Source: an uncultured Candidatus Saccharibacteria bacterium (GTDB lineage Bacteria > Patescibacteriota > WWE3 > UBA101185 > UBA10185). Taken from it: a stretch of 64,000 bases of DNA. The position numbers and the translations under genes were made by a program. Location of the stretch: positions 227,436 through 291,435 of the forward strand of contig CAYLVW010000001.1 of NCBI GenBank assembly GCA_964387275.1, given 5' to 3'. The notes beneath the pieces are model-generated. The model was given only the letters and a program-made list of their open reading frames with translations. It searched no databases and was not told where the DNA came from. This document shows, in pieces, positions 1-64,000 of this stretch (position 1 is the stretch's first letter; every line of letters starts with the position of its first letter).

Positions 1-614
1 TCTCTAATTCCGAACATATACAGAAAAAGGTCGCTAAGATTTACCGTAGATACTCAGAAGTTATACACCCCTTTGCTGGCGATATACCTAATGGAATTTC
101 TTCTGAAAATAATCTTGGAGATTACTACTTGGTGATTACTAGAATAGTTCCTTGGAAAAAAATAGATATTGCAATTGAAGCTTTTAGGTTAATTTCTAGT
201 AAGCTTTACATTGTAGGAGAGGGCGACCGGGGCTATGTTGATCAATTGCTTCATATAGCTCCCAATAATGTTAGTTTCCTTGGTAGGGTAGGGGAGAGTG
301 AAAAATATAAACTACTCAAGCACGCAAAGGCTCTCATAATGACTCAAGAGGAGGATTTTGGTATAAGTGCTATTGAGTCTATGAGTGTTGGTACTCCAGT
401 TATAGCTTTTGGCAGTGGAGGTGCTAAGCATACTGTAGTAAAGGGAATCACTGGCGTTCATTTTGATGAACAAAACCCTCAGTCCCTGCTTAATGCATTG
501 AGTGAGTTAAATAGCTTAGTTATCGATAGAGAGATTTTGGTTAAAGTAGCCAGTAAGTATTCACGTAGAGGATTTTTCGAAAAGCTTAATATTTTAATTT
601 CAAATACGCTATAA
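1..614 (+). CDS. Glycosyltransferase family 1 (GT-B fold), C-terminal portion; the 5' end lies upstream of the window
   Basis: The frame is open from nt 3 with no stop before the first in-track start (TTG at 129). The translation carries the GT1 C-terminal donor-binding signature ...EDFGISAIESMSVGTPVIAFGSGGAKHTVVKGITGVHF... Confidence 0.75.
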   Translation, partial: SNSEHIQKKVAKIYRRYSEVIHPFAGDIPNGISSENNLGDYYLVITRIVPWKKIDIAIEAFRLISSKLYIVGEGDRGYVDQLLHIAPNNVSFLGRVGESEKYKLLKHAKALIMTQEEDFGISAIESMSVGTPVIAFGSGGAKHTVVKGITGVHFDEQNPQSLLNALSELNSLVIDREILVKVASKYSRRGFFEKLNILISNTL

Positions 615-644
615 TAATGTTGCCCGATTTTTAGTTGTGAAACA

Positions 645-1280
645 ATGAATTTATACGATTTTATTAAAAGAATAATTGATATTTTGGGTGCACTTGTGGG
701 TATTATTATTTTTTCTCCTATAATGGCAATGACTACACTTCATATTTTTATTACATCGCCTACTGGGCCCATATTGGCGGATATGAAAAAGAGGATGGGT
801 CGCGGCGGGAAAGAGTTTAGAATGTTTAAGTTTAGATCTATGATACCTAATGCCCAGAGATGGCTTGAAGATCACCCTGAGCTCTATAAAAAGTATCAGG
901 AGAGTGGTTATAAATTAGATCCAGATCCCAGACTTATAAAAGGTGGTAATTTTATAAGGAAAACTAGTATTGACGAGCTTCCTCAGTTTTTTAATATTTT
1001 ATTCGGCGACATGAGTTTAGTAGGTCCTAGAGCCTATTTTAAGTATGAACTTGATGAACAAAGGTCAAGACATCCTGAGACTGCCTCAGATATTGATCTG
1101 GCTCTGACTGTAAAGCCTGGGCTGACAGGTATCTGGCAAACAAGTGGTAGATCAGAGATTGGATTTGTTGAAAGGATAAAAATGGATTCAACCTATGCAA
1201 AACGTAGGGATATACTGTATGATTTACTGATAATTCTCAAAACGCCGTTGGTGGTGTTAAAAAGAAAAGGAGCAATTTAA
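645..1280 (+). CDS. Bacterial sugar transferase (polyprenyl-phosphate hexose-1-phosphate transferase, Bac_transf/WbaP C-domain family)
   Basis: N-terminal TM helix, RMFKFRSM motif, DELPQFFNILFGDMSLVGPRA and GLTGIWQ...SGRSE motifs typical of the PF02397 family. Confidence 0.8.
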   Translation: MNLYDFIKRIIDILGALVGIIIFSPIMAMTTLHIFITSPTGPILADMKKRMGRGGKEFRMFKFRSMIPNAQRWLEDHPELYKKYQESGYKLDPDPRLIKGGNFIRKTSIDELPQFFNILFGDMSLVGPRAYFKYELDEQRSRHPETASDIDLALTVKPGLTGIWQTSGRSEIGFVERIKMDSTYAKRRDILYDLLIILKTPLVVLKRKGAI

Positions 1281-1283
1281 TCT

Positions 1284-3230
1284 ATGTCTGAAGTAAAAAC
1301 TTGGTCACCTAATTCATCAAATTTTAAAACCAAACCTCTTGGTGAGGTTAGTAACCGTAACGTATCCTTACTTGTGAAAATTTTAGTTAGCTTAGGTGTC
1401 TTTGTATTAGTGGTCAGTGGTGTATTAGGATTTTTGTTTTACTCCTTTATTTTTGCCCCAGGGCAGGTTCTTAAATCAAAAGCAGACATATTGCAAAAAG
1501 ATGTTGCAACCGTTCAACAGAATTTAGTAAAAAGAGACTTAGTGTCTGCAGAGTCAAGTATGCAGAAGGTTGAGAAAGATCTAACTGACATTAGAAATTA
1601 TAGAGATGACAAATTTAAGTGGTTAAATAACTTTTCACAAACCAAGGGCTATTATGAAGATTCTGAGTACTTTATAAATTCGGGTTTTTATGCAGTAGAT
1701 GCTGTTAGGGAGGCTATTGTAGTAATTAAGCCTTTTGCAGATGCTGCAGGGCTCAAGGTAGAAAATCCCGATGCTCCTGTTGCTGATGAAGGTCTTATGG
1801 AAGCTTTTTCGAAATGGATATCTATAATGCCTGAAGTTGCCAATAATATTGATGGTGTGGTTGTTAAGTTGGACAAGGTCGGGGATGAGCTTGCTAAGGT
1901 TGACCCTAATAGATATCCAGAAGAATTTAATGGTGCAGAGATCCGATCAAACATTGTAAGAGCTCAAAGAACTCTTTCTCAAGTCTCAGAGTATGCACCT
2001 GACATCAAAAATGCCTTAACTGTGATACCTGGGTTACTTGGTGTTGAAACTCCTGAGAAAAGATATATGGTCGTCATGCAAAATGATAAAGAAATTAGAG
2101 CCACTGGGGGGTTTTGGACTAACTATGCTACTTTCAAGATAAAAAATGGAATGCTATCCTCTGATTTCTCTTCCAAAGATATGTATAGTGTTGATTTAAC
2201 TCTGGATGCAATTGATGCCACTTTTGACTTTCCTGACGCACCTTTATCCTACCAGAAATATCTAAAAGTTGAGAGATGGTATGCAAGGGATGCAAATTAT
2301 TCTCCAGATTTGCCCACTTCTATAGATAAATTTATGTATTCATACAATATGGCTATGAGAATTAATCCAGTTGAAATAAAACCTGTCGATGGGGTTATAA
2401 CAATTGATACACAGGTAGTTAGTGAGCTTCTGGAGGTGACGGGCCCTGTTACTGTGAATGGTTTTACTTATAATAAAGACAATGTTGTTTTAGAGCTTGA
2501 GAAGATCGCAAGTTTAGCATTAAGGGAGCAAGCAAACAGAAAAAGAGTTTTAGGAGATCTAATGGAAGCGATGTTGATAAATGTCTTTGAGTCAGATAAA
2601 AACCTTTGGCCAAAACTTATTGATAAAGGAATAGATTTAGCGATAAGAAAACATATCCAGGGGTTTTCCTACAACCCAGATGCTCAAACTTTGCTTGAGA
2701 AATATAATGTCGGTGGGAGAATTGTAGATCCTGTAGATGGCGATTACTCCTACATTGTAAGCACTAATTTAGGAGGGGATAAGACGAACTGGTTTACTGA
2801 TAAAGATATTGCCCATACTTTGACAAATGAAGGTGGGAAATGGGTTCATACTGTGAAGATTAAATACACCTACGATCAGCCCTCTGAAGACTATGCGCCT
2901 TTTGTTAAGAGGTTTAAGGACTGGGTCAGGGTGTTTGCTCCAAACGGCTCAACTCTAATTGCAGTTGAGGGTAGTGAGGATGGGACTGGGCAAGATATTG
3001 AAAGAAACAAAACTTTCTTTCACGGTTATATTGAGCTAGGACCTGGTGAATCCAAAGAGATAATTTTTAAGTATTCTTTGCCAAGTAATGTAGTAATAGG
3101 TGATACATATAGCTTATATATTCAAAAACAAGGCGGAATAGATACAGAAACCCATTCTGTTACCGTTAATGGGAAAACCCAAACTATAGAGCTTAAAACA
3201 GATCAAAAGGTCACAATAAAACTTAAATAA
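1284..3230 (+). CDS. Membrane-anchored extracytoplasmic protein of unknown function (possibly DUF4012-like), encoded next to sugar-transferase genes
   Basis: 648-aa ORF with a single N-terminal TM segment (LLVKILVSLGVFVLVVSGVLGFLFY), then a large soluble domain. There is no recognisable catalytic motif, and the DUF4012 assignment is a recollection rather than a match I can verify. Confidence 0.55.
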   Translation: MSEVKTWSPNSSNFKTKPLGEVSNRNVSLLVKILVSLGVFVLVVSGVLGFLFYSFIFAPGQVLKSKADILQKDVATVQQNLVKRDLVSAESSMQKVEKDLTDIRNYRDDKFKWLNNFSQTKGYYEDSEYFINSGFYAVDAVREAIVVIKPFADAAGLKVENPDAPVADEGLMEAFSKWISIMPEVANNIDGVVVKLDKVGDELAKVDPNRYPEEFNGAEIRSNIVRAQRTLSQVSEYAPDIKNALTVIPGLLGVETPEKRYMVVMQNDKEIRATGGFWTNYATFKIKNGMLSSDFSSKDMYSVDLTLDAIDATFDFPDAPLSYQKYLKVERWYARDANYSPDLPTSIDKFMYSYNMAMRINPVEIKPVDGVITIDTQVVSELLEVTGPVTVNGFTYNKDNVVLELEKIASLALREQANRKRVLGDLMEAMLINVFESDKNLWPKLIDKGIDLAIRKHIQGFSYNPDAQTLLEKYNVGGRIVDPVDGDYSYIVSTNLGGDKTNWFTDKDIAHTLTNEGGKWVHTVKIKYTYDQPSEDYAPFVKRFKDWVRVFAPNGSTLIAVEGSEDGTGQDIERNKTFFHGYIELGPGESKEIIFKYSLPSNVVIGDTYSLYIQKQGGIDTETHSVTVNGKTQTIELKTDQKVTIKLK

Positions 3231-3239
3231 CTCTACAAC

Positions 3240-3965
3240 ATGAAAACACTAACTACTGAGGCTGTTGTTTTAAAGCACAGCCTCTTTAAGGATAATGATA
3301 AGATCATTACTCTTCTTACTAAAGACTTAGGTAAGGTATCCGCTATTGCTAAGGGTATCAGAAAGTTTAACTCTAAGAGATCCGGTCAGTTAGATATACT
3401 TACTCATATAAAGATAAGTCTAGTTGACTATGGCGGTAGGTATATTGTAACCGAAGTTAAAAGTTTAAATTCCTTTCCAAAAATTAAGAATAATTTTGAT
3501 TTGAGTAAGAAAGCATTTTATCTACTAGAGTTGGTGCACAGATTTTTGGAAGAAGATGACACAAAAAGTGAAATATACAGCTTATTGCTGTCTGCTATTT
3601 TGAAATTAGAAAGTTATGAGAAATTTTCCGGCTTTATAGTTAAACATTTTGAACTCAAACTACTAGCTAGTTTGGGTTATGAGATGTGTCTTGATAGGTG
3701 TGCTAAATGCGGAAAGAAATACGTCGGAGATTGGAAGCAAGTTTCGTTTAATTTTGACTATGGCGGTCTAATATGTGATGAATGTAATGTAGGGGGGTTT
3801 AAAATTCAAATTGATACAGCTAATTTACTTAGCTATCTTTACAGTCCTTCAGAATTTAGTGAAAGACCAAAGAATCTAGTTCGTGAGTCTGACTACGTAG
3901 TAACCGAGTTTATGGAACGTGTCCTCGGAAAACCAGTTAAAAGTCTTAGGGTGTTTAGTGTATAA
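3240..3965 (+). CDS. recO: DNA repair protein RecO
   Basis: N-terminal OB-fold signature (EAVVLKHSLFKDNDKIITLLTKDLGKVSAIAKGIRK) and a C-terminal Cys4 zinc motif (CAKCGKK...LICDECN). Confidence 0.8.
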   Translation: MKTLTTEAVVLKHSLFKDNDKIITLLTKDLGKVSAIAKGIRKFNSKRSGQLDILTHIKISLVDYGGRYIVTEVKSLNSFPKIKNNFDLSKKAFYLLELVHRFLEEDDTKSEIYSLLLSAILKLESYEKFSGFIVKHFELKLLASLGYEMCLDRCAKCGKKYVGDWKQVSFNFDYGGLICDECNVGGFKIQIDTANLLSYLYSPSEFSERPKNLVRESDYVVTEFMERVLGKPVKSLRVFSV

Positions 3966-3973
3966 TCGCAGGT

Positions 3974-5338
3974 ATGGCTGAAGAACTTACGAAATTTCAA
4001 AAAATAGTTTCACTTGCTAAAAGAAGAGGTTTTATATATTTGTCGTCGGAAATTTATGGGGGGTTGGCAAGTGTTTATGATTATGGTCCCATGGGTATAG
4101 AGCTTATGCGAAATATTAAGGATTTATGGTGGAAAAATTTTGTCCACAAGAGGCCTGATATCGAGGGTATGGAGAGCATGATTTTGATGCACCCCACTGT
4201 TTGGAAAGCATCCGGGCATGTAGATGGGTTTAGTGATCCGATGATTGATTGTAAAGAGTGTAGATCAAGATACAGAGCGGATCATTTAATTGAGGAAGCA
4301 ATCCCGGGGGTTAATTGTGATGACTATGATAACCAAGGGCTTACAAAAATCGTTGAAGAGAAGAAGATACTTTGTCCAAACTGTGGAAAAAATAACTGGA
4401 CAGAGGTTAGGAATTTTAATTTGCTATTTGAAACACACATTGGTAGCTTATCTGAAGACAAATCTATTGTTTACTTAAGAGGTGAGACTGCACAAGGTCA
4501 ATTTGTACAATTTAAAAACATATTGGATTCATCAAGGCAAAAGATACCCTTTGGAATTGCTCAGATTGGAAAAGCTTTCAGAAATGAGATCACAAAAGGT
4601 AAGTTTGTATTTAGAACCTTGGAGTTTGAACAAATGGAGATAGAGTATTTCATTAGGGAATCTGATTGGGAGAAGTCTTATGAACAGTGGAGAAAGGACA
4701 TAGAAAATTGGTATTTTAATATTTTGGGAATTGCTAAAGAAAACTTTAAATGGAAGCCACACCATCCAGATAAACTAGCCCACTACGCTAAAAAAGCAGA
4801 AGATTTAGAGTATAAGTTTTCTACTGGCTTTGGAGAAGTCAGTGGTTTGCATTATAGAACAGACTTTGATCTTGGTACCCACCAAAAGTACTCAGGATCT
4901 GATATGTCTGTGCTTGATCAAGAATCCAACACCAAGTTTTTACCTCATGTTATAGAAGCTACCTATGGAATGAATAGAAATTTATATATGCTGCTTGATG
5001 CAGCGTATACAGAAGACGGAGACAGAGTAGTTTTAAAACTGGATAAAAAAGTGGCTCCTTATAAAGCAGCAGTTTTTCCACTTGTAAGAAATAAGGAAGA
5101 GATTGTCACCAAGGCTAAAGAAGTATTTTCAAAGCTTCTTGATGCTGGAATTTCTGTAGATTGGGATGATAGAGGCAATATTGGTAAAAGATATCTATCT
5201 CAGGATGAGATAGGAACTCCAGCTTGTATTACAATAGATTACCAAACATTAGAGGATGGTACTGTGACAGTAAGAGATAGGGATACTACTGAGCAAAAGA
5301 GGGTTCTAATTTCAGACTTACAGAGAATTTTACTTTAA
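3974..5338 (+). CDS. glyQS: Glycine--tRNA ligase, dimeric class II type
   Basis: 454 aa. The N-terminus QKIVSLAKRRGFIYLSSEIYGGLASVYDYGPMG is the characteristic GlyRS start, with class II motifs and a C-terminal anticodon-binding domain. Confidence 0.85.
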   Translation: MAEELTKFQKIVSLAKRRGFIYLSSEIYGGLASVYDYGPMGIELMRNIKDLWWKNFVHKRPDIEGMESMILMHPTVWKASGHVDGFSDPMIDCKECRSRYRADHLIEEAIPGVNCDDYDNQGLTKIVEEKKILCPNCGKNNWTEVRNFNLLFETHIGSLSEDKSIVYLRGETAQGQFVQFKNILDSSRQKIPFGIAQIGKAFRNEITKGKFVFRTLEFEQMEIEYFIRESDWEKSYEQWRKDIENWYFNILGIAKENFKWKPHHPDKLAHYAKKAEDLEYKFSTGFGEVSGLHYRTDFDLGTHQKYSGSDMSVLDQESNTKFLPHVIEATYGMNRNLYMLLDAAYTEDGDRVVLKLDKKVAPYKAAVFPLVRNKEEIVTKAKEVFSKLLDAGISVDWDDRGNIGKRYLSQDEIGTPACITIDYQTLEDGTVTVRDRDTTEQKRVLISDLQRILL

Positions 5339-5490
5339 TATAGATATTGTTTACACACTTTTAATATCCTGGAGTAGTGAGGATTTTTTGGTTTTAAGAT
5401 TTTGTTTTTATTCCAGTATCTTTCTTAATTCAAGTTAATCTTTATTTTTACCTTTGTCTAAGTAGATTCGGGTTTTATTTGTATTGACAG

Positions 5491-5538
5491 TGGATTTCAA
5501 ATGGTGGAAGATGGATATAGTATGGTGATTAATGGTGA
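5491..5538 (+). promoter_or_regulatory. Five phased TGG(T/A) repeats (GTGGAT, ATGGTG, ATGGAT, ATGGTG, ATGGTG; period 10-12 bp) upstream of mraZ; candidate MraZ operator/dcw promoter
   Basis: Read directly from the sequence, 65-110 nt upstream of the mraZ ATG. MraZ proteins in model bacteria bind direct GTGGG/TGGGN-type repeats with a 10-bp period in their own promoter. Confidence 0.45.
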
Positions 5539-5601
5539 AATAATCAAAAATTCTCACCATGCAATTTCCGTAAAAAGAAGCTGCCTTAAAAATTAATTAC
5601 T

Positions 5602-6015
5602 ATGCAATTATTTCTTGGAGAGTACCAACCAAATATCACAGAGGGATTTCGTCTTGCACTGCCTAAAAAGATGAGAGATCAGATACGAGGTGAAGAGATT
5701 GTACTCTCCAGGGGATTTGAAAAGTGCATATCAATATACGACAAAGAAGAATGGGTAAAGGTTTATGAAAAAGAGTCTGCTGGAGGTTCTATAACAGACT
5801 TAAGATCTAGGGATATAAAAAGATATATGTTTGGGTTGGCTATAGAAACTACAATTGATTCTCAAGGAAGGGTTGTACTTCCGGCGACCTTAAGGGATTA
5901 CGCAGAGTTAAATAAAGAAACAACTATTGTCGGTGCTGGGGATCACATTGAAGTTTGGGATAAGGTTAACTGGGAGAAACACCTAGAGTTTATAGCTTCC
6001 AGACTTACTAGTTAG
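5602..6015 (+). CDS. mraZ: Transcriptional regulator MraZ
   Basis: 137 aa with duplicated MraZ/SpoVT-AbrB-type halves, encoded immediately upstream of rsmH in a dcw cluster. Confidence 0.8.
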   Translation: MQLFLGEYQPNITEGFRLALPKKMRDQIRGEEIVLSRGFEKCISIYDKEEWVKVYEKESAGGSITDLRSRDIKRYMFGLAIETTIDSQGRVVLPATLRDYAELNKETTIVGAGDHIEVWDKVNWEKHLEFIASRLTS

Positions 6016-6016
6016 T

Positions 6017-6910
6017 ATGAAGTATCATGAGCCAGTAATGCTTAAGGAAGTGTTGGCGCAGTTAAATTTTGGGGCAAGTGGAGGTGTAAAGATAATTGAT
6101 GCAACACTTGGGGATGGTGGTCACACGATAGAGCTGCTCAAGAGAGGCTATTGTGTACTAGGGTTAGATGTAAGTGATGTGTCATTAAAAAACGCTACTA
6201 CTAGAATAACGGAGCTTGGGTTAGCAGATAGGTTTAGAGCAGTGAAAGGGAACTTTAAAAACATAGAAAAACTTGCAACTGAGAGTGAATTTGCTGGGGT
6301 GAGTGGTATTTTGTTTGATCTTGGTTATAGCTCATCACAACTATTGGAAGATGAGGTTGGATTGTCTTTCTTAAAAGACCAGCCTTTGGACATGAGATTA
6401 AGTAGTGAACTTGGTGTAACAGCATCTGATCTAGTAAATGTTCTTGCAGAGAAAGACCTAGCTAGAATGTTTTATGATTTAAGTGATGAGAAGTATGCAG
6501 GGAGGTTCGCAAGGGCTATTGTTGAGGCTCGTAAATTGAAGAAATTACAGACAACCAAAGATTTGGCTGATTTGATTAAGTCTGTATCTTCTTTAGGCTA
6601 TGAGCATGGCCGTATCCATCCAGCAACTCGTGTCTTCCAGGCTTTGAGGATTGCTGTAAATGGAGAGTTTGAAAATTTAAAGGTTTCACTGCCTCAGGCG
6701 GCGCACTTGTTACTGCCTGGCGCTAGGATGATTGTAATTACCTTTCATTCTAGCGAAGATCGTTTGGTCAAAGAGTTTGGCCGAAGTGCGCCGCCTGAAC
6801 TAAAAATAAAAGAAACCACCAAAAAACCTATTTTACCTACTGAAACTGAGGTATCATTAAATACACGGTCCAGGAGTGCTAAGATGAGAGTTTTTGAGAA
6901 AGTGCTATGA
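6017..6910 (+). CDS. rsmH: 16S rRNA (cytosine1402-N4)-methyltransferase RsmH (MraW)
   Basis: HEPVMLKEVL...IDATLGDGGHT SAM-binding start and conserved dcw position after mraZ. Confidence 0.85.
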   Translation: MKYHEPVMLKEVLAQLNFGASGGVKIIDATLGDGGHTIELLKRGYCVLGLDVSDVSLKNATTRITELGLADRFRAVKGNFKNIEKLATESEFAGVSGILFDLGYSSSQLLEDEVGLSFLKDQPLDMRLSSELGVTASDLVNVLAEKDLARMFYDLSDEKYAGRFARAIVEARKLKKLQTTKDLADLIKSVSSLGYEHGRIHPATRVFQALRIAVNGEFENLKVSLPQAAHLLLPGARMIVITFHSSEDRLVKEFGRSAPPELKIKETTKKPILPTETEVSLNTRSRSAKMRVFEKVL

Positions 6911-7227
6911 CCGAACAAAAAATGAAAACATTAACCAAGTCTAAGTTATTTTTTATTGCTTCCATTGTCTTGTTTGTGGTTTCAATGTTTACACAGATGT
7001 ATATCACCAATATCTTTGCAGTTAAGGGTAATGAGGTAGCAAAGCTGACCACAGCTTCTACAAGTTTAAAAAGGGAAATTTCTGAGCTAACTCTTAAGAA
7101 ATCCCTTCTCTCAACTCTCTCAGTGTTACAGACTCAGGCTAAATCTCAAGGATTTATAGAAATGACCACAGCAATCAATACCCTACATCCTGTTTCAGTC
7201 GCTTCTTTGAATTCTGTGACTTATTAA
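6907..7227 (+). CDS. ftsL: Cell division protein FtsL-like (small bitopic membrane protein with coiled coil)
   Basis: 106 aa with one N-terminal TM helix followed by a heptad-like region. It overlaps the rsmH stop and precedes ftsI, which is the canonical ftsL position. Confidence 0.6.
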   Translation: MTEQKMKTLTKSKLFFIASIVLFVVSMFTQMYITNIFAVKGNEVAKLTTASTSLKREISELTLKKSLLSTLSVLQTQAKSQGFIEMTTAINTLHPVSVASLNSVTY

Positions 7228-7240
7228 ATACAATAAGTAA

Positions 7241-9124
7241 ATGCATCTTATTAGTTTGTTGAAAAAGGATATAAGGCTTAGCTTAGTATTTTTACTATAC
7301 ACAACACTTTCTGCTATTTTCATTTTGAGGTTGTTTTTTATTCAGGTAATAGATCACTCGAAACTTAGTGAGTTGGCACAAAGTCAGTATTGGGCAGAGA
7401 GGTCTATTTCCTCAAAAAGAGGTGACATAAGAACTTCAGACAATTTTCCTCTAGCTACAAGCCAACTAAGTTATTTGCTTTATGCTGAGCCGAAAAATAT
7501 CAAAGATAAAACTGACTATGCCACAAGATTATCTGATCTTATGGCAGAATTATTTGATCCTATTAAGGATCTACCTCTTACGGAGTCTGAAAAGTTAAAG
7601 ACAGAAGCTGAAATACGTGTGGCCAAGCTTGTTTACAAAGATGACACATTTCAAAAGTATAAAAAACTACTTGATAACGATCTATATTGGATAGGATTAG
7701 AGAAGAATCTACCTCCCGAGAAAAAGAAAAAAATAGAGGAGTTAGGTTTGGGATTTATAGGTTTTGAAGAGGAACCACTTAGATACTATCCAGAGAGTAC
7801 TCTTGGTTCTCATATTTTAGGCTTTGTTGCATCTGACGAGAAAGGAAATAAAAAAGGTTACTACGGTATAGAGGGTTTTTTTGATGGAGACCTTAGAGGT
7901 AAACCCGGCAAGGTAGTAGAAGAGAAGGATGCTTTTGGGGAGCCTATACTAATAGGAGGTTATAGAAAAGTTTCTGCTTTGGATGGGAGAGATATAGTAC
8001 TTACTATAGATAGATCAGTTCAGTTTATTACAGAGAGGCGGCTTAAGGAGGGGGTAGAGAAGTATAATGCTCAGTCAGGATCTGTGATAATTATGGATCC
8101 TTATTCTGGGGATGTTATCGCTATGGCTAATTACCCTAACTATAATCCTGGGGATTTTAACAGTGATGAGAAAGTTATTGATGAGCTTTCATCTAGGAAG
8201 AGTTTAGAAAGAAAGAATTTAGCAATATCTGAAAACTATGAGCCGGGGTCAGTAATAAAGGCATTAACCGTAGCAACTGCTTTAGATTTGGGTAAGATAA
8301 CGCCAGAATCAACTTTTGAAGATAACGGACCTGTTTATTATTCAACGTACTATATTAACAACTGGAATTTACAGCACTATGGCACACAAAATATTATCCA
8401 ACTACTTCAGAAATCAAATAATATTGGAGCAGCTTATGTTGGGCACTTAGTTGGTGCCGAAAGTCTTCTTAGCTATTTTAGCAAATTCGGTTTGGGTACT
8501 AGGTCTGGTATTGAGCTTGAGGGGGAGGATGCAGGGCTATTAAAAAATGGTAAGGATATGCCGGATATTGACTTAGCAAATCACTCTTTTGGTCAGGGGA
8601 TGCTTTCTACGCCACTACAGGTTTTAAATGCATTTAATGTCCTTGCAAATGGAGGCAAACTAATGAAACCTAGAATTGTGGCTAAGGTATTGGATGGTGG
8701 TAAGGAGATTGAACTTCCTGTAAAAGAAATAAGGAGAGTTATCAAAGAGGACACCTCAAAAACTATTACAGACATGCTACTTCAAACAGTAGATGGTGGC
8801 GAGGGTAGGTATTTTAATTTGAAGACCTATAAAATCTCAGGCAAAACAGGTACTGCCCAAATCTTTATTGACGGTAAGTACGATGCTAGAAAGACTAATG
8901 CTACTTTTGTAGGATATTTATACACAACTCGGAAATTTTCTATGATAGTTAGGTTAAATACACCCAACGAGAGTGTATATGCTTCTGAGACCGCTGTGCC
9001 ATTGTTTATGCAAATTACTGATGACCTTGTTAAGTATTATGGCATTGCTCCTGACAGATCCTTAGAGGAAGTTGATGCTATGTCAGAAAAACCTGCAGTG
9101 ACAGTTGAGAAACCGATAAATTAG
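7241..9124 (+). CDS. ftsI: Penicillin-binding protein 2 / FtsI-type class B transpeptidase
   Basis: N-terminal TM segment and the transpeptidase motifs SxxK (GSVIK), SxN (SNN) and KTG (SGKTGTA). Confidence 0.85.
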   Translation: MHLISLLKKDIRLSLVFLLYTTLSAIFILRLFFIQVIDHSKLSELAQSQYWAERSISSKRGDIRTSDNFPLATSQLSYLLYAEPKNIKDKTDYATRLSDLMAELFDPIKDLPLTESEKLKTEAEIRVAKLVYKDDTFQKYKKLLDNDLYWIGLEKNLPPEKKKKIEELGLGFIGFEEEPLRYYPESTLGSHILGFVASDEKGNKKGYYGIEGFFDGDLRGKPGKVVEEKDAFGEPILIGGYRKVSALDGRDIVLTIDRSVQFITERRLKEGVEKYNAQSGSVIIMDPYSGDVIAMANYPNYNPGDFNSDEKVIDELSSRKSLERKNLAISENYEPGSVIKALTVATALDLGKITPESTFEDNGPVYYSTYYINNWNLQHYGTQNIIQLLQKSNNIGAAYVGHLVGAESLLSYFSKFGLGTRSGIELEGEDAGLLKNGKDMPDIDLANHSFGQGMLSTPLQVLNAFNVLANGGKLMKPRIVAKVLDGGKEIELPVKEIRRVIKEDTSKTITDMLLQTVDGGEGRYFNLKTYKISGKTGTAQIFIDGKYDARKTNATFVGYLYTTRKFSMIVRLNTPNESVYASETAVPLFMQITDDLVKYYGIAPDRSLEEVDAMSEKPAVTVEKPIN

Positions 9125-9164
9125 CTTCATTATTTTTTCATAAACGGTAGTTAAACTTGTTTTT

Positions 9165-9512
9165 GTGACTGTGTTGAAATCTGTGGTGGGTCATTATTAT
9201 GAGACTATTGTAATTAACCACTTTATTAAAAAAGGATTTTCCTTAATATGCAGGAATATATTCTATAAGAGGTTTGAATTTGATGCTGTACTTAAGAGAT
9301 CTTCAATTACTTTCTTTTTAGAAGTTAGATATAGAGATAGTAATTTGGTTTTAGATCGTAGGGAATATTTTAGTCCTAAAAAGCATTACTTGTTTGCAAC
9401 TCATGTTAAAGATTACGCGGTAAGCCACAAAATTCTCAACTATAGGGCGTTGTTAGTTCTTGTTAATGACGCGAATTCAGTAATGCACTTGCATGTTTTT
9501 AGCATAATCTAA
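9165..9512 (+). CDS. UPF0102/YraN-family putative endonuclease
   Basis: 115 aa. The ...KRFEFDAVLKRSSITFFLEVRYRDS segment matches the YraN core (GEIDLI...FVEVRYRRS). Confidence 0.5.
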   Translation: MTVLKSVVGHYYETIVINHFIKKGFSLICRNIFYKRFEFDAVLKRSSITFFLEVRYRDSNLVLDRREYFSPKKHYLFATHVKDYAVSHKILNYRALLVLVNDANSVMHLHVFSII

Positions 9513-9537
9513 GGTTGTTGCTATCTTTATTGCAATT

Positions 9538-9954
9538 ATGTACCATATAAATATGCCAAAAAGAATCTTAATCGTAGAGGATGATATATCCCTATATAAT
9601 ATGTACGCTGCAGAGTTAACTTTAAAAGGCTACGAGGTTAGCAATGTACCAGATGGTTCGTTGGCCTTTGATGGTATAAAGACAAGAAAACCGGATTTGG
9701 TTTTACTTGATCTCATGTTACCTAAGAAAAATGGTCTTGATATCTTGCAAGAAGTGAAAAGTGACGACGTGTTGAAGTCTACAAGGGTTGTTATGCTTAC
9801 TAATTTTGGAAATGATGAGAATATAAGTAAAGCATTAGAACTTGGGGCCGAAGACTATATTATGAAATACAACATCGTTCCTTCAGAACTTTCCGAGAAA
9901 GTAAGTTCAATCTTAGGCGATGCACCTAATACTGCTGTTAAGTTTTTAAACTAA
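9538..9954 (+). CDS. Stand-alone response regulator receiver domain (CheY-like)
   Basis: ILIVEDD...LVLLDLMLP (phospho-acceptor Asp), conserved Thr (VVMLTN) and Lys (YIMK); there is no output domain. Confidence 0.8.
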   Translation: MYHINMPKRILIVEDDISLYNMYAAELTLKGYEVSNVPDGSLAFDGIKTRKPDLVLLDLMLPKKNGLDILQEVKSDDVLKSTRVVMLTNFGNDENISKALELGAEDYIMKYNIVPSELSEKVSSILGDAPNTAVKFLN

Positions 9955-9964
9955 AAGAGATAAT

Positions 9965-11623
9965 GTGTCATTAACTACTGCCCTTGTTGCAATAACAATT
10001 TTGTTAATAGTCGTAATAGTTGTATTGACCATAAAACTTTTCCAGCACACTAAAGCGTACAAATCCCATGAGTTTAAACTTGATGAAGTTATCTCCAAGA
10101 GTGGCAGTGAGATTTCTCGGATTAATTATTTTTTGCAATTACAGGAAAAGTTAGATCATTCCTCTGAGTTAAGGTCAGTTTTGGACATTCTCCTGAGTGA
10201 ACTTTCATCGGTAGTACATTGTGATGCCATAAGTTATACCATATTTGACGGTGTTAAGGTTGTTAACAAAATATCTCTAAATATTGAGCTCCCTAGAAAC
10301 GCCTTAGAAGATTTTTCCAATAAGGGGCTTTCTGAATTTTCTCACGGTTTTGATAAAGAGATGGATTTTGCTAAGACCCAGGAAATCTTAGTAGGCCGGA
10401 CGCTGTCAAATGATAACACCAAGTTATTTAACTCTTATTTATTTGTGCAAATTTTTGTGGGAGACTCTTTTTCAGGTGTGTTGGGTATGGCTTCATTAGA
10501 CAGAGGATCTTTTTCTAAAGAAACCGAGGAGCTTGCTAGAAAATCATTAAGTTATGCCACAGGCACCATCGTATCCGTTAAGAACTTACTTAATAAAGAG
10601 CAAAACACATTATCTAAGATACTAGCAGGTTTAAGCGAGGGCGTTGCTGTGGTAAATAAGGACTTAACAGTTGAATTTACAAATGTAGTTCTTTCTGAGC
10701 TTTTGCAGACAGATAAATTAACAGATGTAAGTTTTTATGATTTGGCCGCTTCATTTAGTTCCAAATTTAATTTGGAGCAGAAAGTCAATAAAGTTTTTGA
10801 GGATGGTAAGGAGACGGTTTTTGAGGATTTAAACTTAGGTGAGAAATTTGTAAAAGTAGTTATTCTGCCAATTCTTTTCAATAATGTGGTTCAATCAGTA
10901 GCTGTTATTATTTATGATCTAACTAAAGAGATTGAGTTTAAACGCCTTGAGACAGAATTCACTGCAATGATTGTTCATGAGTTGCGGTCACCACTTACTG
11001 TAATAAGAGGAACTACCGATATGTTGATTAAAAATGTTGAATCGATGACTACAGATCAGAAGGTTACTTTACTTACACAGATGAAAGGGTCCTCCGAGAA
11101 TATGTTAAACCTGGTAAACGATCTTTTAGACACTGCAAAAGCGGAGGTGGGAAAATTACAGCTTAATAAAAATTATTTTGATATAAACGCTCTCATAGAT
11201 GAACGTCTAGTTAGTTATTTATCTATCGCTAATGAGAGGGGAATTTCGCTAGATTCAAAACTGGATAAATCTATAGGTCAGCTAAGTATTGATGAGGCTA
11301 AAATTAAACAGGTTCTAAATAACCTACTTTCGAATTCTTTAAAATTTACAGACTCCGGGGGTTTAATTACGGTAACAACTAAGAGAGACCATGGTTTTGC
11401 AGAGATAGTGGTATCAGATACAGGAAAGGGAATTTCCGATGAATCAAAAGCTAAACTATTCTCTAAATTTATGCAGTTTAAACAGAGAAATACTTCAGAT
11501 AAAGGTACTGGGTTAGGACTTGTTATAACCAAAGGAATAATTGAGACACATGGGGGGAGGATTTGGGTAGAAGACAATATTCCTAACGGTACAAAATTTA
11601 TTTTCACGCTACCTTTAACTTAA
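9965..11623 (+). CDS. Sensor histidine kinase (TM, GAF/PAS-like sensor, HisKA, HATPase_c)
   Basis: N-terminal TM helix, H-box MIVHELRSPLTVIRG, N-box LNNLLSNSLKFT, G-boxes DTGKGIS and GTGLGLVI. Confidence 0.85.
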   Translation: MSLTTALVAITILLIVVIVVLTIKLFQHTKAYKSHEFKLDEVISKSGSEISRINYFLQLQEKLDHSSELRSVLDILLSELSSVVHCDAISYTIFDGVKVVNKISLNIELPRNALEDFSNKGLSEFSHGFDKEMDFAKTQEILVGRTLSNDNTKLFNSYLFVQIFVGDSFSGVLGMASLDRGSFSKETEELARKSLSYATGTIVSVKNLLNKEQNTLSKILAGLSEGVAVVNKDLTVEFTNVVLSELLQTDKLTDVSFYDLAASFSSKFNLEQKVNKVFEDGKETVFEDLNLGEKFVKVVILPILFNNVVQSVAVIIYDLTKEIEFKRLETEFTAMIVHELRSPLTVIRGTTDMLIKNVESMTTDQKVTLLTQMKGSSENMLNLVNDLLDTAKAEVGKLQLNKNYFDINALIDERLVSYLSIANERGISLDSKLDKSIGQLSIDEAKIKQVLNNLLSNSLKFTDSGGLITVTTKRDHGFAEIVVSDTGKGISDESKAKLFSKFMQFKQRNTSDKGTGLGLVITKGIIETHGGRIWVEDNIPNGTKFIFTLPLT

Positions 11624-11627
11624 GTCT

Positions 11628-13031
11628 ATGAAAGTAAATAGAAACATTTTTCGTGAGTACGATATAAGAGGTATTTATGGGTCTGATCTGACCTTAGACC
11701 TAGCGTATCATGCCGGCAGGGCTTTTGGAACTGTCTTAAACTCTAAGTATATAAAGTCAGTAATTGTTGGGTACGATAATAGAGAAAGCTCTCCACTGAT
11801 AGCAGAAAAGCTAATAGATGGGTTAGTTACCTCGGGTATAAATGTGGTTAACACAGGTTTTGCGTTGACTCCTGAAATCGCATTTTTTACGTGCACTCAG
11901 GGTTTTGATTCGGGTATATCTGTAACAGCAAGTCATAATCCCAAAGAATTTAACGGGATTAAGTTTTACTTAAAAGATGCTGTGCCGTTTTTTGGATCCA
12001 GTTTGACTAAGCTTTCGGAACTTATGGAATTAGAGGATTATGTACTAGGTGAGGCTCGAAAAGTTAGTGTCGATTACGGAGACCAGTATATTGCAGAGTT
12101 CCTCTCCAGATTTAAATATAAAAAGAGTGTTAAAGTTGTTGTTTCCTCAAGAAATGGAACTCCTGGTAAATTTCTCAAACAAATATTTGATAACCTAGGC
12201 CATACTGTAACTGAACTAGATTGTGAGCTTGACCAGAATTTTCCAAAAGGTGCTCCAAACCCAGAGGATCCAATGTATCTTGCAGAGGTTTCAGCTAAGG
12301 TTTTAGAGAGCTCCTCTGATGTTGGCTTTGCTTTTGATACAGACGGGGATCGTGTGGCTGTTTGCGATGAAAAAGGTGTATTTTATGAAACAGATAAATT
12401 GCTAATGCTTCTTTCTACTTATCTGCTAAAGTCTACGCCTGGAGCAAAAATAATATATGATGTGAAATCCAGTGAAAATCTTAAAGAACTAATAGAAAAT
12501 TCTGGGGGAACTCCCAAGATGGTAAAGACTGGGCGTACAGTTTTTTCTGAAGAACTAAGAGGCGGCGCAATTCTTGGTGCTGAATACGCTGGTCACATTT
12601 TTTATGGCAAAGAGTTTTTTGGAATAGATGATGCAATATACACTTCATGCAAAGTTCTTGAAATACTAGATACGAGTGGGAAAAGCTTATCCGAACTGTT
12701 TTTTGATTATAAGAAAATGTATCATACTACCGAAATTAAAATTCCTTGTTCGGATTCCAATAAATTTGAGGTTATCCAGAAAGTAAAGAAATCTATTGTA
12801 TCTGATCCTTTATTTACAGATCACTTAGATATAGATGGGGCTAGGGCTTATTTGTCTGATAGGTCCTGGATGCTTGTGAGGGTATCAAATACATCACCTT
12901 ATCTTACTACTCGTATTGAAGCACTAACTGAGAGTAGTTTTAAAGTGTTAAAGGAAAAGCTAATTCAGATTCTTGCCCAGAATAATTTAGATACTGATTT
13001 ATTGGATAAAGTAAGGGTTATCTACTCTTGA
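11628..13031 (+). CDS. Phosphohexomutase (phosphoglucosamine mutase/phosphomannomutase family, GlmM/ManB-like)
   Basis: Active-site loop GISVTASHNPKEFNGIKF (phosphoserine), metal-binding FAFDTDGDRV, and a sugar-binding loop. Confidence 0.8.
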   Translation: MKVNRNIFREYDIRGIYGSDLTLDLAYHAGRAFGTVLNSKYIKSVIVGYDNRESSPLIAEKLIDGLVTSGINVVNTGFALTPEIAFFTCTQGFDSGISVTASHNPKEFNGIKFYLKDAVPFFGSSLTKLSELMELEDYVLGEARKVSVDYGDQYIAEFLSRFKYKKSVKVVVSSRNGTPGKFLKQIFDNLGHTVTELDCELDQNFPKGAPNPEDPMYLAEVSAKVLESSSDVGFAFDTDGDRVAVCDEKGVFYETDKLLMLLSTYLLKSTPGAKIIYDVKSSENLKELIENSGGTPKMVKTGRTVFSEELRGGAILGAEYAGHIFYGKEFFGIDDAIYTSCKVLEILDTSGKSLSELFFDYKKMYHTTEIKIPCSDSNKFEVIQKVKKSIVSDPLFTDHLDIDGARAYLSDRSWMLVRVSNTSPYLTTRIEALTESSFKVLKEKLIQILAQNNLDTDLLDKVRVIYS

Positions 13032-13100
13032 TTGTAGAAGCTTATCCAACTAGAATTAGTATAAGTAATAATTAACAAATTTAAGTTAAGGATTTTATAG

Positions 13101-15371
13101 ATGAATAAAAGTACTGCTCCTGCTTTATGGTTTTCTCAGATTAGGAAAACTGACCTTCCGATAGTTGGAGGTAAGGGTGCTAATTTAGGCGAGATGACTT
13201 ACGCCGAAATACCTGTACCAAATGGTTTTGTAGTAACCTCAACTGCTTATTTTGAATTTTTAAAATCAACCTCACTAAAACAGAAGATAATCACTGAACT
13301 TTCTGGTCTTAATGTCAATGATAGCAAGAAGTTGCAATTAGCTTCAAAGAATATAAAAACAGCTATTATGTCTGCCGAGATGCCTCAAGATATTCAGGAT
13401 GCAATTAAAACTTATTATCATGAGTTAAGTGGTAAGGAGGATAGATTCGTTGCTGTTAGATCTTCTGCAACTGCGGAAGATTTACCAGACGCTTCTTTTG
13501 CAGGTCAGCAAGAAACTTATTTAAACGTAAAAGGTTTTAAAGATGTTGTGCACCACGTTCAGAAATGTTGGGCTTCCCTTTTTGAGGCAAGAGCCATATT
13601 TTATAGAGTTCAGAATAAATACAGTCATTTAAAAGTTGGTATTGCAGTTCCGGTGCAGTTGATGGTTCAATCTGAGGTCTCCGGCATTATGTTTACCGTA
13701 AATCCACTTACAAATGACACTGATGAGGTTTCTGTAGAAGCAGCTTGGGGTTTGGGCCAGCCGATAGTTTCAGGAGAAGTTACACCTGACCAGTATATTG
13801 TAAATAAGAAAAGTGGAAAAATTACTTATAAGTACTTATCTAAGCAAACGTGGCAATTTACTATTTCCGGCAACGTCCCAGTTGCAAAAGCACACCAGAA
13901 GGTTCAAAAACTAAGTGACAAGCATATATTAGAGTTAGCGAAGATAGGTTTAAAAGTTGAGGAACATTATGGTAGGCCTCAGGATATGGAATGGGGTATG
14001 GAGGATGGTGAGCTCTATGTAGTACAAGCAAGGCCTGTTACCACACTAAAAGCTAAGGAAAAGAAGGAAGAAGCTGTATTGGATCCTTCCAAGAAGCTTA
14101 ATGTAGTGTTAGAGGGGTTAGGTGCGTCTCCGGGTATAGCTTCTGGCACAGTTAAGATTATTAAAACAGCCTCAGAGATAGATAAAGTAAAAGAAGGAGA
14201 CATTTTGGTAGCTGTTATGACAAATCCAGATTTTGTACCGGCAATGAAAAGAGCAGTTGCTATATTAACTGATGAGGGCGGTAGAACCTCACATGCATCT
14301 ATTGTTTCGCGAGAACTTGGTATTCCAGCTGTAGTTGGGTCCTCACACGCTACAACTATGTTAAAAAATGGCGAAGTTATTACAGTTGATGGATTTTCTG
14401 GGAAGGTATACGAAGGAAATGTTTCCGTAATGCAAGAGGTTAAAAATGATGGAAAAGATTACTCTAAGGTTAAGACGGCCACAAAAGTGTACATGAATTT
14501 AGCTGAGCCTGAGCTTGCTGAGGAAATGTCTAAAAGAAATGTAGACGGTATTGGTTTACTAAGAGCAGAATTTATGATTGCTCAGATTGGTACTCACCCT
14601 CGAAAACTAATAAAAGATGGTAAAGCAAAAGATTTTACAAAGAAATTAGAAGAAGGTTTACTAAAGTTTGCTGAGTCTTTTAGCCCTAGGCCTGTAGTTT
14701 ATCGATTTACTGATTTCAAGACTAATGAGTACGCTTCATTACGTGGTGGTAAGGAGTTTGAGCCTTACGAACCAAATCCGATGATTGGGTTTAGGGGTAC
14801 TGGGAGATACTTGGATGATGCTGAGGTTTTTAAGTTGGAAGTAGAGGCAATTAAGAACGTAAGAAATAAGCATGGATTTAAAAATTTGCATGTAATGTTC
14901 CCGTTTGTTAGGACAGTTCAGCAGCTAATTGACGGAAAGAAGTTGCTATCCTCACTAGGGCTTAGGCGAAGTGCTTCTTTTAAAGTATGGATGATGGTCG
15001 AAATTCCTTCTAATGTTATTTTGCTTGATGAGTTTTTATCTCAGGGTGTTGATGGTGTATCAGTTGGTACAAACGATTTAACAATGCTTACACTTGGTGT
15101 AGATAGAGATAACAATAAAGTTGCTAAGACGTACAGCGAGCTTGATGAGTCTGTGCAAAGAAGTCTTGAGAAGATTATTACAACATGTAAGAAGCATAAA
15201 GTTACATGTTCGGTATGTGGGCAAGCCCCATCAGTATATCCTGAGCTTGTAGAGAAGTTTGTAGAGTGGGGAATAACCTCGGTTTCTGTTGCCCCGGATG
15301 TTATAGAAAAAACTAGGGGTATTGTTTATGAGGCTGAGAAAAGAGTTTTGGGTCGAGGTAGGAAGAAGTAG
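13101..15371 (+). CDS. ppsA: Phosphoenolpyruvate synthase (pyruvate, water dikinase)
   Basis: 756 aa. N-terminal PEP/pyruvate-binding (ATP-grasp) domain with IVGGKGANLGEM, a central phosphohistidine domain (GGRTSHASIVSRELGIPAVVG) and a C-terminal PEP-utilising TIM barrel. Confidence 0.8.
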   Translation: MNKSTAPALWFSQIRKTDLPIVGGKGANLGEMTYAEIPVPNGFVVTSTAYFEFLKSTSLKQKIITELSGLNVNDSKKLQLASKNIKTAIMSAEMPQDIQDAIKTYYHELSGKEDRFVAVRSSATAEDLPDASFAGQQETYLNVKGFKDVVHHVQKCWASLFEARAIFYRVQNKYSHLKVGIAVPVQLMVQSEVSGIMFTVNPLTNDTDEVSVEAAWGLGQPIVSGEVTPDQYIVNKKSGKITYKYLSKQTWQFTISGNVPVAKAHQKVQKLSDKHILELAKIGLKVEEHYGRPQDMEWGMEDGELYVVQARPVTTLKAKEKKEEAVLDPSKKLNVVLEGLGASPGIASGTVKIIKTASEIDKVKEGDILVAVMTNPDFVPAMKRAVAILTDEGGRTSHASIVSRELGIPAVVGSSHATTMLKNGEVITVDGFSGKVYEGNVSVMQEVKNDGKDYSKVKTATKVYMNLAEPELAEEMSKRNVDGIGLLRAEFMIAQIGTHPRKLIKDGKAKDFTKKLEEGLLKFAESFSPRPVVYRFTDFKTNEYASLRGGKEFEPYEPNPMIGFRGTGRYLDDAEVFKLEVEAIKNVRNKHGFKNLHVMFPFVRTVQQLIDGKKLLSSLGLRRSASFKVWMMVEIPSNVILLDEFLSQGVDGVSVGTNDLTMLTLGVDRDNNKVAKTYSELDESVQRSLEKIITTCKKHKVTCSVCGQAPSVYPELVEKFVEWGITSVSVAPDVIEKTRGIVYEAEKRVLGRGRKK

Positions 15372-15405
15372 TTTTGTTGTTGTTTTTGGTTTAGTTTGAT
15401 GTTTT

Positions 15406-15432
15406 GGGCCGCCTGCATTCTGCAGGCGGCCC
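15406..15432 (+). terminator. GC-rich perfect hairpin downstream of ppsA (GGGCCGCCTGCA-TTC-TGCAGGCGGCCC); no U-tract
   Basis: A 12-bp perfect stem with a 3-nt loop lies 35 nt after the ppsA stop, in an AT-rich intergenic region. Confidence 0.5.
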
Positions 15433-15524
15433 CATCTCGCATACCTCTTTAATTACCTCCGTACACTCACTACCAAAATATTCTTCCGTTCCTCCTCTTT
15501 TGTCTTAAGTGCACATACTCTATA

Positions 15525-16784
15525 ATGAAACTAATGCCTAATTCGAAGCCTAAAATTGAAAAGATAAGTTGCCACAAAATAGTAAATTCAAGAGGCGACT
15601 GGACAATAGCTACTAAAGTACTGTTAACAGATGGAAGTGTGGGCGTGCAAACGATACCAGACGGTGCGTCAAAGGGAGAACATGAGGCCCATACCATTCC
15701 TCCGGAGAAAGCAGTTCAGGTTGTAAGTTCTGTATTAAATGATGCGTTACAAAGCGAAGACCCCTTTGATCAAAAAAATATAGATAATACTCTACTTGAA
15801 CTCGACGGTACACCTAATAAATCTCATCTGGGGGCCAACAGCTTGTTGTCCGTGTCTTTAGCAGTTGCAAGATCCACGGCGCAACACTACAAGATCGAGT
15901 TATTTGAGAGAATCGCTCAGATATATGAAAATAAATTAGCTCTTAATGGAGAATTAAAATTTCCAACTCCTGTTTTTAATATCCTCAATGGAGGTAAACA
16001 CGCAAATAACGGTTTATCTTTTCAAGAGTTTATGATTATACCGTCTCCAAAAGTAGACTACGACAGGAGTGTATCTATGGGTATAGAGATCTACCATTTA
16101 CTTAAAAAAGAACTACAGCTGCTTGGTAAGGCAACTGGGGTTGGTGATGAGGGAGGTTTTGCGCCAAGCGGTTTCAACCCTGAAACAGCTCTTGAGATTT
16201 TGCGAAACTCTGTATCGAGAAAATATAAGCCTGGAGATGATGTTTTTTTTGGAATGGATGTAGCGTCAGGATCCTTTTATAATGGTCACTCCTATGTTCT
16301 TCCTGAAATTGGTGCTACTTACAATGTTTCACAGATGAATGAATATTACGGAAAATTATTAAAGAAATTTGAATTACTATATATTGAGGACCCGTTTTAT
16401 GAAAATGATATTGATGGTTGGAAAAGTTTCTACACTAATTTTAGTGGTAAAGTTATGGTTGTCGGTGACGATCTTGTGGTTACAAACCCAAAACTGCTTT
16501 CTAAATACTCCAAAAACTCAATGCTAAATGCTGTAATTGTAAAACCAAATCAAATAGGTACACTAACAGAAACCTTGGACTTTATTAAAATAGCTCAGAG
16601 CCACAAGATGGGTGTGATAGTCAGCCATAGAAGTGGTGATACTGCTGAAGATACTTTTATTTCTGACTTAGCTGTAGGAACGTCCGCAGACTTTATAAAA
16701 TCAGGCGCACCCGCAAGAGGAGAACGAGTAGCAAAATACAACAGATTATTAGATATTTATGATATGCATAGATTTAGCAAGTGA
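15525..16784 (+). CDS. eno: Enolase (phosphopyruvate hydratase)
   Basis: Enolase signatures VKPNQIGTLTET and SHRSGDTAEDTFISDLAVG, with an N-terminal ...SRGDWTIATKV... barrel-capping domain. Confidence 0.9.
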   Translation: MKLMPNSKPKIEKISCHKIVNSRGDWTIATKVLLTDGSVGVQTIPDGASKGEHEAHTIPPEKAVQVVSSVLNDALQSEDPFDQKNIDNTLLELDGTPNKSHLGANSLLSVSLAVARSTAQHYKIELFERIAQIYENKLALNGELKFPTPVFNILNGGKHANNGLSFQEFMIIPSPKVDYDRSVSMGIEIYHLLKKELQLLGKATGVGDEGGFAPSGFNPETALEILRNSVSRKYKPGDDVFFGMDVASGSFYNGHSYVLPEIGATYNVSQMNEYYGKLLKKFELLYIEDPFYENDIDGWKSFYTNFSGKVMVVGDDLVVTNPKLLSKYSKNSMLNAVIVKPNQIGTLTETLDFIKIAQSHKMGVIVSHRSGDTAEDTFISDLAVGTSADFIKSGAPARGERVAKYNRLLDIYDMHRFSK

Positions 16785-17338
16785 TTACTCGTTATCTTGA
16801 AGTTTCAGCAAATCCCACTATAAAAATAAAAGTCTCAATCCTAAAAAGACGTGATGTTAAACATGTTACTGTAAGAAGATTTGGTACTGACGTTTTTCAT
16901 ATATCTGCACCAAAGCTTTTGTCAACCGTACATGTTTACGATTATATTAAAAGTAATTTAGAAGGACTCCTTACTTTACGTATATGCAAAGACTCTAAAA
17001 AAAATACTAGACTTGAATACCTTAGAACTAAAAGGGAAGCAATGGTTCTTGTAGAAGCTATAGTAAAAAAGTACCAAAGTTTGTACCCATTTCCTCCCCA
17101 TACAATAAAAATAAAAAACACATCAAGTATTTGGGGCAGTTGTAGTAGTTCCAGTAGCCTTAGTATAAATTACAGGATTGTTAAACTTCCAAGTCATTTA
17201 CAAGAGTATATAGTCTTGCATGAGCTTTGCCACCTCTATGAAATGAATCACTCTAGTAAATATTGGAAGTTAGTAGAACAACTAGATCCAAAATACAAAA
17301 TTAAGCACAGGGAATTAAAAAAGCTCCACACTTTGTGA
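16781..17338 (+). CDS. YgjP/DUF45-family zinc metallohydrolase (WLM/SprT-like HExxH)
   Basis: HELCHLYEMNHSSKYWKLV matches the DUF45 (PF01863) HExxH...NHS..FW signature. It has a GTG start overlapping the eno stop. Confidence 0.65.
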   Translation: MITRYLEVSANPTIKIKVSILKRRDVKHVTVRRFGTDVFHISAPKLLSTVHVYDYIKSNLEGLLTLRICKDSKKNTRLEYLRTKREAMVLVEAIVKKYQSLYPFPPHTIKIKNTSSIWGSCSSSSSLSINYRIVKLPSHLQEYIVLHELCHLYEMNHSSKYWKLVEQLDPKYKIKHRELKKLHTL

Positions 17339-17370
17339 TTGTTTTATCAAAGTATGGAGCTGCAAATACA

Positions 17371-17748
17371 TTACTTTCCGTTTCTTATTACAGTAGCAGG
17401 TATATTGTTTCTTCCTATCTCCCCGATATACTTACGTGGCTTAACATTCATCCCAATAAGCATTAGCACCTTACCTGTAGTTTCATCAACTATAGCCTTA
17501 AGCTTAGTCTTTTGTCGCTTAGGAGAGACAACTCTAATGGATAGGTCTATCTTGTGTTTGGTTACTGATTCAGTGTTTACAACAAGATAGTAGTGGCCTT
17601 CAATTAGTTCCAGACCATTATCTGGATAAAGGATAACTTTTTCGCCATCAAATTCAACTCTAGCTGTGCCCAGGATATTGTTAAATCTCTGCCCGTGTAC
17701 AGTCCTAAGTACATAGGCGTGCCCCTTTGGCAGGGTTTGGATAATCAC
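17371..17748 (-). CDS. Hypothetical protein (125 aa)
   Basis: Preferred over the overlapping + strand ORF 17339..17590 on amino-acid composition and because it continues the minus-strand lexA-gpm operon. No recognisable domain. Confidence 0.4.
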   Translation of the reverse strand: MIIQTLPKGHAYVLRTVHGQRFNNILGTARVEFDGEKVILYPDNGLELIEGHYYLVVNTESVTKHKIDLSIRVVSPKRQKTKLKAIVDETTGKVLMLIGMNVKPRKYIGEIGRNNIPATVIRNGK

Positions 17749-17849
17749 TTTTCTTCTCCTTTTCCTCTTTACCTATTCTACCACCCAAAGCCAATCATTA
17801 TAACCTATAATATTGAAATAGGCAATTCTAAGGTGTTGACCAAAATCTC

Positions 17850-18059
17850 TTACTCTACTTTCCTTAGTTTATATAGGTTATCTAGCTTCTCAGTTACCTG
17901 ATACACTCCATCAAATCCACTAATTTGTATCCTGATTCCCCCTGTAAGAAGAACTTTTGTAGTTAGTTGCATTTCCTTTTGAGAAAAAATTCCAAGCCCG
18001 TAATAAGTAGAACCAGTTAGTGAATAGATTTCTCGTTCGAAGTCAGCGGTCACTCTCAC
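17850..18059 (-). CDS. Hypothetical small protein (69 aa)
   Basis: Lies 11 nt downstream of the gpm-like gene on the same strand. No known motif. Confidence 0.3.
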   Translation of the reverse strand: MRVTADFEREIYSLTGSTYYGLGIFSQKEMQLTTKVLLTGGIRIQISGFDGVYQVTEKLDNLYKLRKVE

Positions 18060-18070
18060 AACCCCTTTCT

Positions 18071-18757
18071 CTAGCGTATTATATAGGACAGATAGTCTTG
18101 CGCAAGCGGTGTTTCCATTTCACAGACTTCTTCTACAGTAAGGTTTTCGAAGTATTTTCTAAATCCTCTAATTGAATTTCCATGACAAGAAATAGCAACA
18201 TTGATGTTGTTATCTTTGATCATTGGTACTATTTCATCGCAAAAATTCTTTACCCTCAGAATTACTTCTTCTAAGTTTTCACCGCCTTGTGCTTTTTTTG
18301 TATAGGATCGTCTATATTCTTTTAATAATTCAGGATTTTCTAGTTGGAGTAATAGTTTACTTTGTCCCTGTAATTCACCGTAGCATCTTTCTCTAATTCT
18401 AAAATCCGTATGTATGTCTAAACTAGTTGCTGTTGGATTTTTTGACATTGCTAATCTCATTGTTTGGACTGCTCTAACTTGAGGTGAGGAGATTAACATC
18501 TGAATTTTTTTATCTTTGAGTTTATCTGCTAGGTCCAAGGCTTGTTTTTCGCCTTTTAAAGTTAATTTTGCATCACGCCATCCACTGAATATGTAGTTTT
18601 CGTTATCTTCTGATTGGCCATGTCTAAATATATAGACTGTAGGTAGGCTAGAGTCTTCCTCCTTTGGCATGAATGTAGTTTTTTTATAATTCAGGGTTTC
18701 GAGAGCATTATCTACAGTATCTTTTCCATACTTTGTATAAAAAGAGTTTAAATCCAT
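18071..18757 (-). CDS. Histidine phosphatase superfamily protein, 2,3-bisphosphoglycerate-dependent phosphoglycerate mutase-like
   Basis: Catalytic RHG motif (VYIFRHGQSEDNENYIFSGWRD) and second His motif (SCHGNSIRGF) as in dPGM/GpmB enzymes. Confidence 0.65.
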   Translation of the reverse strand: MDLNSFYTKYGKDTVDNALETLNYKKTTFMPKEEDSSLPTVYIFRHGQSEDNENYIFSGWRDAKLTLKGEKQALDLADKLKDKKIQMLISSPQVRAVQTMRLAMSKNPTATSLDIHTDFRIRERCYGELQGQSKLLLQLENPELLKEYRRSYTKKAQGGENLEEVILRVKNFCDEIVPMIKDNNINVAISCHGNSIRGFRKYFENLTVEEVCEMETPLAQDYLSYIIR

Positions 18758-18796
18758 ATATTTAGTATAAAGTACTTTAGCTAAATAGTTGAGTGT

Positions 18797-19426
18797 TTAG
18801 TTAAATTTTCTGATTACACCTGTGACTACACCCTGCACTATTATGGAATCAGCATCTACTATTATAGGATCCATTTCGTCATTAGCCGGTTGCAGTCTGA
18901 TTTTTCCGCCTTTTTCTTTGTAAAATCTTTTCAGGGTGGCAAAGCCATTGTCTACTAGTGCTACAACAATATCTCCGTTGTTTGCTGTGTCTTGCTGTTT
19001 AATAACTACGAAATCATCATTAAATATTCCATCTTTGATCATAGAGTCCCCTTTAACTTGTAGGACATAACATCTTTTAACTTTTGAAACTAAGTCTGGG
19101 GATACTGTCACAGTTGCTAAGGGATTTTCAATTGCTTCGATAGGTTTGCCTGCTGCAATATAGCCTACGAGGGGTAGTTCTATACCTAAAAGGGCAGCAT
19201 TAATTTTTTCGTCGAGTATTTCTATTCCTCTAACAGCGCCCTCAAATCTTCTGATAAGACCTTTTTTAACGAGGGCTTGTAAATGTTCATGTACTGTTGC
19301 CAGAGATGACAAGCTCATTGCATTGGCTATTTCTTGGAGAGTTGGTGAAGTACCATTAAGTTGTATGTATTGGGATATATAATCCAAAATTTGCTTTTGT
19401 TTTTTATATACTGTAACTGGACTCAT
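18797..19426 (-). CDS. lexA: LexA repressor (SOS regulator; wHTH + S24 peptidase)
   Basis: N-terminal winged helix, Ala-Gly self-cleavage site (VGYIAAGKPIEA), Ser nucleophile (VKGDSMIKDG) and Lys general base (ATLKRFYKE). Confidence 0.9.
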   Translation of the reverse strand: MSPVTVYKKQKQILDYISQYIQLNGTSPTLQEIANAMSLSSLATVHEHLQALVKKGLIRRFEGAVRGIEILDEKINAALLGIELPLVGYIAAGKPIEAIENPLATVTVSPDLVSKVKRCYVLQVKGDSMIKDGIFNDDFVVIKQQDTANNGDIVVALVDNGFATLKRFYKEKGGKIRLQPANDEMDPIIVDADSIIVQGVVTGVIRKFN

Positions 19427-19547
19427 TATATTCTCCTCATAGAAGATTCCGTATTTTAAACTCTACGGGTTCTTCTCTTATAGCGAGTTGTACTTGTGCT
19501 TATCGTTAGGTAGGCACTTAATCTTCCCGCTACAAAAATAAATTAAT

Positions 19548-19608
19548 GGTTACCGAATTTTTGTATTTTCTTCGGTAATGTAATATTACCGAATAGTTCC
19601 CGAAAGTC
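19548..19608. promoter_or_regulatory. Candidate SOS operator region in the divergent lexA/uvrB promoter: overlapping palindromes TTACCGAA-N13-TTCGGTAA and TTCGGTAA-N7-TTACCGAA, plus a CCGAA direct repeat
   Basis: Read directly from the sequence between divergently transcribed lexA (-) and uvrB (+). TTACCGAA lies at 19550-19557, TTCGGTAA at 19571-19578 and TTACCGAA at 19586-19593. Confidence 0.45.
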
Positions 19609-19683
19609 AACAAAGATTTTCCTTATTTTAGGTTATTACCTCCAACACCAGATTTATTTACGAAGGTAACCCGAAATGATATT

Positions 19684-21786
19684 ATGTTAGTTATGTTTGA
19701 TTTAAAGTCTAACTACAGTCCTACAGGAGATCAACCAAATGCTATAAACCAACTTACAGAGTGGGTTTTGAAAGACAAACGTAATCAAACTCTTTTAGGT
19801 GTTACAGGATCGGGAAAAACATTTACAATAGCAAATCTAATAAAAAATGTAAGCAAACCCACTCTTATTATTTCTCATAATAAAACTCTCGCCGCTCAGC
19901 TTTACCAAGAGTTTAGAGATTTTTTTCCAAACAACGCTGTAGAGTATTTTGTTAGCTACTATGACTACTATCAGCCCGAAAGTTACATTCCTCAGACAGA
20001 TACCTACATCGAAAAGGATGCAGACATTAACGAGAAGATAGATAAACTTAGATTATCGGCAACTACATCACTCATGACCAGAAAAGATGTTATTGTAATA
20101 TCTTCAGTGTCTTGTATTTATAACCTAGGGTCGCCAGCTGAATACTCAAAAATGGCATTAGAGCTACAAATAGGTATGAAACTCAGACAAGTGGATTTAT
20201 TAAAACGACTTTCTCAAATTTATTATGATAGATCAGAGTTTGAATTCAAAAGAGGAACTTATAGAGTGCGTGGCGAGTACGTAGATGTTTATTTAGCCTA
20301 CACTGATTTTGGTATTAGAATAGAAATATTAAATGACATACTAATGGATATATCTTATTTTGACCCATTGACTGGTAACATTATTGATAAAAGTATTTTA
20401 CCCCAGGAAAGAAGAGGTAGCCACACAAAATCTATAACTCAAGATCCGAAAGATTATGTCGAACAGCATATGGTGCGAGGGAACTATGCCTACATCTACC
20501 CAGCGAAGCATTATATTGCACCCGAGGAGCGTAGAAAGTCAGGTATGGAGCAGATACAAGAAGATTTAAGTACACAGCTTAATCTTCTTAGAAGTCAAGG
20601 AAAAATGATAGAGGCTTATAGGTTAGAGCAGAGGACAAACTATGATTTAGAAATGATTCAGGAGATCGGGTATTGTAAGGGTATTGAAAATTACTCCAGA
20701 TATTTTGACGGTAGGGAGGTTGGTGGTACACCTTATACTTTAATGGACTTTTTTCCAAAAGATTACTTATTAGTAATTGATGAGTCTCATATCACAGTGC
20801 CACAAGTGAGGGGCATGTTTAATGGCGATAGGGCAAGAAAGCAAACATTAGTTGACTATGGATTTAGACTACCATCAGCATTAGATAATAGACCGCTTAA
20901 TTTTGAGGAGTTTTTGCGTAAAGTAAACCAAACAGTTTTTACATCAGCAACCCCTACAGATTGGGAATTAAGCATGTCTGAGGGACGTATAGCCGAGCAA
21001 ATCATACGACCTACTGGAATTGTAGATCCTACTATCAAGATACTACCTAGTAACGGTCAGATTGATGACCTTTTTGCAAGAATTAAACAAAGAATTTCTA
21101 ACTCACAAAGAGTCTTAGTTACTACACTTACCAAAAGAATGGCTGAAGAGCTTGCTTCTTTTCTTGTCGAAAAGGGTATTAAAGTTACATACCTGCACTC
21201 AGATATAGATACTTTGGAAAGAACAAATATCTTGGACGATCTGCGCAAGGGTAATTACGATGTGCTTGTGGGAATCAACTTGTTAAGAGAGGGTTTAGAT
21301 TTACCCGAAGTTTCACTTGTAGCTATTTTAGATGCAGATAAAGAAGGTTTTCTAAGAAGTGATACTTCTCTTATTCAAACTATGGGAAGAGCAGCTCGGC
21401 ATATTCTTGGGGAAGTTGTTATGTATGCAGATAATATTACTGGCAGCATGAGAAGAGCAATAGATGAGGTAGATAGAAGAAGAAAGATTCAAACACAGTA
21501 TAATCTTGATCATGGAATTGTTCCAACCCAAATTAATAAACCCATTAGAGCAAAGTTAATAGATGATGAGATTGAAGAAACCACTACCTCTAAACAAAAG
21601 AGAGGTAGCAAAAAGATTACTGAAAATGAAGATTATACAATCTTACCACCGCCAGAAATTAAAAAGCTTGTAAAAAAGTATACAGAGATGATGAAGTTTG
21701 AGGCAGAAAGTTTGAATTTTGAAAAAGCCGCTGATCTTAGAGATAAACTTCGTGATATCAAAAAGCATTTAGACTCAATTGAGTAA
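19684..21786 (+). CDS. uvrB: Excinuclease ABC subunit B (UvrB)
   Basis: N-terminus SPTGDQPNAINQL...TLLGVTGSGKTFT (Walker A), helicase motifs and a C-terminal UVR domain. The true start may be the ATG at 19693 (MFDLKS...). Confidence 0.9.
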   Translation: MLVMFDLKSNYSPTGDQPNAINQLTEWVLKDKRNQTLLGVTGSGKTFTIANLIKNVSKPTLIISHNKTLAAQLYQEFRDFFPNNAVEYFVSYYDYYQPESYIPQTDTYIEKDADINEKIDKLRLSATTSLMTRKDVIVISSVSCIYNLGSPAEYSKMALELQIGMKLRQVDLLKRLSQIYYDRSEFEFKRGTYRVRGEYVDVYLAYTDFGIRIEILNDILMDISYFDPLTGNIIDKSILPQERRGSHTKSITQDPKDYVEQHMVRGNYAYIYPAKHYIAPEERRKSGMEQIQEDLSTQLNLLRSQGKMIEAYRLEQRTNYDLEMIQEIGYCKGIENYSRYFDGREVGGTPYTLMDFFPKDYLLVIDESHITVPQVRGMFNGDRARKQTLVDYGFRLPSALDNRPLNFEEFLRKVNQTVFTSATPTDWELSMSEGRIAEQIIRPTGIVDPTIKILPSNGQIDDLFARIKQRISNSQRVLVTTLTKRMAEELASFLVEKGIKVTYLHSDIDTLERTNILDDLRKGNYDVLVGINLLREGLDLPEVSLVAILDADKEGFLRSDTSLIQTMGRAARHILGEVVMYADNITGSMRRAIDEVDRRRKIQTQYNLDHGIVPTQINKPIRAKLIDDEIEETTTSKQKRGSKKITENEDYTILPPPEIKKLVKKYTEMMKFEAESLNFEKAADLRDKLRDIKKHLDSIE

Positions 21787-21884
21787 TTAAGATATCCCAT
21801 TTTATATTTCTTAATTAATATTTATTTTCTGCTAACATATTGTTATAAATTACATAAGGATGTTTTCTTTATTCAGAAAATACT

Positions 21885-23915
21885 TTGATTAATATTGTAA
21901 TTACTAAAACTAAAAGTTTATTCCACGATATATTTTACCTTTCTCTCTTTTTAGTAGTAGGTCTTGGTAATGTTATTCTTAGACTATTCAGAGAAGTTTT
22001 TAGGAAGGTTAGATTTAAAGGTACTGTAGTAACTCAAAATAAATTTAAAACAGTAAGTAAAACTAAAGCTTCCAAAGCTAAAACAAAGTATCATTTGATA
22101 GAATCTATTGGGATTTTTATGTTAGGCTCTGTATTTTCCCTCGTCTTTATTTTTATACCAATTCAAGTGTATTTCTGGTACAGAGACTTACCAAACCCGG
22201 AACTACTAGTTAGCAGAGTCAGAAATAGTAATACAACGATTCTTGATAGATATGGTAGGCTTCTTTACAAACTAAATGAAGATAGTAGCTATGAGAACGT
22301 ACACTTTACACAGATTCCTGACTATGTAATTAAGTCAACATTAGCAATAGAAGATCACGAGTTTTATAATCACTATGGTTTTAGACCACTTAGTATAATA
22401 AGGGCAGCAAGAGCAAACATAGTTTATGATCAAATCCAAGGCGGTTCTACTATTACTCAACAGCTAGTAAAAAACATATTATTATCTCCAGAAAAAACAT
22501 ACTCAAGAAAACTTAAAGAAGTTGTAGTTTCTGTTTTGGTTGAGAAAAGGTACACAAAAGATCAAATACTTGAAATGTATCTAAACAATATTTCATACGG
22601 TGGTTCTTCAATAGGTATCCAAGCTGCGTCAAAAAGTTTTTTTGGAAAAAATGTATGGGATTTATCTTTGGCTGAAGCTACTATGCTCGCAGGACTTCCT
22701 TCAGCTCCCTCAGTTTATTCTCCGACAACAGGAGATTTTGATAAAGCAAAGCAACGTCAACTTTATGTACTTGAGAGGATGGTATCCCTTGGTTATATCA
22801 ATAGGGAGCAGGCAGATGAAGCAATTAAAGATGAGTTAGTATTTATCACCCCTTCAAGTTATATTAGGGCACCTCATTTTGTGAATTATGTACTAGACTT
22901 AGTAAATGAAAAATATGGTAGTGTGTATGTGGCTTCTGGTGGGCTTACTATAAGGACAAGTATAGATTTAGATTTGCAAGAACAAGTTCAGTCCATTGTT
23001 CGATCTGGTGTAGAAAAAAGCAAGTATTTGAATATTACAAACGGCGCAGCATTAGTACTTGATAAAAACAGAAATGAAATTTTAGCTTATGTAGGTTCCT
23101 ATAATTATTCAGTTCCTGGATGGGGAAACTACGATATTATAAGAGCAAAAAGGCAACCTGGTTCTTCCATTAAACCAATCACTTATGCTTTAGCGTTATC
23201 AAAAGGCATGACTGCTGAATCAAAAATATTGGATGATGAGTTAGTAATAAAAAATGATTGGGAAACTTATAAACCTGTTAACTACGACGGTAAATATCAC
23301 GGGGAAGTTACACTCACTTCTGCTTTAGCGAACTCTTACAATATACCAGCGGTTAAACTTACACAGAAGTACGGTGCTTATAGTGTAGTCAATCTAGGTA
23401 AAATAATGGGTCTTAGTAGTTGGAATCCTGACGAAGTAGATTATGGTGTATCTGTTACTCTAGGAGGTAAGGAAGTAACTATGTTGGAACTGGCTAATGT
23501 TTATGCGACTTTTGCAAGACAAGGTTATTTTAGTGATATAGACCCGATAATTTCAATAACCGATAATAATGGATACGAAATATATTCAAATGACGAAGAT
23601 ATTGTATCAGTGGGAGAGCAAGTTTTAGATAAAAATATAGCTCAGACAATAACTAATATACTTTCAAGTAACACAGCGAGAACTCCTGCATTTGGTTCAA
23701 GATCTTCTCTTGTGGTAACGGGTCATACTGTGTCTGTAAAAACAGGCACTACCGACAAAAAGAGAGACAACTGGACTCTTGGTTACGATGAGAATTACGT
23801 TGTGTCCGTTTGGGTAGGAAATAACAATAACATTCCTATGAACCAAAACTTAGCCAGTGGTTTATCTGGTGCAGCTCCTATTTGGAATCAGATTTTTAAT
23901 GCTTTATATAAGTAA
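21885..23915 (+). CDS. Class A penicillin-binding protein (bifunctional GT51 transglycosylase/transpeptidase, PBP1A-like)
   Basis: GT51 motifs (EDHEFYNHYGF, GGSTITQQLVKN) and transpeptidase motifs SxxK (GSSIKP) and KTG (VKTGTT), with an N-terminal TM anchor. Confidence 0.85.
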   Translation: MINIVITKTKSLFHDIFYLSLFLVVGLGNVILRLFREVFRKVRFKGTVVTQNKFKTVSKTKASKAKTKYHLIESIGIFMLGSVFSLVFIFIPIQVYFWYRDLPNPELLVSRVRNSNTTILDRYGRLLYKLNEDSSYENVHFTQIPDYVIKSTLAIEDHEFYNHYGFRPLSIIRAARANIVYDQIQGGSTITQQLVKNILLSPEKTYSRKLKEVVVSVLVEKRYTKDQILEMYLNNISYGGSSIGIQAASKSFFGKNVWDLSLAEATMLAGLPSAPSVYSPTTGDFDKAKQRQLYVLERMVSLGYINREQADEAIKDELVFITPSSYIRAPHFVNYVLDLVNEKYGSVYVASGGLTIRTSIDLDLQEQVQSIVRSGVEKSKYLNITNGAALVLDKNRNEILAYVGSYNYSVPGWGNYDIIRAKRQPGSSIKPITYALALSKGMTAESKILDDELVIKNDWETYKPVNYDGKYHGEVTLTSALANSYNIPAVKLTQKYGAYSVVNLGKIMGLSSWNPDEVDYGVSVTLGGKEVTMLELANVYATFARQGYFSDIDPIISITDNNGYEIYSNDEDIVSVGEQVLDKNIAQTITNILSSNTARTPAFGSRSSLVVTGHTVSVKTGTTDKKRDNWTLGYDENYVVSVWVGNNNNIPMNQNLASGLSGAAPIWNQIFNALYK

Positions 23916-24078
23916 GTTTAATATATTTCCCTAGTAGTATGGTTTCTAGTAATATCTGGGTAGAAGTTTTACTTTTAACTAGCACCAAAATAGTATACCT
24001 AGGTTTTAAGTGTGTCCTATTTATTATTGGAAAAATTCCTACTTCACAAACCCGAAATTATCCCGTAAACTCATTTTT

Positions 24079-27000
24079 ATGTCATCAGCTCTGGACTCTA
24101 TTATTGTTAAAGGTGCAAAGCAGCACAACCTCAAAAATGTTGATCTTGTGATACCAAAAAATAAGTTTGTCGTTTTTACCGGTGTTTCAGGTTCTGGTAA
24201 ATCTTCTCTTGCTATGGACACCATATACGCTGAAGGTCAACGAAGATATGTTGAGAGCCTTTCTGCCTATGCTAGGCAATTTCTTGGTGTTATGGATAAG
24301 CCAGACGTTGAAAAAATCGAAGGCCTATCCCCCGCTATTGCTATAGACCAAAAGACTACTTCAAGAAATCCAAGATCTACTGTAGGTACAATCACAGAAG
24401 TTTATGATTTTCTTAGACTTTTGTACGCTCGGGTTGGGCATCCCCATTGTCCTACTTGTGGTAGGGAAATTAGCAGGCAAAGTACTGATCAGATAGTAGA
24501 AAGAATTTTTACTCTTGCATCCCAAGAACCCGATTTTAAAAAAGAAAAAGGTGTGAGATTTATGATTATGTCCCCTGTTGTTAGAGACAGAAAAGGAGAG
24601 TTTTCTACTCTCTTTGATAATTTAAAACGCCAAGGAATATTTAAAGCTCGAATCGACGGTGTTATCAGAAATCTTGGTGACCATCTTGAGCTGCTTAAAA
24701 ATAATAAACACACTGTAGAGGCTATTATTTCTAGAAATATTATCAGTTCTAAAAAGCTTAAAGATTCAGAAGACGGGAAATCTTTAAGATCCTCGATTAC
24801 TCAAAGTATTGAGGCTGCACTAAGGCTTAGTAATGGCAATGCTATGTTATCTATTATTAAAGACAGCTCATTCGATTTTCCAGAAAATCCGAAAGAAGTT
24901 GAAGATCATTTATTTTCTGAAAACTTTGCCTGTCCTTTTTGTAATATTTCTTTACCCGATATAGAACCCAGAACCTTCTCGTTTAACTCTCCTCATGGTG
25001 CCTGTCCTTCCTGTGATGGGCTAGGCACTCAGCTTGATATAGACGAAACTACTATCCTAAATAAAGAATTGTCTATAAGTGAGGGAGGGGTGCTTCCTTG
25101 GAACAAACTTTTTGAACATACAACTTGGACCTCTATGGTTATAGACTCTGTTGCAAAAGACTATGGATTCTCTTTGGATACACCTATAAAAGATCTATCC
25201 AAGGAGCATCTGGAGCTCATACTTTACGGACCCAAAGAACTTAAAAAGTTCAAAGTTACATATAATACTAAAGACGGTAACAGTGGTAACTTCAATTCTA
25301 AGTTTGAGGGAGTGATTCCTAATTTATTAAGAAGGCACAAAGAGACCGAATCAGATTATGTACGTGGAGAGATTGAAAAATACATGGTAAGAGAAGCATG
25401 TCCTGTATGTAAGGGTGCGAGATTAAAGAAAGAGGCTATGTCTGTAGTAATTGATAGTAAAAGTATTTTTGAAAGTACTGAACAGCCCATCGATGTTTTT
25501 GCTTCTTGGGTAAGTCATATAGAGAACGAGGTATTTTCTGAAAGAGAGAACTCTATTGCTGAAGGAATACTAAAAGAAATAAATTACAGAGTTAAATTTT
25601 TAGTTGATGTTGGTTTGTCTTATCTAACTTTGAGTAGAGCATCTTCTCACTTATCAGGTGGGGAAGCACAGCGTATTAGATTGGCATCACAAATAGGTTC
25701 TGGTTTGTCAGGAGTGTTATATGTACTTGATGAGCCGTCTATTGGTCTTCATCAAAGAGACCAAGGTAAACTTATAACTACACTAAAGCATCTAAGAGAT
25801 CTTGGTAACACCGTACTTGTAGTCGAACATGATACAGAAACAATGCTTGAATCTGACTATATTTTTGATTTTGGTCCTGGAGCCGGAGAGCATGGGGGTA
25901 AGATAGTATCAGAAGGCACCCCAGAGCAAATAAAAAAAGATAAGAATTCTGCTACTGGGGACTATCTTTCTGGAAGGAAAGTGGTAGGAGGTTTATATAA
26001 CAAAATAAAAAAAGACCTCGAAGAGCTCGATCCAGAGTCTGGTTTTTCCAAAACTGTTAAAGAAAAAATTTTAGGTAAATCCCTTGTTCTTAAAGGAGCT
26101 ACAGGAAGGAATCTCAAAAACGCTAATCTTGAAGTTCCTCTTGGGAAATTTGTTTGTGTTACTGGGGTTTCAGGTTCTGGGAAATCCACCTTAGTTATGG
26201 ATACTTTGTATAGAGCTTTAAGGCATGAGTTTGGTTTAAAAAATGACGAGAAGCCAGAGCCTTTTAAATCTTTAACTGGGACAGAGAATATTACTCAAAT
26301 GATAGCCATTGATCAGGCACCAATTGGACGTACTCCTAAGTCTAATCCAGCGACTTACACTAAGGTTTTTGATCACATTAGAGAACTTTTCTCTAAGACC
26401 GAGGAAGCCAGAATTAGAGGTTATAAAGAAGGTAGGTTTAGTTTTAATGTTAAGGGTGGCAGGTGTGAAGCCTGTGGCGGTGAAGGTCAGATTAAAATTG
26501 AAATGCAGTTTATGCCCGACGTTTATGTGAATTGTGAGGTTTGTCAGGGTAAGAGATACAATCGTGAAGCTTTGGAGATTTTTTATAAAGGTAAAACAAT
26601 TGCAGATGTTTTGGATATGACTGTTGATGAGGCGTTGAATTTTTTTGCAAACATACCTCAGATTTACAGGAAGTTGAAAACAATTCAGGATGTCGGTTTG
26701 GGATATATCAGGCTAGGCCAACCTGCACCTACTATGTCTGGCGGTGAGGCTCAGAGGGTTAAGCTTGCATTAGAGCTTTCTAAAAGATCTTATGGCAGTG
26801 CTTTATATATTCTTGATGAGCCTACTACAGGTTTGCACTTCTCTGATCTTGAAAAACTAGTTGTAATTATCAAAAGGCTTACAGCTAAGGGTAATACTGT
26901 TCTTGTTATAGAGCACAACTTAGATCTTATTGCTAATGCTGATTGGGTAATTGATTTAGGTCCTGAAGGTGGTACAAATGGAGGTAGGGTTCTATTTAAT

Positions 27001-27096
27001 GGTACTGTTAAAGAATTGCTTACTAAAGATTCCTACACTTCTTCTGCCTTGAAGTTAAATATTAACAATGTTAACAAGGTGATTTTGGGTAATTAA
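24079..27096 (+). CDS. uvrA: Excinuclease ABC subunit A (UvrA)
   Basis: Two ABC ATPase modules (GVSGSGKSS/GVSGSGKST Walker A; LSGGEAQR signature twice) and zinc-finger Cys clusters. The start is placed at MSSALDSIIVKG; the ORF-track start at 24010 adds an implausible 23-aa extension. Confidence 0.9.
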   Translation: MSSALDSIIVKGAKQHNLKNVDLVIPKNKFVVFTGVSGSGKSSLAMDTIYAEGQRRYVESLSAYARQFLGVMDKPDVEKIEGLSPAIAIDQKTTSRNPRSTVGTITEVYDFLRLLYARVGHPHCPTCGREISRQSTDQIVERIFTLASQEPDFKKEKGVRFMIMSPVVRDRKGEFSTLFDNLKRQGIFKARIDGVIRNLGDHLELLKNNKHTVEAIISRNIISSKKLKDSEDGKSLRSSITQSIEAALRLSNGNAMLSIIKDSSFDFPENPKEVEDHLFSENFACPFCNISLPDIEPRTFSFNSPHGACPSCDGLGTQLDIDETTILNKELSISEGGVLPWNKLFEHTTWTSMVIDSVAKDYGFSLDTPIKDLSKEHLELILYGPKELKKFKVTYNTKDGNSGNFNSKFEGVIPNLLRRHKETESDYVRGEIEKYMVREACPVCKGARLKKEAMSVVIDSKSIFESTEQPIDVFASWVSHIENEVFSERENSIAEGILKEINYRVKFLVDVGLSYLTLSRASSHLSGGEAQRIRLASQIGSGLSGVLYVLDEPSIGLHQRDQGKLITTLKHLRDLGNTVLVVEHDTETMLESDYIFDFGPGAGEHGGKIVSEGTPEQIKKDKNSATGDYLSGRKVVGGLYNKIKKDLEELDPESGFSKTVKEKILGKSLVLKGATGRNLKNANLEVPLGKFVCVTGVSGSGKSTLVMDTLYRALRHEFGLKNDEKPEPFKSLTGTENITQMIAIDQAPIGRTPKSNPATYTKVFDHIRELFSKTEEARIRGYKEGRFSFNVKGGRCEACGGEGQIKIEMQFMPDVYVNCEVCQGKRYNREALEIFYKGKTIADVLDMTVDEALNFFANIPQIYRKLKTIQDVGLGYIRLGQPAPTMSGGEAQRVKLALELSKRSYGSALYILDEPTTGLHFSDLEKLVVIIKRLTAKGNTVLVIEHNLDLIANADWVIDLGPEGGTNGGRVLFNGTVKELLTKDSYTSSALKLNINNVNKVILGN

Positions 27097-27219
27097 CCTA
27101 GTTTGTATAAAGCTTAGTGTTTTTTAGATAGATAATATGTGGCTTAACTAGTGGTTTAAAAGCTTAAACTTTCATATACAAAAAAAGAAAAATAAACTTA
27201 TTAAAATTTGTGAAGACTG

Positions 27220-28605
27220 TTATTCTTGTACAATAGCTCTGTAGATTCTTTCATGTTCACCGGAGATTTTTTTAGAATTTTTCCTTCCACCGCCCCTATT
27301 ATTTGCCCTAACAAGCATGGTATCAATATTATCTCTTATCGCTGTTTTGGCTAAATCATCTATTTCCTTAGAAGTTACAGGTAGAGTTTGAATAATTACA
27401 TTATTTCCTCGTTTTTTATAATACTCAAAGATTGCTTTTAAATCCTCTGGGTCAGAATCTGCTGGAAATCTTAATACTACGGGAAATTCTCCATATTGAT
27501 TCTCTAGTCCTATCTGAGCGTTTATAAAATTGCCGAAATTTTGAATTTTATCTATATCGGCCCCTAAATTGAAAGTATTTCCGCTGTTTGATTTGTAGGA
27601 TACCTTGTGTCCTAGGAAATTAACATCTCTCATTGCTGTTGCAAGTGCTTTTGTTTCTTCAGGCTTGTAACATTTTACTTCTACTATTCCTCTTAGTTCA
27701 TCGCCATGTAGGATAAATGCATCAGGCATAGTAAATTCTTCTTTGAGAGTTGTCTCATGTTGTGAGTTTCCAGAGTTACTGCTCCATCCTGAGAACCCAG
27801 TTATATATTCATGTTGAGCAAGTTGTATTCTTTTTCGCTCAGCCCATTTTCTGTAAAGTAAAGCTTTAACATCCCCAGATAACTCCCTATTTTCTCTGAT
27901 TTCAGTAAGTTTAGGGTCAATACCTATTGTGTTTATTGGTATAGGTCCTCCAGGAATTCCTGTCCTTATGGGTGAGATTGCAAAACCTTGTTGTAAAACT
28001 CCTGATATTATTCTAGCTTTGTTTCTACCGTATGGGCTATCTGAGCCTCCAATAGTTGAAGTACCTTCTAACTCACTGATATCTCCAAGAGTTCTGCTCT
28101 GTAGAGCTTCTATACTATATTGAGCGCTTATTCTTTCTCCTGTGAATCCTCTTATGTTCCCTTCTAATGTTTCTTTTATAACAGCTTCATTTATACTCCC
28201 ATTTCGATAGTTGCCTTCAATTTGAGCAATTAAATCCAAAAAAGTATAGTTATTCCATTTCCAACTGGGACTTGTTGCAACCTCTAGTTCTTTTTCTTTA
28301 GTGATAGGTGATGTTTCAGCACTTAGTATTTTTCGACCCAGGAGCTCCCTAATCCTGGATTTTATTCTCGCTCTTGTTTCCGGCTTTTCTGCTATGGTTT
28401 CTAGTACATTATTGCCTGTTGGTGTTTGTGTGATTGCTGCTATTGAAGGTTTTGTTACTGCTGTAGTAGGTTCACTAATAGGTGTTACATGCGGTGGTTT
28501 GCTAAGCTCATTTGTCTGGGGAGGGTTATCAAGTCCAGCAATAAAAAGAGCATCCTTAGTAAGTTGTTCTCTATCTTCTGTTGTAAGTTCAAAGCTTAAC
28601 TTCAT
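27220..28605 (-). CDS. Hypothetical protein (461 aa) with no signal peptide and a possible PD-(D/E)xK-like motif in the C-terminal half
   Basis: Long ORF overlapping the upstream transglutaminase-like gene by 4 nt (operon). The segment ILHGDELRGIVEVKCYK resembles a D...ExK nuclease core, but the match is weak. Confidence 0.5.
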   Translation of the reverse strand: MKLSFELTTEDREQLTKDALFIAGLDNPPQTNELSKPPHVTPISEPTTAVTKPSIAAITQTPTGNNVLETIAEKPETRARIKSRIRELLGRKILSAETSPITKEKELEVATSPSWKWNNYTFLDLIAQIEGNYRNGSINEAVIKETLEGNIRGFTGERISAQYSIEALQSRTLGDISELEGTSTIGGSDSPYGRNKARIISGVLQQGFAISPIRTGIPGGPIPINTIGIDPKLTEIRENRELSGDVKALLYRKWAERKRIQLAQHEYITGFSGWSSNSGNSQHETTLKEEFTMPDAFILHGDELRGIVEVKCYKPEETKALATAMRDVNFLGHKVSYKSNSGNTFNLGADIDKIQNFGNFINAQIGLENQYGEFPVVLRFPADSDPEDLKAIFEYYKKRGNNVIIQTLPVTSKEIDDLAKTAIRDNIDTMLVRANNRGGGRKNSKKISGEHERIYRAIVQE

Positions 28606-30326
28606 TTTGTATCAAAAGTGTATGTTTCTCCACTAAAATCTTTAAACTCTACAATACTATCTTTTTTAGTATATATTGTTTTTGACTCAAGTGGCCCAAT
28701 TTCTATTTTATCTTCTGTTATGGCGTAAATTTTCCTGCCTGTTAGATTTTTGATTTTGTAAGCTGTTTGACCCTTTAAATATTTTAAAATATTAAAGCCT
28801 AGTGTTGGTTTGATTTCTATTTTAATACTATTACTATCAAGTTTTTCAATATCGGATGCATTGTCATTAGTTTTTATATCTATTTGTTTTTCGTTATCAT
28901 CAAACCTGTATGCTCCTGCTGGTAGAGGTAATTCACTATTTATACCTTTGGTTACAAACGCTATATGGTTTGTGTCAAGCTTAGTGAAATAATCAAGACC
29001 TGAGGTGTTTCCCCAAGTCGGGTCTATCTGTAGCCAACCTAATTTTGGGTCATAAAATTCAGCCCAAGCATGCAGGAAATCTCCTGAGCTGATTTCTGAT
29101 GATACTGGGGTGCTTGAAGGTGTTGATGGTAGCGCGTAACCATTGATTTCTCTAGCGGGTATTCCCATAGCTCTTGCGATGGCAACAAATGTATCTGTAA
29201 ATTCCATGCAAGCTAGAGTATTGGCACCTTGTAACGTAGCTCTTGCTCCTTTTCTTGAGATTGTTTCTTCTTGTGTTTCTGAGTTATATTTAAGCCTTTC
29301 TGAAATATCTTTATATATAAGTTTTGCATTTTCAGTAACAGAGAGGTCAGGGTTTTTTATACTTTTTGCGAGATTTCTAACTTCTTGAGATCCTGTTTCC
29401 CAATACTTTTGCGAAGATGTGTATTGTTTTACTAATTCTTGTGGTAAATCACTGAAATTACCTCCTTCGTTTGGATCAAATTGAAAAGGAATTACTTTTA
29501 TTTGACCAATAACATTTATATAGATTTCAGATTTAGGAGCTAATTTGTAGTGAGCAATAAAATTTCCGTCTTTATCTGTTTTTACATACTCGGGGGTGGG
29601 GTCAATATTTTTGAAAATTACTTGTTGGTACCTATTTATTTCAGGAGGTAGTGCTACCGTTTGATACGATGTAATTACAGAAGTATTTTTAAGGTTGTAT
29701 TTTATATTAAAATCATATATCTGAAATTCACCAAAAGCTGCTGAGACACCACTTTCTAAAGAGTTTTTATCAAAATAGTATATGGTGCCAGAGCTTATGA
29801 CTTCTTCTTTTATTGGGGTAGGGGACACAAAAAGTTTTTTACCATAAGTATTAGGGATTTGAATAGTTATATGGTAATCCTCTATAGAATCAAACTCGTT
29901 TACTGGCGGTATTGAGATAGAATATATTTTTCCCATTTTTGTCGCTAAGTCTTTAGTTTTGTAGCTTATGTTAATTTCATTTTTTTTGTCTATTCCTATT
30001 TGTTGTTCATCAAATAATGCCTTGATGATAGTTTCGTTGCCGCCTTCTGAGGTTTCGATATTTAGTTTTTCCTTTGCATCTGTAGCCTGAACATCAGAGA
30101 TTTCTATATTTTTTACTATAAGGGTAAAAGAAGTAGGTATAATGTCTTTTTGTTTGTTAATAATTTCTACCCTTTGGTTTACTTCTGCCACAGCAGTATC
30201 TGAAAATATATATTTTGTATCGTAACTTGTTAGAAATTTAAGTTCTTCTGCTTTTAAGTTTCCGCTAAGTAATGTTACAGCAGAGACTATTAATAGGGAT
30301 TTTATTATAAAGCTATAAATAGGCAT
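28602..30326 (-). CDS. Transglutaminase-like superfamily protein (secreted/membrane-anchored; Cys-His-Asp core)
   Basis: Signal/TM start MPIYSFIIKSLLIVSAVTLL, then a large extracytoplasmic domain with the core LACMEFTD (Cys)...FLHAWAEFYDP (His)...IDPTWG (Asp). The ORF track extends to 30425, but the inner ATG fits a signal peptide and avoids overlap with uvrC. Confidence 0.7.
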   Translation of the reverse strand: MPIYSFIIKSLLIVSAVTLLSGNLKAEELKFLTSYDTKYIFSDTAVAEVNQRVEIINKQKDIIPTSFTLIVKNIEISDVQATDAKEKLNIETSEGGNETIIKALFDEQQIGIDKKNEINISYKTKDLATKMGKIYSISIPPVNEFDSIEDYHITIQIPNTYGKKLFVSPTPIKEEVISSGTIYYFDKNSLESGVSAAFGEFQIYDFNIKYNLKNTSVITSYQTVALPPEINRYQQVIFKNIDPTPEYVKTDKDGNFIAHYKLAPKSEIYINVIGQIKVIPFQFDPNEGGNFSDLPQELVKQYTSSQKYWETGSQEVRNLAKSIKNPDLSVTENAKLIYKDISERLKYNSETQEETISRKGARATLQGANTLACMEFTDTFVAIARAMGIPAREINGYALPSTPSSTPVSSEISSGDFLHAWAEFYDPKLGWLQIDPTWGNTSGLDYFTKLDTNHIAFVTKGINSELPLPAGAYRFDDNEKQIDIKTNDNASDIEKLDSNSIKIEIKPTLGFNILKYLKGQTAYKIKNLTGRKIYAITEDKIEIGPLESKTIYTKKDSIVEFKDFSGETYTFDTK

Positions 30327-30348
30327 GACTTTGTATATAATACAAGAT

Positions 30349-31740
30349 ATGTTTGCTCTAACAAAACCCGAAATTAAAGAAGCTGTTAATAATTTACCCA
30401 AAGTACCCGGTGTATATATATACAAAGATATTAACGGTCAGGTCATATATGTAGGTAAAGCAAAAAACCTGAGGAACAGAGTTCGTTCATATTTTATTGA
30501 TAACCTTGACCTTGGAAGTAAAACAAGGGCTCTTGTTGAAAAAATTGATAGTATAAACCACATTGAAGTTACCTCTGAACTTGAGGCTTTAATATTAGAG
30601 GCTGAGTTAATCAAACTTCATAAACCTTACTATAATATAAATCTTAAAGATGATAAGTCCTACCTTTATATAGTCGTAAGAAATGAAAAGATTTTTTCGT
30701 CATTTTTTGAGAAAGAGGTGAAACTGCCTAAAATAATTCTTGCCAGAAAAAGTGATCTTGACAATGAGGATATCCCATTTGGTCCTTACCCAGATGCTAC
30801 CACAGCAAGATATATTGTACGAAGCCTTAGAAAGGTTTTTCCATATAGGGATTGTAGTACAACTAAATTTGAACGTCACTCGAAATTAAATAAAGCATGT
30901 CTTTATGGGCACCTTGGGTTATGCCAAGCTCCTTGTACGACTACTGGCACCATAAATCCCAAAGAGGCTATATCAAACTATAAGAAAGATATTTCTAGGT
31001 TAAAAGATATATTATCGGGTAGAGGTTCTGCCCTTCTTCTTGAATTGAAACGTAAAATGCACGACTATTCCGAAGCCGAGGAGTATGAATCTGCGGCAAT
31101 CTATAGAAATATTATCTCTAAATTTGAGTATGTAAGGCAAAATTTCAGAACAGCACAGTCTTATATTGATAACCCATATTTAGTAGAAGATACTTTAGCT
31201 AGGTCTTTGGCAGATCTTAAAGTCTACCTTCCTTTTATTACTAATGATTTGCAACGTATCGAATGTTACGATATTTCAAATATTTCAGGTAAAGAATCAG
31301 TTGGAGCTATGACAGTATCTATAAATGGAAGACTGGAAAATTCAAAGTATAGAAAATTTAAGATTAAGATGAAGAACGAACCTAACGATTATGGTATGTT
31401 GCAAGAAGTTCTTAGAAGACGGCTCAAACGGGGCATTAATAGTGACTTAGGTTGGGAATTGCCCGAGTTACTTGTTATAGACGGGGGGAAGGGCCAAGTA
31501 GGCGCAATACAGCAAGTGCTTAATGAATATGAACTGGACATTCCTCTTATAGGTCTTGCTAAAAGATTTGAGACCATAGTGTACATTGAGGGTGGTGAGT
31601 TTAAGGAGCTACTATTAGACAGGGGCAATGAAGGCTTAAAACTGCTACAAAGATTGCGGGACGAGGCGCATAGATTTGGTCAGAAATATCATCACCAATT
31701 AAGGCTTAAGAAGATCGAGTTTACCAAAACTAAGAAATAG
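30349..31740 (+). CDS. uvrC: Excinuclease ABC subunit C (UvrC), short form lacking the C-terminal (HhH)2 domain
   Basis: GIY-YIG (PGVYIYKDINGQVIYVGKAKNLRNRVRSYF), a UVR motif, and an RNase H-like endonuclease domain ending at ...RDEAHRFGQKYH. Total length is about 464 aa; an alternative start is 30325. Confidence 0.8.
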   Translation: MFALTKPEIKEAVNNLPKVPGVYIYKDINGQVIYVGKAKNLRNRVRSYFIDNLDLGSKTRALVEKIDSINHIEVTSELEALILEAELIKLHKPYYNINLKDDKSYLYIVVRNEKIFSSFFEKEVKLPKIILARKSDLDNEDIPFGPYPDATTARYIVRSLRKVFPYRDCSTTKFERHSKLNKACLYGHLGLCQAPCTTTGTINPKEAISNYKKDISRLKDILSGRGSALLLELKRKMHDYSEAEEYESAAIYRNIISKFEYVRQNFRTAQSYIDNPYLVEDTLARSLADLKVYLPFITNDLQRIECYDISNISGKESVGAMTVSINGRLENSKYRKFKIKMKNEPNDYGMLQEVLRRRLKRGINSDLGWELPELLVIDGGKGQVGAIQQVLNEYELDIPLIGLAKRFETIVYIEGGEFKELLLDRGNEGLKLLQRLRDEAHRFGQKYHHQLRLKKIEFTKTKK

Positions 31741-31754
31741 CTCATAATTCAAAT

Positions 31755-32168
31755 ATGAAGAGGGTATTAAAGGCATTTTTCTTTTCTTTATATTCCTTAA
31801 TAATTAGCTTTATTTTAATTAGAGGTATAGATTTTGGAACTGAGTTTACTAGAAACTTCTTGATCTTTTCTACAGGGCTATTTGCTTTTAATATACTAAT
31901 TAAAAAGATCTTAGCCTTAATTTCTCTACCGTCTGAGGGATTTTGGTTTTTGGTGATTAATTCTCTTCTTAATATTGCTTTGATGTTTGTAATGATTACT
32001 TTTCTACCCGAAATTACAATTTCTCAAACTACTGACCTAAATTTGAATTTTGGCTTGGATATGTTACCATCTTATGAGCTAAAATCAGTACCGACAATTA
32101 TTGTGTCAGGTTTAGTTTTTACGGTGTTTTACAGGTTTTTAAATTGGATATCTGGAGGTAGAAGATGA
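31755..32168 (+). CDS. Hypothetical integral membrane protein (4 predicted TM helices)
   Basis: Hydrophobic 137-aa ORF; its stop overlaps the secG start (ATGA). Confidence 0.45.
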   Translation: MKRVLKAFFFSLYSLIISFILIRGIDFGTEFTRNFLIFSTGLFAFNILIKKILALISLPSEGFWFLVINSLLNIALMFVMITFLPEITISQTTDLNLNFGLDMLPSYELKSVPTIIVSGLVFTVFYRFLNWISGGRR

Positions 32169-32392
32169 ATTTTTTGTTAATATCAGAAATTGCCCAAGTG
32201 ATCATAGCCATAATAGTGGTTTCTTTGGTATTAATACAATATAGGGGAAAAGGACTAGCCTCGGCTGTCGGTTCCGGAATTCAATTTTATGGATCAAGAA
32301 GGGGTCTTGAGAAAGTAGTCTTTTATTCAACAATTATTTTTTCAATATTATTTGTTGCAAATACTTTTGTAATAATTCTGCTTCGAAGCTAG
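32165..32392 (+). CDS. secG: Preprotein translocase subunit SecG-like
   Basis: 75 aa with two TM helices around a Gly-rich loop (LIQYRGKGLASAVGSGIQFYGSRRG), as in SecG. Confidence 0.5.
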   Translation: MNFLLISEIAQVIIAIIVVSLVLIQYRGKGLASAVGSGIQFYGSRRGLEKVVFYSTIIFSILFVANTFVIILLRS

Positions 32393-32410
32393 TTAATCTA
32401 GTAATACTAT

Positions 32411-33733
32411 ATGGATACAATTTACATCGAAGGTGGTATACCTCTAACAGGCACTGTGTATATGTCGGGTGCAAAGAACTCAGCTCTTAAGCTTATACAT
32501 GTCGCTATGTTTTCAAATGAAGACATTATTCTTATGAATGTACCTAGAATAGGTAATATTACTGTAGATCTGGAAATAATTACTCAAATGGGTGGTAAAG
32601 CTGAGTGGTTAGGTAATAACAGACTACTACTAAATGGTTCGGGGTTACACACATTTGAAATACCTCAAGAGCTGGGGGCAAAGTACAGAACAGCAAGCCT
32701 ACTAGCAGCCCCCCTATTATATAGATTTGGTAAAGCGATAGTTCCAAAACCTGGTGGTTGTAAAATAGGACCAAGACCTATAAACAGGTGGGTAGAGACT
32801 TGGGAAAATTTAGGCATCTCAGTTACTGAAACAGACAATTCCTATATTCTAGAATCTAAATCAGTGGAAGGGTGCGACATCAATTTTAAAGTAAAAACAC
32901 ACATGGGTACAGATAACGCAATTCTGTCATCTTTATTTTCTAAGGGTGTAACTACTATAAATAATGCAGCTGAAGAAGTTGAGGTAGATGATTTGATAGA
33001 TTTTTGTAATTTGATTGGCGGTAATGTAAAAAGGTTGGCTCCGGATAGAATTCAAGTTACCGGTGCTCAGGCATTTAAAGGTGCCGTATTTAGTGTACAA
33101 AACGATAGGAACGAAGCTGTGACATTTGCAATTGCCGCGTATCTAACAAAAGGTGATTTAACTATATCAGGCGTGAATAAAGGGCACTTACTTTCTTTTT
33201 GTAACACCTTAAATAAAATTGGATGCAAATATGAGTTTTCTAAAAATGATATGAAGGTTTGGTATTCTGGGGAGGAGTATTTAGGTACTAATATTACTAC
33301 TTCTCCTGCTCCAGGGTTTATGACTGATTGGCAGTCGTTGATTACACTGTTGTTGACACAAGCAAAGGGAGAAAGTCTTGTATATGATACTGTCTATACA
33401 GATAGATTTGGTTATACAAAAGACTTAAATAAAATGGGAGCCGATATTGAGTTGTTACAGCCCTCTACCCTAGATTTAGATTTAGTGATTAGTGATGATG
33501 CTTATGATATTTCCAGTAAAGGTGAGCCCTTTTGTGTAGCTAAAGTAACAGGACCTACAAAATTAAAATCCTCTAAATTAGTTGTACCGGATTTAAGGGC
33601 CGGAGCAACTTTTGTACTTGCAGGATTGGCCGCAGAAGGTACCACTGAATTATCTGGGTATGAAAATATATCAAGGGGATATGAAAATTTTGTTGACAAG
33701 CTTATCTCTCTTGGTGCTCATATAAACAGTTAA
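32411..33733 (+). CDS. murA: UDP-N-acetylglucosamine 1-carboxyvinyltransferase (MurA)
   Basis: N-terminus IEGGIPLTGTVYMSGAKNSALKL and active-site Cys loop KPGGCKIGPRPI (EPSP-synthase fold). Confidence 0.85.
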   Translation: MDTIYIEGGIPLTGTVYMSGAKNSALKLIHVAMFSNEDIILMNVPRIGNITVDLEIITQMGGKAEWLGNNRLLLNGSGLHTFEIPQELGAKYRTASLLAAPLLYRFGKAIVPKPGGCKIGPRPINRWVETWENLGISVTETDNSYILESKSVEGCDINFKVKTHMGTDNAILSSLFSKGVTTINNAAEEVEVDDLIDFCNLIGGNVKRLAPDRIQVTGAQAFKGAVFSVQNDRNEAVTFAIAAYLTKGDLTISGVNKGHLLSFCNTLNKIGCKYEFSKNDMKVWYSGEEYLGTNITTSPAPGFMTDWQSLITLLLTQAKGESLVYDTVYTDRFGYTKDLNKMGADIELLQPSTLDLDLVISDDAYDISSKGEPFCVAKVTGPTKLKSSKLVVPDLRAGATFVLAGLAAEGTTELSGYENISRGYENFVDKLISLGAHINS

Positions 33734-33793
33734 TTTACTTTTGTTTACTGTGTTAGAATATAGAGTAATTGAAGGTACTTACCTTACATTCCT

Positions 33794-34882
33794 ATGGTAT
33801 ACGATTTACTATTACTTTTTTTGGGCATAATACTTAGTTTCGCACTATTTCCTTTGTGGATATGGTTTGTCTACAAATTCCAGATGGGCGAAGAGATAAG
33901 ACAGGACGGCCCTCAAACGCATCTGGCTAAGCGTGGAACCCCTACAATGGGTGGTTTTGTAATTATATTTGTAGTATCAATAATTACCTTCCTGCTAAAT
34001 CAAAGTAGAACACAGACGTTACTTCCGGTTTTTGTTGCCTTGCTAGCTGGATTATTTGGAATAATCGAAGATTTGACAAAGGTATATAGAAAATCTGGAT
34101 TACCAAACTTTTTTACCCACCATTTCTCATTTATATATAAGTATCTTGTTAAAGTTATTAATTTTTTCTTAAGACCTTTAAGATTTTTGGTAAATGGGTT
34201 TATTGAACTATCCAGAGTAGTGGGAAGTAACGCAGAAGGTGGTTTGCAAACTTATCAAAAATTTTTAATCCAAGGAGGTATAGCTGGATTTGTTTCTTAT
34301 TGGACGTATGTAAAGTTGGGATGGGATTATATCTGGTTTCCATTAGTGGGTGATATTAAAGTTGGAATGTTGTATCCGGTAATTGTTTTTTTCCTTTTTC
34401 TAATGACGCTTAATTTTGTTGCTTTTACTGATGGTCTTGATGGTTTGGCTGGGGGTCTTACTCTCATAGCGTTAGGAGCCTTTTGGGTTGTGGCATCTAT
34501 TATGAATTACAATTCTCTAACAGGTTACATTGCTACTATTATTGGAGCTGTGATCCCATTTTTATACTTCAATGTAAATCCTGCTCGTATTTTTATGGGT
34601 AATGTGGGGTCTCATGTTTTTGGGGCAACACTGGCATTACTTGGTGTTTTGATGCATCGGGAAATTGCAATGCTTTTAATTTGTGCAGTTTTTATGGCAG
34701 TAGGTATAAGCAGCCCCCTGCAGCAATTTTCTGTGAAGCTGACCGGTAAGAGGCTATTTAGAATGGCACCATTACATCATCATTTTGAAATGTTAGGGTG
34801 GCCTGAAACAAAAGTTACCTTTAGATTTTGGATTATTGGTATCTTTTTTGCTTTTGTAGGTATATTTGTTGCTCTCCTGTAA
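33794..34882 (+). CDS. mraY: Phospho-N-acetylmuramoyl-pentapeptide transferase (MraY)
   Basis: Polytopic membrane protein with MraY motifs MGGFVII, TDGLDGLAGG, NPARIFMGNVGS and HHHFE. Confidence 0.85.
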   Translation: MVYDLLLLFLGIILSFALFPLWIWFVYKFQMGEEIRQDGPQTHLAKRGTPTMGGFVIIFVVSIITFLLNQSRTQTLLPVFVALLAGLFGIIEDLTKVYRKSGLPNFFTHHFSFIYKYLVKVINFFLRPLRFLVNGFIELSRVVGSNAEGGLQTYQKFLIQGGIAGFVSYWTYVKLGWDYIWFPLVGDIKVGMLYPVIVFFLFLMTLNFVAFTDGLDGLAGGLTLIALGAFWVVASIMNYNSLTGYIATIIGAVIPFLYFNVNPARIFMGNVGSHVFGATLALLGVLMHREIAMLLICAVFMAVGISSPLQQFSVKLTGKRLFRMAPLHHHFEMLGWPETKVTFRFWIIGIFFAFVGIFVALL

Positions 34883-34888
34883 AACCTA

Positions 34889-36058
34889 ATGAAGAGGAGC
34901 TACTTTAAACACGACAAAGACGATAAAGGTCTGATTTATGCAGTTGGATTTGTACTAACTTTTGGGTTAGTAATGATCTATAATTCCACTGCTGTTTATT
35001 CTCATGATGTTTTTGGAGGTGCCTATAAATTTGTTTTCTTGCAATTGATATGGATTATTTTAGGGTCAATTGGTTTTTGGTTTTTTTATAATTTCGACTA
35101 CAAGTATCTATCAAAATTTGCACTCCCTGTATTTATTATTAGTATGGTTTTTTTAGGTATGGTGGCTGTGGCGGGAATATTACCATGTAGCATGAACATA
35201 CCTTTTGTGCCTTGTATTAATGGGGCAAATAGATGGTTTTACCTAAATCCAGATCCGTTACCAAGAATACCTTTTCTTGGTGTTTTGGGTTTTCAGCCAA
35301 GTGAGTTTGCAAAGTTAGCCATGATTATTATCTTAGCTGTAATATTTTCAAAGGTAACTCTCCTTAATAAAAATGATTGGGATTGGTTTTATAAGTACTT
35401 AATCTATTGTATTAGTGTTTCAGTACTAATTATTCTTCAGCCTAATATGTCTACAGCAGTGTTGGTTGCTACTATAGGGACAATAATATATGTATCTTCG
35501 GGGGCTTTTTTAAAACCACTTTTGGTAAGTTCACCCATAGTGGTGCTTCTTGGAGTTTCTGCAATGCTGTTGTCGCCTTACAGAAGAGATAGGTTTATGA
35601 GTTTCTTATCCAGTGATCCAGCACAAGCTGAGGGTGCTAGTTATCATGTTAAGCAGATACTAATAGCTCTAGGATCTGGTGGTATTTTTGGCGTAGGATT
35701 TGGTCAATCCAGACAAAAATATCAGTATCTTCCTGAAGTCTCAGCAGATTCAATTTTTGCAATTATTGGTGAAGAATTAGGTTTTATTGGAACCACTCTA
35801 GTTATTTTAGTTTTCCTCTACATTTTTTACAAAGGTTTCAAGATTGCTGTTAAAGCTCGGGATTCTTTTGGTAGGCTTCTGGCAATCGGGATAATAAGTT
35901 GGTTAGGTTTTCAGTTTTTTGTTAATATTGCCGCAATGACCAAACTCATACCTTTAACAGGAGTGCCGCTGCCTTTAGTTTCCTATGGCGGCTCTTCCAC
36001 CTTATTTATGCTTGTATCTTTAGGGATATTGGCTAATATAGGAAGAAATTCGAGCTAA
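34889..36058 (+). CDS. ftsW: SEDS-family peptidoglycan glycosyltransferase (FtsW/RodA)
   Basis: 10-TM protein with PSEFAKLAMII and ...GSGGIFGVGFGQS...SDSIFAIIGEELGFIG motifs, in the dcw position between mraY and murG. Confidence 0.8.
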   Translation: MKRSYFKHDKDDKGLIYAVGFVLTFGLVMIYNSTAVYSHDVFGGAYKFVFLQLIWIILGSIGFWFFYNFDYKYLSKFALPVFIISMVFLGMVAVAGILPCSMNIPFVPCINGANRWFYLNPDPLPRIPFLGVLGFQPSEFAKLAMIIILAVIFSKVTLLNKNDWDWFYKYLIYCISVSVLIILQPNMSTAVLVATIGTIIYVSSGAFLKPLLVSSPIVVLLGVSAMLLSPYRRDRFMSFLSSDPAQAEGASYHVKQILIALGSGGIFGVGFGQSRQKYQYLPEVSADSIFAIIGEELGFIGTTLVILVFLYIFYKGFKIAVKARDSFGRLLAIGIISWLGFQFFVNIAAMTKLIPLTGVPLPLVSYGGSSTLFMLVSLGILANIGRNSS

Positions 36059-36059
36059 T

Positions 36060-37151
36060 ATGAAAATAATCATGACCGGGGGTCATCACTCCAGTGCAAT
36101 GCCTGTTATAAAAATTTTAAAAGCACTTAAGGTTGAGATATTGTGGTTTGGTCACCGATATTCTCTTGCTAAAGATGAGAATGATACTTTGGAGTATCGA
36201 GAGATTACTTCAGAAGGTATAAGATTTATTGAACTACCGACAGGGAAGTTATATAGAAATATTTCGGTTTCATCCATTGTTAAGATTATTAAGGCAACTT
36301 ATTATTCTATGCAAGAAATTAGGGAATTCAAACCTGATATTATTCTTTCCTTTGGTGGTTATTTAGCAGTTCCAGTTGTAGTTGCGGGGTGGATACTGGG
36401 TATTAAAATACTAACGCACGAACAGACATTAATATCTGGGTATGCTAATAGGGTTATAGCTTTATTTGCGGACAAAATACTTGTGTCTTGGCTTGAATCT
36501 GCAAAGTATTTCCCAACAGAAAAGGTTGTATTTAGCGGTATTCCTCTAAGAGACTCTATATTTAAAAATAATAATGATTTTGTTATTGATAATAACTTGC
36601 CAACTATTCTTATTATGGGTGGGAAAACAGGCTCACATATTATAAATATGGTTATAAGAGACGGGTTAGTGAAATTGCTAGATAAATACAACCTGATACA
36701 CCAGACAGGAGATTACTCAGAATTTAAAGATTATGATGAACTTGTTAAAGCTCACAGTTTTTTAAAAGACCACAAAGGTACTTATATCGTCAGAAAGTTT
36801 CTATCTGAAAGTGAGGTAGGATCTGCTTACTTTTGTAGTAATGTTGTGGTTTGTAGGGCAGGGGCCCACACAACATTAGAGCTACTAGCACTTAAGAAGA
36901 AGGCAATAATGATTCCTATACCTTGGGTATCCCACAATGAGCAGAATTTAAATGCATCTCTTGTTGCTGAGTCAGGGCTTGCGATTGTCTTGCCAGAAAA
37001 AAACTTCAATACAGAAACCTTAATACGCGAGCTTGACATGATGACTAACGAAGCAGCATCCGTAAAGAAAGACTTATATAAGAACTATCCAAAAGATGCA
37101 GAATATAGAATAGTGAATCAAATCAGGTTAGTATTAAAAAGTGAATTCTGA
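36060..37151 (+). CDS. murG: UDP-GlcNAc:undecaprenyl-PP-MurNAc-pentapeptide GlcNAc transferase (MurG)
   Basis: GT28 fold: N-terminal IIMTGGHHSS loop and C-terminal VVCRAGAHTTLELLALKKKAIMIPIP donor-binding segment. Confidence 0.8.
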   Translation: MKIIMTGGHHSSAMPVIKILKALKVEILWFGHRYSLAKDENDTLEYREITSEGIRFIELPTGKLYRNISVSSIVKIIKATYYSMQEIREFKPDIILSFGGYLAVPVVVAGWILGIKILTHEQTLISGYANRVIALFADKILVSWLESAKYFPTEKVVFSGIPLRDSIFKNNNDFVIDNNLPTILIMGGKTGSHIINMVIRDGLVKLLDKYNLIHQTGDYSEFKDYDELVKAHSFLKDHKGTYIVRKFLSESEVGSAYFCSNVVVCRAGAHTTLELLALKKKAIMIPIPWVSHNEQNLNASLVAESGLAIVLPEKNFNTETLIRELDMMTNEAASVKKDLYKNYPKDAEYRIVNQIRLVLKSEF

Positions 37152-37980
37152 GCATAAACAAAGATCTAAAGTAGTTTTTTATAATACAAAAAATACAGGT
37201 AGGAAAAAGCCTGGGGTTGTTGAATCTGCAAAAACTGGATTTAGGAAGTTTAGCCCAACTATCAAACCAATTTTAGTTATTTCTACTATAATTGTACTTT
37301 TATTTTCGCTATTTAATTTTTTACTGCACAGCAAGTTTCTAACAGTTACAAAAATTAATATTAACTCAAAGAACGGTTTTTATTTAGTTGATCTAAGTGA
37401 ACTTAGGAGACTAACTGAAGAAAATTTATTGGGTAAAAACTTGTTATCTGTAGATGTATATGAAATGTCAGACATCCTTACTAGGAACTTTCTTGGTATT
37501 AGACACTTAGTTATTACCAAAAACTATAACGGTGTTGTAGACATTCTTATTGAAGAGAGAATACCTATAGGTATCATTACAAAAAATAGCGAAAACTTTA
37601 TAGTAGATGCGGGTGGTTACGTTATAGGGGCAGTTTCAGAAGAATATATTAATAGGACCGATAGCCTAAGGACATTACCTAGGATTTCTTATAATAGTGA
37701 GGTAAAAATTGGTACCAACATTGATAAAAATATCATCCCAGCTTACTTAGAGCTTTACCAGAATATTGAAAAAAATAATATCAAGGCTTCGAGTGTAAGC
37801 TTTAATAGCTACTACATGGAGTTAAATTTAGAGTCTGGAGTAAAACTTCTCGTCGGAACAGATAAAAGTATTACAAAGTCTTTGGAATATGTATTAAACT
37901 TAATAAGGCAGTTAAGTGTCGAAGGTAAAAATATAAAGAAAATTGATTTACGTTATGATAAAGTAATAGTAGAATATTAA
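37141..37980 (+). CDS. ftsQ: Cell division protein FtsQ/DivIB-like (TM + POTRA)
   Basis: Bitopic protein with a TM helix at residues about 45-65 followed by a POTRA-like domain, located between murG and ftsA. Confidence 0.6.
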   Translation: MNSEHKQRSKVVFYNTKNTGRKKPGVVESAKTGFRKFSPTIKPILVISTIIVLLFSLFNFLLHSKFLTVTKININSKNGFYLVDLSELRRLTEENLLGKNLLSVDVYEMSDILTRNFLGIRHLVITKNYNGVVDILIEERIPIGIITKNSENFIVDAGGYVIGAVSEEYINRTDSLRTLPRISYNSEVKIGTNIDKNIIPAYLELYQNIEKNNIKASSVSFNSYYMELNLESGVKLLVGTDKSITKSLEYVLNLIRQLSVEGKNIKKIDLRYDKVIVEY

Positions 37981-38022
37981 AATACCTCGCATAATCCTTT
38001 AACTGCGCGGAAAACAATAAAT

Positions 38023-39279
38023 ATGTCCAAAGAAAAAATTATAACCGGAATCGACATAGGGTCAAACAAGATAAGTACAGCTGTAGCTTCAGTATCGGAT
38101 AACAAGGTATCTATAATCGGGGTATCAGGTTTTGTTCAATCTAAAGGGATAAGTAAGGGGTCAATTAATGATATTGATAGTGCCGTTGAAGCAATTTCTG
38201 CAAGTATAGAAAAAGCAGAAAGAATGGCTGGAGTTTCAATTTCATCTGCTTTTATTACAGTTGGTGGTAGTCATATAGAAACTTTAAACTCTCATGGAGT
38301 TGTAGCAGTTACCCCAAATAAAAGCTCTGAGATAACAACTTTAGATGTTGCGAGGGTTACTGAAGCAGCTCAGGCGGTCTCACTTCCTTCTTCTAGGGAG
38401 ATAATCCATGTAATACCTAGGGATTTTATAATTGACTCTCAAGATGGTATTAAAGATCCTGTAGGTATGTCTGGTGTTCGTTTAGAGGTCGAGACAAACA
38501 TTATCCACGGTCTTAGTGCACCTATAAAAAATCTTGTAAGATGTGTACAACAGGTGGGTGTTAGTGTTGAAGATTTAATCTATACGGCTTTTGCGTCCTC
38601 AGAAGCTGTTTTGAATGATACTGAGAAAGAACTTGGTACACTACTTGTAGATATTGGCGGCGGTACCACCTCTCTTATAGCTTTTTTGGATGGGAGCCCT
38701 ATTTATTCTGCTGTGTTACCTATTGGAGGAAGGCATGTCACCAATGATCTAGCAGTTGGTCTTAGAGTTGGGTTAGACGTTGCTGAAAAAATTAAGATAA
38801 AGTTGAGCAACGAACGTCCCAATTTTTCAATAGCAGAAAAGGGTAAGATGAGTGAGAATTTTGATGTTTCAGAATTTGGGGTTGATAGTGATGCCATTCC
38901 ACGCAGATATTTATATGAAATTATTGACGCAAGATTAACAGAAATTTTCAAGTTAGTATCCTTAGAGTTGGCAAAAGCTAATTTGGTGGGTAAATTGCCT
39001 GCCGGTCTTGTTATAACCGGGGGCGGTGCTATGACTTCTGGTCTTGAAAAAGTTGCAAAAAATAACTTAAAAATGCCCGTACGCACTGGTTATCCAAAAG
39101 GTGTTACCGGTTTAATTGATGAGATACAAGGGCCTGAATATTCAGGTACTATTGGATCCATTTTATACGGAGCCAATTTACTTAAGAGCGGTTTTGCGCT
39201 ATCTTATGATAAAGGTGGTTCCGGACCTAAATTACAAATCGGTAAAATATTTGAAAAATTAAAATCTTTCCTGCCCTAA
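38023..39279 (+). CDS. ftsA: Cell division protein FtsA (actin-like ATPase)
   Basis: ITGIDIGSNKISTAV phosphate-1 loop, LVDIGGGTTS phosphate-2 loop and VITGGGA adenosine motif. Confidence 0.85.
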   Translation: MSKEKIITGIDIGSNKISTAVASVSDNKVSIIGVSGFVQSKGISKGSINDIDSAVEAISASIEKAERMAGVSISSAFITVGGSHIETLNSHGVVAVTPNKSSEITTLDVARVTEAAQAVSLPSSREIIHVIPRDFIIDSQDGIKDPVGMSGVRLEVETNIIHGLSAPIKNLVRCVQQVGVSVEDLIYTAFASSEAVLNDTEKELGTLLVDIGGGTTSLIAFLDGSPIYSAVLPIGGRHVTNDLAVGLRVGLDVAEKIKIKLSNERPNFSIAEKGKMSENFDVSEFGVDSDAIPRRYLYEIIDARLTEIFKLVSLELAKANLVGKLPAGLVITGGGAMTSGLEKVAKNNLKMPVRTGYPKGVTGLIDEIQGPEYSGTIGSILYGANLLKSGFALSYDKGGSGPKLQIGKIFEKLKSFLP

Positions 39280-39410
39280 AAATTATTTTGTGTTTTTTAC
39301 ACAAATTATTTGTTTATAGTCTAAAGTATTTGTTTAGATCCTTTTGACTTTCGTCATAAATAACTGACAAAAGCAATTTGGACGTGACGGACAGACCGTT
39401 CAAAGGAGAT

Positions 39411-39436
39411 ATACAAACAAACTGATTTGTTTGTAT
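39411..39436. promoter_or_regulatory. Perfect 11-bp inverted repeat (ATACAAACAAA-CTGA-TTTGTTTGTAT) in the ftsZ 5' leader, 13 nt before the start codon
   Basis: Read directly from the sequence. It lies between an AAGGAGAT element (39402-39409) and the ftsZ ATG (39449). Confidence 0.4.
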
Positions 39437-39448
39437 TGAATAAAGCAG

Positions 39449-40669
39449 ATGTATATAAAACCTGAGATAGAAAGATTCGCAAAAATTAGAGTAGTTGGCG
39501 TAGGCGGTGCGGGGTGTAATGTGTTAAACACAATGATTTCCTCAAAGCAGATTCAGGGTGTTGAATTTATTGCTGTTAACACAGATGCTCAGGCACTTTC
39601 TGTAAATCAAGCTTTTGTAAAATTACCGATTGGCCAGGAGCTAACTCATGGTTTGGGGGCTGGATCTAATCCTGATGTTGGTAAGAAAGCAGCTGAGGAA
39701 AGTTTGGAGACCATTAAATCCAATTTAGAAGGTTCTGACATGGTTTTTATTACATCAGGTATGGGTGGGGGTACAGGTACAGGGGCCTCTCCTGTAATTG
39801 CTGCGTTAGCAAAGAAAATGGGCGCATTAACTATTGGCGTTGTAACTAAACCTTTTTCTTTTGAAGGTTCCAAGAGAATGAGAAATGCGGAGAAGGGTAT
39901 AGATGAGCTTAAAAAGGAAGTTGATGCCTTGATAGTTATACCAAACAACAAGTTACTTGAGATATCCGACGAGAAGATGTCTATGATTGATGCTTTTAGG
40001 CTTTCTGATAGCGTATTAAACCAAGGTGTTCAAGGTATATCTGATTTGATTGTTATGCCAGGTCTAGTAAATGTAGATTTTGCAGATGTTAGAACTATTA
40101 TGAAGGATTCTGGATCTGCTCTGATGGGTATAGGTATTGGTACTGGTGAGGGAAGAGCTGAAAAAGCTGCCCAAGATGCAATATCCTCTCCTCTATTAGA
40201 ACTTTCAATTGAAGGAGCTACCGGCATACTATTTAATATCGTTGGAGGCGCAAATTTGACGATGAAGGAGATTGACAGAGCTGCAGGGATTATCACTTCG
40301 GCTGCTTCACCAGATGCTAATGTTATTTTTGGTACGACTATAGACGAATCCTTAACAGATCAAATCAAGATCACTGTTATTGCAACAGGTTTCGACGATG
40401 ATGTTAAATCCAGGCTTGGCTTTAATGTTGATGCCAGAAGGCACAATGCACCTGTACAAACTACTTCTCCTGTAGCTCAGACTATATCCACTGAATTTTT
40501 AAAAGGTGAGGAGCTTACACCCGAACCTTTTAAGCATACCGATGATATGACAGGAAAAAAAGACGATAAAGACAGTAAAGGTCCTTTTAAGAACAATACT
40601 GGTAGTGGAGAAGGAGATTCAAATCCTGATTCCATTTATGATATTCCCGCTTTTCTCAGAAGAGATTAG
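39449..40669 (+). CDS. ftsZ: Cell division GTPase FtsZ
   Basis: [15 protein letters not shown] and tubulin signature [16 protein letters not shown], with an acidic/Gly-rich C-terminal tail ending DIPAFLRRD. Confidence 0.9.
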
Positions 40670-41050
40670 AAGTTTTTTCTACTTGCTTATTTTTGTAAGT
40701 AAGCCCAAGTCGCTATACTTTTCGTTCGTTTTTTTGAAGTAAGATTTATTCTTACAATATAGGGCTTGGGTTTTCAGGAGTTGAGGTTCTATTGTTATAC
40801 ATACGAAGGATGAGTTTTCTGCTTTTGCTTACGTAAACTCCTTTACTTAACACACTAACCTTATTGTCTGCTAATAAATTTTGTGTTTTGATAAAAATCA
40901 CAACGTAAATATTTAAAAGTTTTGTGGGCCACCAATTTTTTTATCGTAGTCAGGTAGGATAATGCTCAATCCTATACAGGGTACGATAGAGTTGATAACA
41001 ACTCCAACAGGCAGTGAAAGGTTGTTGCCTCATAAAATTTTCCCTGCACC

Positions 41051-43567
41051 ATGAACTGGTCAAATGTAGGAGGTTCTAGCACCTCTGAAACTTCTAAAGT
41101 TGCGGATACTACCGCAAATGTTTCTACGTCTCCAATTAAGCATCAAAAAAATCAAACTATCGAATTGTCGGAAAACTCTAGGAAAATCCTTGAAAAAAGG
41201 TATTTGAGGAGAGATGAAAAGGGTGCCCCTGCAGAAACAGTCGAGGGGATGTTTGATAGGATTGCAAAAACTATGGCAGAACCTGATAAGGGTTATAGAG
41301 ATACCGAGATTTCTGAGATAGAATACTACAACTTACTTTCTCAGAAAAAATTTTTTCCTAATTCACCAACATTTACTGGAGCCGGTACACCGCTAGGGCA
41401 GCTGGCTGCATGTTTTGTTCTTCCAGTTGCTGATGATCTTGGTAAAAGATCTGATGGTATTTTTTCAACACTTCGGGTTGCTGCTCTAATTCAGCAAGTT
41501 GGTGGTGGTAACGGCTTTTCTTTTTCTGATCTTAGGCCAAAAAATTCCAGAGTAGAGAGTAGCAATGGTAAGGCAACAGGTCCAGTAGGCTTTATGAAAG
41601 TTTATGATAGTGCATTTGGGGAGGTAGCTCAGGGTGGGGTTAGAAGAGGAGCTAATATGGGTGTATTACAAGTAGATCACCCAGATATAAGGGAGTTTAT
41701 TCAATGTAAGGCTGAAGAAGGTCAAGTTTCTAACTTTAATATTTCTGTTGCAATTACTGACAAATTTATGAAGGCGGTAATTGATGATACAACTTACGAT
41801 TTAGTAGACCCACATACAAAAAGAGTTACAGAATCCCCAAGAGCACGAGAGATATTTGAGATGATAGTAGAGTACGCTTACAGAAATGGAGAACCAGGAG
41901 CTTTGTTTATAGATGCTGCCAACAGACAGAACCCTGTTCCTCATCTTTACGATTTAAAAGCAACAAATCCCTGTGGAGAGCAGTGGCTAGGGCCTTATGA
42001 GAACTGTTGTTTAGGTTCTATTAATCTACTTCAAAATATTGATTCAAATGGAAACTTAGATTGGGAACAGTTTAGGGAGTCCATAGAGCTTTCAACTAGG
42101 TTTTTGGACAATGTTGTTACAGCTAATAAATACGTACCTGCTGTTCCAGAGCTTAGGCAAGCTGCAGAAAATGTTCGTAGGATTGGGTTAGGCTTAATGG
42201 GTCTTGCTGATGTAATGTATTCGATGGGAATTAGATACGGAAGTGATGAAGGTCAGGAATTTGCAGCTCAGGTTTCTGAGTTTATGAGATATCACTCTAT
42301 GAAGACTTCAATTCAGCTAGCGAAAGAAAGGGGGCCTTTCTTAAAAATAGAAGGCAGTATATACGATCCTAAGAATTTGAAGTTTGAGGTGCCAAAGCCC
42401 TTGAAACCTTACACAAGGAATTGGGGGCGACCCTCACTTAATTGGAATGAGATTGTAGACGGAATTAAATCTTATGGTATTAGAAACGGCGCCCAAACTA
42501 CGATTGCACCAACAGGAACTATTTCTACAGTTGCTGGTGTGGAAGGCTACGGATGTGAACCAGTTTTTGCTTTAGCTTATCTACGTAATGTTTACCAAGC
42601 TGCAGGAGATTCTGGTAAGTTAACGTTAACCTACGTGTCTCCATTATTTGAGAAGGCTTTGGATAAGTTGAATTTAAGTGCTGATATAAAGAAGAAAGTA
42701 TTAGATGAGGTTTTGGATAAAGGTACATGTCAACATATTGAAGAAATCCCCGAAGAGATTAGAAGAGTTTTTGTTGTATCTTCGGATGTTAGTGCAGAAG
42801 AACACATCATGATGCAAGCTTCTATCCAAGCATTTATTGATAACTCGATTTCTAAAACTTGTAATTTTCCTTCAACCGCTACTAAAGAAGATGTCGCTAA
42901 CGCTTACATACTTGGTTGGCAGAATGGTTGCAAGGGTCTTACGGTTTATGTAACAGGTTCTAGGCAAGAAGTTGTGTTGGAGACAAAGGAAACAAAAGCC
43001 AAGAAGGAAGGAGTTCCTGCTGAAGTTACAGTTAAGGTCGATGGATCTATTGTTGCTAATAGAGATTTACAGCAAAGTAGGGGTTACAAGCTTGCAGGAA
43101 CTACTTACAAAGTCGATACTCCCCAGGGTAAAGCGTTTATTACTGTGAATAAAGACTCTGATGGATCTCCTCTTGAGGTATTTGCAAGTGTTGGTAAGGC
43201 CGGTAGTGATGTTGCTGCTTTGTCAGAAGCATTAGGCAGACTTATTTCAGGTTGGCTTAGGTCTTCCAGTAACCCAGCAAAAACAGTCTACGAAATTGTT
43301 GTACAGCTAATTGGGATTGGTGGTGCTAGATCAGTTGGTTTTGGTGCTAAGAGGGTAAGTTCTATACCAGATGCTGTTGCTCAAGTTCTTGCTGAGGAGT
43401 TTGATATTAGAGTTCGTTCTAATGGTCAGAATAAAGTTGAAGAACAAAAAAAGACTGTTACAGCAGCAACCAGCCACACTAATATGTGTCCTGAGTGTGG
43501 TAATTCTTCTTTAGTTTTGGAAGAGGGTTGTGCAAAGTGTTACGATTGCGGTTACTCAGTCTGTTAG
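41051..43567 (+). CDS. nrdJ: Ribonucleoside-diphosphate/triphosphate reductase, class II (adenosylcobalamin-dependent, NrdJ)
   Basis: Class II RNR motifs TNPCGEQWL and NCCLGSINL, a 10-stranded barrel core, and a C-terminal Cys4 zinc ribbon CPECGNSS...[12 protein letters not shown]. Confidence 0.85.
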
Positions 43568-43589
43568 TTTAGTGTGTTGTTTTGGTTGT

Positions 43590-43644
43590 GAGGATTTAGT
43601 TTGGGGCGGGGCTGCTGTAAAACAGCAGCCCCGCCTAAATCCTC
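43590..43644 (+). terminator. Long GC-rich hairpin downstream of nrdJ (GAGGATTTAG[TTTGGG]GCGGGGCTGCTG-TAAAA-CAGCAGCCCCGCCTAAATCCTC)
   Basis: About 22 bp of stem with one 6-nt bulge, lying 23 nt after the nrdJ stop. There is no U-tract. Confidence 0.5.
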
Positions 43645-43689
43645 AGCCATAAATAAAAACTACATCCTACAAAAAACATGTAGTCCAAA

Positions 43690-44256
43690 ATGAAAATATA
43701 TACAAAAACCGGTGACAAAGGTCAAACATCTCTAATAGGAGGTATCAGAAAATCAAAAAAAGATCAGTTATTTGAAATATTGGGAGGTCTGGACGAGTTA
43801 AATTCGAGCATTTCTTTATTTAAAGAAAGTATTTTGGCAATAAAAAGCCACGACACTAACACAAGAACCATAATTAAAGAATTAATTATTACCCAAAATG
43901 TATTATTTGAGATAGGTGCGTTTGTAGCAAATCCAAAACAAAAAATAGCAACCACAGAATACTTGCTTGAACTTGTCTCAAGTTTAGAGTTAACAGTAGA
44001 CAACTTAGATCAAGAACTTCCAGAACTTAAAAACTTCATATTACCAGGAGGTAGCATGTCTTCTGCCTATGGACATTACTCTAGATCAGTATGTAGACGT
44101 GTAGAACGTGCCGTAGTTAGATATAGACCTTCTAAAAGTAGTAGATATAAGCATATAATAATTTATATAAATAGGTTATCCGACTTTCTATTTGTATGTG
44201 CCAGATACTGTAATTTTGTTTTAAGGAGAAAGGATGTTTTATGGGTAAAGGTCTAG
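43690..44256 (+). CDS. ATP:cob(I)alamin adenosyltransferase, PduO-type
   Basis: The N-terminus MKIYTKTGDKGQTSLIGG is the hallmark of the PduO/MMAB family; its length (188 aa) is typical. Confidence 0.8.
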   Translation: MKIYTKTGDKGQTSLIGGIRKSKKDQLFEILGGLDELNSSISLFKESILAIKSHDTNTRTIIKELIITQNVLFEIGAFVANPKQKIATTEYLLELVSSLELTVDNLDQELPELKNFILPGGSMSSAYGHYSRSVCRRVERAVVRYRPSKSSRYKHIIIYINRLSDFLFVCARYCNFVLRRKDVLWVKV

Positions 44257-44408
44257 ATTACAAATACTTACTTCTTTTTGTTACTCTCTTGATAGTGGGA
44301 TCTTTCTTATTGTTTTATATGGCAATTAGAGCATACAACGCTGACAAATACCTTGCGTCTGATGAATACAAAGATAAAAATCCTGAAAATTTAATTCTTA
44401 GTAAGTAG
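44241..44408 (+). CDS. Possible small membrane protein (55 aa) below the ORF-track size cut-off
   Basis: An ATG 12 nt after an AGGAGA element. It has one predicted TM helix (LLLFVTLLIVGSFLLFYMAI) and overlaps the 3' end of the adenosyltransferase gene in another frame. Confidence 0.25.
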   Translation: MGKGLDYKYLLLFVTLLIVGSFLLFYMAIRAYNADKYLASDEYKDKNPENLILSK

Positions 44409-44444
44409 CTTTATATTTTTACTTAATTTTAGTATGATACACCC

Positions 44445-47363
44445 ATGTTTAAAGAGATAAATTCTTCCCCGAATTTTCCGGAAATGGAGAAAAAAACTAA
44501 CGATTTTTGGAACAAGCTTAAAATTGTTGAGAAAGTACGAGCTTTAAGAAATACTGACAAGGTAGGTGAGAAAGTATATTACGATGGTCCTATAACAGCA
44601 AATGGAATGCCTCACTATGGTCATGCGATTACATGGACCTTAAAAGATGTTGTGCCTAGGTATTGGAGTATGTTGGGATACCAGGTACTTAGAAATATGG
44701 GCTGGGATTGCCAGGGAATACCAGTTGAGTACGAAGTTGAGAAAGAGTTAAAGTTTGAAAAAAAGGAAGATATAGAGGCATTTGGGGTTGAAAAATTTAA
44801 CCAGCTATGCAGAGAATCTGTTTTAAAACACCAGAAAGTTATGTTTGAGTATGAAACTCGCATTGGTAGGTGGTTTGATAACAAAGAAATTTATGCAACT
44901 ATGGACCCAACTTACATAGAAAGTATTTGGTGGTCACTAAAAGAGCTTTATACAAAGGGTTTGTTATATGAGGGACATAAAGTTGTAGCTTATTCCACAA
45001 GAGCAGGTACGACCTTATCCACTCATGAAGTAAGTGAGGGTGGCTACAAGGAGATAGAGGATCCTTGGATAACAGTAAGGTTTCCATTAGTTTCTACTGA
45101 AAAATTTTCAAAATATCTTCCTAATGGTGTTGCTAAGACATTTATTTTAGCTTGGACTACTACGCCTTGGACAATACCAGGTAATCTAATGCTTGCCGTT
45201 GGAGTTTCCATACAGTATGTAATGGTTGTGTGCGAAGGCAGTGCCTATATTGTTGCCAAAGAAAGACTAGAGGCAGTTTTTGAGGGTAAAACTTATACAA
45301 CAGTAGCAGAAATCTCCTCCTCCGATTTGCTTGGGTTGGAATACTCCCAACCTTTTAAACATTATGAATCAAAAAGAAGCGAGGGATGTTTTAGAATAAT
45401 CTCAGCTTCTCACACTAATACAGAAGATGGTACTGGTATAGTTCACCTGGCCCCCTATGGTGCTGAAGACTTTGAAGTTTTTATGGAGAGGGGGATTAAG
45501 ATTTTTGATTATCTGGATGAGAGCACAAACTTTACCAAAGACATACCAGAATATTCAGGTTTGTTTTATAAACAAGCCAATAAGAAAATTATCGCTGATC
45601 TACAAAATAAAGGCTTGCTATTTTCCCATGGTACCGTAGTGCACAGGATGCCAATGTGCTGGAGAACAGGGACACCACTAATATATAAACCTGTTAAGAG
45701 CTGGTATGTGGCAGTTTCTAAACTAAAAGATAAATTGAAAGAACAAAATCAGTCACTTAACTGGTACCCAGAGCATCTAAAAAATGGTAATGCTGGTATT
45801 TGGATAAACAATGCTAGGGACTGGGCAATATCCAGATCTAGGTACTGGGGTACTCCTCTTCCGGTTTGGGTTAATGACAAGACCGGAGATATATTAGTGA
45901 TAGGTTCTTTTAAAGAGCTTCAAGATTTATCTGGTGTTTTGTTAAGTGATCCTCACAAGCCGTTTGTAGACGACATTACTTGGGAAGACAAGGCAAAAGG
46001 CGGTACTTTCAGAAGAATCAAAGATGTAATTGATGTTTGGTACGACTCAGGATCTATGCCCTTTGCTAGGTTGCACTATCCTTTTGAAAACAAAGACAAG
46101 TTTGAAGAATCATTTCCAGCTGAGTACATTGCCGAGGGCCCAGATCAAGTGAGACTATGGTTTTATGTAATGCACGTTCTTGGGGTTGCTTTATTTGATA
46201 AAGTACCATATAAAAACGTAGTTACGATAGGTACTATGCTAGATGAGCACGGGAAGAAACTATCTAAAAGTAAGAAAAATTATAAGCCAATGGATGAGGT
46301 TTTAGATGTTTATGGTGGGGATGTTTTAAGATATTTTATTCTTAACTCCTCCATAGTAAGTGGTACTGATAGTATCTTTTCTGAAAAATATCTAATTGAA
46401 GCAAGGAAAGAATTTTTCTTAATACTTTGGAACTCTCTTAAGTATTTTGTATCTTATGCTAATATTCACAATTTTGTACCCTCTAGTGACTATCCAGAAT
46501 TAAACGAGGTTAATGATTATTACTTGCTTGATAAATGGTTATTAGCTAAGTTTAAGGTTTTGCAGTCAGAAGTACTTAGCAGTATGAGTAGATATGATAT
46601 TTTAAATGCAGCAAGACAGTTTGGTCCATTTATAACAGACTTATCCACCTGGTATATTAGACGTTCTAGGGATAGGATAAAAGAAGGGGACCTAGACTCC
46701 CTTAAATCACTGTACTTTGTATTTTCAGAGCTATCAAAGCTCTTGTCCCCATTTCTACCTTTCCTTAGCGAAGAAATATATCAAACCCTAAATCTACCTA
46801 AAACAACCGGAAAAGACTCAGTACACCTAGACAAGTTTGGATCAATACCAGATCTTACCAATGAAGATCAACAACTACTCCTACAAATGGAAACAACCAG
46901 AAAAATCGTGTCTCTAGCACTTTCCATAAGAGTAACCGAAGGGGTAAAAATACGACAACCCTTAAGTGACCTTGTTGTAGTATTCAAAAACAAAGACTTA
47001 GCAGAAAACTTTATTTCTAGACTCATAAATGATGAAGTCAATATCAAAACAATAGGTACAGTTTTACCATCTGACCTCTCTTCTTACAAAATGGCAGAAG
47101 ATACAGACTTTGTATTATATCTAAATACAGATATAACCGACGAGCTAAAACTTGAAGGAGACGCAAGAGATTTAGTTAGAAAGGTACAGGAAATGCGTAA
47201 GGAAAGTAATTTAGCTGTTGAAACCAAAATAGATTTAGTTCTTCCACAATCTCCAAAAAACAAACTTTTAATTGAGAATTTTAGAGATTATCTACTTGCC
47301 AAAACACAGGCTAAAACATTAGATATTTCTGATGAAGTTAATGATATAGTTATTAAATGCTAG
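44445..47363 (+). CDS. ileS: Isoleucine--tRNA ligase
   Basis: Class I HIGH (PHYGHA) and KMSKS (KLSKSKKN) motifs, with the IleRS-type GWDCQGIPVE segment. 972 aa, with no C-terminal zinc finger (type 2-like). Confidence 0.7.
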   Translation: MFKEINSSPNFPEMEKKTNDFWNKLKIVEKVRALRNTDKVGEKVYYDGPITANGMPHYGHAITWTLKDVVPRYWSMLGYQVLRNMGWDCQGIPVEYEVEKELKFEKKEDIEAFGVEKFNQLCRESVLKHQKVMFEYETRIGRWFDNKEIYATMDPTYIESIWWSLKELYTKGLLYEGHKVVAYSTRAGTTLSTHEVSEGGYKEIEDPWITVRFPLVSTEKFSKYLPNGVAKTFILAWTTTPWTIPGNLMLAVGVSIQYVMVVCEGSAYIVAKERLEAVFEGKTYTTVAEISSSDLLGLEYSQPFKHYESKRSEGCFRIISASHTNTEDGTGIVHLAPYGAEDFEVFMERGIKIFDYLDESTNFTKDIPEYSGLFYKQANKKIIADLQNKGLLFSHGTVVHRMPMCWRTGTPLIYKPVKSWYVAVSKLKDKLKEQNQSLNWYPEHLKNGNAGIWINNARDWAISRSRYWGTPLPVWVNDKTGDILVIGSFKELQDLSGVLLSDPHKPFVDDITWEDKAKGGTFRRIKDVIDVWYDSGSMPFARLHYPFENKDKFEESFPAEYIAEGPDQVRLWFYVMHVLGVALFDKVPYKNVVTIGTMLDEHGKKLSKSKKNYKPMDEVLDVYGGDVLRYFILNSSIVSGTDSIFSEKYLIEARKEFFLILWNSLKYFVSYANIHNFVPSSDYPELNEVNDYYLLDKWLLAKFKVLQSEVLSSMSRYDILNAARQFGPFITDLSTWYIRRSRDRIKEGDLDSLKSLYFVFSELSKLLSPFLPFLSEEIYQTLNLPKTTGKDSVHLDKFGSIPDLTNEDQQLLLQMETTRKIVSLALSIRVTEGVKIRQPLSDLVVVFKNKDLAENFISRLINDEVNIKTIGTVLPSDLSSYKMAEDTDFVLYLNTDITDELKLEGDARDLVRKVQEMRKESNLAVETKIDLVLPQSPKNKLLIENFRDYLLAKTQAKTLDISDEVNDIVIKC

Positions 47364-47980
47364 AACAACACACTTATTCTGGATATAGACCTGACGAGCC
47401 TGCAGATTTTAAGCGTTCTGAGGTAATATCTCCTGCTGTTTCTGATTACTGTGATTGGTTATTGCAAGAAATATCAGATACAGCGTCACCAGAGCGTAAT
47501 TTTGTAGCAATGGGTAAAGTTCTTGATACCATAAGGTTTTCAGAAGAGACCCCTCCGTCTCTAGAAGGAGGTTCTGAGGTAGAGCGTGAAGAGGCCAGGA
47601 TGAGGATAAATACTATAAACGCTTTAGAAAAAGTAGTAACTAATCACGCTTCTAGTCTCACTCTTGCCGAAATTCAAGATACTACTTTTGCATTAGATTC
47701 ACTAACTCAGCTTCACAGAGATTTTCTACTTAGAATTCTTCAAAACGCAGCTGACGATAATCCAAAAGCATTAGAGTTTTTCCACTTACATCCAGGAGAT
47801 GGGGAAAAAGTTAACGTTTTGGAGGAAATTACAAAAATATCTGAGCTTTTAGAATATCCCGGTACAGGTTATGTAAAACCTAGAGATCTTGAAGCTTTAT
47901 TGTTCGACTACAAGGACATAACATCTGCCCGTAACGGTTTTTTGTTGATTTCTAGATCACACAAAGCCTTTACTAATTAA
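47357..47980 (+). CDS. Hypothetical protein (207 aa)
   Basis: ORF overlapping the ileS stop by 7 nt. No recognisable domain, and its GC content is slightly above the local average. Confidence 0.45.
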   Translation: MLEQHTYSGYRPDEPADFKRSEVISPAVSDYCDWLLQEISDTASPERNFVAMGKVLDTIRFSEETPPSLEGGSEVEREEARMRINTINALEKVVTNHASSLTLAEIQDTTFALDSLTQLHRDFLLRILQNAADDNPKALEFFHLHPGDGEKVNVLEEITKISELLEYPGTGYVKPRDLEALLFDYKDITSARNGFLLISRSHKAFTN

Positions 47981-48039
47981 GTTTTTTGAAAACCCCGCAC
48001 TGCTCCTGCTTAGTTTTTTTTGTGTCTAAAGATTTAATG

Positions 48040-49083
48040 TTAATTACTAAATGTAGGAAGTATCATAAGCATTCTATTTTCCAATTTTGATCTTAAAGAC
48101 GCCACCTGCTGATTTCTTAAAAGTGCCGTTGATTGTAATAATTCCTCAAGGAAAGTAAGCTTTTTTGTTTGTGTTACAACTTGGTAGTCATCAAGACTTA
48201 GGTTACTCAGAGTTGCAACCTCACTTACAAAGTCGTCATATGATTTTATATCATCTATTAACCCAAGTTTATTGGCTTGAGTATTTTCATAAATTAATGC
48301 ACCCACCTCTTCCTTAATTGTTGTTGGATTTAGCTCTCTATTTGTGGCCACATGGTTTACAAAATTTTCGTATTCATTATTAATTCCTTCTTGTAGTGTT
48401 TGTTTTGTTTTATCAGACATCTTTTTATAAGGATTATCAAAATCTTTATCAAAACCTGCTGTAATATAGTATCTGTTTATACCAAACTCCGTAGACACAG
48501 CATCTCCAAACTGTGAAGATTCCGAGAGCACATTGTTATACTCTTTAAACGGCCCAAGTATTACTCCAATGCTTCCAGTAAGGCTTCCATAGTCTGCTGT
48601 AACTTTATCTCCAGAGGCTGCCACCCAGTAAGCACCACTGGCTGCCAGACCTGATATATGAGAATAAACTTTTCTGCTGCTTAAAGTGTTGTATTGAGCA
48701 ATACCGTCGGAAATTGCTTTAGCTCCTGTAATTGTGCCTCCGGGAGAGTTTATAGATAAAATCACAGCTTTTATGTCGCCATTTTCACTAGCAGTTAGTA
48801 ATTGTTTTTTTATATCGTACCCGTAAGTTACGTTGTAAGCTGTTAGAAGGTCAAGTATTGGTGATCCTGACGTATTAGAATCTAGGATTATTCCACTAAT
48901 ATCTATTTGAAGAATTTTGTTTGAAGATTTCTTATTACCATAGACGTAGGTATAGCTTTTATCTTGATCTTTGTCACCTTTATCTTCTGAAAATAGAGTG
49001 CTAAAGCCCAATAACAATGCATTGTAACCAAGAATAATAATTAATGCACCAATAACAAAGCTAAATAAACAGGATTTCTTTGA
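48040..49083 (-). CDS. sppA: Signal peptide peptidase SppA (S49 family, 36K type)
   Basis: KAVILSINSPGGTITGAKAISDGI (ClpP/crotonase-fold S49 motif). The start is placed at the internal MSKKSCLFSFVIGALIIILG TM segment; the ORF track extends to 49263. Confidence 0.75.
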   Translation of the reverse strand, partial: SKKSCLFSFVIGALIIILGYNALLLGFSTLFSEDKGDKDQDKSYTYVYGNKKSSNKILQIDISGIILDSNTSGSPILDLLTAYNVTYGYDIKKQLLTASENGDIKAVILSINSPGGTITGAKAISDGIAQYNTLSSRKVYSHISGLAASGAYWVAASGDKVTADYGSLTGSIGVILGPFKEYNNVLSESSQFGDAVSTEFGINRYYITAGFDKDFDNPYKKMSDKTKQTLQEGINNEYENFVNHVATNRELNPTTIKEEVGALIYENTQANKLGLIDDIKSYDDFVSEVATLSNLSLDDYQVVTQTKKLTFLEELLQSTALLRNQQVASLRSKLENRMLMILPTFSN

Positions 49084-49108
49084 CATTAAATTATGATAGC
49101 ATACTAAT

Positions 49109-49969
49109 ATGTTAGCAAATCCAGAGATTGTATTAAAAACAGATAGTGAAACTCCGGAGCCTGCACTTACTAAAGCTTCTGAGTTACTAGGTTTAGAAGG
49201 TGCTGAGAAAGAATTTTTGGAATTAGTGAGAGAAGCTGAAGAAAGATATTTAAGAGACAACACTTTTATAAAGCCTTCTGTTTATGGTTATGCTGTCGGT
49301 GCCTTATATAATACTGCACTGGATCGTGCAGAAGCCTCGGCTCATAACAGGGAAGAGTTAGCTGCTAATCTTAGATACGTTAATGGAATGTTTAGGCCGT
49401 TATTCGAATATCAACCTCGAGATCAATCCCGTAGTTCTGAGATGGCTAGGACTGTACGCTCGGGGCTAATAGTAGAACGTGCTGTTAGAAAAGTATTAGA
49501 AGGAGCAGGATACAGCACCAGAGCCCCTACATTAAAAATGGAGGCTAATGGTGTTGATTTAGTAATTCCTGTAGATGTTGATGGCGATACTCAGTACGGA
49601 TTGGCACAGATTAAGTCGGTTTATCTACCTAATGAGCTTAGTGACATGGGCATACGTGTTTTCGAAACCCCAACTGAAATAACCCAACTCGCAGATACGC
49701 ACTTTTTAGATGAATCTTACAATAGGTATGATAATACAACTACACCACATGGTCGGGTAATCAACTCGTGCCAAAAACTACTAAGATATAGTACGGAGTT
49801 TGAAAATGCTACACCAATGCTTATAATAGTTCCTTCTCCAGATAGCCCTCATTCGTGGATAAACATGGAATTAGGTACTGTTGTTGGTGATCCTAAAGAT
49901 CTAAGAAAAAGACATGAAGCTGTAGACTCTGTACTTTATAAAATATTTTTTGAAAGAGGCAAGAAATGA
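49109..49969 (+). CDS. Hypothetical protein (286 aa)
   Basis: No confident domain; a weak PD-(D/E)xK-like pattern (GVDLVIPVDVDGD...AQIKS). Its stop overlaps the next small ORF (ATGA). Confidence 0.45.
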   Translation: MLANPEIVLKTDSETPEPALTKASELLGLEGAEKEFLELVREAEERYLRDNTFIKPSVYGYAVGALYNTALDRAEASAHNREELAANLRYVNGMFRPLFEYQPRDQSRSSEMARTVRSGLIVERAVRKVLEGAGYSTRAPTLKMEANGVDLVIPVDVDGDTQYGLAQIKSVYLPNELSDMGIRVFETPTEITQLADTHFLDESYNRYDNTTTPHGRVINSCQKLLRYSTEFENATPMLIIVPSPDSPHSWINMELGTVVGDPKDLRKRHEAVDSVLYKIFFERGKK

Positions 49970-50151
49970 CTAGATTCCAGCTACCTGACTACGAAGAAAA
50001 AACTAAAGAAATTACTTGTAAAAAGGCCAAAGAGATATTTGAGTTGGTAATATCTAACCCGAAGAACGTTCCGTTTGATATCTTTTTAGAATCTCATCTT
50101 CATTTTTCCACTTGCCAAAAATGTCGAGCAACACTTAAGAAACAAAAATGA
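49966..50151 (+). CDS. Hypothetical small protein (61 aa) with a C-terminal CxxC pair
   Basis: Translationally coupled to the upstream ORF (ATGA overlap), with ...ITCKK...STCQKCRATLKKQK. Confidence 0.3.
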   Translation: MTRFQLPDYEEKTKEITCKKAKEIFELVISNPKNVPFDIFLESHLHFSTCQKCRATLKKQK

Positions 50152-50224
50152 AACAGAGTTTTTCACGTCAGCTCAACCTGTTCACCTCATCTGCCAACAA
50201 ACGTTGGTAATATTAAAGTGAGTT

Positions 50225-50875
50225 TTAATTTAGTTCCAACAGATTACTAAATACCTCAGGAGTTAAAGCGTCACCATCTGTCATTTTCCGCCAATTTAAG
50301 ATATGTTTTCTTAGTTTTTCATTTAGTTTGGCCATTGCATCATCTTTATTTATTTGTAATTGTCTTGAGATTGTTGATTCTGCTGAAATACCTGTTACCA
50401 AATGTTTATAGAAAGCAGTTACTGCAAGTTTATTTACATTCTGACCACCGGGTCCCGAAGATTTACTTCTAACATCTAAACTTATGTTACCAAGTCCTAA
50501 TTCGTTGTAAGCAAGCCCCGATAGATCTTCCTCGTGTATATAGCTATTTATCCAAGAAACATATCTACCTATTCGTTTTTGATTTTCTATATGATTTTCT
50601 GTAACCGGAAATCTTGCTAAATCAGCAACAAGAGCTTTTTTAGTATCTGCCATTTGTTTTTCTTTGCTGTTTCTAAGCTGACTATCTTCTATAGCCTTTG
50701 TTGTTTTTGCTCCATGCTTTTTTGTTTTGCCGCCTCCCCCACCCCGCTTTTTTTCTAAACCTTCTTCGTAGTCTTCCCAAATATCATATATCTCTTCAAT
50801 TTCTTCTGGGCTTATTTTTGATGTATCCTCCTGATCTGGTTTTTCAGGATTTTGAGGTGTTGTAAATGTGGGCAT
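50225..50875 (-). CDS. RF-1 domain (GGQ) peptidyl-tRNA hydrolase-like protein with an N-terminal acidic and Gly/Lys-rich extension (ArfB/ICT1-like catalytic domain)
   Basis: ...SLDVRSKSSGPGGQNVNKLAVTAFYKHL... is a GGQ-motif RF-1 domain (PF00472) occupying the C-terminal ~115 aa. The N-terminal ~100 aa is EEIEEIYDIWEDYEEGLEKKRGGGGGKTKKHGAKTTK. Confidence 0.55.
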   Translation of the reverse strand: MPTFTTPQNPEKPDQEDTSKISPEEIEEIYDIWEDYEEGLEKKRGGGGGKTKKHGAKTTKAIEDSQLRNSKEKQMADTKKALVADLARFPVTENHIENQKRIGRYVSWINSYIHEEDLSGLAYNELGLGNISLDVRSKSSGPGGQNVNKLAVTAFYKHLVTGISAESTISRQLQINKDDAMAKLNEKLRKHILNWRKMTDGDALTPEVFSNLLELN

Positions 50876-50957
50876 GTTTTGATTTTAGCAGGTTACTCAT
50901 GGTAGTAAAACAATAGTGTTCATAGATGGTTTTGGATTTATGAGAAGGTAAAAAAAT

Positions 50958-51014
50958 CCGGACCACCACATTGAGTAAAACTACACTTTCGTGTGTCTCA
51001 ATGTGATGATCCGG
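50958..51014. repeat. Imperfect 18-bp inverted repeat (CCGGACCACCACATTGAG / CTCAATGTGATGATCCGG) with a 21-nt spacer at the 3' boundary of the GC-rich gene
   Basis: Read directly from the sequence: 16 of 18 positions are complementary. It may be a terminator or an island boundary. Confidence 0.4.
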
Positions 51015-51026
51015 TCTAGGTGTCAG

Positions 51027-51686
51027 TTAGTCGTTGCCGTATTCCTCCTGGAACTGCTTGGTTTGGGCAGCGCGGCGTCGGATTTCGTTCTGCTCTTGGC
51101 CGCTAAGCCGGTTCCATTTCCTTTCAGCACGTTCAGCCGAGCGACCGATTTTTCCGCCGAGCACCAATTTTGGTGCCGGAAGGTTCAAGGCGGATTCCAG
51201 ATCGGTCTTGGCCTGTTCGTGTCGTCGCTCTGCCTCCATGCGACTTTCGTGCATCTTGCCCTCGACCAGCCCGTAGATGATGCCGTGCATCGACTTGTTC
51301 ACCAGGTCTGGGGAGTCGGACGAGTTGTCGACGATCAGTTTTCTCGACGGCTCCGTAGACCATTTATACCCCTTGGTTTTCACGTCGGCGTCGACCCAGT
51401 CGCAGGTTGCTACCGCTAGGCGGATCATGTACGGCTTCAGCCGCCCGTTGAGGTTGCTGAGAGACTCACGGATCTTCTTGACCGTGACGCTGCTGAGGAT
51501 GCCGTTGTCCGTGGTCTTGAGGATCAGATCGAGCTCCCCCATGTCGAGGTTCGCCATCTCGGCAACCTTTTCAATGACTGCATTGCCTTCCTCGCCCCAA
51601 TCGGCGGCGAGAAGCATGCTAGCCGTGTCGATCACGGCCTGGAAGGCACCGATGAAACCGTTTGGCTTGCCATTCGTGTCCGTCAT
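51027..51686 (-). CDS. Hypothetical protein (219 aa) encoded by compositionally foreign DNA (about 57% GC, against about 36% for the flanks); probable horizontal acquisition
   Basis: Abrupt GC shift confined to about 50.99-51.72 kb. It contains one long ORF with a sensible composition (MTDTNGKPNGFIGAFQAVIDTASMLLAADWGEEGNAVIEKV...) and several GC-induced shadow ORFs on other frames. I do not recognise the product. Confidence 0.55.
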   Translation of the reverse strand: MTDTNGKPNGFIGAFQAVIDTASMLLAADWGEEGNAVIEKVAEMANLDMGELDLILKTTDNGILSSVTVKKIRESLSNLNGRLKPYMIRLAVATCDWVDADVKTKGYKWSTEPSRKLIVDNSSDSPDLVNKSMHGIIYGLVEGKMHESRMEAERRHEQAKTDLESALNLPAPKLVLGGKIGRSAERAERKWNRLSGQEQNEIRRRAAQTKQFQEEYGND

Positions 51687-52218
51687 GGTGTTAATCTCCT
51701 GTAACAGGTGTACCCCCTAGAAAAGGGATACGAAAAGAAAGGTTCCAATAAGACTTTTTAAACTGACTTATTTAGTTTTCAAATTTTGATAGCGCTTCTC
51801 CTTATACTGAATAAATGCCCAAATAAGAATACCAGAGACCTGGTTTGATGTTTTTAGTTGATATAACGGGAAAACAATCCTTATTTAGACATTTATCCTT
51901 GGTATTTCGCTGTAGCTAAGTAATTTGAGCTAAGCTAAAAGGAGGCTGTACTAATTGATACAAATACACTATAACACTATAGGTTCAAATCTGTCAAGTC
52001 TTTAGAAGCATTATTTATACTAGTGCAAAGTTAATGTTACTAGCTTATACACACATTAGGTGGGAAGAGGGCAGTGATATTAAGAGAAAGTACAAGTTAC
52101 TCATTGCAAGGAATTTGATAAGCTGACGCTTTGGTATAGTGATACTTATATAAATTTTTGATGTTAAAGTTTAATTATTTATCAGAAATTTTTTTGTGAA
52201 ATGTGATAAGATAATTTT

Positions 52219-53610
52219 ATGCCCAATGTTGTAATTTCATTAAGCAAAAATAAATTGAAAGCAAGTGTAATTCTTACAAAGAGTATTGGTAAGAGTTTTT
52301 CCAGAGATGTGTTTACACAGGTTTTTGAATTGCCCGATACAGTTGTTAACGATACGATTATTTTAGACGCTGCACAGTTTGCTTCTGCTGTTAGCGATGT
52401 TGTATTACAACTTGTAGAAAAAAGCGGTAAAAGATTTAGTCCTAAAAAAGTTTCCCTCACATTTTTAACAGAACCTCAGAATGAAGTTTTAAAGTTTGTT
52501 ACAGTAAATAAACAGAGTGGCGACACAGAAGCACAAGTAATAGCAGAGGTAACATCCAAATTAAACCAAATAAAAATTGAGGATTTATATTTTACTTATT
52601 CTAAGGTTGCACCTTTTGTATATCAATTCGTAGGAGTAGAGAAGTCTATTTTAGATAAATATCTGGAAGTTTCAAATTTGCTACAAGTTGAGTTAAAAGG
52701 GGTTTTTCCTTGGGTTATGTTTTTACCAAAGTTTACAGGTGGTGTGGATCCTGCTATTTACGTATCCAATTCAGATGGTAGACAGGTAGTTGCTCTGTCT
52801 GAGCTTGGGGGTATCTATTATTCTTCTACATTCAGCGATGAGAGATCCACAGCAGAGCTTGAAAAGATGGTACACGAGCTTTCTATTTACAAGAGATCAA
52901 CGCCTATTAATAAGATTTTTTCACTAGATGAGTTTGAATTTAGTTTGGACCCTACATACGAGCTTGCCAAGATAAATTTAGGTGATATGTCTGAAAATCC
53001 AGAAGTTAGAGGTTTTGAGCATCACTTGGTAGCTGATTCTATTGTTGAATCAGATCCTCTTATATATACAGGAGTTGAAAATCTTCTGAATTTGTTACCA
53101 CTTCCAGTAGTTGAGCGTAAGAATTCTAAATCATTAGTATATGTAGGCGGTGGTGTGGCCTTATTCTTACTAATGGGAGGAATTTTTGGAGGCTTTTATC
53201 TATTCGGAGGGAAAATTGGTTCAAATAACTCAGCAAATGTGCTTAGTAATAGTGATTCAAAGCTTGAAGTTCCTACACCAACCCCAACCTTAGAAACTAC
53301 ACCTACACCTGTTCCAACCCCCGTTCTTGTTAAATCTGATTTTAAGATACGTGTGGAGAACGGATCGGGAATCCCCGGAGCAGCAGGAAAGGCTCAAGGA
53401 GTGCTTCAAGGGCTTGGCTACACCGTACCTGATATCGGCAATGCAGATGAGTCAGATAGATCTACCACATTAATTAAAATTAAGACATCAAAGTTGTCTT
53501 ATAAAGATCTTCTAATTACTGATCTAAAGTCTTCTTATGAACTTGTTGTAGAAGACGGACTTAATGAAACCACCGAATATGACGCTTTGATGGTTGTGGG
53601 TCAGAAGTAG
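52219..53610 (+). CDS. Bitopic membrane protein with a C-terminal LytR_C (LytR/CpsA/Psr C-terminal) domain
   Basis: About 300 aa cytoplasmic region, one TM helix (LVYVGGGVALFLLMGGIFGGFYLF), a Pro/Thr-rich linker (PTPTPTLETTPTPVPTPV), then KIRVENGSGIPGAAGKAQGVLQGLGYTV...GNAD...TTLIKIK, typical of LytR_C (PF13399). Confidence 0.6.
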   Translation: MPNVVISLSKNKLKASVILTKSIGKSFSRDVFTQVFELPDTVVNDTIILDAAQFASAVSDVVLQLVEKSGKRFSPKKVSLTFLTEPQNEVLKFVTVNKQSGDTEAQVIAEVTSKLNQIKIEDLYFTYSKVAPFVYQFVGVEKSILDKYLEVSNLLQVELKGVFPWVMFLPKFTGGVDPAIYVSNSDGRQVVALSELGGIYYSSTFSDERSTAELEKMVHELSIYKRSTPINKIFSLDEFEFSLDPTYELAKINLGDMSENPEVRGFEHHLVADSIVESDPLIYTGVENLLNLLPLPVVERKNSKSLVYVGGGVALFLLMGGIFGGFYLFGGKIGSNNSANVLSNSDSKLEVPTPTPTLETTPTPVPTPVLVKSDFKIRVENGSGIPGAAGKAQGVLQGLGYTVPDIGNADESDRSTTLIKIKTSKLSYKDLLITDLKSSYELVVEDGLNETTEYDALMVVGQK

Positions 53611-53775
53611 CTTCTATTTCGCAAATTTTATTTTGTAGATTTTAATTTATTTAGTAGCGAAAAGGTCATTTGGTTCAATTACTACGCTTTTTATTAAAGA
53701 AATTCCTATTCTTTTAGTGTGTATATTGTTTTTCAGGCTTTAATTGATACAATATCCTAAGTTTAAGGAGAACAC

Positions 53776-54090
53776 ATGAAAACGAATGTGCCTCAGTGTA
53801 GCCTTGCCCAGTTTTTGGGAGCTATTTTTGGCATGATCGTATATTTCTATATTTTCTATCTTTTGTTGGGGTTGGCTGGAACTAATTATTTTGTTGTGGG
53901 AATCCTGTCACTTATTAGTGTGTTTGTGCTTTTAGGACAGGTGATTATAGGTATAGGGACAGTCTATGACGCAGGATCTACAGCAAGTACAAGCTTTGAG
54001 AGGTTTATGTGGGGAGTCACGGTGTTTAGTTTTAGTGCCTTTGTGTTTGTGGTTAAGGTAGTGTTTTTTGATTTTAACCCTAAGATATAA
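53776..54090 (+). CDS. Hypothetical small membrane protein (104 aa, 3 TM)
   Basis: Hydrophobic ORF preceded by an AAGGAGAA RBS and followed by an intrinsic terminator. Confidence 0.5.
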   Translation: MKTNVPQCSLAQFLGAIFGMIVYFYIFYLLLGLAGTNYFVVGILSLISVFVLLGQVIIGIGTVYDAGSTASTSFERFMWGVTVFSFSAFVFVVKVVFFDFNPKI

Positions 54091-54107
54091 TCTTAGAGTA
54101 AGTTATC

Positions 54108-54147
54108 GCCCTGAACTGTGCTTTTGGCCAGTATCAGGGCTTTTGTT
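54108..54147 (+). terminator. Rho-independent terminator (GCCCTGAACTG...CAGTATCAGGGC followed by TTTTGTT)
   Basis: GC-rich stem plus U-tract, 18 nt after the stop of the 53776..54090 ORF. Confidence 0.6.
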
Positions 54148-54267
54148 ATATACTTTAAATGAAGATTTCGTAGATTAATATCTTTACTAAATCTTTTTTA
54201 TTTCAGAAGAGTACTTAAAGCTTTTAGTTACAAGTTAGAATCAGATTCTTCTGCTGCATAAATATTT

Positions 54268-54600
54268 ATGAAAGAAGTTAAATTTTTAAATAAAGATGGT
54301 TTTACTTGTATAAATTGTGGGAAACATGTTTTGTATGAATCATTTGGTACGAAAAACAGAAATCATTGTCCCTATTGTCTTTGTTCTAAGCATGTTGATA
54401 TAACTATCGGAGACCGGAGTAATAAATGTGGTGGAGTTATGAGGTGTATTGGTAAACTATATAAGCCTGATGGAGAAGAGGTTCTTGTTCACAAATGTGA
54501 TAAGTGTGATTCTGTTCGTAAGAATAGAGTTGCTGGTGACGATGATTGGGATTTAGTTGGTTTGCTACCCGTGCTTGAGGCTGATGCTTTGATGTTTTAG
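54268..54600 (+). CDS. RNHCP-domain protein (Cys-rich zinc-ribbon-like, function unknown)
   Basis: Contains the eponymous ...TKNRNHCPYCLCSKH... motif plus additional CxxC pairs (CINCGKH, CDKCDS). Confidence 0.65.
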   Translation: MKEVKFLNKDGFTCINCGKHVLYESFGTKNRNHCPYCLCSKHVDITIGDRSNKCGGVMRCIGKLYKPDGEEVLVHKCDKCDSVRKNRVAGDDDWDLVGLLPVLEADALMF

Positions 54601-54673
54601 CATAGGCATTTGAAAATATTCATTTTTCAGAATTTTCTATCCTGTAGTATAATGTTGTCCGGAGGATGAGGAC

Positions 54674-55129
54674 ATGGAAGATTTTACCCGAGGGCTGTTC
54701 CTTTTTGTGGGCATTGTGTCTATTGTTGGTGTTATTGCTAATCTGTTCGATCTTACGAAACCAGTCAATAAAGGATCTTTTGGTATATTTAGTCTATTTA
54801 TTGTTACTATTGCCCAGGGTATAGAGTTTATTTGCAATACTATTGGGGTTTGGATTCTCACTGCAAGTGGGCTTTTTCCTTGGTGGGTTGGGGTTTTGTC
54901 TATCGCAGTTATTGTCACAATTATCGTATTTTTCCTAAGACCTTCTAACATCAAGAAGCTTAGTGAAATTGCTAAGGAAAGCGCTCAACATGCAAATGAG
55001 ATTCTTTCACAAGGATCTGCCAGTTACGATACAGGTAAAAAGACTTTTCATGAGATTTTGCTTAGTGTTATGGTTATCGTTTTGGAAGCGTCTATGGCTC
55101 TTATTGTTATGGGTATTATTAAGGTTTAG
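54674..55129 (+). CDS. Hypothetical membrane protein (151 aa, 4 TM)
   Basis: Hydrophobic ORF; unassigned. Confidence 0.45.
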   Translation: MEDFTRGLFLFVGIVSIVGVIANLFDLTKPVNKGSFGIFSLFIVTIAQGIEFICNTIGVWILTASGLFPWWVGVLSIAVIVTIIVFFLRPSNIKKLSEIAKESAQHANEILSQGSASYDTGKKTFHEILLSVMVIVLEASMALIVMGIIKV

Positions 55130-55157
55130 TCGTTTGAGGTTTGGTCTGGTTTGACTA

Positions 55158-55206
55158 GGGGCGGCCGGAAAAGCGCAACTTTGTTGCTGATTTTCCGCGC
55201 CGCCCC
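55158..55206. repeat. 49-nt GC-rich palindromic element, copy A (GGGGCGGCCGGAAAAGCGCAACTTTGTTGCTGATTTTCCGCGCCGCCCC), between convergent genes
   Basis: 47 of 49 positions are identical to copy B at 56704-56752. It can fold as a nested hairpin (GGGGCGGC/GCCGCCCC, CGGAAAA/TTTTCCG, GCAAC/GTTGC). Confidence 0.7.
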
Positions 55207-55211
55207 ATTAC

Positions 55212-55694
55212 TTATCTATTACCAAAAGTTGTAACAAAAAATGACATAAAATATCCCGTCAATATTGCGAGCTCTGTCCAAACAAACCTCTCTTCATCCC
55301 AAGCGTCCATATTACAGTATTCTTCCAGTGAGACTGATTTACCATTGCCTATATCTATATTATTAATATTAAGTGCTGTGTAGTAGTTTCTTTCTTGTAT
55401 TTTTGCAACACCAACATTGTATCTTTTTAGTCCGTAGTAAAGACCCAGTACTATATACACGATAAAAGCCCAAGCTACCCAGGTTTGTAAACTTCCAAGT
55501 AGAACACTAGCAATTATGCACGCACTAGACGCTATTATAAGTAGCGTGATCCAAAAAGATAGAGTAAAAAGTGCTCTTCTATTAAGATGCTTTATCTTCG
55601 GTATGTACATACAAAGCCCTAGATAAATTATAAGTGCTGCGCCGATCACTCCATTTAGAAGTGTGATTGCTCCAATGAGCATCTGTGTAGTCAT
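55212..55694 (-). CDS. Hypothetical membrane protein (160 aa, 4 TM)
   Basis: Hydrophobic ORF; unassigned. Confidence 0.45.
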   Translation of the reverse strand: MTTQMLIGAITLLNGVIGAALIIYLGLCMYIPKIKHLNRRALFTLSFWITLLIIASSACIIASVLLGSLQTWVAWAFIVYIVLGLYYGLKRYNVGVAKIQERNYYTALNINNIDIGNGKSVSLEEYCNMDAWDEERFVWTELAILTGYFMSFFVTTFGNR

Positions 55695-56110
55695 TAGTTA
55701 AGCATCAAGGTAAGAACAATCAACGGTATAGATATAAACACACCCAAATAATCTCTAGTCTCACTATTTTGAGTAGTATCATTCCAATTTACATCTTGCT
55801 CTGATTTAAGCGCCTGGTGTATTTTTCTTCCTACTATATTTTCCACCATAAATGCCAGATCATATACTATAAAGTAACTGTAAATCAAAATATAAGGTAT
55901 ACCTATAATTGCATGTACCTTACTTTGAATAAACCACATATTGTAGGCAATTATTATTACCCCAAGCGATCTAAGTAGTCTTACAAAGAAGGCGATACTT
56001 AAATCTCGTACTTTGAGTATTGCGTAGGGCTTAGTTGAATCGAAAGTGCCTGTCATTATGGAACTAAGGCATAGTACTAGCAATCCTACCGTAAGAACTG
56101 AGATCTCCAT
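55694..56110 (-). CDS. Hypothetical membrane protein (about 138 aa)
   Basis: Hydrophobic ORF. The start is placed at the internal MEISVLTVGLLVL; the ORF track extends to 56155. Confidence 0.4.
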   Translation of the reverse strand: MEISVLTVGLLVLCLSSIMTGTFDSTKPYAILKVRDLSIAFFVRLLRSLGVIIIAYNMWFIQSKVHAIIGIPYILIYSYFIVYDLAFMVENIVGRKIHQALKSEQDVNWNDTTQNSETRDYLGVFISIPLIVLTLMLN

Positions 56111-56215
56111 TTTCTTCCCCTTTACTAGGGGGATTGTACAACAGTTTATACCCAATAACCATAGAATTTGCAGTATCCTGCTTGGTGTTGTAAGATCTTC
56201 CAGAAAGGAAGGAAA

Positions 56216-56668
56216 ATGGACCCTAAGTGGCTCGTTTTGACTTATTTTGTTACTTTCTCATTTTTTGCGCTTAATATGGTTTTTAATCTAACAGAGCGTG
56301 TGGTGCGAGGAAGGGGTAGGTTTACTTATGTTTTGGGATCTATCGCCCTGGCGATAATGGCTAGTGCCTCTTTTTTTATTTTCACATCAAACGTGGAAAG
56401 TGCCTATACAGGTGGTATTTTGTACCCTAATGCTATTGTAGTTCTTTTGTCGGCTTACTTGCTCATTTATTCAGGTGTACATTTGTTGGCTAGTTTTCTC
56501 GATAGAGCCATTAAGGTTTACTATGCTTTTTCCTATAGTAGGGTCCCTTCGGAAACTAATAAATTGACTGCTACACAAGAGTTTTTGCCTTTTTGGCCTA
56601 TTACTGGGATTCCTGATATGGTTATGATTTTATGTTTTATTTTTATGCTTGTTATTTACTGGGTTTAA
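56216..56668 (+). CDS. Hypothetical membrane protein (about 150 aa, 4 TM)
   Basis: Hydrophobic ORF. The start is placed at MDPKWLVLTYF; the ORF track starts at 56168. Confidence 0.4.
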   Translation: MDPKWLVLTYFVTFSFFALNMVFNLTERVVRGRGRFTYVLGSIALAIMASASFFIFTSNVESAYTGGILYPNAIVVLLSAYLLIYSGVHLLASFLDRAIKVYYAFSYSRVPSETNKLTATQEFLPFWPITGIPDMVMILCFIFMLVIYWV

Positions 56669-56703
56669 TTATTAGTTAGTTGTTTAGGATTTAGATATGT
56701 TAC

Positions 56704-56752
56704 GGGGCGGCCGGAAAAGCGCAACTTCGTTGCTGATTTTCCGAGCCGCCCC
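56704..56752. repeat. 49-nt GC-rich palindromic element, copy B (GGGGCGGCCGGAAAAGCGCAACTTCGTTGCTGATTTTCCGAGCCGCCCC)
   Basis: Near-identical to copy A; again between convergent membrane-protein genes. Confidence 0.7.
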
Positions 56753-56786
56753 TAATTTCTTATACAGATAAAACCCTAAATAGTAT

Positions 56787-57287
56787 TTAAACTAATCTTG
56801 ATATAACCAGAGCATAAATATAAAAACCAGCTACATAGAATAAAACAAGGAAACTAACCCCAGTCACAATAACTTTATTAGTTAATATACTCTTATCACC
56901 AAGTTCTTGGATTTTCACCAAGATTTCTTGATTACCTGTATCACTTACAAAACTTTCTAGTAGTTTATGGCGTTCTTGTAAATAATTAAGCCCGTCACTT
57001 ATGTTATAGATATAAATACTAATAAACAGAAGCAACGGTAGAAGCGCCCAGAAAACTGACAGTTTTGAAAGACCTGCCCCATACCTCATAACTATAAACA
57101 TAAATAATAGGCTTAAAGATGCATTTATAGGTATTTGAAGAAGATCCATTGCATTAACATCTTTAATTTTCTTTTTAGTGCAATAGTTCCAGACAAAGTC
57201 TACATTTATGATGGAAGCGTAGAGACATAAAGCCATGCCAACCAAGATAATTACTAGTGACATCGGATTTTCTATATATACTGTCAT
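56787..57287 (-). CDS. Hypothetical membrane protein (166 aa, 4-5 TM)
   Basis: Hydrophobic ORF; unassigned. Confidence 0.45.
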   Translation of the reverse strand: MTVYIENPMSLVIILVGMALCLYASIINVDFVWNYCTKKKIKDVNAMDLLQIPINASLSLLFMFIVMRYGAGLSKLSVFWALLPLLLFISIYIYNISDGLNYLQERHKLLESFVSDTGNQEILVKIQELGDKSILTNKVIVTGVSFLVLFYVAGFYIYALVISRLV

Positions 57288-57380
57288 TTTCTCCTACTTT
57301 CTTATGAGATTTTAGCATATGCTTATATCTTTAAGAAAACAGTTGAAATTCCAAGCTAAACATAGTAATATCACTCAGTT

Positions 57381-57677
57381 ATGGCATACGCTGTTATAAG
57401 ACTAGGAGGAAAACAAATCAAAGTTTCCGAAGGTCAGACATTTGAAATAGAGTCAGTTTCATCATTAGATAATGAGGTTTTAGCCTATTCCGACGGTAAA
57501 AAGGTTGAGTTTGGCCTTCCTATTGTAAAAGGGGCCACTGTAGTCTTAGAAAAAGTGGAAGAAAAAAATGCCGATAAGATTAGGGTAGTTAAATTTAAGG
57601 CTAAGTCTAGGTACAAAAGACAGGTAGGACACAAACAACCTATGTTCGTACTAAAAGTTAAGTCTATTTCTAAATAA
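57381..57677 (+). CDS. rplU: 50S ribosomal protein bL21
   Basis: MAYAVIRLGGKQIKVSEGQTFEIE is the canonical bL21 N-terminus. Confidence 0.9.
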   Translation: MAYAVIRLGGKQIKVSEGQTFEIESVSSLDNEVLAYSDGKKVEFGLPIVKGATVVLEKVEEKNADKIRVVKFKAKSRYKRQVGHKQPMFVLKVKSISK

Positions 57678-57686
57678 GGAAATCAT

Positions 57687-57956
57687 ATGGCCCATAAAAA
57701 AGCAGGATCATCAAAAGCAACACAAAAAGGAAACGTTAGAGGTAAAAGACTTGGAATTAAAGCTAGTGGAGGATCTGTAGTAAAACCGGGTCAAATCATT
57801 GTAAGACAAAGAGGTAAGGATTTTAATCCTGGAGAGAATGTGGACATGGGTAAAGATTTCACAATCTTTTCTTTGATTGCTGGAGTGGTTGAGTTTGTAA
57901 ACGTGACTAGAAAAAAGAAAAAAATAAACGTAATTGATCCTTCGGTTCTAGAGTAG
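57687..57956 (+). CDS. rpmA: 50S ribosomal protein bL27
   Basis: [43 protein letters not shown] is the canonical bL27. Confidence 0.9.
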
Positions 57957-58018
57957 TTCGATTTTTTCATCGTATCAAAAGCATATTTTGTAAACCCCAG
58001 TCTCTAGTTTCAAATAAG

Positions 58019-58573
58019 TTATTCGTGTTTTATTATCCTAAGTTTATCAAAGGGGTAATAAACCATAAAAGCGCGGCCAACTATGTTTTCTTTGTTTACA
58101 AAGCCAAACTCTCTTGAATCTGCACTGTTTTCTCTATTATCCCCAAGAAGCATAAAATTATTTTTTGGTACTACTATCTCATTATTTTGACCAATAGATT
58201 TGCCTCCAAGTGTAGAGTGGGGAGTTTCCAGATATTTTTCATTTAGAATCTCATCATTTATATAGATATCACCATTGATTATTCGTACTTTGTCGCCTTC
58301 TATTGCAATAATTCTTTTTATTAGCAGCCTATTTAAATTTACAGGATGTTTAAAGACTACTATTTCCCCCCTTTGCAATGGAGAAAATTTTAATGAAGCT
58401 TTATCTGCGATTATTTGCTCATCGGTTAGCAACGTTGGGTGCATGGAATCTCCTGTGACTACTAGTAGTTGACCTAAGAAAAAATAAACTAGAGTAAAAA
58501 TAACTGTACATATTACAGCAATCTCTATGAAGTCAATAAATATTAGAAAGCTGTTTTTTAGTAATTTGGCCAT
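58019..58573 (-). CDS. lepB: Signal peptidase I (S26 family)
   Basis: N-terminal TM anchor, Ser box GDSMHPTL, Lys box RIIAIEGDKV, and box E LGDNRENSADSREFG. Confidence 0.85.
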   Translation of the reverse strand: MAKLLKNSFLIFIDFIEIAVICTVIFTLVYFFLGQLLVVTGDSMHPTLLTDEQIIADKASLKFSPLQRGEIVVFKHPVNLNRLLIKRIIAIEGDKVRIINGDIYINDEILNEKYLETPHSTLGGKSIGQNNEIVVPKNNFMLLGDNRENSADSREFGFVNKENIVGRAFMVYYPFDKLRIIKHE

Positions 58574-58637
58574 TTAACAATTTTAGATCTTAATGTGATA
58601 ATATGCTATAGTTCCTTCTTAGAGATTGCACTATTTT

Positions 58638-58714
58638 GGGCTTATAGCTCAGCTGGTCAGAGCGCTGCATTCACATTGCAGAGGTCCTTGGTTCGAGCCC
58701 AAGTAAGCCCACCA
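58638..58714 (+). tRNA. tRNA-Val (anticodon CAC), CCA encoded
   Basis: GGGCTTA acceptor pairs with TAAGCCC. D-arm GCTC/GAGC, anticodon stem CTGCA/TGCAG with loop TTCACAT, T-arm CTTGG-TTCGAGC-CCAAG, 3' ACCA. Confidence 0.85.
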
Positions 58715-58851
58715 AGCTATTTAGTTACTAAAGAATCTTAGTAAATTAGGATGAAATGCACTAAGCTAAAAAGAGAAAATCTCATCAATGTTAGTTTTCT
58801 TCTATAAATAATTTGCTAATCCCTTTAGATTTGTAGTTATCAGAAAAGTTT

Positions 58852-59862
58852 TTATTTTTCCTCTTCTAGTTTTTGAGCAAGGTATAAGACCTGAGTGATG
58901 GCATCATCTAAGCTATCAGCAGTAACAGCACCACCTGCTGCCATATTATGACCTCCACCATTAAGTTTTTCGGCTAATCTTAGTACATTAAAATCTTTAT
59001 GATGAGATCTAAAACTTAAGCTATAAATATTGGAGTCTTTTTCTCTAACGACAAATACAAAATCCATATTTTCTAATGTTGAGATAAGATTAGAGGGTAC
59101 TGCTGTTGCTTCATCCAACTCTATTTTGTGGGTTTTTAGATCTTGTTTAGTTATGGTTGAATAAGCAATTTTTCGTTTTGGAACTACTCTTAAGTTAGTG
59201 TAAACTAGGCCTTTTAGCTTCATATTATCCAATGATTCATTATTTGATAAGTCGTACATTATTTTATAATTATCAACACCGTTTTTTACTAAGTAAGCAA
59301 TCATTTCGTAATCCATATATGTAGTTGCAGCGTTTTTAAAAAACATAGTGTCAAAAAGGGTTGCTAGAAAATAAGTTTCACCAAACTTCATATCTATATC
59401 AATATCTGCTTCCCTAAACATTGAAAACAATACTGTACAAGTAGATCCATAGTTTTTAACAAAGTTATATTCCCCAAATAATGTATTGCTGGCATGGTGG
59501 TCAATATTTATAGTACGTATACCCTCTACTAATTTAAATTCCATTGTTTTACTTATATGTTCGAGATTACCAGAATCAAGAAATATCTGAGTATCATAGA
59601 GTGAAAAATCAATATCTGTTGCTGGTTTAATTTCTTGTTTAATAAAACTAATATCGGTATATTTTTCAGCTAGTTCTTTTATACTTCCTGAAATACCATC
59701 ATCTAAAGTAACAGTCACATTCTTACCTAATTTGTCGACTAAGTATCCACGCATTATAGCTGCGCTGCCTAAAGCATCGTAGTCTACCCTTGAATCCATA
59801 CAAATGATTACATTATTTGATAGTTTTAGCTGTTCTATTATTTCGCTGGCTGAGTTTTGCAT
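58852..59862 (-). CDS. DHH/DHHA1 phosphoesterase (NrnA-like nanoRNase/pAp phosphatase)
   Basis: DHH motif (NIDHHASNT), N-terminal Asp-rich metal site (CMDSRVDYDALGS) and DHHA1 GGGH motif (GGGHNMAAGG). Confidence 0.75.
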   Translation of the reverse strand: MQNSASEIIEQLKLSNNVIICMDSRVDYDALGSAAIMRGYLVDKLGKNVTVTLDDGISGSIKELAEKYTDISFIKQEIKPATDIDFSLYDTQIFLDSGNLEHISKTMEFKLVEGIRTINIDHHASNTLFGEYNFVKNYGSTCTVLFSMFREADIDIDMKFGETYFLATLFDTMFFKNAATTYMDYEMIAYLVKNGVDNYKIMYDLSNNESLDNMKLKGLVYTNLRVVPKRKIAYSTITKQDLKTHKIELDEATAVPSNLISTLENMDFVFVVREKDSNIYSLSFRSHHKDFNVLRLAEKLNGGGHNMAAGGAVTADSLDDAITQVLYLAQKLEEEK

Positions 59863-59897
59863 AATGTGAAGATTTTATATTAGTTTAACCGCAAAAG

Positions 59898-61133
59898 CTA
59901 CTTGCTTTTGTCGTAAGATTCCAATAAATGCCATAAATCTAAATACCTACCATCGTACCCTAATGCCCAGATGCCAACTCCTGCTAATTGCATTTCGTTA
60001 GCATAGTCAAATTTATACTTCAGTGATTCTTTGTTTTCATAATAAACCTGTCTATAAGCATCATGTTCAGAGTTGTAATAAGTAAAATAAGGCACCTTAG
60101 CAACATCATCCCACTTAGGTTGTATATTATATGTTTCTATAATCTGCATAATATCTTGGTAGGTCTGGGCTCTTGCTCCAAAATCTGTAGTACCTAATAC
60201 ATTATTACTACTCTTTCTTGAGTAAGGTTCTGTTGTTGTAACTGGCCAGTTGTACCCATAGTAGGGAACACCCAGTAGTATTTTAGACGTTGGGGCATTT
60301 GCAATGTAGTCTTTTACAGTGGTACGGATATCGTATTCAGCGACAGTTCCTATACCATCAAGCGGTGCTGTAGGGCCCGCGTATTCTGATCCTGATGTTC
60401 TAAAATCATACCCCATGATAAAAATTAGGTCGACACTACTTGAAATTTCTTTTATATCAGTTATACGTTGTTTTCTATTAGAATCTGCAAACGCAGAAAC
60501 CGCCAATATAGAGTTACTGTCATGTTCTTTTATAAAATTACTGTAATGTTTAACAAATTTAGTGAATTTGTCTGTTAGTTCTTTATCTGTATAAGTTGAA
60601 TATTCAAAGTTTAAATGTACATCTGAAATTTTGTGATAGCTCAGCTCTTCAAGTGTTGTTTCTTCTAGTTTTTCCCAACAACTGACACAATTTAAAAAGT
60701 TCTCTGTTGTTTCGTCATTGTGTGAAATTAAAGTTAGAGAATATCTAGTGCCGTATTTTTTAGCTTCATTTATAGATTTCTTTAAGTCTTGGTTGTTTTT
60801 CCAATTATTGTACCCGGGTTCTATATTCCCGTCTGAGTCATATTTTTTAATTGAACCGTCGGGATTTATATACAGACCAAAATATGCAACATCAGTAAGA
60901 TGTTCGTATTTTAGGTTTTCCGTCTCCTTAATATTCCAGTATGGTAGGAATCCATAGATGAATTTTTCATGCTTTTGCGTTTTGTTACCAAACAACGAGC
61001 TTATACTAAACCCGTTGCTAAGTGGGGATATCAAGTCAATTTTAATGTCTAATGTATTAATAAGAAGTCCCACTACTGCGAATATAAGAGACAACAATAC
61101 TGTTAATGCTATTATTCTTACTCTGACTGCCAT
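59898..61133 (-). CDS. GH18-like (chitinase/YaaH-like peptidoglycan hydrolase fold) membrane-anchored protein with a degenerate catalytic motif
   Basis: N-terminal TM. GH18 landmarks are YGFLPYWN, MGYDF and LGVPYYGYNW; the DxxDxDxE motif is replaced by SDVHLNFEY (Glu retained, Asp residues substituted). Confidence 0.5.
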   Translation of the reverse strand: MAVRVRIIALTVLLSLIFAVVGLLINTLDIKIDLISPLSNGFSISSLFGNKTQKHEKFIYGFLPYWNIKETENLKYEHLTDVAYFGLYINPDGSIKKYDSDGNIEPGYNNWKNNQDLKKSINEAKKYGTRYSLTLISHNDETTENFLNCVSCWEKLEETTLEELSYHKISDVHLNFEYSTYTDKELTDKFTKFVKHYSNFIKEHDSNSILAVSAFADSNRKQRITDIKEISSSVDLIFIMGYDFRTSGSEYAGPTAPLDGIGTVAEYDIRTTVKDYIANAPTSKILLGVPYYGYNWPVTTTEPYSRKSSNNVLGTTDFGARAQTYQDIMQIIETYNIQPKWDDVAKVPYFTYYNSEHDAYRQVYYENKESLKYKFDYANEMQLAGVGIWALGYDGRYLDLWHLLESYDKSK

Positions 61134-61172
61134 CAGTAAATTATATATGATAATGCTAAAATTATATTAATC

Positions 61173-62348
61173 ATGTCTAGTAGAAACGCACTTTTAGTTA
61201 TATTAACACTCACAGCTTTATCTACCGGTTTCTACTTTCTAACTAAAGTAGAAAAGTTCTCAAAATTAAGTTTTATGTCTTTGCGTCAGGTAAATGATTT
61301 GCAATATACTCCTGACTGTATTTTTGAAGAGGAAGTATCTTATTACGAGTATTCAACGCCTGAGTCTGATCCAAAAATGCAGAAAACCAATAAATTTGGA
61401 TTATATGTATATGCAGAGAATGCAAAATTTTTCGAGCTTGCTCAAAATCTTGTTAATTCAAACGGTGGGGATTGGGGATTTGTGCTTATACCTTACAACA
61501 TTGAAGATACTGATTCAGAGAAATGGGAGAGAGTATTTGAACAGCTTCGTTCTAAACACCTAATACCTGTAATACAGTTACACGCTGAAGACTTATCTAA
61601 TTACAAATCTGATACAGATAGATCTGCCAAGTTTTTAAACTCATTTGTTTGGCCTGCAAAAGAAAGGTACATAAGCGTGTACAATGAAATGAATGACTCC
61701 AGATTTTGGTTTAATAAAGCAGATCCAAACGAATATGCACGGGTACTTGATTATACTATTGATGCCTTTAAGAAAGTTAATACTAACTACAAAATAATGA
61801 ATGGTGCTCTTAATGTTAGTGCCACAGCAGGAAACGGTTATATAGATGCATTCGAGTTTATGAAAAAAATGAATGAAGAGAAACCTGGTATTTTTGAGAG
61901 ATTAGACTATTGGGCATCGCATCCATACCCACAACCCGGTTTTAGAGGTAAACCTACAGATACAGGTAGAAATAGCATTAAGGCTTACTATGATGAGTTA
62001 TATTTTCTTCATAACAATTTGAAAATTTCCAAAGAATTGAAAGTTTTTATTACTGAAACAGGATGGCCTCATGCAGAGGGTGAGGAATATAACCCTTCTT
62101 ACTATAATATAGACACCGTGTCTACTTACACAAAAGAAGCTTTTGAAAAGGTTTGGCTGCCGGACCCGTTAGTTATGGCTGTTATGCCTTTTACAATTTG
62201 GTATAACAAACCATTTGATCATTTTTCGTGGATTAACAACGACTATGTGCCATATGCCCACTACGAAACCATTAAAAATATGGAGAAAATTTCAGGTAAT
62301 CAATCAGTGCTAGTGCCCCATACCTCTAAAACAAAAATTTGTAATTAA
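61173..62348 (+). CDS. Secreted/membrane-anchored clan GH-A (TIM-barrel) glycoside hydrolase-like protein
   Basis: N-terminal TM/signal. Candidate acid/base NE (SVYNEMND) and nucleophile ITETGWP motifs are separated by about 125 residues, as in GH5/GH17-type enzymes. Confidence 0.5.
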   Translation: MSSRNALLVILTLTALSTGFYFLTKVEKFSKLSFMSLRQVNDLQYTPDCIFEEEVSYYEYSTPESDPKMQKTNKFGLYVYAENAKFFELAQNLVNSNGGDWGFVLIPYNIEDTDSEKWERVFEQLRSKHLIPVIQLHAEDLSNYKSDTDRSAKFLNSFVWPAKERYISVYNEMNDSRFWFNKADPNEYARVLDYTIDAFKKVNTNYKIMNGALNVSATAGNGYIDAFEFMKKMNEEKPGIFERLDYWASHPYPQPGFRGKPTDTGRNSIKAYYDELYFLHNNLKISKELKVFITETGWPHAEGEEYNPSYYNIDTVSTYTKEAFEKVWLPDPLVMAVMPFTIWYNKPFDHFSWINNDYVPYAHYETIKNMEKISGNQSVLVPHTSKTKICN

Positions 62349-62385
62349 AGTATTGTATTAATTTAAGCTTTCTATTAGTAAATCA

Positions 62386-63684
62386 TTGTATAATTCAATT
62401 ATGAACCCTAGTGGTACAGCTAAAATTTTATTTAAGAACACTTTTTTTCAACTTTTAGCCAAATTTATAACAATGTCGGTTACATTAGTAGCCACTATGA
62501 TACTTACTAGAACGTATGGTAGAGAGGGGTATGGTGATTTTAACTTAATGCAAAACTTCCCAGCTATTTTTTTTGTTATTGTTGATTTTGGCTTAAACGC
62601 TATCGCTGTTAAAGAAATGTCTAAATCTGAAAAAAGCGAAAGTTATTGGTTTAATAATATCTTTTGGTTTAGAACATTATTTTCTCTGGTGTTAATAGGT
62701 GTTCTTTGGTTGGGACTGTACCTTTTTCCGTATGCGGAATCCCTTAGGTTTGGTATTCAACTTGGACTTTTTGTTATTCTTACGCAATCTTTTTTTAACT
62801 CTGCATCTATTATCTACCAATCAAAACTCAGATATGATCTGGCCTCCATTGGTCCCATTGCAGGATCCCTAATAATTTTTATGCTAGTTTTATTGATGTC
62901 ACATTTTAAAGTACAAATATCATTTGTTAACTTTAGTTATGTTATAGGAGGTCTGGTCGTATTATTGGTAAACTATTTTGCTATTAGAACGCTGGGTATT
63001 AAATTTAGCTTTTCAATGGACCCTCAATTTATAAAACGGCTGGTGATTCAGTCTTTGCCTCTCGGATTAATGTTCATATTTAGTCAAATTAATTTTAAAG
63101 CCGATTCTATACTGTTGTCTATTCTACAAGTACCTGAGTACTTACATCTTAACAATTCAGAAGCTGTAGCTGTATACGGTCTTCCTTATAAAATTTTTGA
63201 AGTATTTCTTGTATTACCTACTTTCTATATGAACTCGTTATATCCACTTCTTGTTCAGAAGTTTAATACAGATAAAAACGGTAAAGACTTATATGACTTT
63301 ATTGTAAAAAACCTTTTAACGTTATTTCTTGGGGGAATTACAATCGGGTCATTGGGCTACTTATTCTCTGACACAATTGTAGTAATTTTAGGGGGTTATC
63401 AGTTTGTTCAATCTATAGAGGTTGCGCAGATTTTACTTGGCGGCATCGTACTTTTTTTTATAACTCAACCACTTGCTTGGTTACTTGTGCTTTTTGACAA
63501 ACAGTCTTATCTGCCAATAATTTATCTTGTTAGTGCATGTTTTAATGTTTTGTGTAACTATTTTTTTATACCGATTGGTTCTTTTTACGCTTCTGCTACA
63601 ATTACACTTATTTCTGAACTGCTGATACTTTTAATGCTTATTCCTACTGTAATTATAGTGTGGAGAAAACATTATGTTGCTTAA
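62386..63684 (+). CDS. MOP-superfamily flippase (Wzx/polysaccharide biosynthesis protein-like), about 12 TM
   Basis: 432-aa polytopic membrane protein with an N-terminal LLAKFITMSVTLVATMILTRTYGREGYGDF segment like the Polysacc_synt family. Confidence 0.5.
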   Translation: MYNSIMNPSGTAKILFKNTFFQLLAKFITMSVTLVATMILTRTYGREGYGDFNLMQNFPAIFFVIVDFGLNAIAVKEMSKSEKSESYWFNNIFWFRTLFSLVLIGVLWLGLYLFPYAESLRFGIQLGLFVILTQSFFNSASIIYQSKLRYDLASIGPIAGSLIIFMLVLLMSHFKVQISFVNFSYVIGGLVVLLVNYFAIRTLGIKFSFSMDPQFIKRLVIQSLPLGLMFIFSQINFKADSILLSILQVPEYLHLNNSEAVAVYGLPYKIFEVFLVLPTFYMNSLYPLLVQKFNTDKNGKDLYDFIVKNLLTLFLGGITIGSLGYLFSDTIVVILGGYQFVQSIEVAQILLGGIVLFFITQPLAWLLVLFDKQSYLPIIYLVSACFNVLCNYFFIPIGSFYASATITLISELLILLMLIPTVIIVWRKHYVA

Positions 63685-64000
63685 GTATTTGTTACACTTA
63701 TGCTTAGCACTTTTAGTTTTAGGACAATTTACTAGATTTAGTAGAGGTGAATTTAGTCTTTATATAAGTGACATTGCAGTATTGTCCTTCGGTTTAGTTG
63801 GATTTATATTCTTCATTTTAAAAAAGAACTTATATGTCTCATATTCATTTTTGCTTTATACGATTTTCATTTTATATTGTTTAGTAACCCTTTTCTTAAA
63901 ATTTGAAGTTTATAGCATTAATCAGTTACTTGTTGCTGCCTCTTATATTGTAAGACTTGCTTCGTATCTTGGAGCTGCAGTAGTTGTTTCTAACATGCTA
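63674..64000 (+). CDS. Integral membrane protein, N-terminal part (continues beyond the window); possibly a polysaccharide polymerase/ligase-type protein
   Basis: ATG at 63674 overlapping the flippase stop. The frame is open to the window end and consists of successive hydrophobic helices. Confidence 0.4.
   Translation, partial: MLLKYLLHLCLALLVLGQFTRFSRGEFSLYISDIAVLSFGLVGFIFFILKKNLYVSYSFLLYTIFILYCLVTLFLKFEVYSINQLLVAASYIVRLASYLGAAVVVSNML

What the first reader, a model, noticed from the sequence alone, without database searches (positions are those of the whole stretch)
50958..52218. Single-gene GC-rich island (about 57% GC in a 36% GC genome), probable horizontal acquisition, flanked by an inverted repeat and a 532-bp non-coding tract
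Between about 50.99 and 51.72 kb the composition jumps by about 20% GC, generating shadow ORFs on four frames. The only plausible gene (51027-51686, minus) encodes a 219-aa protein I cannot assign. It is followed on one side by an imperfect 18-bp inverted repeat (50958-51014) and on the other by 532 bp of AT-rich DNA with no ORF (51687-52218), the largest non-coding stretch in the window. The sharp boundaries argue for recent acquisition from a high-GC donor. If this is an episymbiotic CPR bacterium living on high-GC Actinobacteria (speculative), the host or its phages would be obvious donors. The product could be a host-interaction, immunity or toxin-type factor.
Basis: partly seen in the sequence, partly recalled or inferred. 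Interest (0 to 1): 0.65.

Follow-up and report, generated by a model that had tools for sequence, protein, structure and literature searches.

The report
Hypervariable GC-rich orphan gene cassette
One foreign-looking gene (57% GC in a 36% GC genome of an ultra-small Patescibacteria/CPR bacterium) forms its own promoter-to-terminator unit, and an almost identical strain carries a version only 35% identical in the same slot, so it looks like a swappable fast-diverging gene of unknown function, not a simple one-off acquisition.

Summary
ORF 51027-51686 (-) is 57.4% GC with GC3 0.75. The 53 other ORFs have GC3 0.285 +/- 0.038, and the island is 8.4 SD above 660-bp windows elsewhere. The inverted repeat is the gene's own intrinsic terminator (minus strand, U7 tail). 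The 532-bp tract holds a near-consensus minus-strand promoter and a ~275-nt structured leader. The 219-aa product is soluble and all-alpha, with no match in any family, structure, phage or plasmid library. In 1.8 billion representative proteins it has one homologue (35% identity, also 219 aa, GC3 0.83). That homologue sits in the same slot in another sample's strain, which is 99.6-99.9% identical 1-3 kb away. Divergence decays outward from the ORF (saturated, then 37%, 2%, 0.4%, 0.06%). A 5' stem-loop and the terminator stay invariant. More distant relatives lack the whole 4.9-kb block between ileS and the LytR_C gene. Best reading: a moron-like accessory gene with hyperdivergent alleles exchanged by homologous recombination, probably under diversifying selection. 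No donor was found. The "recent transfer from Actinobacteria" idea is unsupported. Why both alleles stay GC-rich is unexplained.

The parts
51968..51997 (-). Predicted sigma-70-type promoter: TTGACA, 18 nt, TG-n-TATAGT (extended -10). The implied transcription start is near 51960.
   Evidence: It matches 11 of 12 consensus positions. It is one of two 11/12 sites in 44-60 kb, and the only one with a TG extension and an intergenic position. The -10 part is conserved in L001. This is a prediction only; promoter-like sites are not enriched over shuffles.
51687..51962 (-). About 275-nt 5' leader of the 219-aa gene. It contains a long imperfect hairpin (arms 51811-51830 and 51877-51896) with a nested 5-bp hairpin (51831-51844).
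   Evidence: RNA fold -67.3 kcal/mol, z = -3.54, and 0 of 200 shuffles fold as well. Inverted repeat I1. No Rfam family. No ORF of 25 aa or more on this strand. The distal part 51755-51986 differs from L001 at only 4 of 232 positions.
51701..51731 (-). Invariant 5' element next to the ribosome-binding site: stem-loop GUAyCCC-UUUUCUA-GGGGGUAC followed by ACCUGUUAC.
   Evidence: 27 of 27 positions (51701-51727) are identical between the alleles, while the next 27 nt (51728-51754) differ at 10 positions. The one change inside the stem (51728) converts U-G to C-G. The element is unique in the window.
51696..51699 (-). Shine-Dalgarno GGAG, 9 nt before the ATG (10 nt in L001).
   Evidence: Read directly from the sequence. 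It is present in both alleles although the surrounding bases differ.
51027..51686 (-). 219-codon GC-rich ORF (P0001), encoding an orphan, soluble, all-alpha protein. This is the hyperdivergent core of the locus.
   Evidence: GC3 is 0.75 against 0.285 in the genome background. The homologue P0002 has the same length: BLASTP E = 3e-36, 35-36% identity. There are no family, structure, phage or plasmid hits. AF2 predicts seven helices. No transmembrane segment; pI about 6.
50950..51014 (-). Intrinsic terminator of the 219-aa gene: an 18-bp stem (extended by inner pairs) at 50958-51014, then A plus U7 (50950-50956).
   Evidence: Minus-strand RNA fold -35.0 kcal/mol, z = -6.0. The two arm mismatches are C-A on the plus strand but G-U on the minus strand. 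The T-run is read from the sequence. 57 of 57 positions are identical in L001 although the flanking intergenic DNA differs at 7%.
50225..50875 (-). Downstream neighbour: a 216-aa RF-1/GGQ-domain protein (ArfB-like domain with a lineage-specific N-terminal half). It is part of the recombined tract.
   Evidence: Pfam RF-1, E = 6e-11. L001 has 13 substitutions between 50381 and 50785 (2.2%), against 0.4% further out. The gene's own promoter-like site is at 50909-50882.
47357..52218 (.). Lineage-specific 4.9-kb block between ileS and the LytR_C gene: p207, an S49/ClpP-type peptidase, p286, p61, the RF-1-domain protein, the GC-rich gene and its leader.
   Evidence: None of these six proteins has a homologue in 20 JGI metagenome loci or in L019. 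There ileS and the LytR_C gene are adjacent or 1-3 kb apart, with a rodA/ftsW-like gene in L019.

Best explanation
Shown:
- The island is a complete single-gene transcription unit on the minus strand. In order it has a near-consensus promoter, a ~275-nt structured leader, an invariant stem-loop plus GGAG, a 219-codon ORF, and a strong hairpin-U7 terminator.
- The ORF is a real coding sequence with foreign codon usage. It encodes a soluble helical protein from a family with only two known members.
- It lies at the edge of a block that more distant relatives lack.
- In the natural population of this Patescibacteria lineage the slot carries at least two alleles. They are about 35% identical in protein, nearly saturated at synonymous sites, and both GC-rich.
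- The rest of the genome is 99.6-99.9% identical between the strains. Divergence falls off steeply with distance from the ORF.

Inferred:
- The alleles are exchanged between relatives by homologous recombination through the flanks. The import tract in L001 is at least 1.6 kb and about 2% diverged. Natural transformation is a plausible route in this phylum.
- The alleles are kept diverse by diversifying or balancing selection.
- The product is therefore a conflict-type factor (host interaction, phage defence or counter-defence, or immunity). Shared, conserved signals control its expression.
- The ultimate origin was a gene pool of about 60% GC that has not been sampled.
For: - Composition and coding frame.
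- Only this frame is open in both alleles, and BLASTP gives E = 3e-36.
- Promoter, leader and terminator.
- The family has two members in 1.84e9 representative and 5.8e9 clustered proteins.
- Allele in the same slot with conserved flanks.
- Nucleotide identity by codon position is 51/55/40%, against 29/27/34% expected by chance.
- Divergence gradient: 0.06% at 53.4-55.1 kb, 0.4% at 49.1-50.3 kb, 2.2% in the RF-1 gene, 7% in the proximal intergenic DNA, 37% at 51728-51754. The hairpin is identical at 57/57 positions and the 5' element at 27/27.
- Logan contigs break at about 50314 and 50870, as expected if variants coexist in the samples.
- Absence of the block in relatives.
- Natural competence has been shown for Saccharibacteria (PMC10187176 and PMC10633639, abstracts seen).
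Against: - Only two alleles and one 1.7-kb contig of the second strain are available. Selection cannot be tested because dS is saturated.
- The function is purely inferred. There is no domain, no informative fold match and no secretion signal.
- The promoter and transcription start are predictions.
- If the alleles had diverged inside a genome with GC3 of 0.29, they should have lost their GC richness. Keeping GC3 at 0.75-0.83 needs either repeated input from an unseen GC-rich pool or nucleotide-level selection, and neither was demonstrated.
- The ORF is more diverged than the adjacent non-coding DNA, which simple import of one old segment does not fully explain.
- It is not proven that L001 and the 99.9%-identical contigs of the same run come from one strain.
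Confidence: 0.6

Rival explanations
1. Simple recent horizontal acquisition. A single passenger gene was transferred recently from a high-GC host (for example Actinobacteria) or its phage, has not yet ameliorated, and has no special population dynamics.
For: GC3 is 0.75 against 0.285 in the background, with sharp boundaries. The gene is absent from more distant relatives. Codon usage fits a donor of about 60% GC. HGT into Patescibacteria is documented (PMC12455944).
Against: There is no homologue in any Actinobacterium, phage, plasmid or virus collection. A second allele, diverged to near-saturation, occupies the same slot in a near-identical strain. The gene is framed by AT-rich expression signals shared by both alleles. 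No integrase, tRNA or direct repeats lie at the borders.
Confidence: 0.2
2. Moron-type or defence-island cargo of a decayed mobile element. The 47.4-52.2 kb block would be the remnant of a prophage or island, and the GC-rich gene its independently transcribed 'extra' gene, swapped together with the element.
For: The unit has its own promoter and terminator and a composition unlike its neighbours. The block is absent in relatives. The neighbouring S49 peptidase matches PHROG 53, head maturation protease, at 6e-38.
Against: S49/SppA peptidases are also ordinary cellular genes. No other phage, integrase or defence family was found (PADLOC 0 hits, PHROGs otherwise empty). The other genes of the block have native composition, GC3 0.21-0.25. 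The strains are 99.6% identical across the rest of the block, so only the cassette is swapped.
Confidence: 0.1
3. ORF-restricted accelerated evolution. A locus-specific, GC-biased mutagenic or conversion process, or silent donor copies elsewhere in the genome, diversifies just this ORF between fixed expression signals.
For: Hyperdivergence is confined to the stretch from the ribosome-binding site to the stop codon, and exceeds that of the adjacent non-coding DNA. Both alleles are GC-rich and exactly 219 codons long. The boundary elements are invariant.
Against: No reverse transcriptase, template repeat or recombinase is in the 64-kb window. No second copy is in the window. The differences include every substitution type and indels, unlike DGR adenine mutagenesis. 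The exhaustive search found no second family member attributed to NCBI, the source of the window genome's proteins. Only two alleles are known.
Confidence: 0.07
4. Artefact or non-coding feature: an assembly chimera with a contaminant, or a GC-rich structured RNA with an accidental ORF.
For: Sharp composition breaks are typical of chimeras. GC-rich DNA produces long accidental ORFs.
Against: An independent assembly encodes identical proteins across the locus. The same junctions occur in a different run with a different allele. The two alleles align as proteins at E = 3e-36 while the DNA is only about 50% identical, and no other frame is conserved. No Rfam hit. The mRNA folds are only modestly below those of shuffled sequences, z = -1.7 and -2.5.
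Confidence: 0.01

Closest known systems
Phage 'morons': autonomous extra genes with their own promoter and terminator and atypical composition (concept of Hendrix and colleagues; from my own knowledge, not tested against a database)
   Same: It is a single gene with a sigma-70-type promoter upstream and a factor-independent terminator downstream. Its nucleotide composition is sharply different from its neighbours. It lies in a block between genes that are adjacent in relatives.
   Different: It sits in a core chromosomal region (next to dcw, uvr and ileS), not in a recognisable prophage. It has a long structured leader. It exists as hyperdivergent alleles framed by invariant signals.
Hypervariable loci of recombining or naturally transformable bacteria, where very old alleles are swapped through conserved flanks (for example surface-antigen or immunity loci of Streptococcus, Neisseria and Helicobacter; from my own knowledge)
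   Same: The genomes are near-identical but one gene is extremely diverged. Divergence decays with distance from it. The import tract is kilobase-sized with moderately diverged flanks.
   Different: The product has no signal peptide, repeats or known antigen or immunity domain. The alleles have a base composition foreign to the genome, which is not a feature of those loci.
Compositional genomic islands and ORFan genes
   Same: Atypical GC and codon usage, patchy distribution, and no assignable function.
   Different: It is only 0.8 kb and one gene. There is no integrase, tRNA or direct repeat. ORFans are usually AT-rich, whereas this one is about 20 percentage points GC-richer than its genome and the family is polymorphic within the lineage.
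Integron gene cassettes
   Same: A short single-ORF unit followed by an imperfect inverted repeat, with interchangeable content at a fixed place.
   Different: The hairpin is identical for both alleles and is followed by a U-tract, so it is a terminator and not a cassette-specific attC. The unit has its own promoter. No intI was found in the window.
Diversity-generating retroelement variable regions
   Same: Localised hypervariability in a protein-coding gene with conserved surroundings.
   Different: The whole ORF varies, not a ~100-bp variable region. All substitution types and indels occur. No template repeat or reverse transcriptase is in the window.

Membership tests
Rho-independent (intrinsic) terminator | A stable G+C-containing hairpin on the transcribed strand, followed immediately by a U-tract, located just after a stop codon | tested here: met
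   There is an 18-bp stem plus inner pairs, -35 kcal/mol, z = -6.0 on the minus-strand RNA. A plus U7 follows directly. The hairpin starts 12 nt after the TAA. Function in vivo was not tested.
Horizontally acquired genomic island | Composition or codon usage deviating from the genome | tested here: met
   GC 57% against 36%, and GC3 0.75 against 0.285 +/- 0.038.
Horizontally acquired genomic island | Absent from related genomes at the syntenic site | tested here: met
   21 related loci have ileS and the LytR_C gene without the block. The one close strain has the slot filled by another allele.
Horizontally acquired genomic island | Mobility hallmarks: integrase or transposase, tRNA target, flanking direct repeats | tested here: not met
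   No such Pfam families were found in the window ORFs scanned or in the genes precomputed for the downstream part of the window. The only tRNA is 7 kb away. There are no convincing flanking direct repeats; D3 is 71% over 24 nt and is not conserved in L001.
Horizontally acquired genomic island | An identifiable donor lineage | tested here: not met
   No homologue exists outside this lineage.
Phage moron | Own promoter and own terminator flanking a single gene of deviant composition | tested here: inconclusive
   The terminator and the composition criteria are met. The promoter is only a consensus match, 11/12 with a TG extension.
Phage moron | Located inside a phage or prophage genome | tested here: not met
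   No prophage genes surround it apart from an S49 peptidase that also matches cellular SppA/ClpP. Flank 20/22-mer patterns, a degenerate motif of the cassette protein, and protein queries with the cassette alignment (A3) and the adjacent RF-1-domain protein all find nothing in IMG/VR.
Integron gene cassette | A cassette-specific attC recombination site and an adjacent intI integrase, in a promoterless cassette | tested here: not met
   The hairpin is identical for two different cassettes and carries a U-tract. No integrase is in the window. The unit has its own promoter-like site.
Diversity-generating retroelement target | A template repeat near a reverse transcriptase, with variable-region differences confined to adenine positions | tested here: not met
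   No long direct repeat of the ORF exists in the window. No RT domain was found in the scanned ORFs. Differences occur at all bases, with indels.
Influenza haemagglutinin HA2 / class I fusion protein | Significant sequence or fold match to the fusion peptide and coiled-coil core across subtypes | tested here: not met
Any curated protein family (Pfam, NCBIfam, PHROGs, PADLOC) | A score above the family threshold | tested here: not met
   Zero families for both alleles at E up to 10 in Pfam. P0001 also has zero NCBIfam and PADLOC hits, and its best PHROG is at E = 0.26.

The most novel reading that the evidence does not exclude
The locus may be a dedicated 'expression slot'. In this reading an invariant promoter, leader and stem-loop together with an invariant terminator frame an ORF that is diversified or exchanged as a unit. 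The ORF is actively kept GC-rich (GC3 0.75-0.83) inside an AT-rich genome (GC3 0.29). The cause would be either an ORF-restricted GC-biased mutagenic or conversion process, or strong nucleotide-level selection, for example a message that must survive an AU-directed nuclease. That would be a new kind of diversity-generating arrangement in ultra-small episymbiotic bacteria. A still more remote reading is that the protein's HA2-like glycine-rich segment plus long helices reflects a membrane-active, fusion-type function.
Probability: 0.08. Interest if true: 0.85.

Novelty: new variant of a known kind. Interest (0 to 1): 0.5.

Why it matters
Almost nothing is known about the genes that ultra-small Patescibacteria use in their conflicts with hosts and phages.

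- **A candidate conflict gene.** One orphan gene is the single hyperdivergent spot between otherwise near-identical genomes. It has its own strong expression signals. That makes it a concrete, testable candidate for such a conflict factor.
- **Evidence of recombination.** The locus gives direct sequence evidence for kilobase-scale homologous recombination between strains of an uncultivated CPR lineage.
- **A compositional puzzle.** Both alleles keep GC3 near 0.8 in a genome with GC3 near 0.3, despite near-saturated divergence. This is not explained by ordinary acquisition followed by amelioration. It points either to an unsampled ~60% GC gene pool, possibly the host or its viruses, or to an unusual constraint on this message.

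Tried and rejected
**Structured RNA instead of a gene.** Rfam at gathering threshold over the window and in E-value mode over 50.8-52.3 kb gave only noise. The ORF mRNA folds are only z = -1.7 and -2.5 against shuffles.

**Homology.** Pfam, NCBIfam, PHROGs, PADLOC and PDB sequence searches gave nothing. An exhaustive HMMER search and two word-indexed searches, one of them with a two-sequence profile, found only the two alleles. tblastn against 50,697 phage and 72,556 plasmid records gave no match at E <= 1.

**Viral and metagenome scans.** IMG/VR was scanned with flank patterns, the protein alignment, the neighbouring protein and a degenerate C-terminal motif, all with no result. A scan of JGI metagenomes with the 5' element found nothing.

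**Closer relatives.** GTDB representatives hold no close relative. The RF-1 query found none, and the best IleRS match was 49% identical. The RF-1 protein has only homologues of 34% identity or less, in unrelated contexts.

**Other ideas tested.**
- Restriction-site or GATC anomaly in the alleles: none.
- Second copy or silent cassette in the window: none.
- Repeat of the boundary elements elsewhere in the window: none.
- Direct repeats as insertion scars: only weak matches that are not conserved.
- Sample identity from the literature: the SRR accession was not found.
- Public accession or organism name for the genome: none is recorded in the protein collection.
Full report
**1.

The window is 35.9% GC, and no 1-kb bin reaches 41% except 51-52 kb. 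ORF 51027-51686 on the minus strand is 57.4% GC. That is 8.4 SD above 660-bp windows elsewhere, whose maximum is 42.7%. The rise and fall of GC coincide with the stop and start codons.

Codon-position GC is 0.58/0.40/0.75, the signature of a real high-GC coding frame. The 53 other ORFs of the window have GC3 = 0.285 +/- 0.038, with a maximum of 0.40.

The inverted repeat is as described: arms 50958-50975 and 50997-51014, 16 of 18 complementary. The 532-bp gap 51687-52218 is the largest gene-free stretch; the next is 381 bp.

The island is not a chimera. A Logan assembly of run SRR12762304 encodes identical proteins across the locus, apart from one residue at an alternative start codon. A contig from a different run has the same junction architecture.

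**2. Anatomy of the unit**

All parts lie on the minus strand.

- **Promoter.** 51997-51968 reads TTGACA, 18 nt, TG-n-TATAGT. It matches 11 of 12 positions and is the best intergenic promoter-like site in 16 kb. This is a consensus match only.
- **Leader.** The promoter implies a leader of about 275 nt. It folds better than all 200 shuffles (z = -3.5) around a long imperfect hairpin. It matches no Rfam family and has no ORF of 25 aa or more on the coding strand.
- **5' element and ribosome-binding site.** Directly before the ORF lie a stem-loop (GUAyCCC / GGGGGUAC), the sequence ACCUGUUAC, and a GGAG 9 nt from the ATG.
- **Terminator.** Its two mismatches are C-A on the plus strand but G-U on the minus-strand RNA, and it is followed by A plus U7. 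The fold is -35 kcal/mol with z = -6.0. It is therefore the gene's intrinsic terminator, not an insertion scar.
- **Next gene.** The downstream RF-1-domain gene has its own promoter-like site at 50909-50882.

**3. The product is an orphan**

P0001 is 219 aa, has a pI of about 6, is hydrophilic, and has no transmembrane segment or evident signal peptide.

- Pfam, NCBIfam, PHROGs, PADLOC and PDB sequence searches give nothing.
- tblastn against phage and plasmid records gives nothing at E <= 1.
- An exhaustive HMMER scan of 1.84 billion representative proteins finds exactly one other protein, P0002: 219 aa, E = 5e-27.
- A two-sequence profile search of 5.8 billion clusters adds none.
- AF2 predicts seven helices at the same positions for both proteins, with pLDDT 69.5 and 49.3, so the tertiary fold is uncertain.

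The C-terminal third is the most conserved part, at 50-65% identity, with the motif LGGK-G...RAE..NRL.G.EQNE.RRRA. The N-terminal half is only 15-30% identical.

**4. The key finding: a hyperdivergent allele in the same slot**

P0002 is encoded on a 1,705-bp Logan contig (L001, run SRR31850040). Its flanks are those of the window: the leader, the 5' stem-loop, the terminator and the RF-1-domain gene.

The ORF between them is also GC-rich (61% GC, GC3 0.83) and also 219 codons long. It is only 35% identical in protein. Nucleotide identity by codon position is 51/55/40%, against 29/27/34% expected by chance, so synonymous sites are close to saturation. Only the 219-codon frame is open in both loci, so the other ORFs in the island are shadows.

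Contigs of the same lineage from four further runs are 99.6-100% identical to the window at 49.1-50.9 and 52.8-55.2 kb.

Divergence between L001 and the window falls off with distance from the ORF:

| Region | Differences |
|---|---|
| ORF 51027-51686 | near saturation |
| 51728-51754 | 10 of 27 (37%) |
| 50876-50957 | 6 of 82 (7%) |
| RF-1 gene, 50287-50875 | 13 of 589 (2.2%) |
| Distal leader, 51755-51986 | 4 of 232 (1.7%) |
| 49149-50314 (L097, same run) | 0.4% |
| 53364-55066 (L093, same run) | 0.06% |

Inside the diverged core, the terminator hairpin (57/57) and the 5' element (27/27) are perfectly conserved. The one change in the 5' stem preserves pairing. Logan contigs from the other runs end at about 50314 and 50870. 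That is what a de Bruijn assembler does where variants coexist.

**5. Wider context**

The window is core chromosome. It carries the dcw cluster from mraZ to ftsZ, uvrABC, lexA, recO, eno, ppdK, nrd and ileS. No integrase, transposase or reverse transcriptase was found.

The lineage is barely sampled. The best IleRS match among GTDB species representatives is 49% identical, in a Saccharibacteria MAG. The RF-1-domain neighbour has no relative above 34% identity.

In 20 JGI metagenome loci and one Patescibacteria MAG (L019), the order ileS, LytR_C gene, RNHCP, L21, L27 is conserved. ileS and the LytR_C gene are adjacent or separated by 1-3 kb, with a rodA/ftsW-like gene in L019. None of the window's six genes between ileS and the LytR_C gene has a homologue there, and none of those loci has a GC island. 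The GC-rich unit therefore sits at the edge of a 4.9-kb lineage-specific block whose other genes have native composition.

**6. Interpretation**

*Shown.* The island is a real, autonomous single-gene unit with foreign codon usage. Its product belongs to a two-member orphan family. The slot is polymorphic for hyperdivergent alleles in an otherwise near-clonal population. The expression signals are conserved. More distant relatives lack it.

*Inferred.* The alleles are moved between related strains by homologous recombination. The tract in L001 is at least 1.6 kb, with flanks about 2% diverged, so the immediate donor was a relative and not a high-GC organism. Natural competence has been demonstrated in Saccharibacteria (PMC10187176, PMC10633639), which makes transformation a plausible route. 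The extreme, localised divergence is the pattern expected for a gene under diversifying or balancing selection. I therefore read the product as a conflict-type factor acting in host interaction, phage defence or counter-defence, or immunity. I cannot say which.

The architecture works like a phage 'moron': own promoter, own terminator, deviant composition, inserted between genes that are adjacent in relatives. No prophage is present, so it is not a member of that class in the strict sense.

**7. What remains unexplained**

Two alleles that have diverged to near-saturation should not both retain GC3 of 0.75-0.83 if that divergence happened in a genome whose synonymous sites sit at 0.29. There are two possibilities.

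- The alleles were drawn repeatedly from a ~60% GC gene pool that is absent from about 15 billion public proteins.
- The GC content of this message is actively maintained.

The ORF is also more diverged than the immediately adjacent non-coding DNA. I found no mechanism for ORF-restricted mutagenesis: no RT, no template repeat and no second copy in the window. The differences are of all types, with indels. I give that reading a low probability but cannot exclude it.

**8. Verdict**

The locus is a new variant of known kinds (a moron-like accessory unit and a hypervariable recombining locus) that encodes a new protein family. Interest is moderate (0.5). It would be higher if population data showed many alleles or an ORF-restricted process.

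Noticed in passing
window 51027-51400 (P0001 residues ~123-219); P0002 residues 126-215: A profile of the two alleles gives sub-threshold, colinear hits (E 0.04-0.3) only to H3-type influenza haemagglutinins. The region hit covers the HA1/HA2 cleavage site, the fusion peptide and helix A: P0002 'PHKATKSMFGFIAGLSDGG' against HA 'PEKQTRGIFGAIAGFIENG'. The real HA fragment scores 18.2 bits, against a maximum of 6.6 in 2000 shuffles. However, other HA subtypes and Pfam are silent, and P0001 alone does not hit. It is probably chance.
   Followed up: partly
window 47357-52218 and 54674-57287: Two lineage-specific insertions interrupt an otherwise conserved gene order, ileS - LytR_C gene - RNHCP - L21 - L27, seen in 21 related loci. 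The second block holds five small ORFs (151-166 aa), all without significant Pfam or PHROG matches.
   Followed up: partly
window 50225-50875 (-): The neighbouring 216-aa protein carries an RF-1/GGQ peptidyl-tRNA-hydrolase domain in its C-terminal half, behind a charged, lineage-specific N-terminal half that includes a GGGGG run. No relative above 34% identity exists in 5.8 billion clusters. It may be functionally linked to the GC-rich gene, because it lies within the recombined tract.
   Followed up: partly
L084-L090 (loci of distant RF-1-domain homologues P0005 and P0006): In all seven marine or saline metagenome contigs, the RF-1-domain gene lies next to a convergent bAvd / 23S-rRNA-IVP gene, the accessory-protein family of diversity-generating retroelements. 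The meaning is unknown and the organisms are unrelated to the window.
   Followed up: no
window 50312-50318 (L096, run SRR31843399): Three clustered substitutions within 7 nt near the 3' end of the RF-1-domain gene are not shared with L001. This suggests a third haplotype at the edge of the recombining segment.
   Followed up: no
window 49109-49969 (+): The 286-aa protein p286 has no family and shows a local GC bump (43%) with native GC3 (0.25). In the SRR31850040 strain a 1-nt indel at 49214 splits or shortens the gene, which is called as 247 aa.
   Followed up: no
window 51831-51844 (both strands): A small 5-bp hairpin followed by a U-rich run lies inside the leader and is nested in the long leader hairpin. 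It could be an attenuator or the 3' end of a short RNA of about 130 nt. The single leader difference at 51837 falls in its loop.
   Followed up: no
window 5602-40669: The window is core chromosome of a Patescibacteria-type genome. It has a dcw cluster (mraZ, rsmH, PBP, mraY, ftsW, murG, ftsA, ftsZ) interleaved with a histidine kinase, PGM, ppdK, eno, lexA, uvrB, uvrA, uvrC and a transglutaminase-like protein. The best IleRS match among GTDB species representatives is only 49% identical.
   Followed up: partly

Follow-up and report, generated by a model that had tools for sequence, protein, structure and literature searches.

Integron attC sites and the Vibrio cholerae repeats are imperfect palindromes that recur as direct repeats and delimit small gene cassettes of unknown function. 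The known attC sites are 57-141 nt long, carry the boxes RYYYAAC (R'') and GTTRRRY (R') at their outer ends and possess extrahelical bases that confer strand polarity. One end of a REP bears an unpaired tetranucleotide, GTAG or CGTC (PMC3733652), and REP hairpins in 3' UTRs have been described as combined terminators and stabilisers (bioRxiv 10.64898/2026.03.23.713779). Furthermore, for Bacillus cereus stronger constraint has been reported on terminators of convergent genes than on unidirectional terminators (PMC5381666). In CPR bacteria, whose genomes are tiny, non-coding signals are almost unstudied. Here we describe a GC-rich hairpin that occurs twice in a 64-kb chromosomal stretch of a WWE3 bacterium (the whole 64,000 nt analysed, hereafter the window). 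The element is real, selected and lineage-specific and no artefact, and we infer that at the RNA level it most likely acts as a bidirectional terminator or 3'-end stabiliser.

The first-pass annotation of the window had reported two 49-nt copies, identical at 47 positions, that form a nested hairpin between unrelated flanks, and this description was borne out throughout. Matching over the entire window recovered the two copies (E1 and E2, Table 1), both on the forward strand, and no third, while 100 dinucleotide-preserving shuffles yielded 0 matches to the 49-mer, GGGGCGGCCGGAAAAGCGCAACTT(T/C)GTTGCTGATTTTCCG(C/A)GCCGCCCC. With 96% identity (47/49), the element ranks second in length among the direct repeats of the 64 kb. 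One mismatch lies at element position 25 (T/C, window positions 55182/56728), the third triloop base of the predicted fold, and the other at element position 41 (C/A, 55198/56744), its single bulged base. The identity ends precisely at the base of the stem, with flanks (lower case) ctaGGGG...CCCCatt at one copy and tacGGGG...CCCCtaa at the other, and comparison of 60 nt per side found no similarity between the surroundings of E1 and E2, as expected for a discrete element. Both copies are predicted to fold, from either strand, at -33.7 kcal/mol (z about -6 against shuffled sequences) into an interrupted hairpin with 20 bp paired in total. Its outer stem consists of 8 bp built of G and C only (GGGGCGGC/GCCGCCCC) and is followed by a middle stem of 7 bp (CGGAAAA/TTTTCCG) with the A/T tracts inside. 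A bulge of 1 base sits on the 3' arm, and beyond a 2x3 internal loop the apical stem of 5 bp (GCAAC/GTTGC) is closed by a triloop.

Table 1. Positions of the hairpin copies, their structural parts and the adjoining genes in the 64,000-nt window.
Feature	Position	Strand	Description
Gene A	54674..55129	+	151-aa membrane protein without family match; ends 28 nt before E1
E1	55158..55206	+	Ortholog by position of the single L079/L095 copy 3' of the gene A orthologue
E1 outer stem	55158-55165/55199-55206		
E1 middle stem	55166-55172/55191-55197		A/T-tract stem
E1 bulge	55198		
E1 internal loop	55173-55174 and 55188-55190		
E1 inner stem	55175-55179/55183-55187		
E1 triloop	55180-55182		
Gene X	55212..55694	-	160-aa ORFan membrane protein; stop codon 5 nt from E1
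Gene Y	55694..56110	-	138-aa ORFan membrane protein; upstream of X and co-directional
Y/Z spacer	56111..56215	.	Separates the divergent genes Y and Z
Gene Z	56216..56668	+	150-aa ORFan membrane protein; ends 35 nt before E2
E2	56704..56752	+	Architecture as E1; differs only at the loop (56728, C) and the bulge (56744, A)
Gene B	56787..57287	-	166-aa ORFan membrane protein; stop 34 nt after E2; divergent from rplU (L21)

Named homologues of the LytR_C protein encoded nearby assign the organism to candidate division WWE3 within the Patescibacteria/CPR. The surroundings of the element belong to the core chromosome. The window encodes the dcw cluster with FtsA/FtsZ, class II RNR, IleRS, UvrABC and LexA as well as PPDK, enolase, rplU-rpmA, signal peptidase and tRNA-Val, and against its GC content of 36% the element is GC-rich. 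Open reading frames and independent gene calls both place E1 in the convergent gap A(+)/X(-) and E2 in the convergent gap Z(+)/B(-), as had been proposed, at distances of 5-35 nt from four stop codons. The copies had also been thought to bracket a gene pair; they actually enclose three genes, X(-), Y(-) and Z(+), with the Y/Z spacer presumed from the gene layout to be the divergent promoter region of the inserted block. None of the proteins A, X, Y, Z and B matched a family in Pfam, NCBIfam or PHROGs. X found itself and two weak partial matches among 1.84 billion representatives, and for B the sole homologue in a library of 5.8 billion sequences was B itself. The small proteins of the window and of its relatives have a common layout of three TM segments, a hydrophilic stretch and one more TM segment.

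A sliding-window fold of the 64 kb brought out four outstanding hairpins: E1, E2, one at 43588-43647 directly 3' of the long RNR gene (-42.7 kcal/mol) and one at 15406-15432 directly 3' of the PPDK gene, likewise a long one. The latter two, listed at the outset as GC-rich hairpins of other sequence (43590-43644 and 15406-15432), are indeed present and differ in sequence from the 49-mer. Since the four strongest hairpins all lie at gene ends, very stable G/C-clamped hairpins are evidently a 3'-end feature of this genome. In place of the PPDK hairpin of the window, the organism of contigs L080/L099 has an unrelated one.

Close relatives of the window proved scarce, and a search with L21 retrieved them only at 79%, 70%, 51% and 42% protein identity. 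A sister species is represented by contig L079 (JGI), the identical L091 (ENA) and L095 (NCBI metagenome), of which L095 has 89.8% overall nucleotide identity to L079; the window and L079 share about 73% DNA identity in conserved genes. The gene order in the sister species is LytR_C - 113 aa - RNHCP - A'(+) - B'(-) - rplU, and the interval from RNHCP to rplU thus holds one convergent pair, A'/B', versus five genes in the window. Gene A is orthologous to the 146-aa gene of L079/L095 (E 8e-8; Smith-Waterman z 13.6), and X is missing there. The A'/B' gap carries one copy of the element, GGGCGGCGCGGAAAATCTTTTTTGCATTCTGCAAGATTTTCCGGCCGCCC, with the 8-bp and 7-bp stems as in the window and with one arm of 17 nt and one of 14 nt identical. 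Its bulge sits on the other arm, so that the asymmetric features are flipped relative to gene A, and its apical module consists of another self-complementary sequence. Folding is again predicted at -33.7 kcal/mol, a value that for E1, E2 and the L079 version alike applies to both strands (z -6 to -8). Hence the structure was kept while the sequence changed, one self-complementary inner module being swapped for another of the same energy in a comparison of two independent lineages whose inner modules have no column-by-column alignment.

The conservation emphasized in the first-pass annotation therefore extends beyond the window. Along a 7-kb stretch compared between the window and L079, the non-coding matches were the element, a stretch upstream of rplU and the tRNA-Val region only, and the terminator 3' of the orthologous 104/113-aa gene is unrelated in sequence between the two species. 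Between L079 and L095, we counted 0/50 changes in the element versus 24/97 in the rest of the spacer (Fisher p = 2.4e-5), and the unpaired bases are likewise unchanged. Judged from this sequence comparison, the element is under purifying selection, unpaired bases included. All three independent contexts in which it was found, A/X, Z/B and A'/B' (L079/L095), are convergent gaps.

Conservation of the unpaired bases between L079 and L095 exceeds what stability alone needs, and the identity of the 17-nt and 14-nt arms across about 73% genome identity goes beyond the needs of pairing, as does that of loop and bulge. Such constraint could reflect a site at the DNA level or for protein recognition, for instance a cruciform or a palindrome bound by a DNA- or RNA-binding protein particular to the lineage, in which case any effects on transcript ends would be secondary. 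We consider this very unlikely, given that the apical module changes freely from species to species, that the asymmetric features flip their orientation and that no candidate binding protein is encoded beside the element. Moreover, use in both directions already accounts for the frozen stem sequences, because whatever pairs as G-U in one transcript becomes a C-A mismatch in the transcript of the opposite strand.

Beyond the sister species the signal fades. In L080 (70% L21 identity) the interval contains a single small gene with a GGGCGGA...TCCGCCC hairpin over its stop codon, followed by TTATTTATTT; this hairpin, which the covariance model of the element does not recognise, may be its simpler ancestral form. 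WWE3 relatives at about 45% LytR_C identity lack any element of this kind, and one of them has an ABC transporter gene in the interval. Across WWE3 relatives, the interval is thus occupied by an ABC transporter or by small membrane genes numbering 1, 2 or 5.

A dispersed REP/MITE-like family, as suggested in the first-pass annotation, would imply a mobile palindrome that inserts near gene ends either way round with a transposase encoded elsewhere in the genome. Several properties invite this reading: the 49 nt form a discrete unit whose identity stops at the stem base between unrelated flanks, the asymmetric features are flipped with respect to the orthologous gene of the sister species, the element is GC-rich in a 36% GC genome, and, like many REPs, it is extragenic and occupies a convergent gap. 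The copies are nevertheless only two, 1.5 kb apart. Contig L101, 100% identical to the window, continues 1.7 kb past its right end and contains no new copy, and the count for the organism's own genome thus covers 64 kb + 1.7 kb (about 66 kb), a scope that would be compatible with a sparse family reaching at most a few dozen copies per Mb. A covariance model (R1) built on both conserved stems and run over 177 kb of clade DNA returned at E <= 10 only E1, E2 and the sister copy; it misses the hairpin of L080 and the RNR and PPDK hairpins of the window. A degenerate pattern of the stems only matched 74 loci in GTDB representative genomes, all unrelated palindromes on inspection, and no family member in viral contigs. 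In metagenome contigs it matched 8 loci, all unrelated, which is weak evidence as the JGI contig of L079 was not recovered either. The matches to this pattern came mostly from high-GC organisms and included an Azospirillum repeat. With blastn, the 1.66-kb unit had no match among plasmids and phages. At the Rfam gathering threshold the element matched nothing and tRNA-Val was the only match in the window; the best Rfam matches near the element are chance matches to miRNA hairpins (E 4-9).

The structure of the element also speaks against mobility. By the REP criterion (PMC3733652), neither end has an unpaired GTAG or CGTC, and at 49 nt the element is longer than E. coli REPs, which typically measure 14-40 nt. 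By the MITE criterion, no direct repeat that could represent a target-site duplication flanks E1 or E2. Among the window ORFs of at least 150 aa there is no transposase, integrase, recombinase or RAYT. Furthermore, the sister copy occupies the orthologous site, as vertical inheritance predicts. A REP- or MITE-like mobile palindrome is therefore unlikely in our estimate, and on current data the hairpin looks like a low-copy, lineage-specific element and not a dispersed mobile family.

How the second copy arose can be approached from the genes around it. Paralogy tests on A, X, Y, Z, B and the proteins of the relatives (BLASTP, Smith-Waterman z-scores and an HMM of the A family) found only two related pairs, A with the 146-aa protein of L079 (79_146) and the 104-aa protein of the window (w104) with the 113-aa protein of L079 (79_113). 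With the identity stopping at the stem base and with flanking genes that are not paralogous, a simple segmental duplication fails to explain the second copy. A tandem duplication, or duplication of a gene-hairpin-gene module, was rejected as well, since the flanks are unrelated and neither A and Z nor X and B have any similarity while A and A' are still similar. The second copy is most simply accounted for if this lineage gained X-Y-Z together with a copy of the element, a direction suggested by the A'-element-B' arrangement of the sister species and by the ORFan status of X and B. Under this account, the ancestral state would have been the one that the sister species still shows, a single hairpin 3' of gene A. 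The RNHCP-to-rplU interval of the window lineage would then have gained the X-Y-Z block, with X and Y pointing leftwards and Z rightwards, and a second hairpin, so that all four transcription units would end at a copy. A loss of X-Y-Z from the sister lineage, through recombination of E1 with E2, would fit equally well.

The same arrangement resembles site-specific recombination. If the element were an integron attC-like recombination site, a circular X-Y-Z cassette with its own copy would have integrated at the chromosomal copy, leaving a block flanked by direct repeats, and the RNHCP-rplU interval would be a cassette hotspot. The direct repeats do bracket exactly the 1.5-kb block that is missing from the sister species, their similarity does not extend past the hairpin, the block is made up of ORFan genes, the content of the interval is variable among WWE3 relatives, and the asymmetric bulge recalls the extrahelical bases of attC. 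Against this, no recombinase is found among the ORFs of at least 150 aa in the 64-kb window, the outer ends GGGGCGGC/GCCGCCCC contain neither RYYYAAC nor GTTRRRY, and 49 nt is below the length of any known attC. In addition, X, Y and Z differ in orientation and have a presumed divergent promoter region to themselves, only two sites are present, and the E1 x E2 deletion in the sister lineage mentioned above gives an identical picture. We therefore regard a recombination site as quite improbable. A broader proposal makes the element the recombination site of an undescribed cassette-type gene gain in WWE3 CPR bacteria, in which small blocks of ORFan membrane genes would enter and leave a chromosomal hotspot through this conserved, asymmetric, terminator-like hairpin. 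If true, it would account for the direct repeats with their exact boundaries, for the flipped orientation and for the variants swapped between E1 and E2; we judge it highly doubtful.

The exchange of variants is seen among strains. In strain SRR31850040, 99.4% identical to the window, the loop of E2 is TTT, which is the E1 state, and the bulge of E1 is A, which is the E2 state. L078 has the TTT loop variant at the E2 site, and one SRR31850040 contig breaks inside E1. All differences between copies and between strains are located on the loop or the bulge. The two swaps of SRR31850040 to the state of the paralogous copy hint at gene conversion between E1 and E2. In a gain of X-Y-Z with its hairpin, copies 1.5 kb apart would be kept alike by selection and occasional gene conversion, and these two processes probably maintain the likeness of E1 and E2.

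The reading that we prefer assigns the hairpin to transcript ends. We hold it to be about evenly balanced whether the element is a lineage-specific, selected hairpin common to the 3' ends of two convergent transcription units, where it would serve as a terminator or 3'-end protector. RNA transcribed from either strand would fold to about -34 kcal/mol, and the element would end or insulate the two transcripts, whether through termination of transcription or as a barrier to 3'-to-5' decay and to read-through into the gene opposite. As one DNA segment would have to fold on both strands, G-U intermediates would not be tolerated and the sequence of the stem would be frozen.

A bidirectional terminator had already been proposed in the first-pass annotation, and the position fits: the element is a stable GC-rich stem-loop 3' of the stop codons in a convergent gap, also in L079/L095. 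The form does not fit equally well, in that a U-tract 3' of the full hairpin is absent on either strand (tails ATTACTTATC, TAATTTCTTA, TAGTCAAACC and GTAACATATC). Runs of T follow only the nested 5-bp inner hairpin, reading TGATTTT or GCTTTT depending on the strand. The relatives do possess canonical terminators with a hairpin and a T-tail, and the element is therefore not the standard terminator form here. Given both observations, its main role may be to protect or insulate 3' ends. Tails are slightly richer in T on the strand that has the bulge in the 3' arm, a weak trend over three independent sites.

With either function, the element provides a concrete conserved 3'-end structure for studying transcript ends and mRNA protection in WWE3. 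Should it be no more than a bidirectional terminator, it would be an ordinary example, though an unusually well conserved one. E1 and E2 also mark the edges of what would be a recent gain of ORFan membrane genes in a variable interval. The strength of its conservation, its flipped orientation and its siting at the edges of the ORFan gain are the traits that set this hairpin apart.

Of the described systems, attC sites and the V. cholerae repeats share with the element the imperfect palindrome, the extrahelical bases, the bounding of small cassettes and the arrangement as direct repeats. The element is shorter than attC, it lacks the R''/R' core motifs and an integrase in the window, and it is present at two sites only; in contrast to attC arrays, X-Y-Z are in mixed orientation with a presumed promoter region of their own. 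The GC clusters of yeast mitochondria are likewise GC-rich palindromic hairpins in an AT-rich genome (PMC4478555), but are abundant, demonstrably mobile and eukaryotic-organellar, whereas the element is low-copy and syntenic between species. Proteobacterial REPs resemble it as discrete, extragenic, imperfect palindromes with a bulge and unrelated flanks, often at 3' ends or in convergent gaps. They differ in having tens to hundreds of copies as opposed to two in the approximately 66 kb inspected, in being tagged and 14-40 nt long in E. coli as opposed to untagged and 49 nt long, and, for the GTAG type, in being often linked to RAYT, while no transposase lies near the element. Unlike bidirectional intrinsic (Rho-independent) terminators, the element has its A/T runs internal, mutually paired and enclosed by an 8-bp G/C clamp, with no U-tract behind the whole structure and with a T run preceded by nothing more than a weak apical hairpin of 5 bp. 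It is like these terminators in being a single GC-rich stem-loop between convergent genes, in having its A and T runs symmetric about the hairpin and in being conserved above the level of ordinary terminators (PMC5381666).

The interval from the RNHCP-domain gene to rplU is a variable hotspot, as its gene content in the window and in three related WWE3 contigs shows (table). The small proteins encoded there have a common layout of three transmembrane segments, a hydrophilic stretch of 25-45 aa and one further transmembrane segment. Among them, no sequence similarity was detectable except in the orthologous pair of gene A of the window and A', the 146-aa gene of the sister-species contigs L079 and L095.

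Features of the window and of the RNHCP-rplU interval in related contigs
Feature	Location	Strand	Content or context
Very stable G/C-clamped hairpin	window 43588-43647		directly after class II RNR, a long gene
Very stable G/C-clamped hairpin	window 15388-15447		directly after PPDK, a long gene
RNHCP-rplU interval	window 53776-57287		5 small membrane genes
RNHCP-rplU interval	L079 1331-3195		2 small membrane genes (L095 likewise 2)
RNHCP-rplU interval	L080 7838-8320 (more distant relative)		1 small membrane gene
RNHCP-rplU interval	L096 11714-13567 (more distant WWE3)		ABC transporter
ORF without family match	window 51027-51686	-	overlapped by high-GC patch
ORF with RF-1 domain	window 50225-50875	-	adjoins ORF 51027-51686

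The two hairpins that follow long genes in the window both lack a U-tract, and neither was matched by the covariance model of E, the 49-nt GC-rich hairpin element. The RNR hairpin (-42.7 kcal/mol) has a perfect 15-bp stem nested within a longer palindrome, GAGGATTTAG...CTAAATCCTC, and the perfect stem of the PPDK hairpin is 12 bp. Between PPDK and enolase the window carries this hairpin only. The post-PPDK hairpin of the organism represented by L080 and L099 is unrelated to it, and there the gap holds an additional 164-aa ORF on the opposite strand (L099 12337-12831), judged by eye not to be a membrane protein. The 11-mer TGCATTCTGCA, in which TGCA forms stem and TTC the loop, is common to the PPDK hairpin apex (window 15414-15424) and to the apex of the sister-species E (L079 2642-2652); this could reflect chance, a preferred apical motif or the swapping of one hairpin's apical module for another's.

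A perfect palindrome, GCGGCCGGAAAATCG...CGATTTTCCGGCCGC, with 16 nt in common with the E arm, was also observed at 2829-2868 of L089, a 462-kb metagenome contig with a local GC of about 43% that bears several further G/C-clamped hairpins; it is probably unrelated to E. Separately, GC is locally raised at window 50900-51700 (0.42 vs 0.35, 2-kb bins), where numerous strong structures are predicted. L095, from the sister species, likewise has an RF-1 gene at this place, and the gene after it, which is unannotated, contains GC-rich runs.

The Logan contig L102, from a 99.4% identical strain, was found to end within E1, the first window copy of E (L102 1159-1188, window 55182-55206), consistent with assembler collapse at the repeated 49-mer. 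It serves as a caution that hairpin repeats like E break up short-read assemblies of this lineage.
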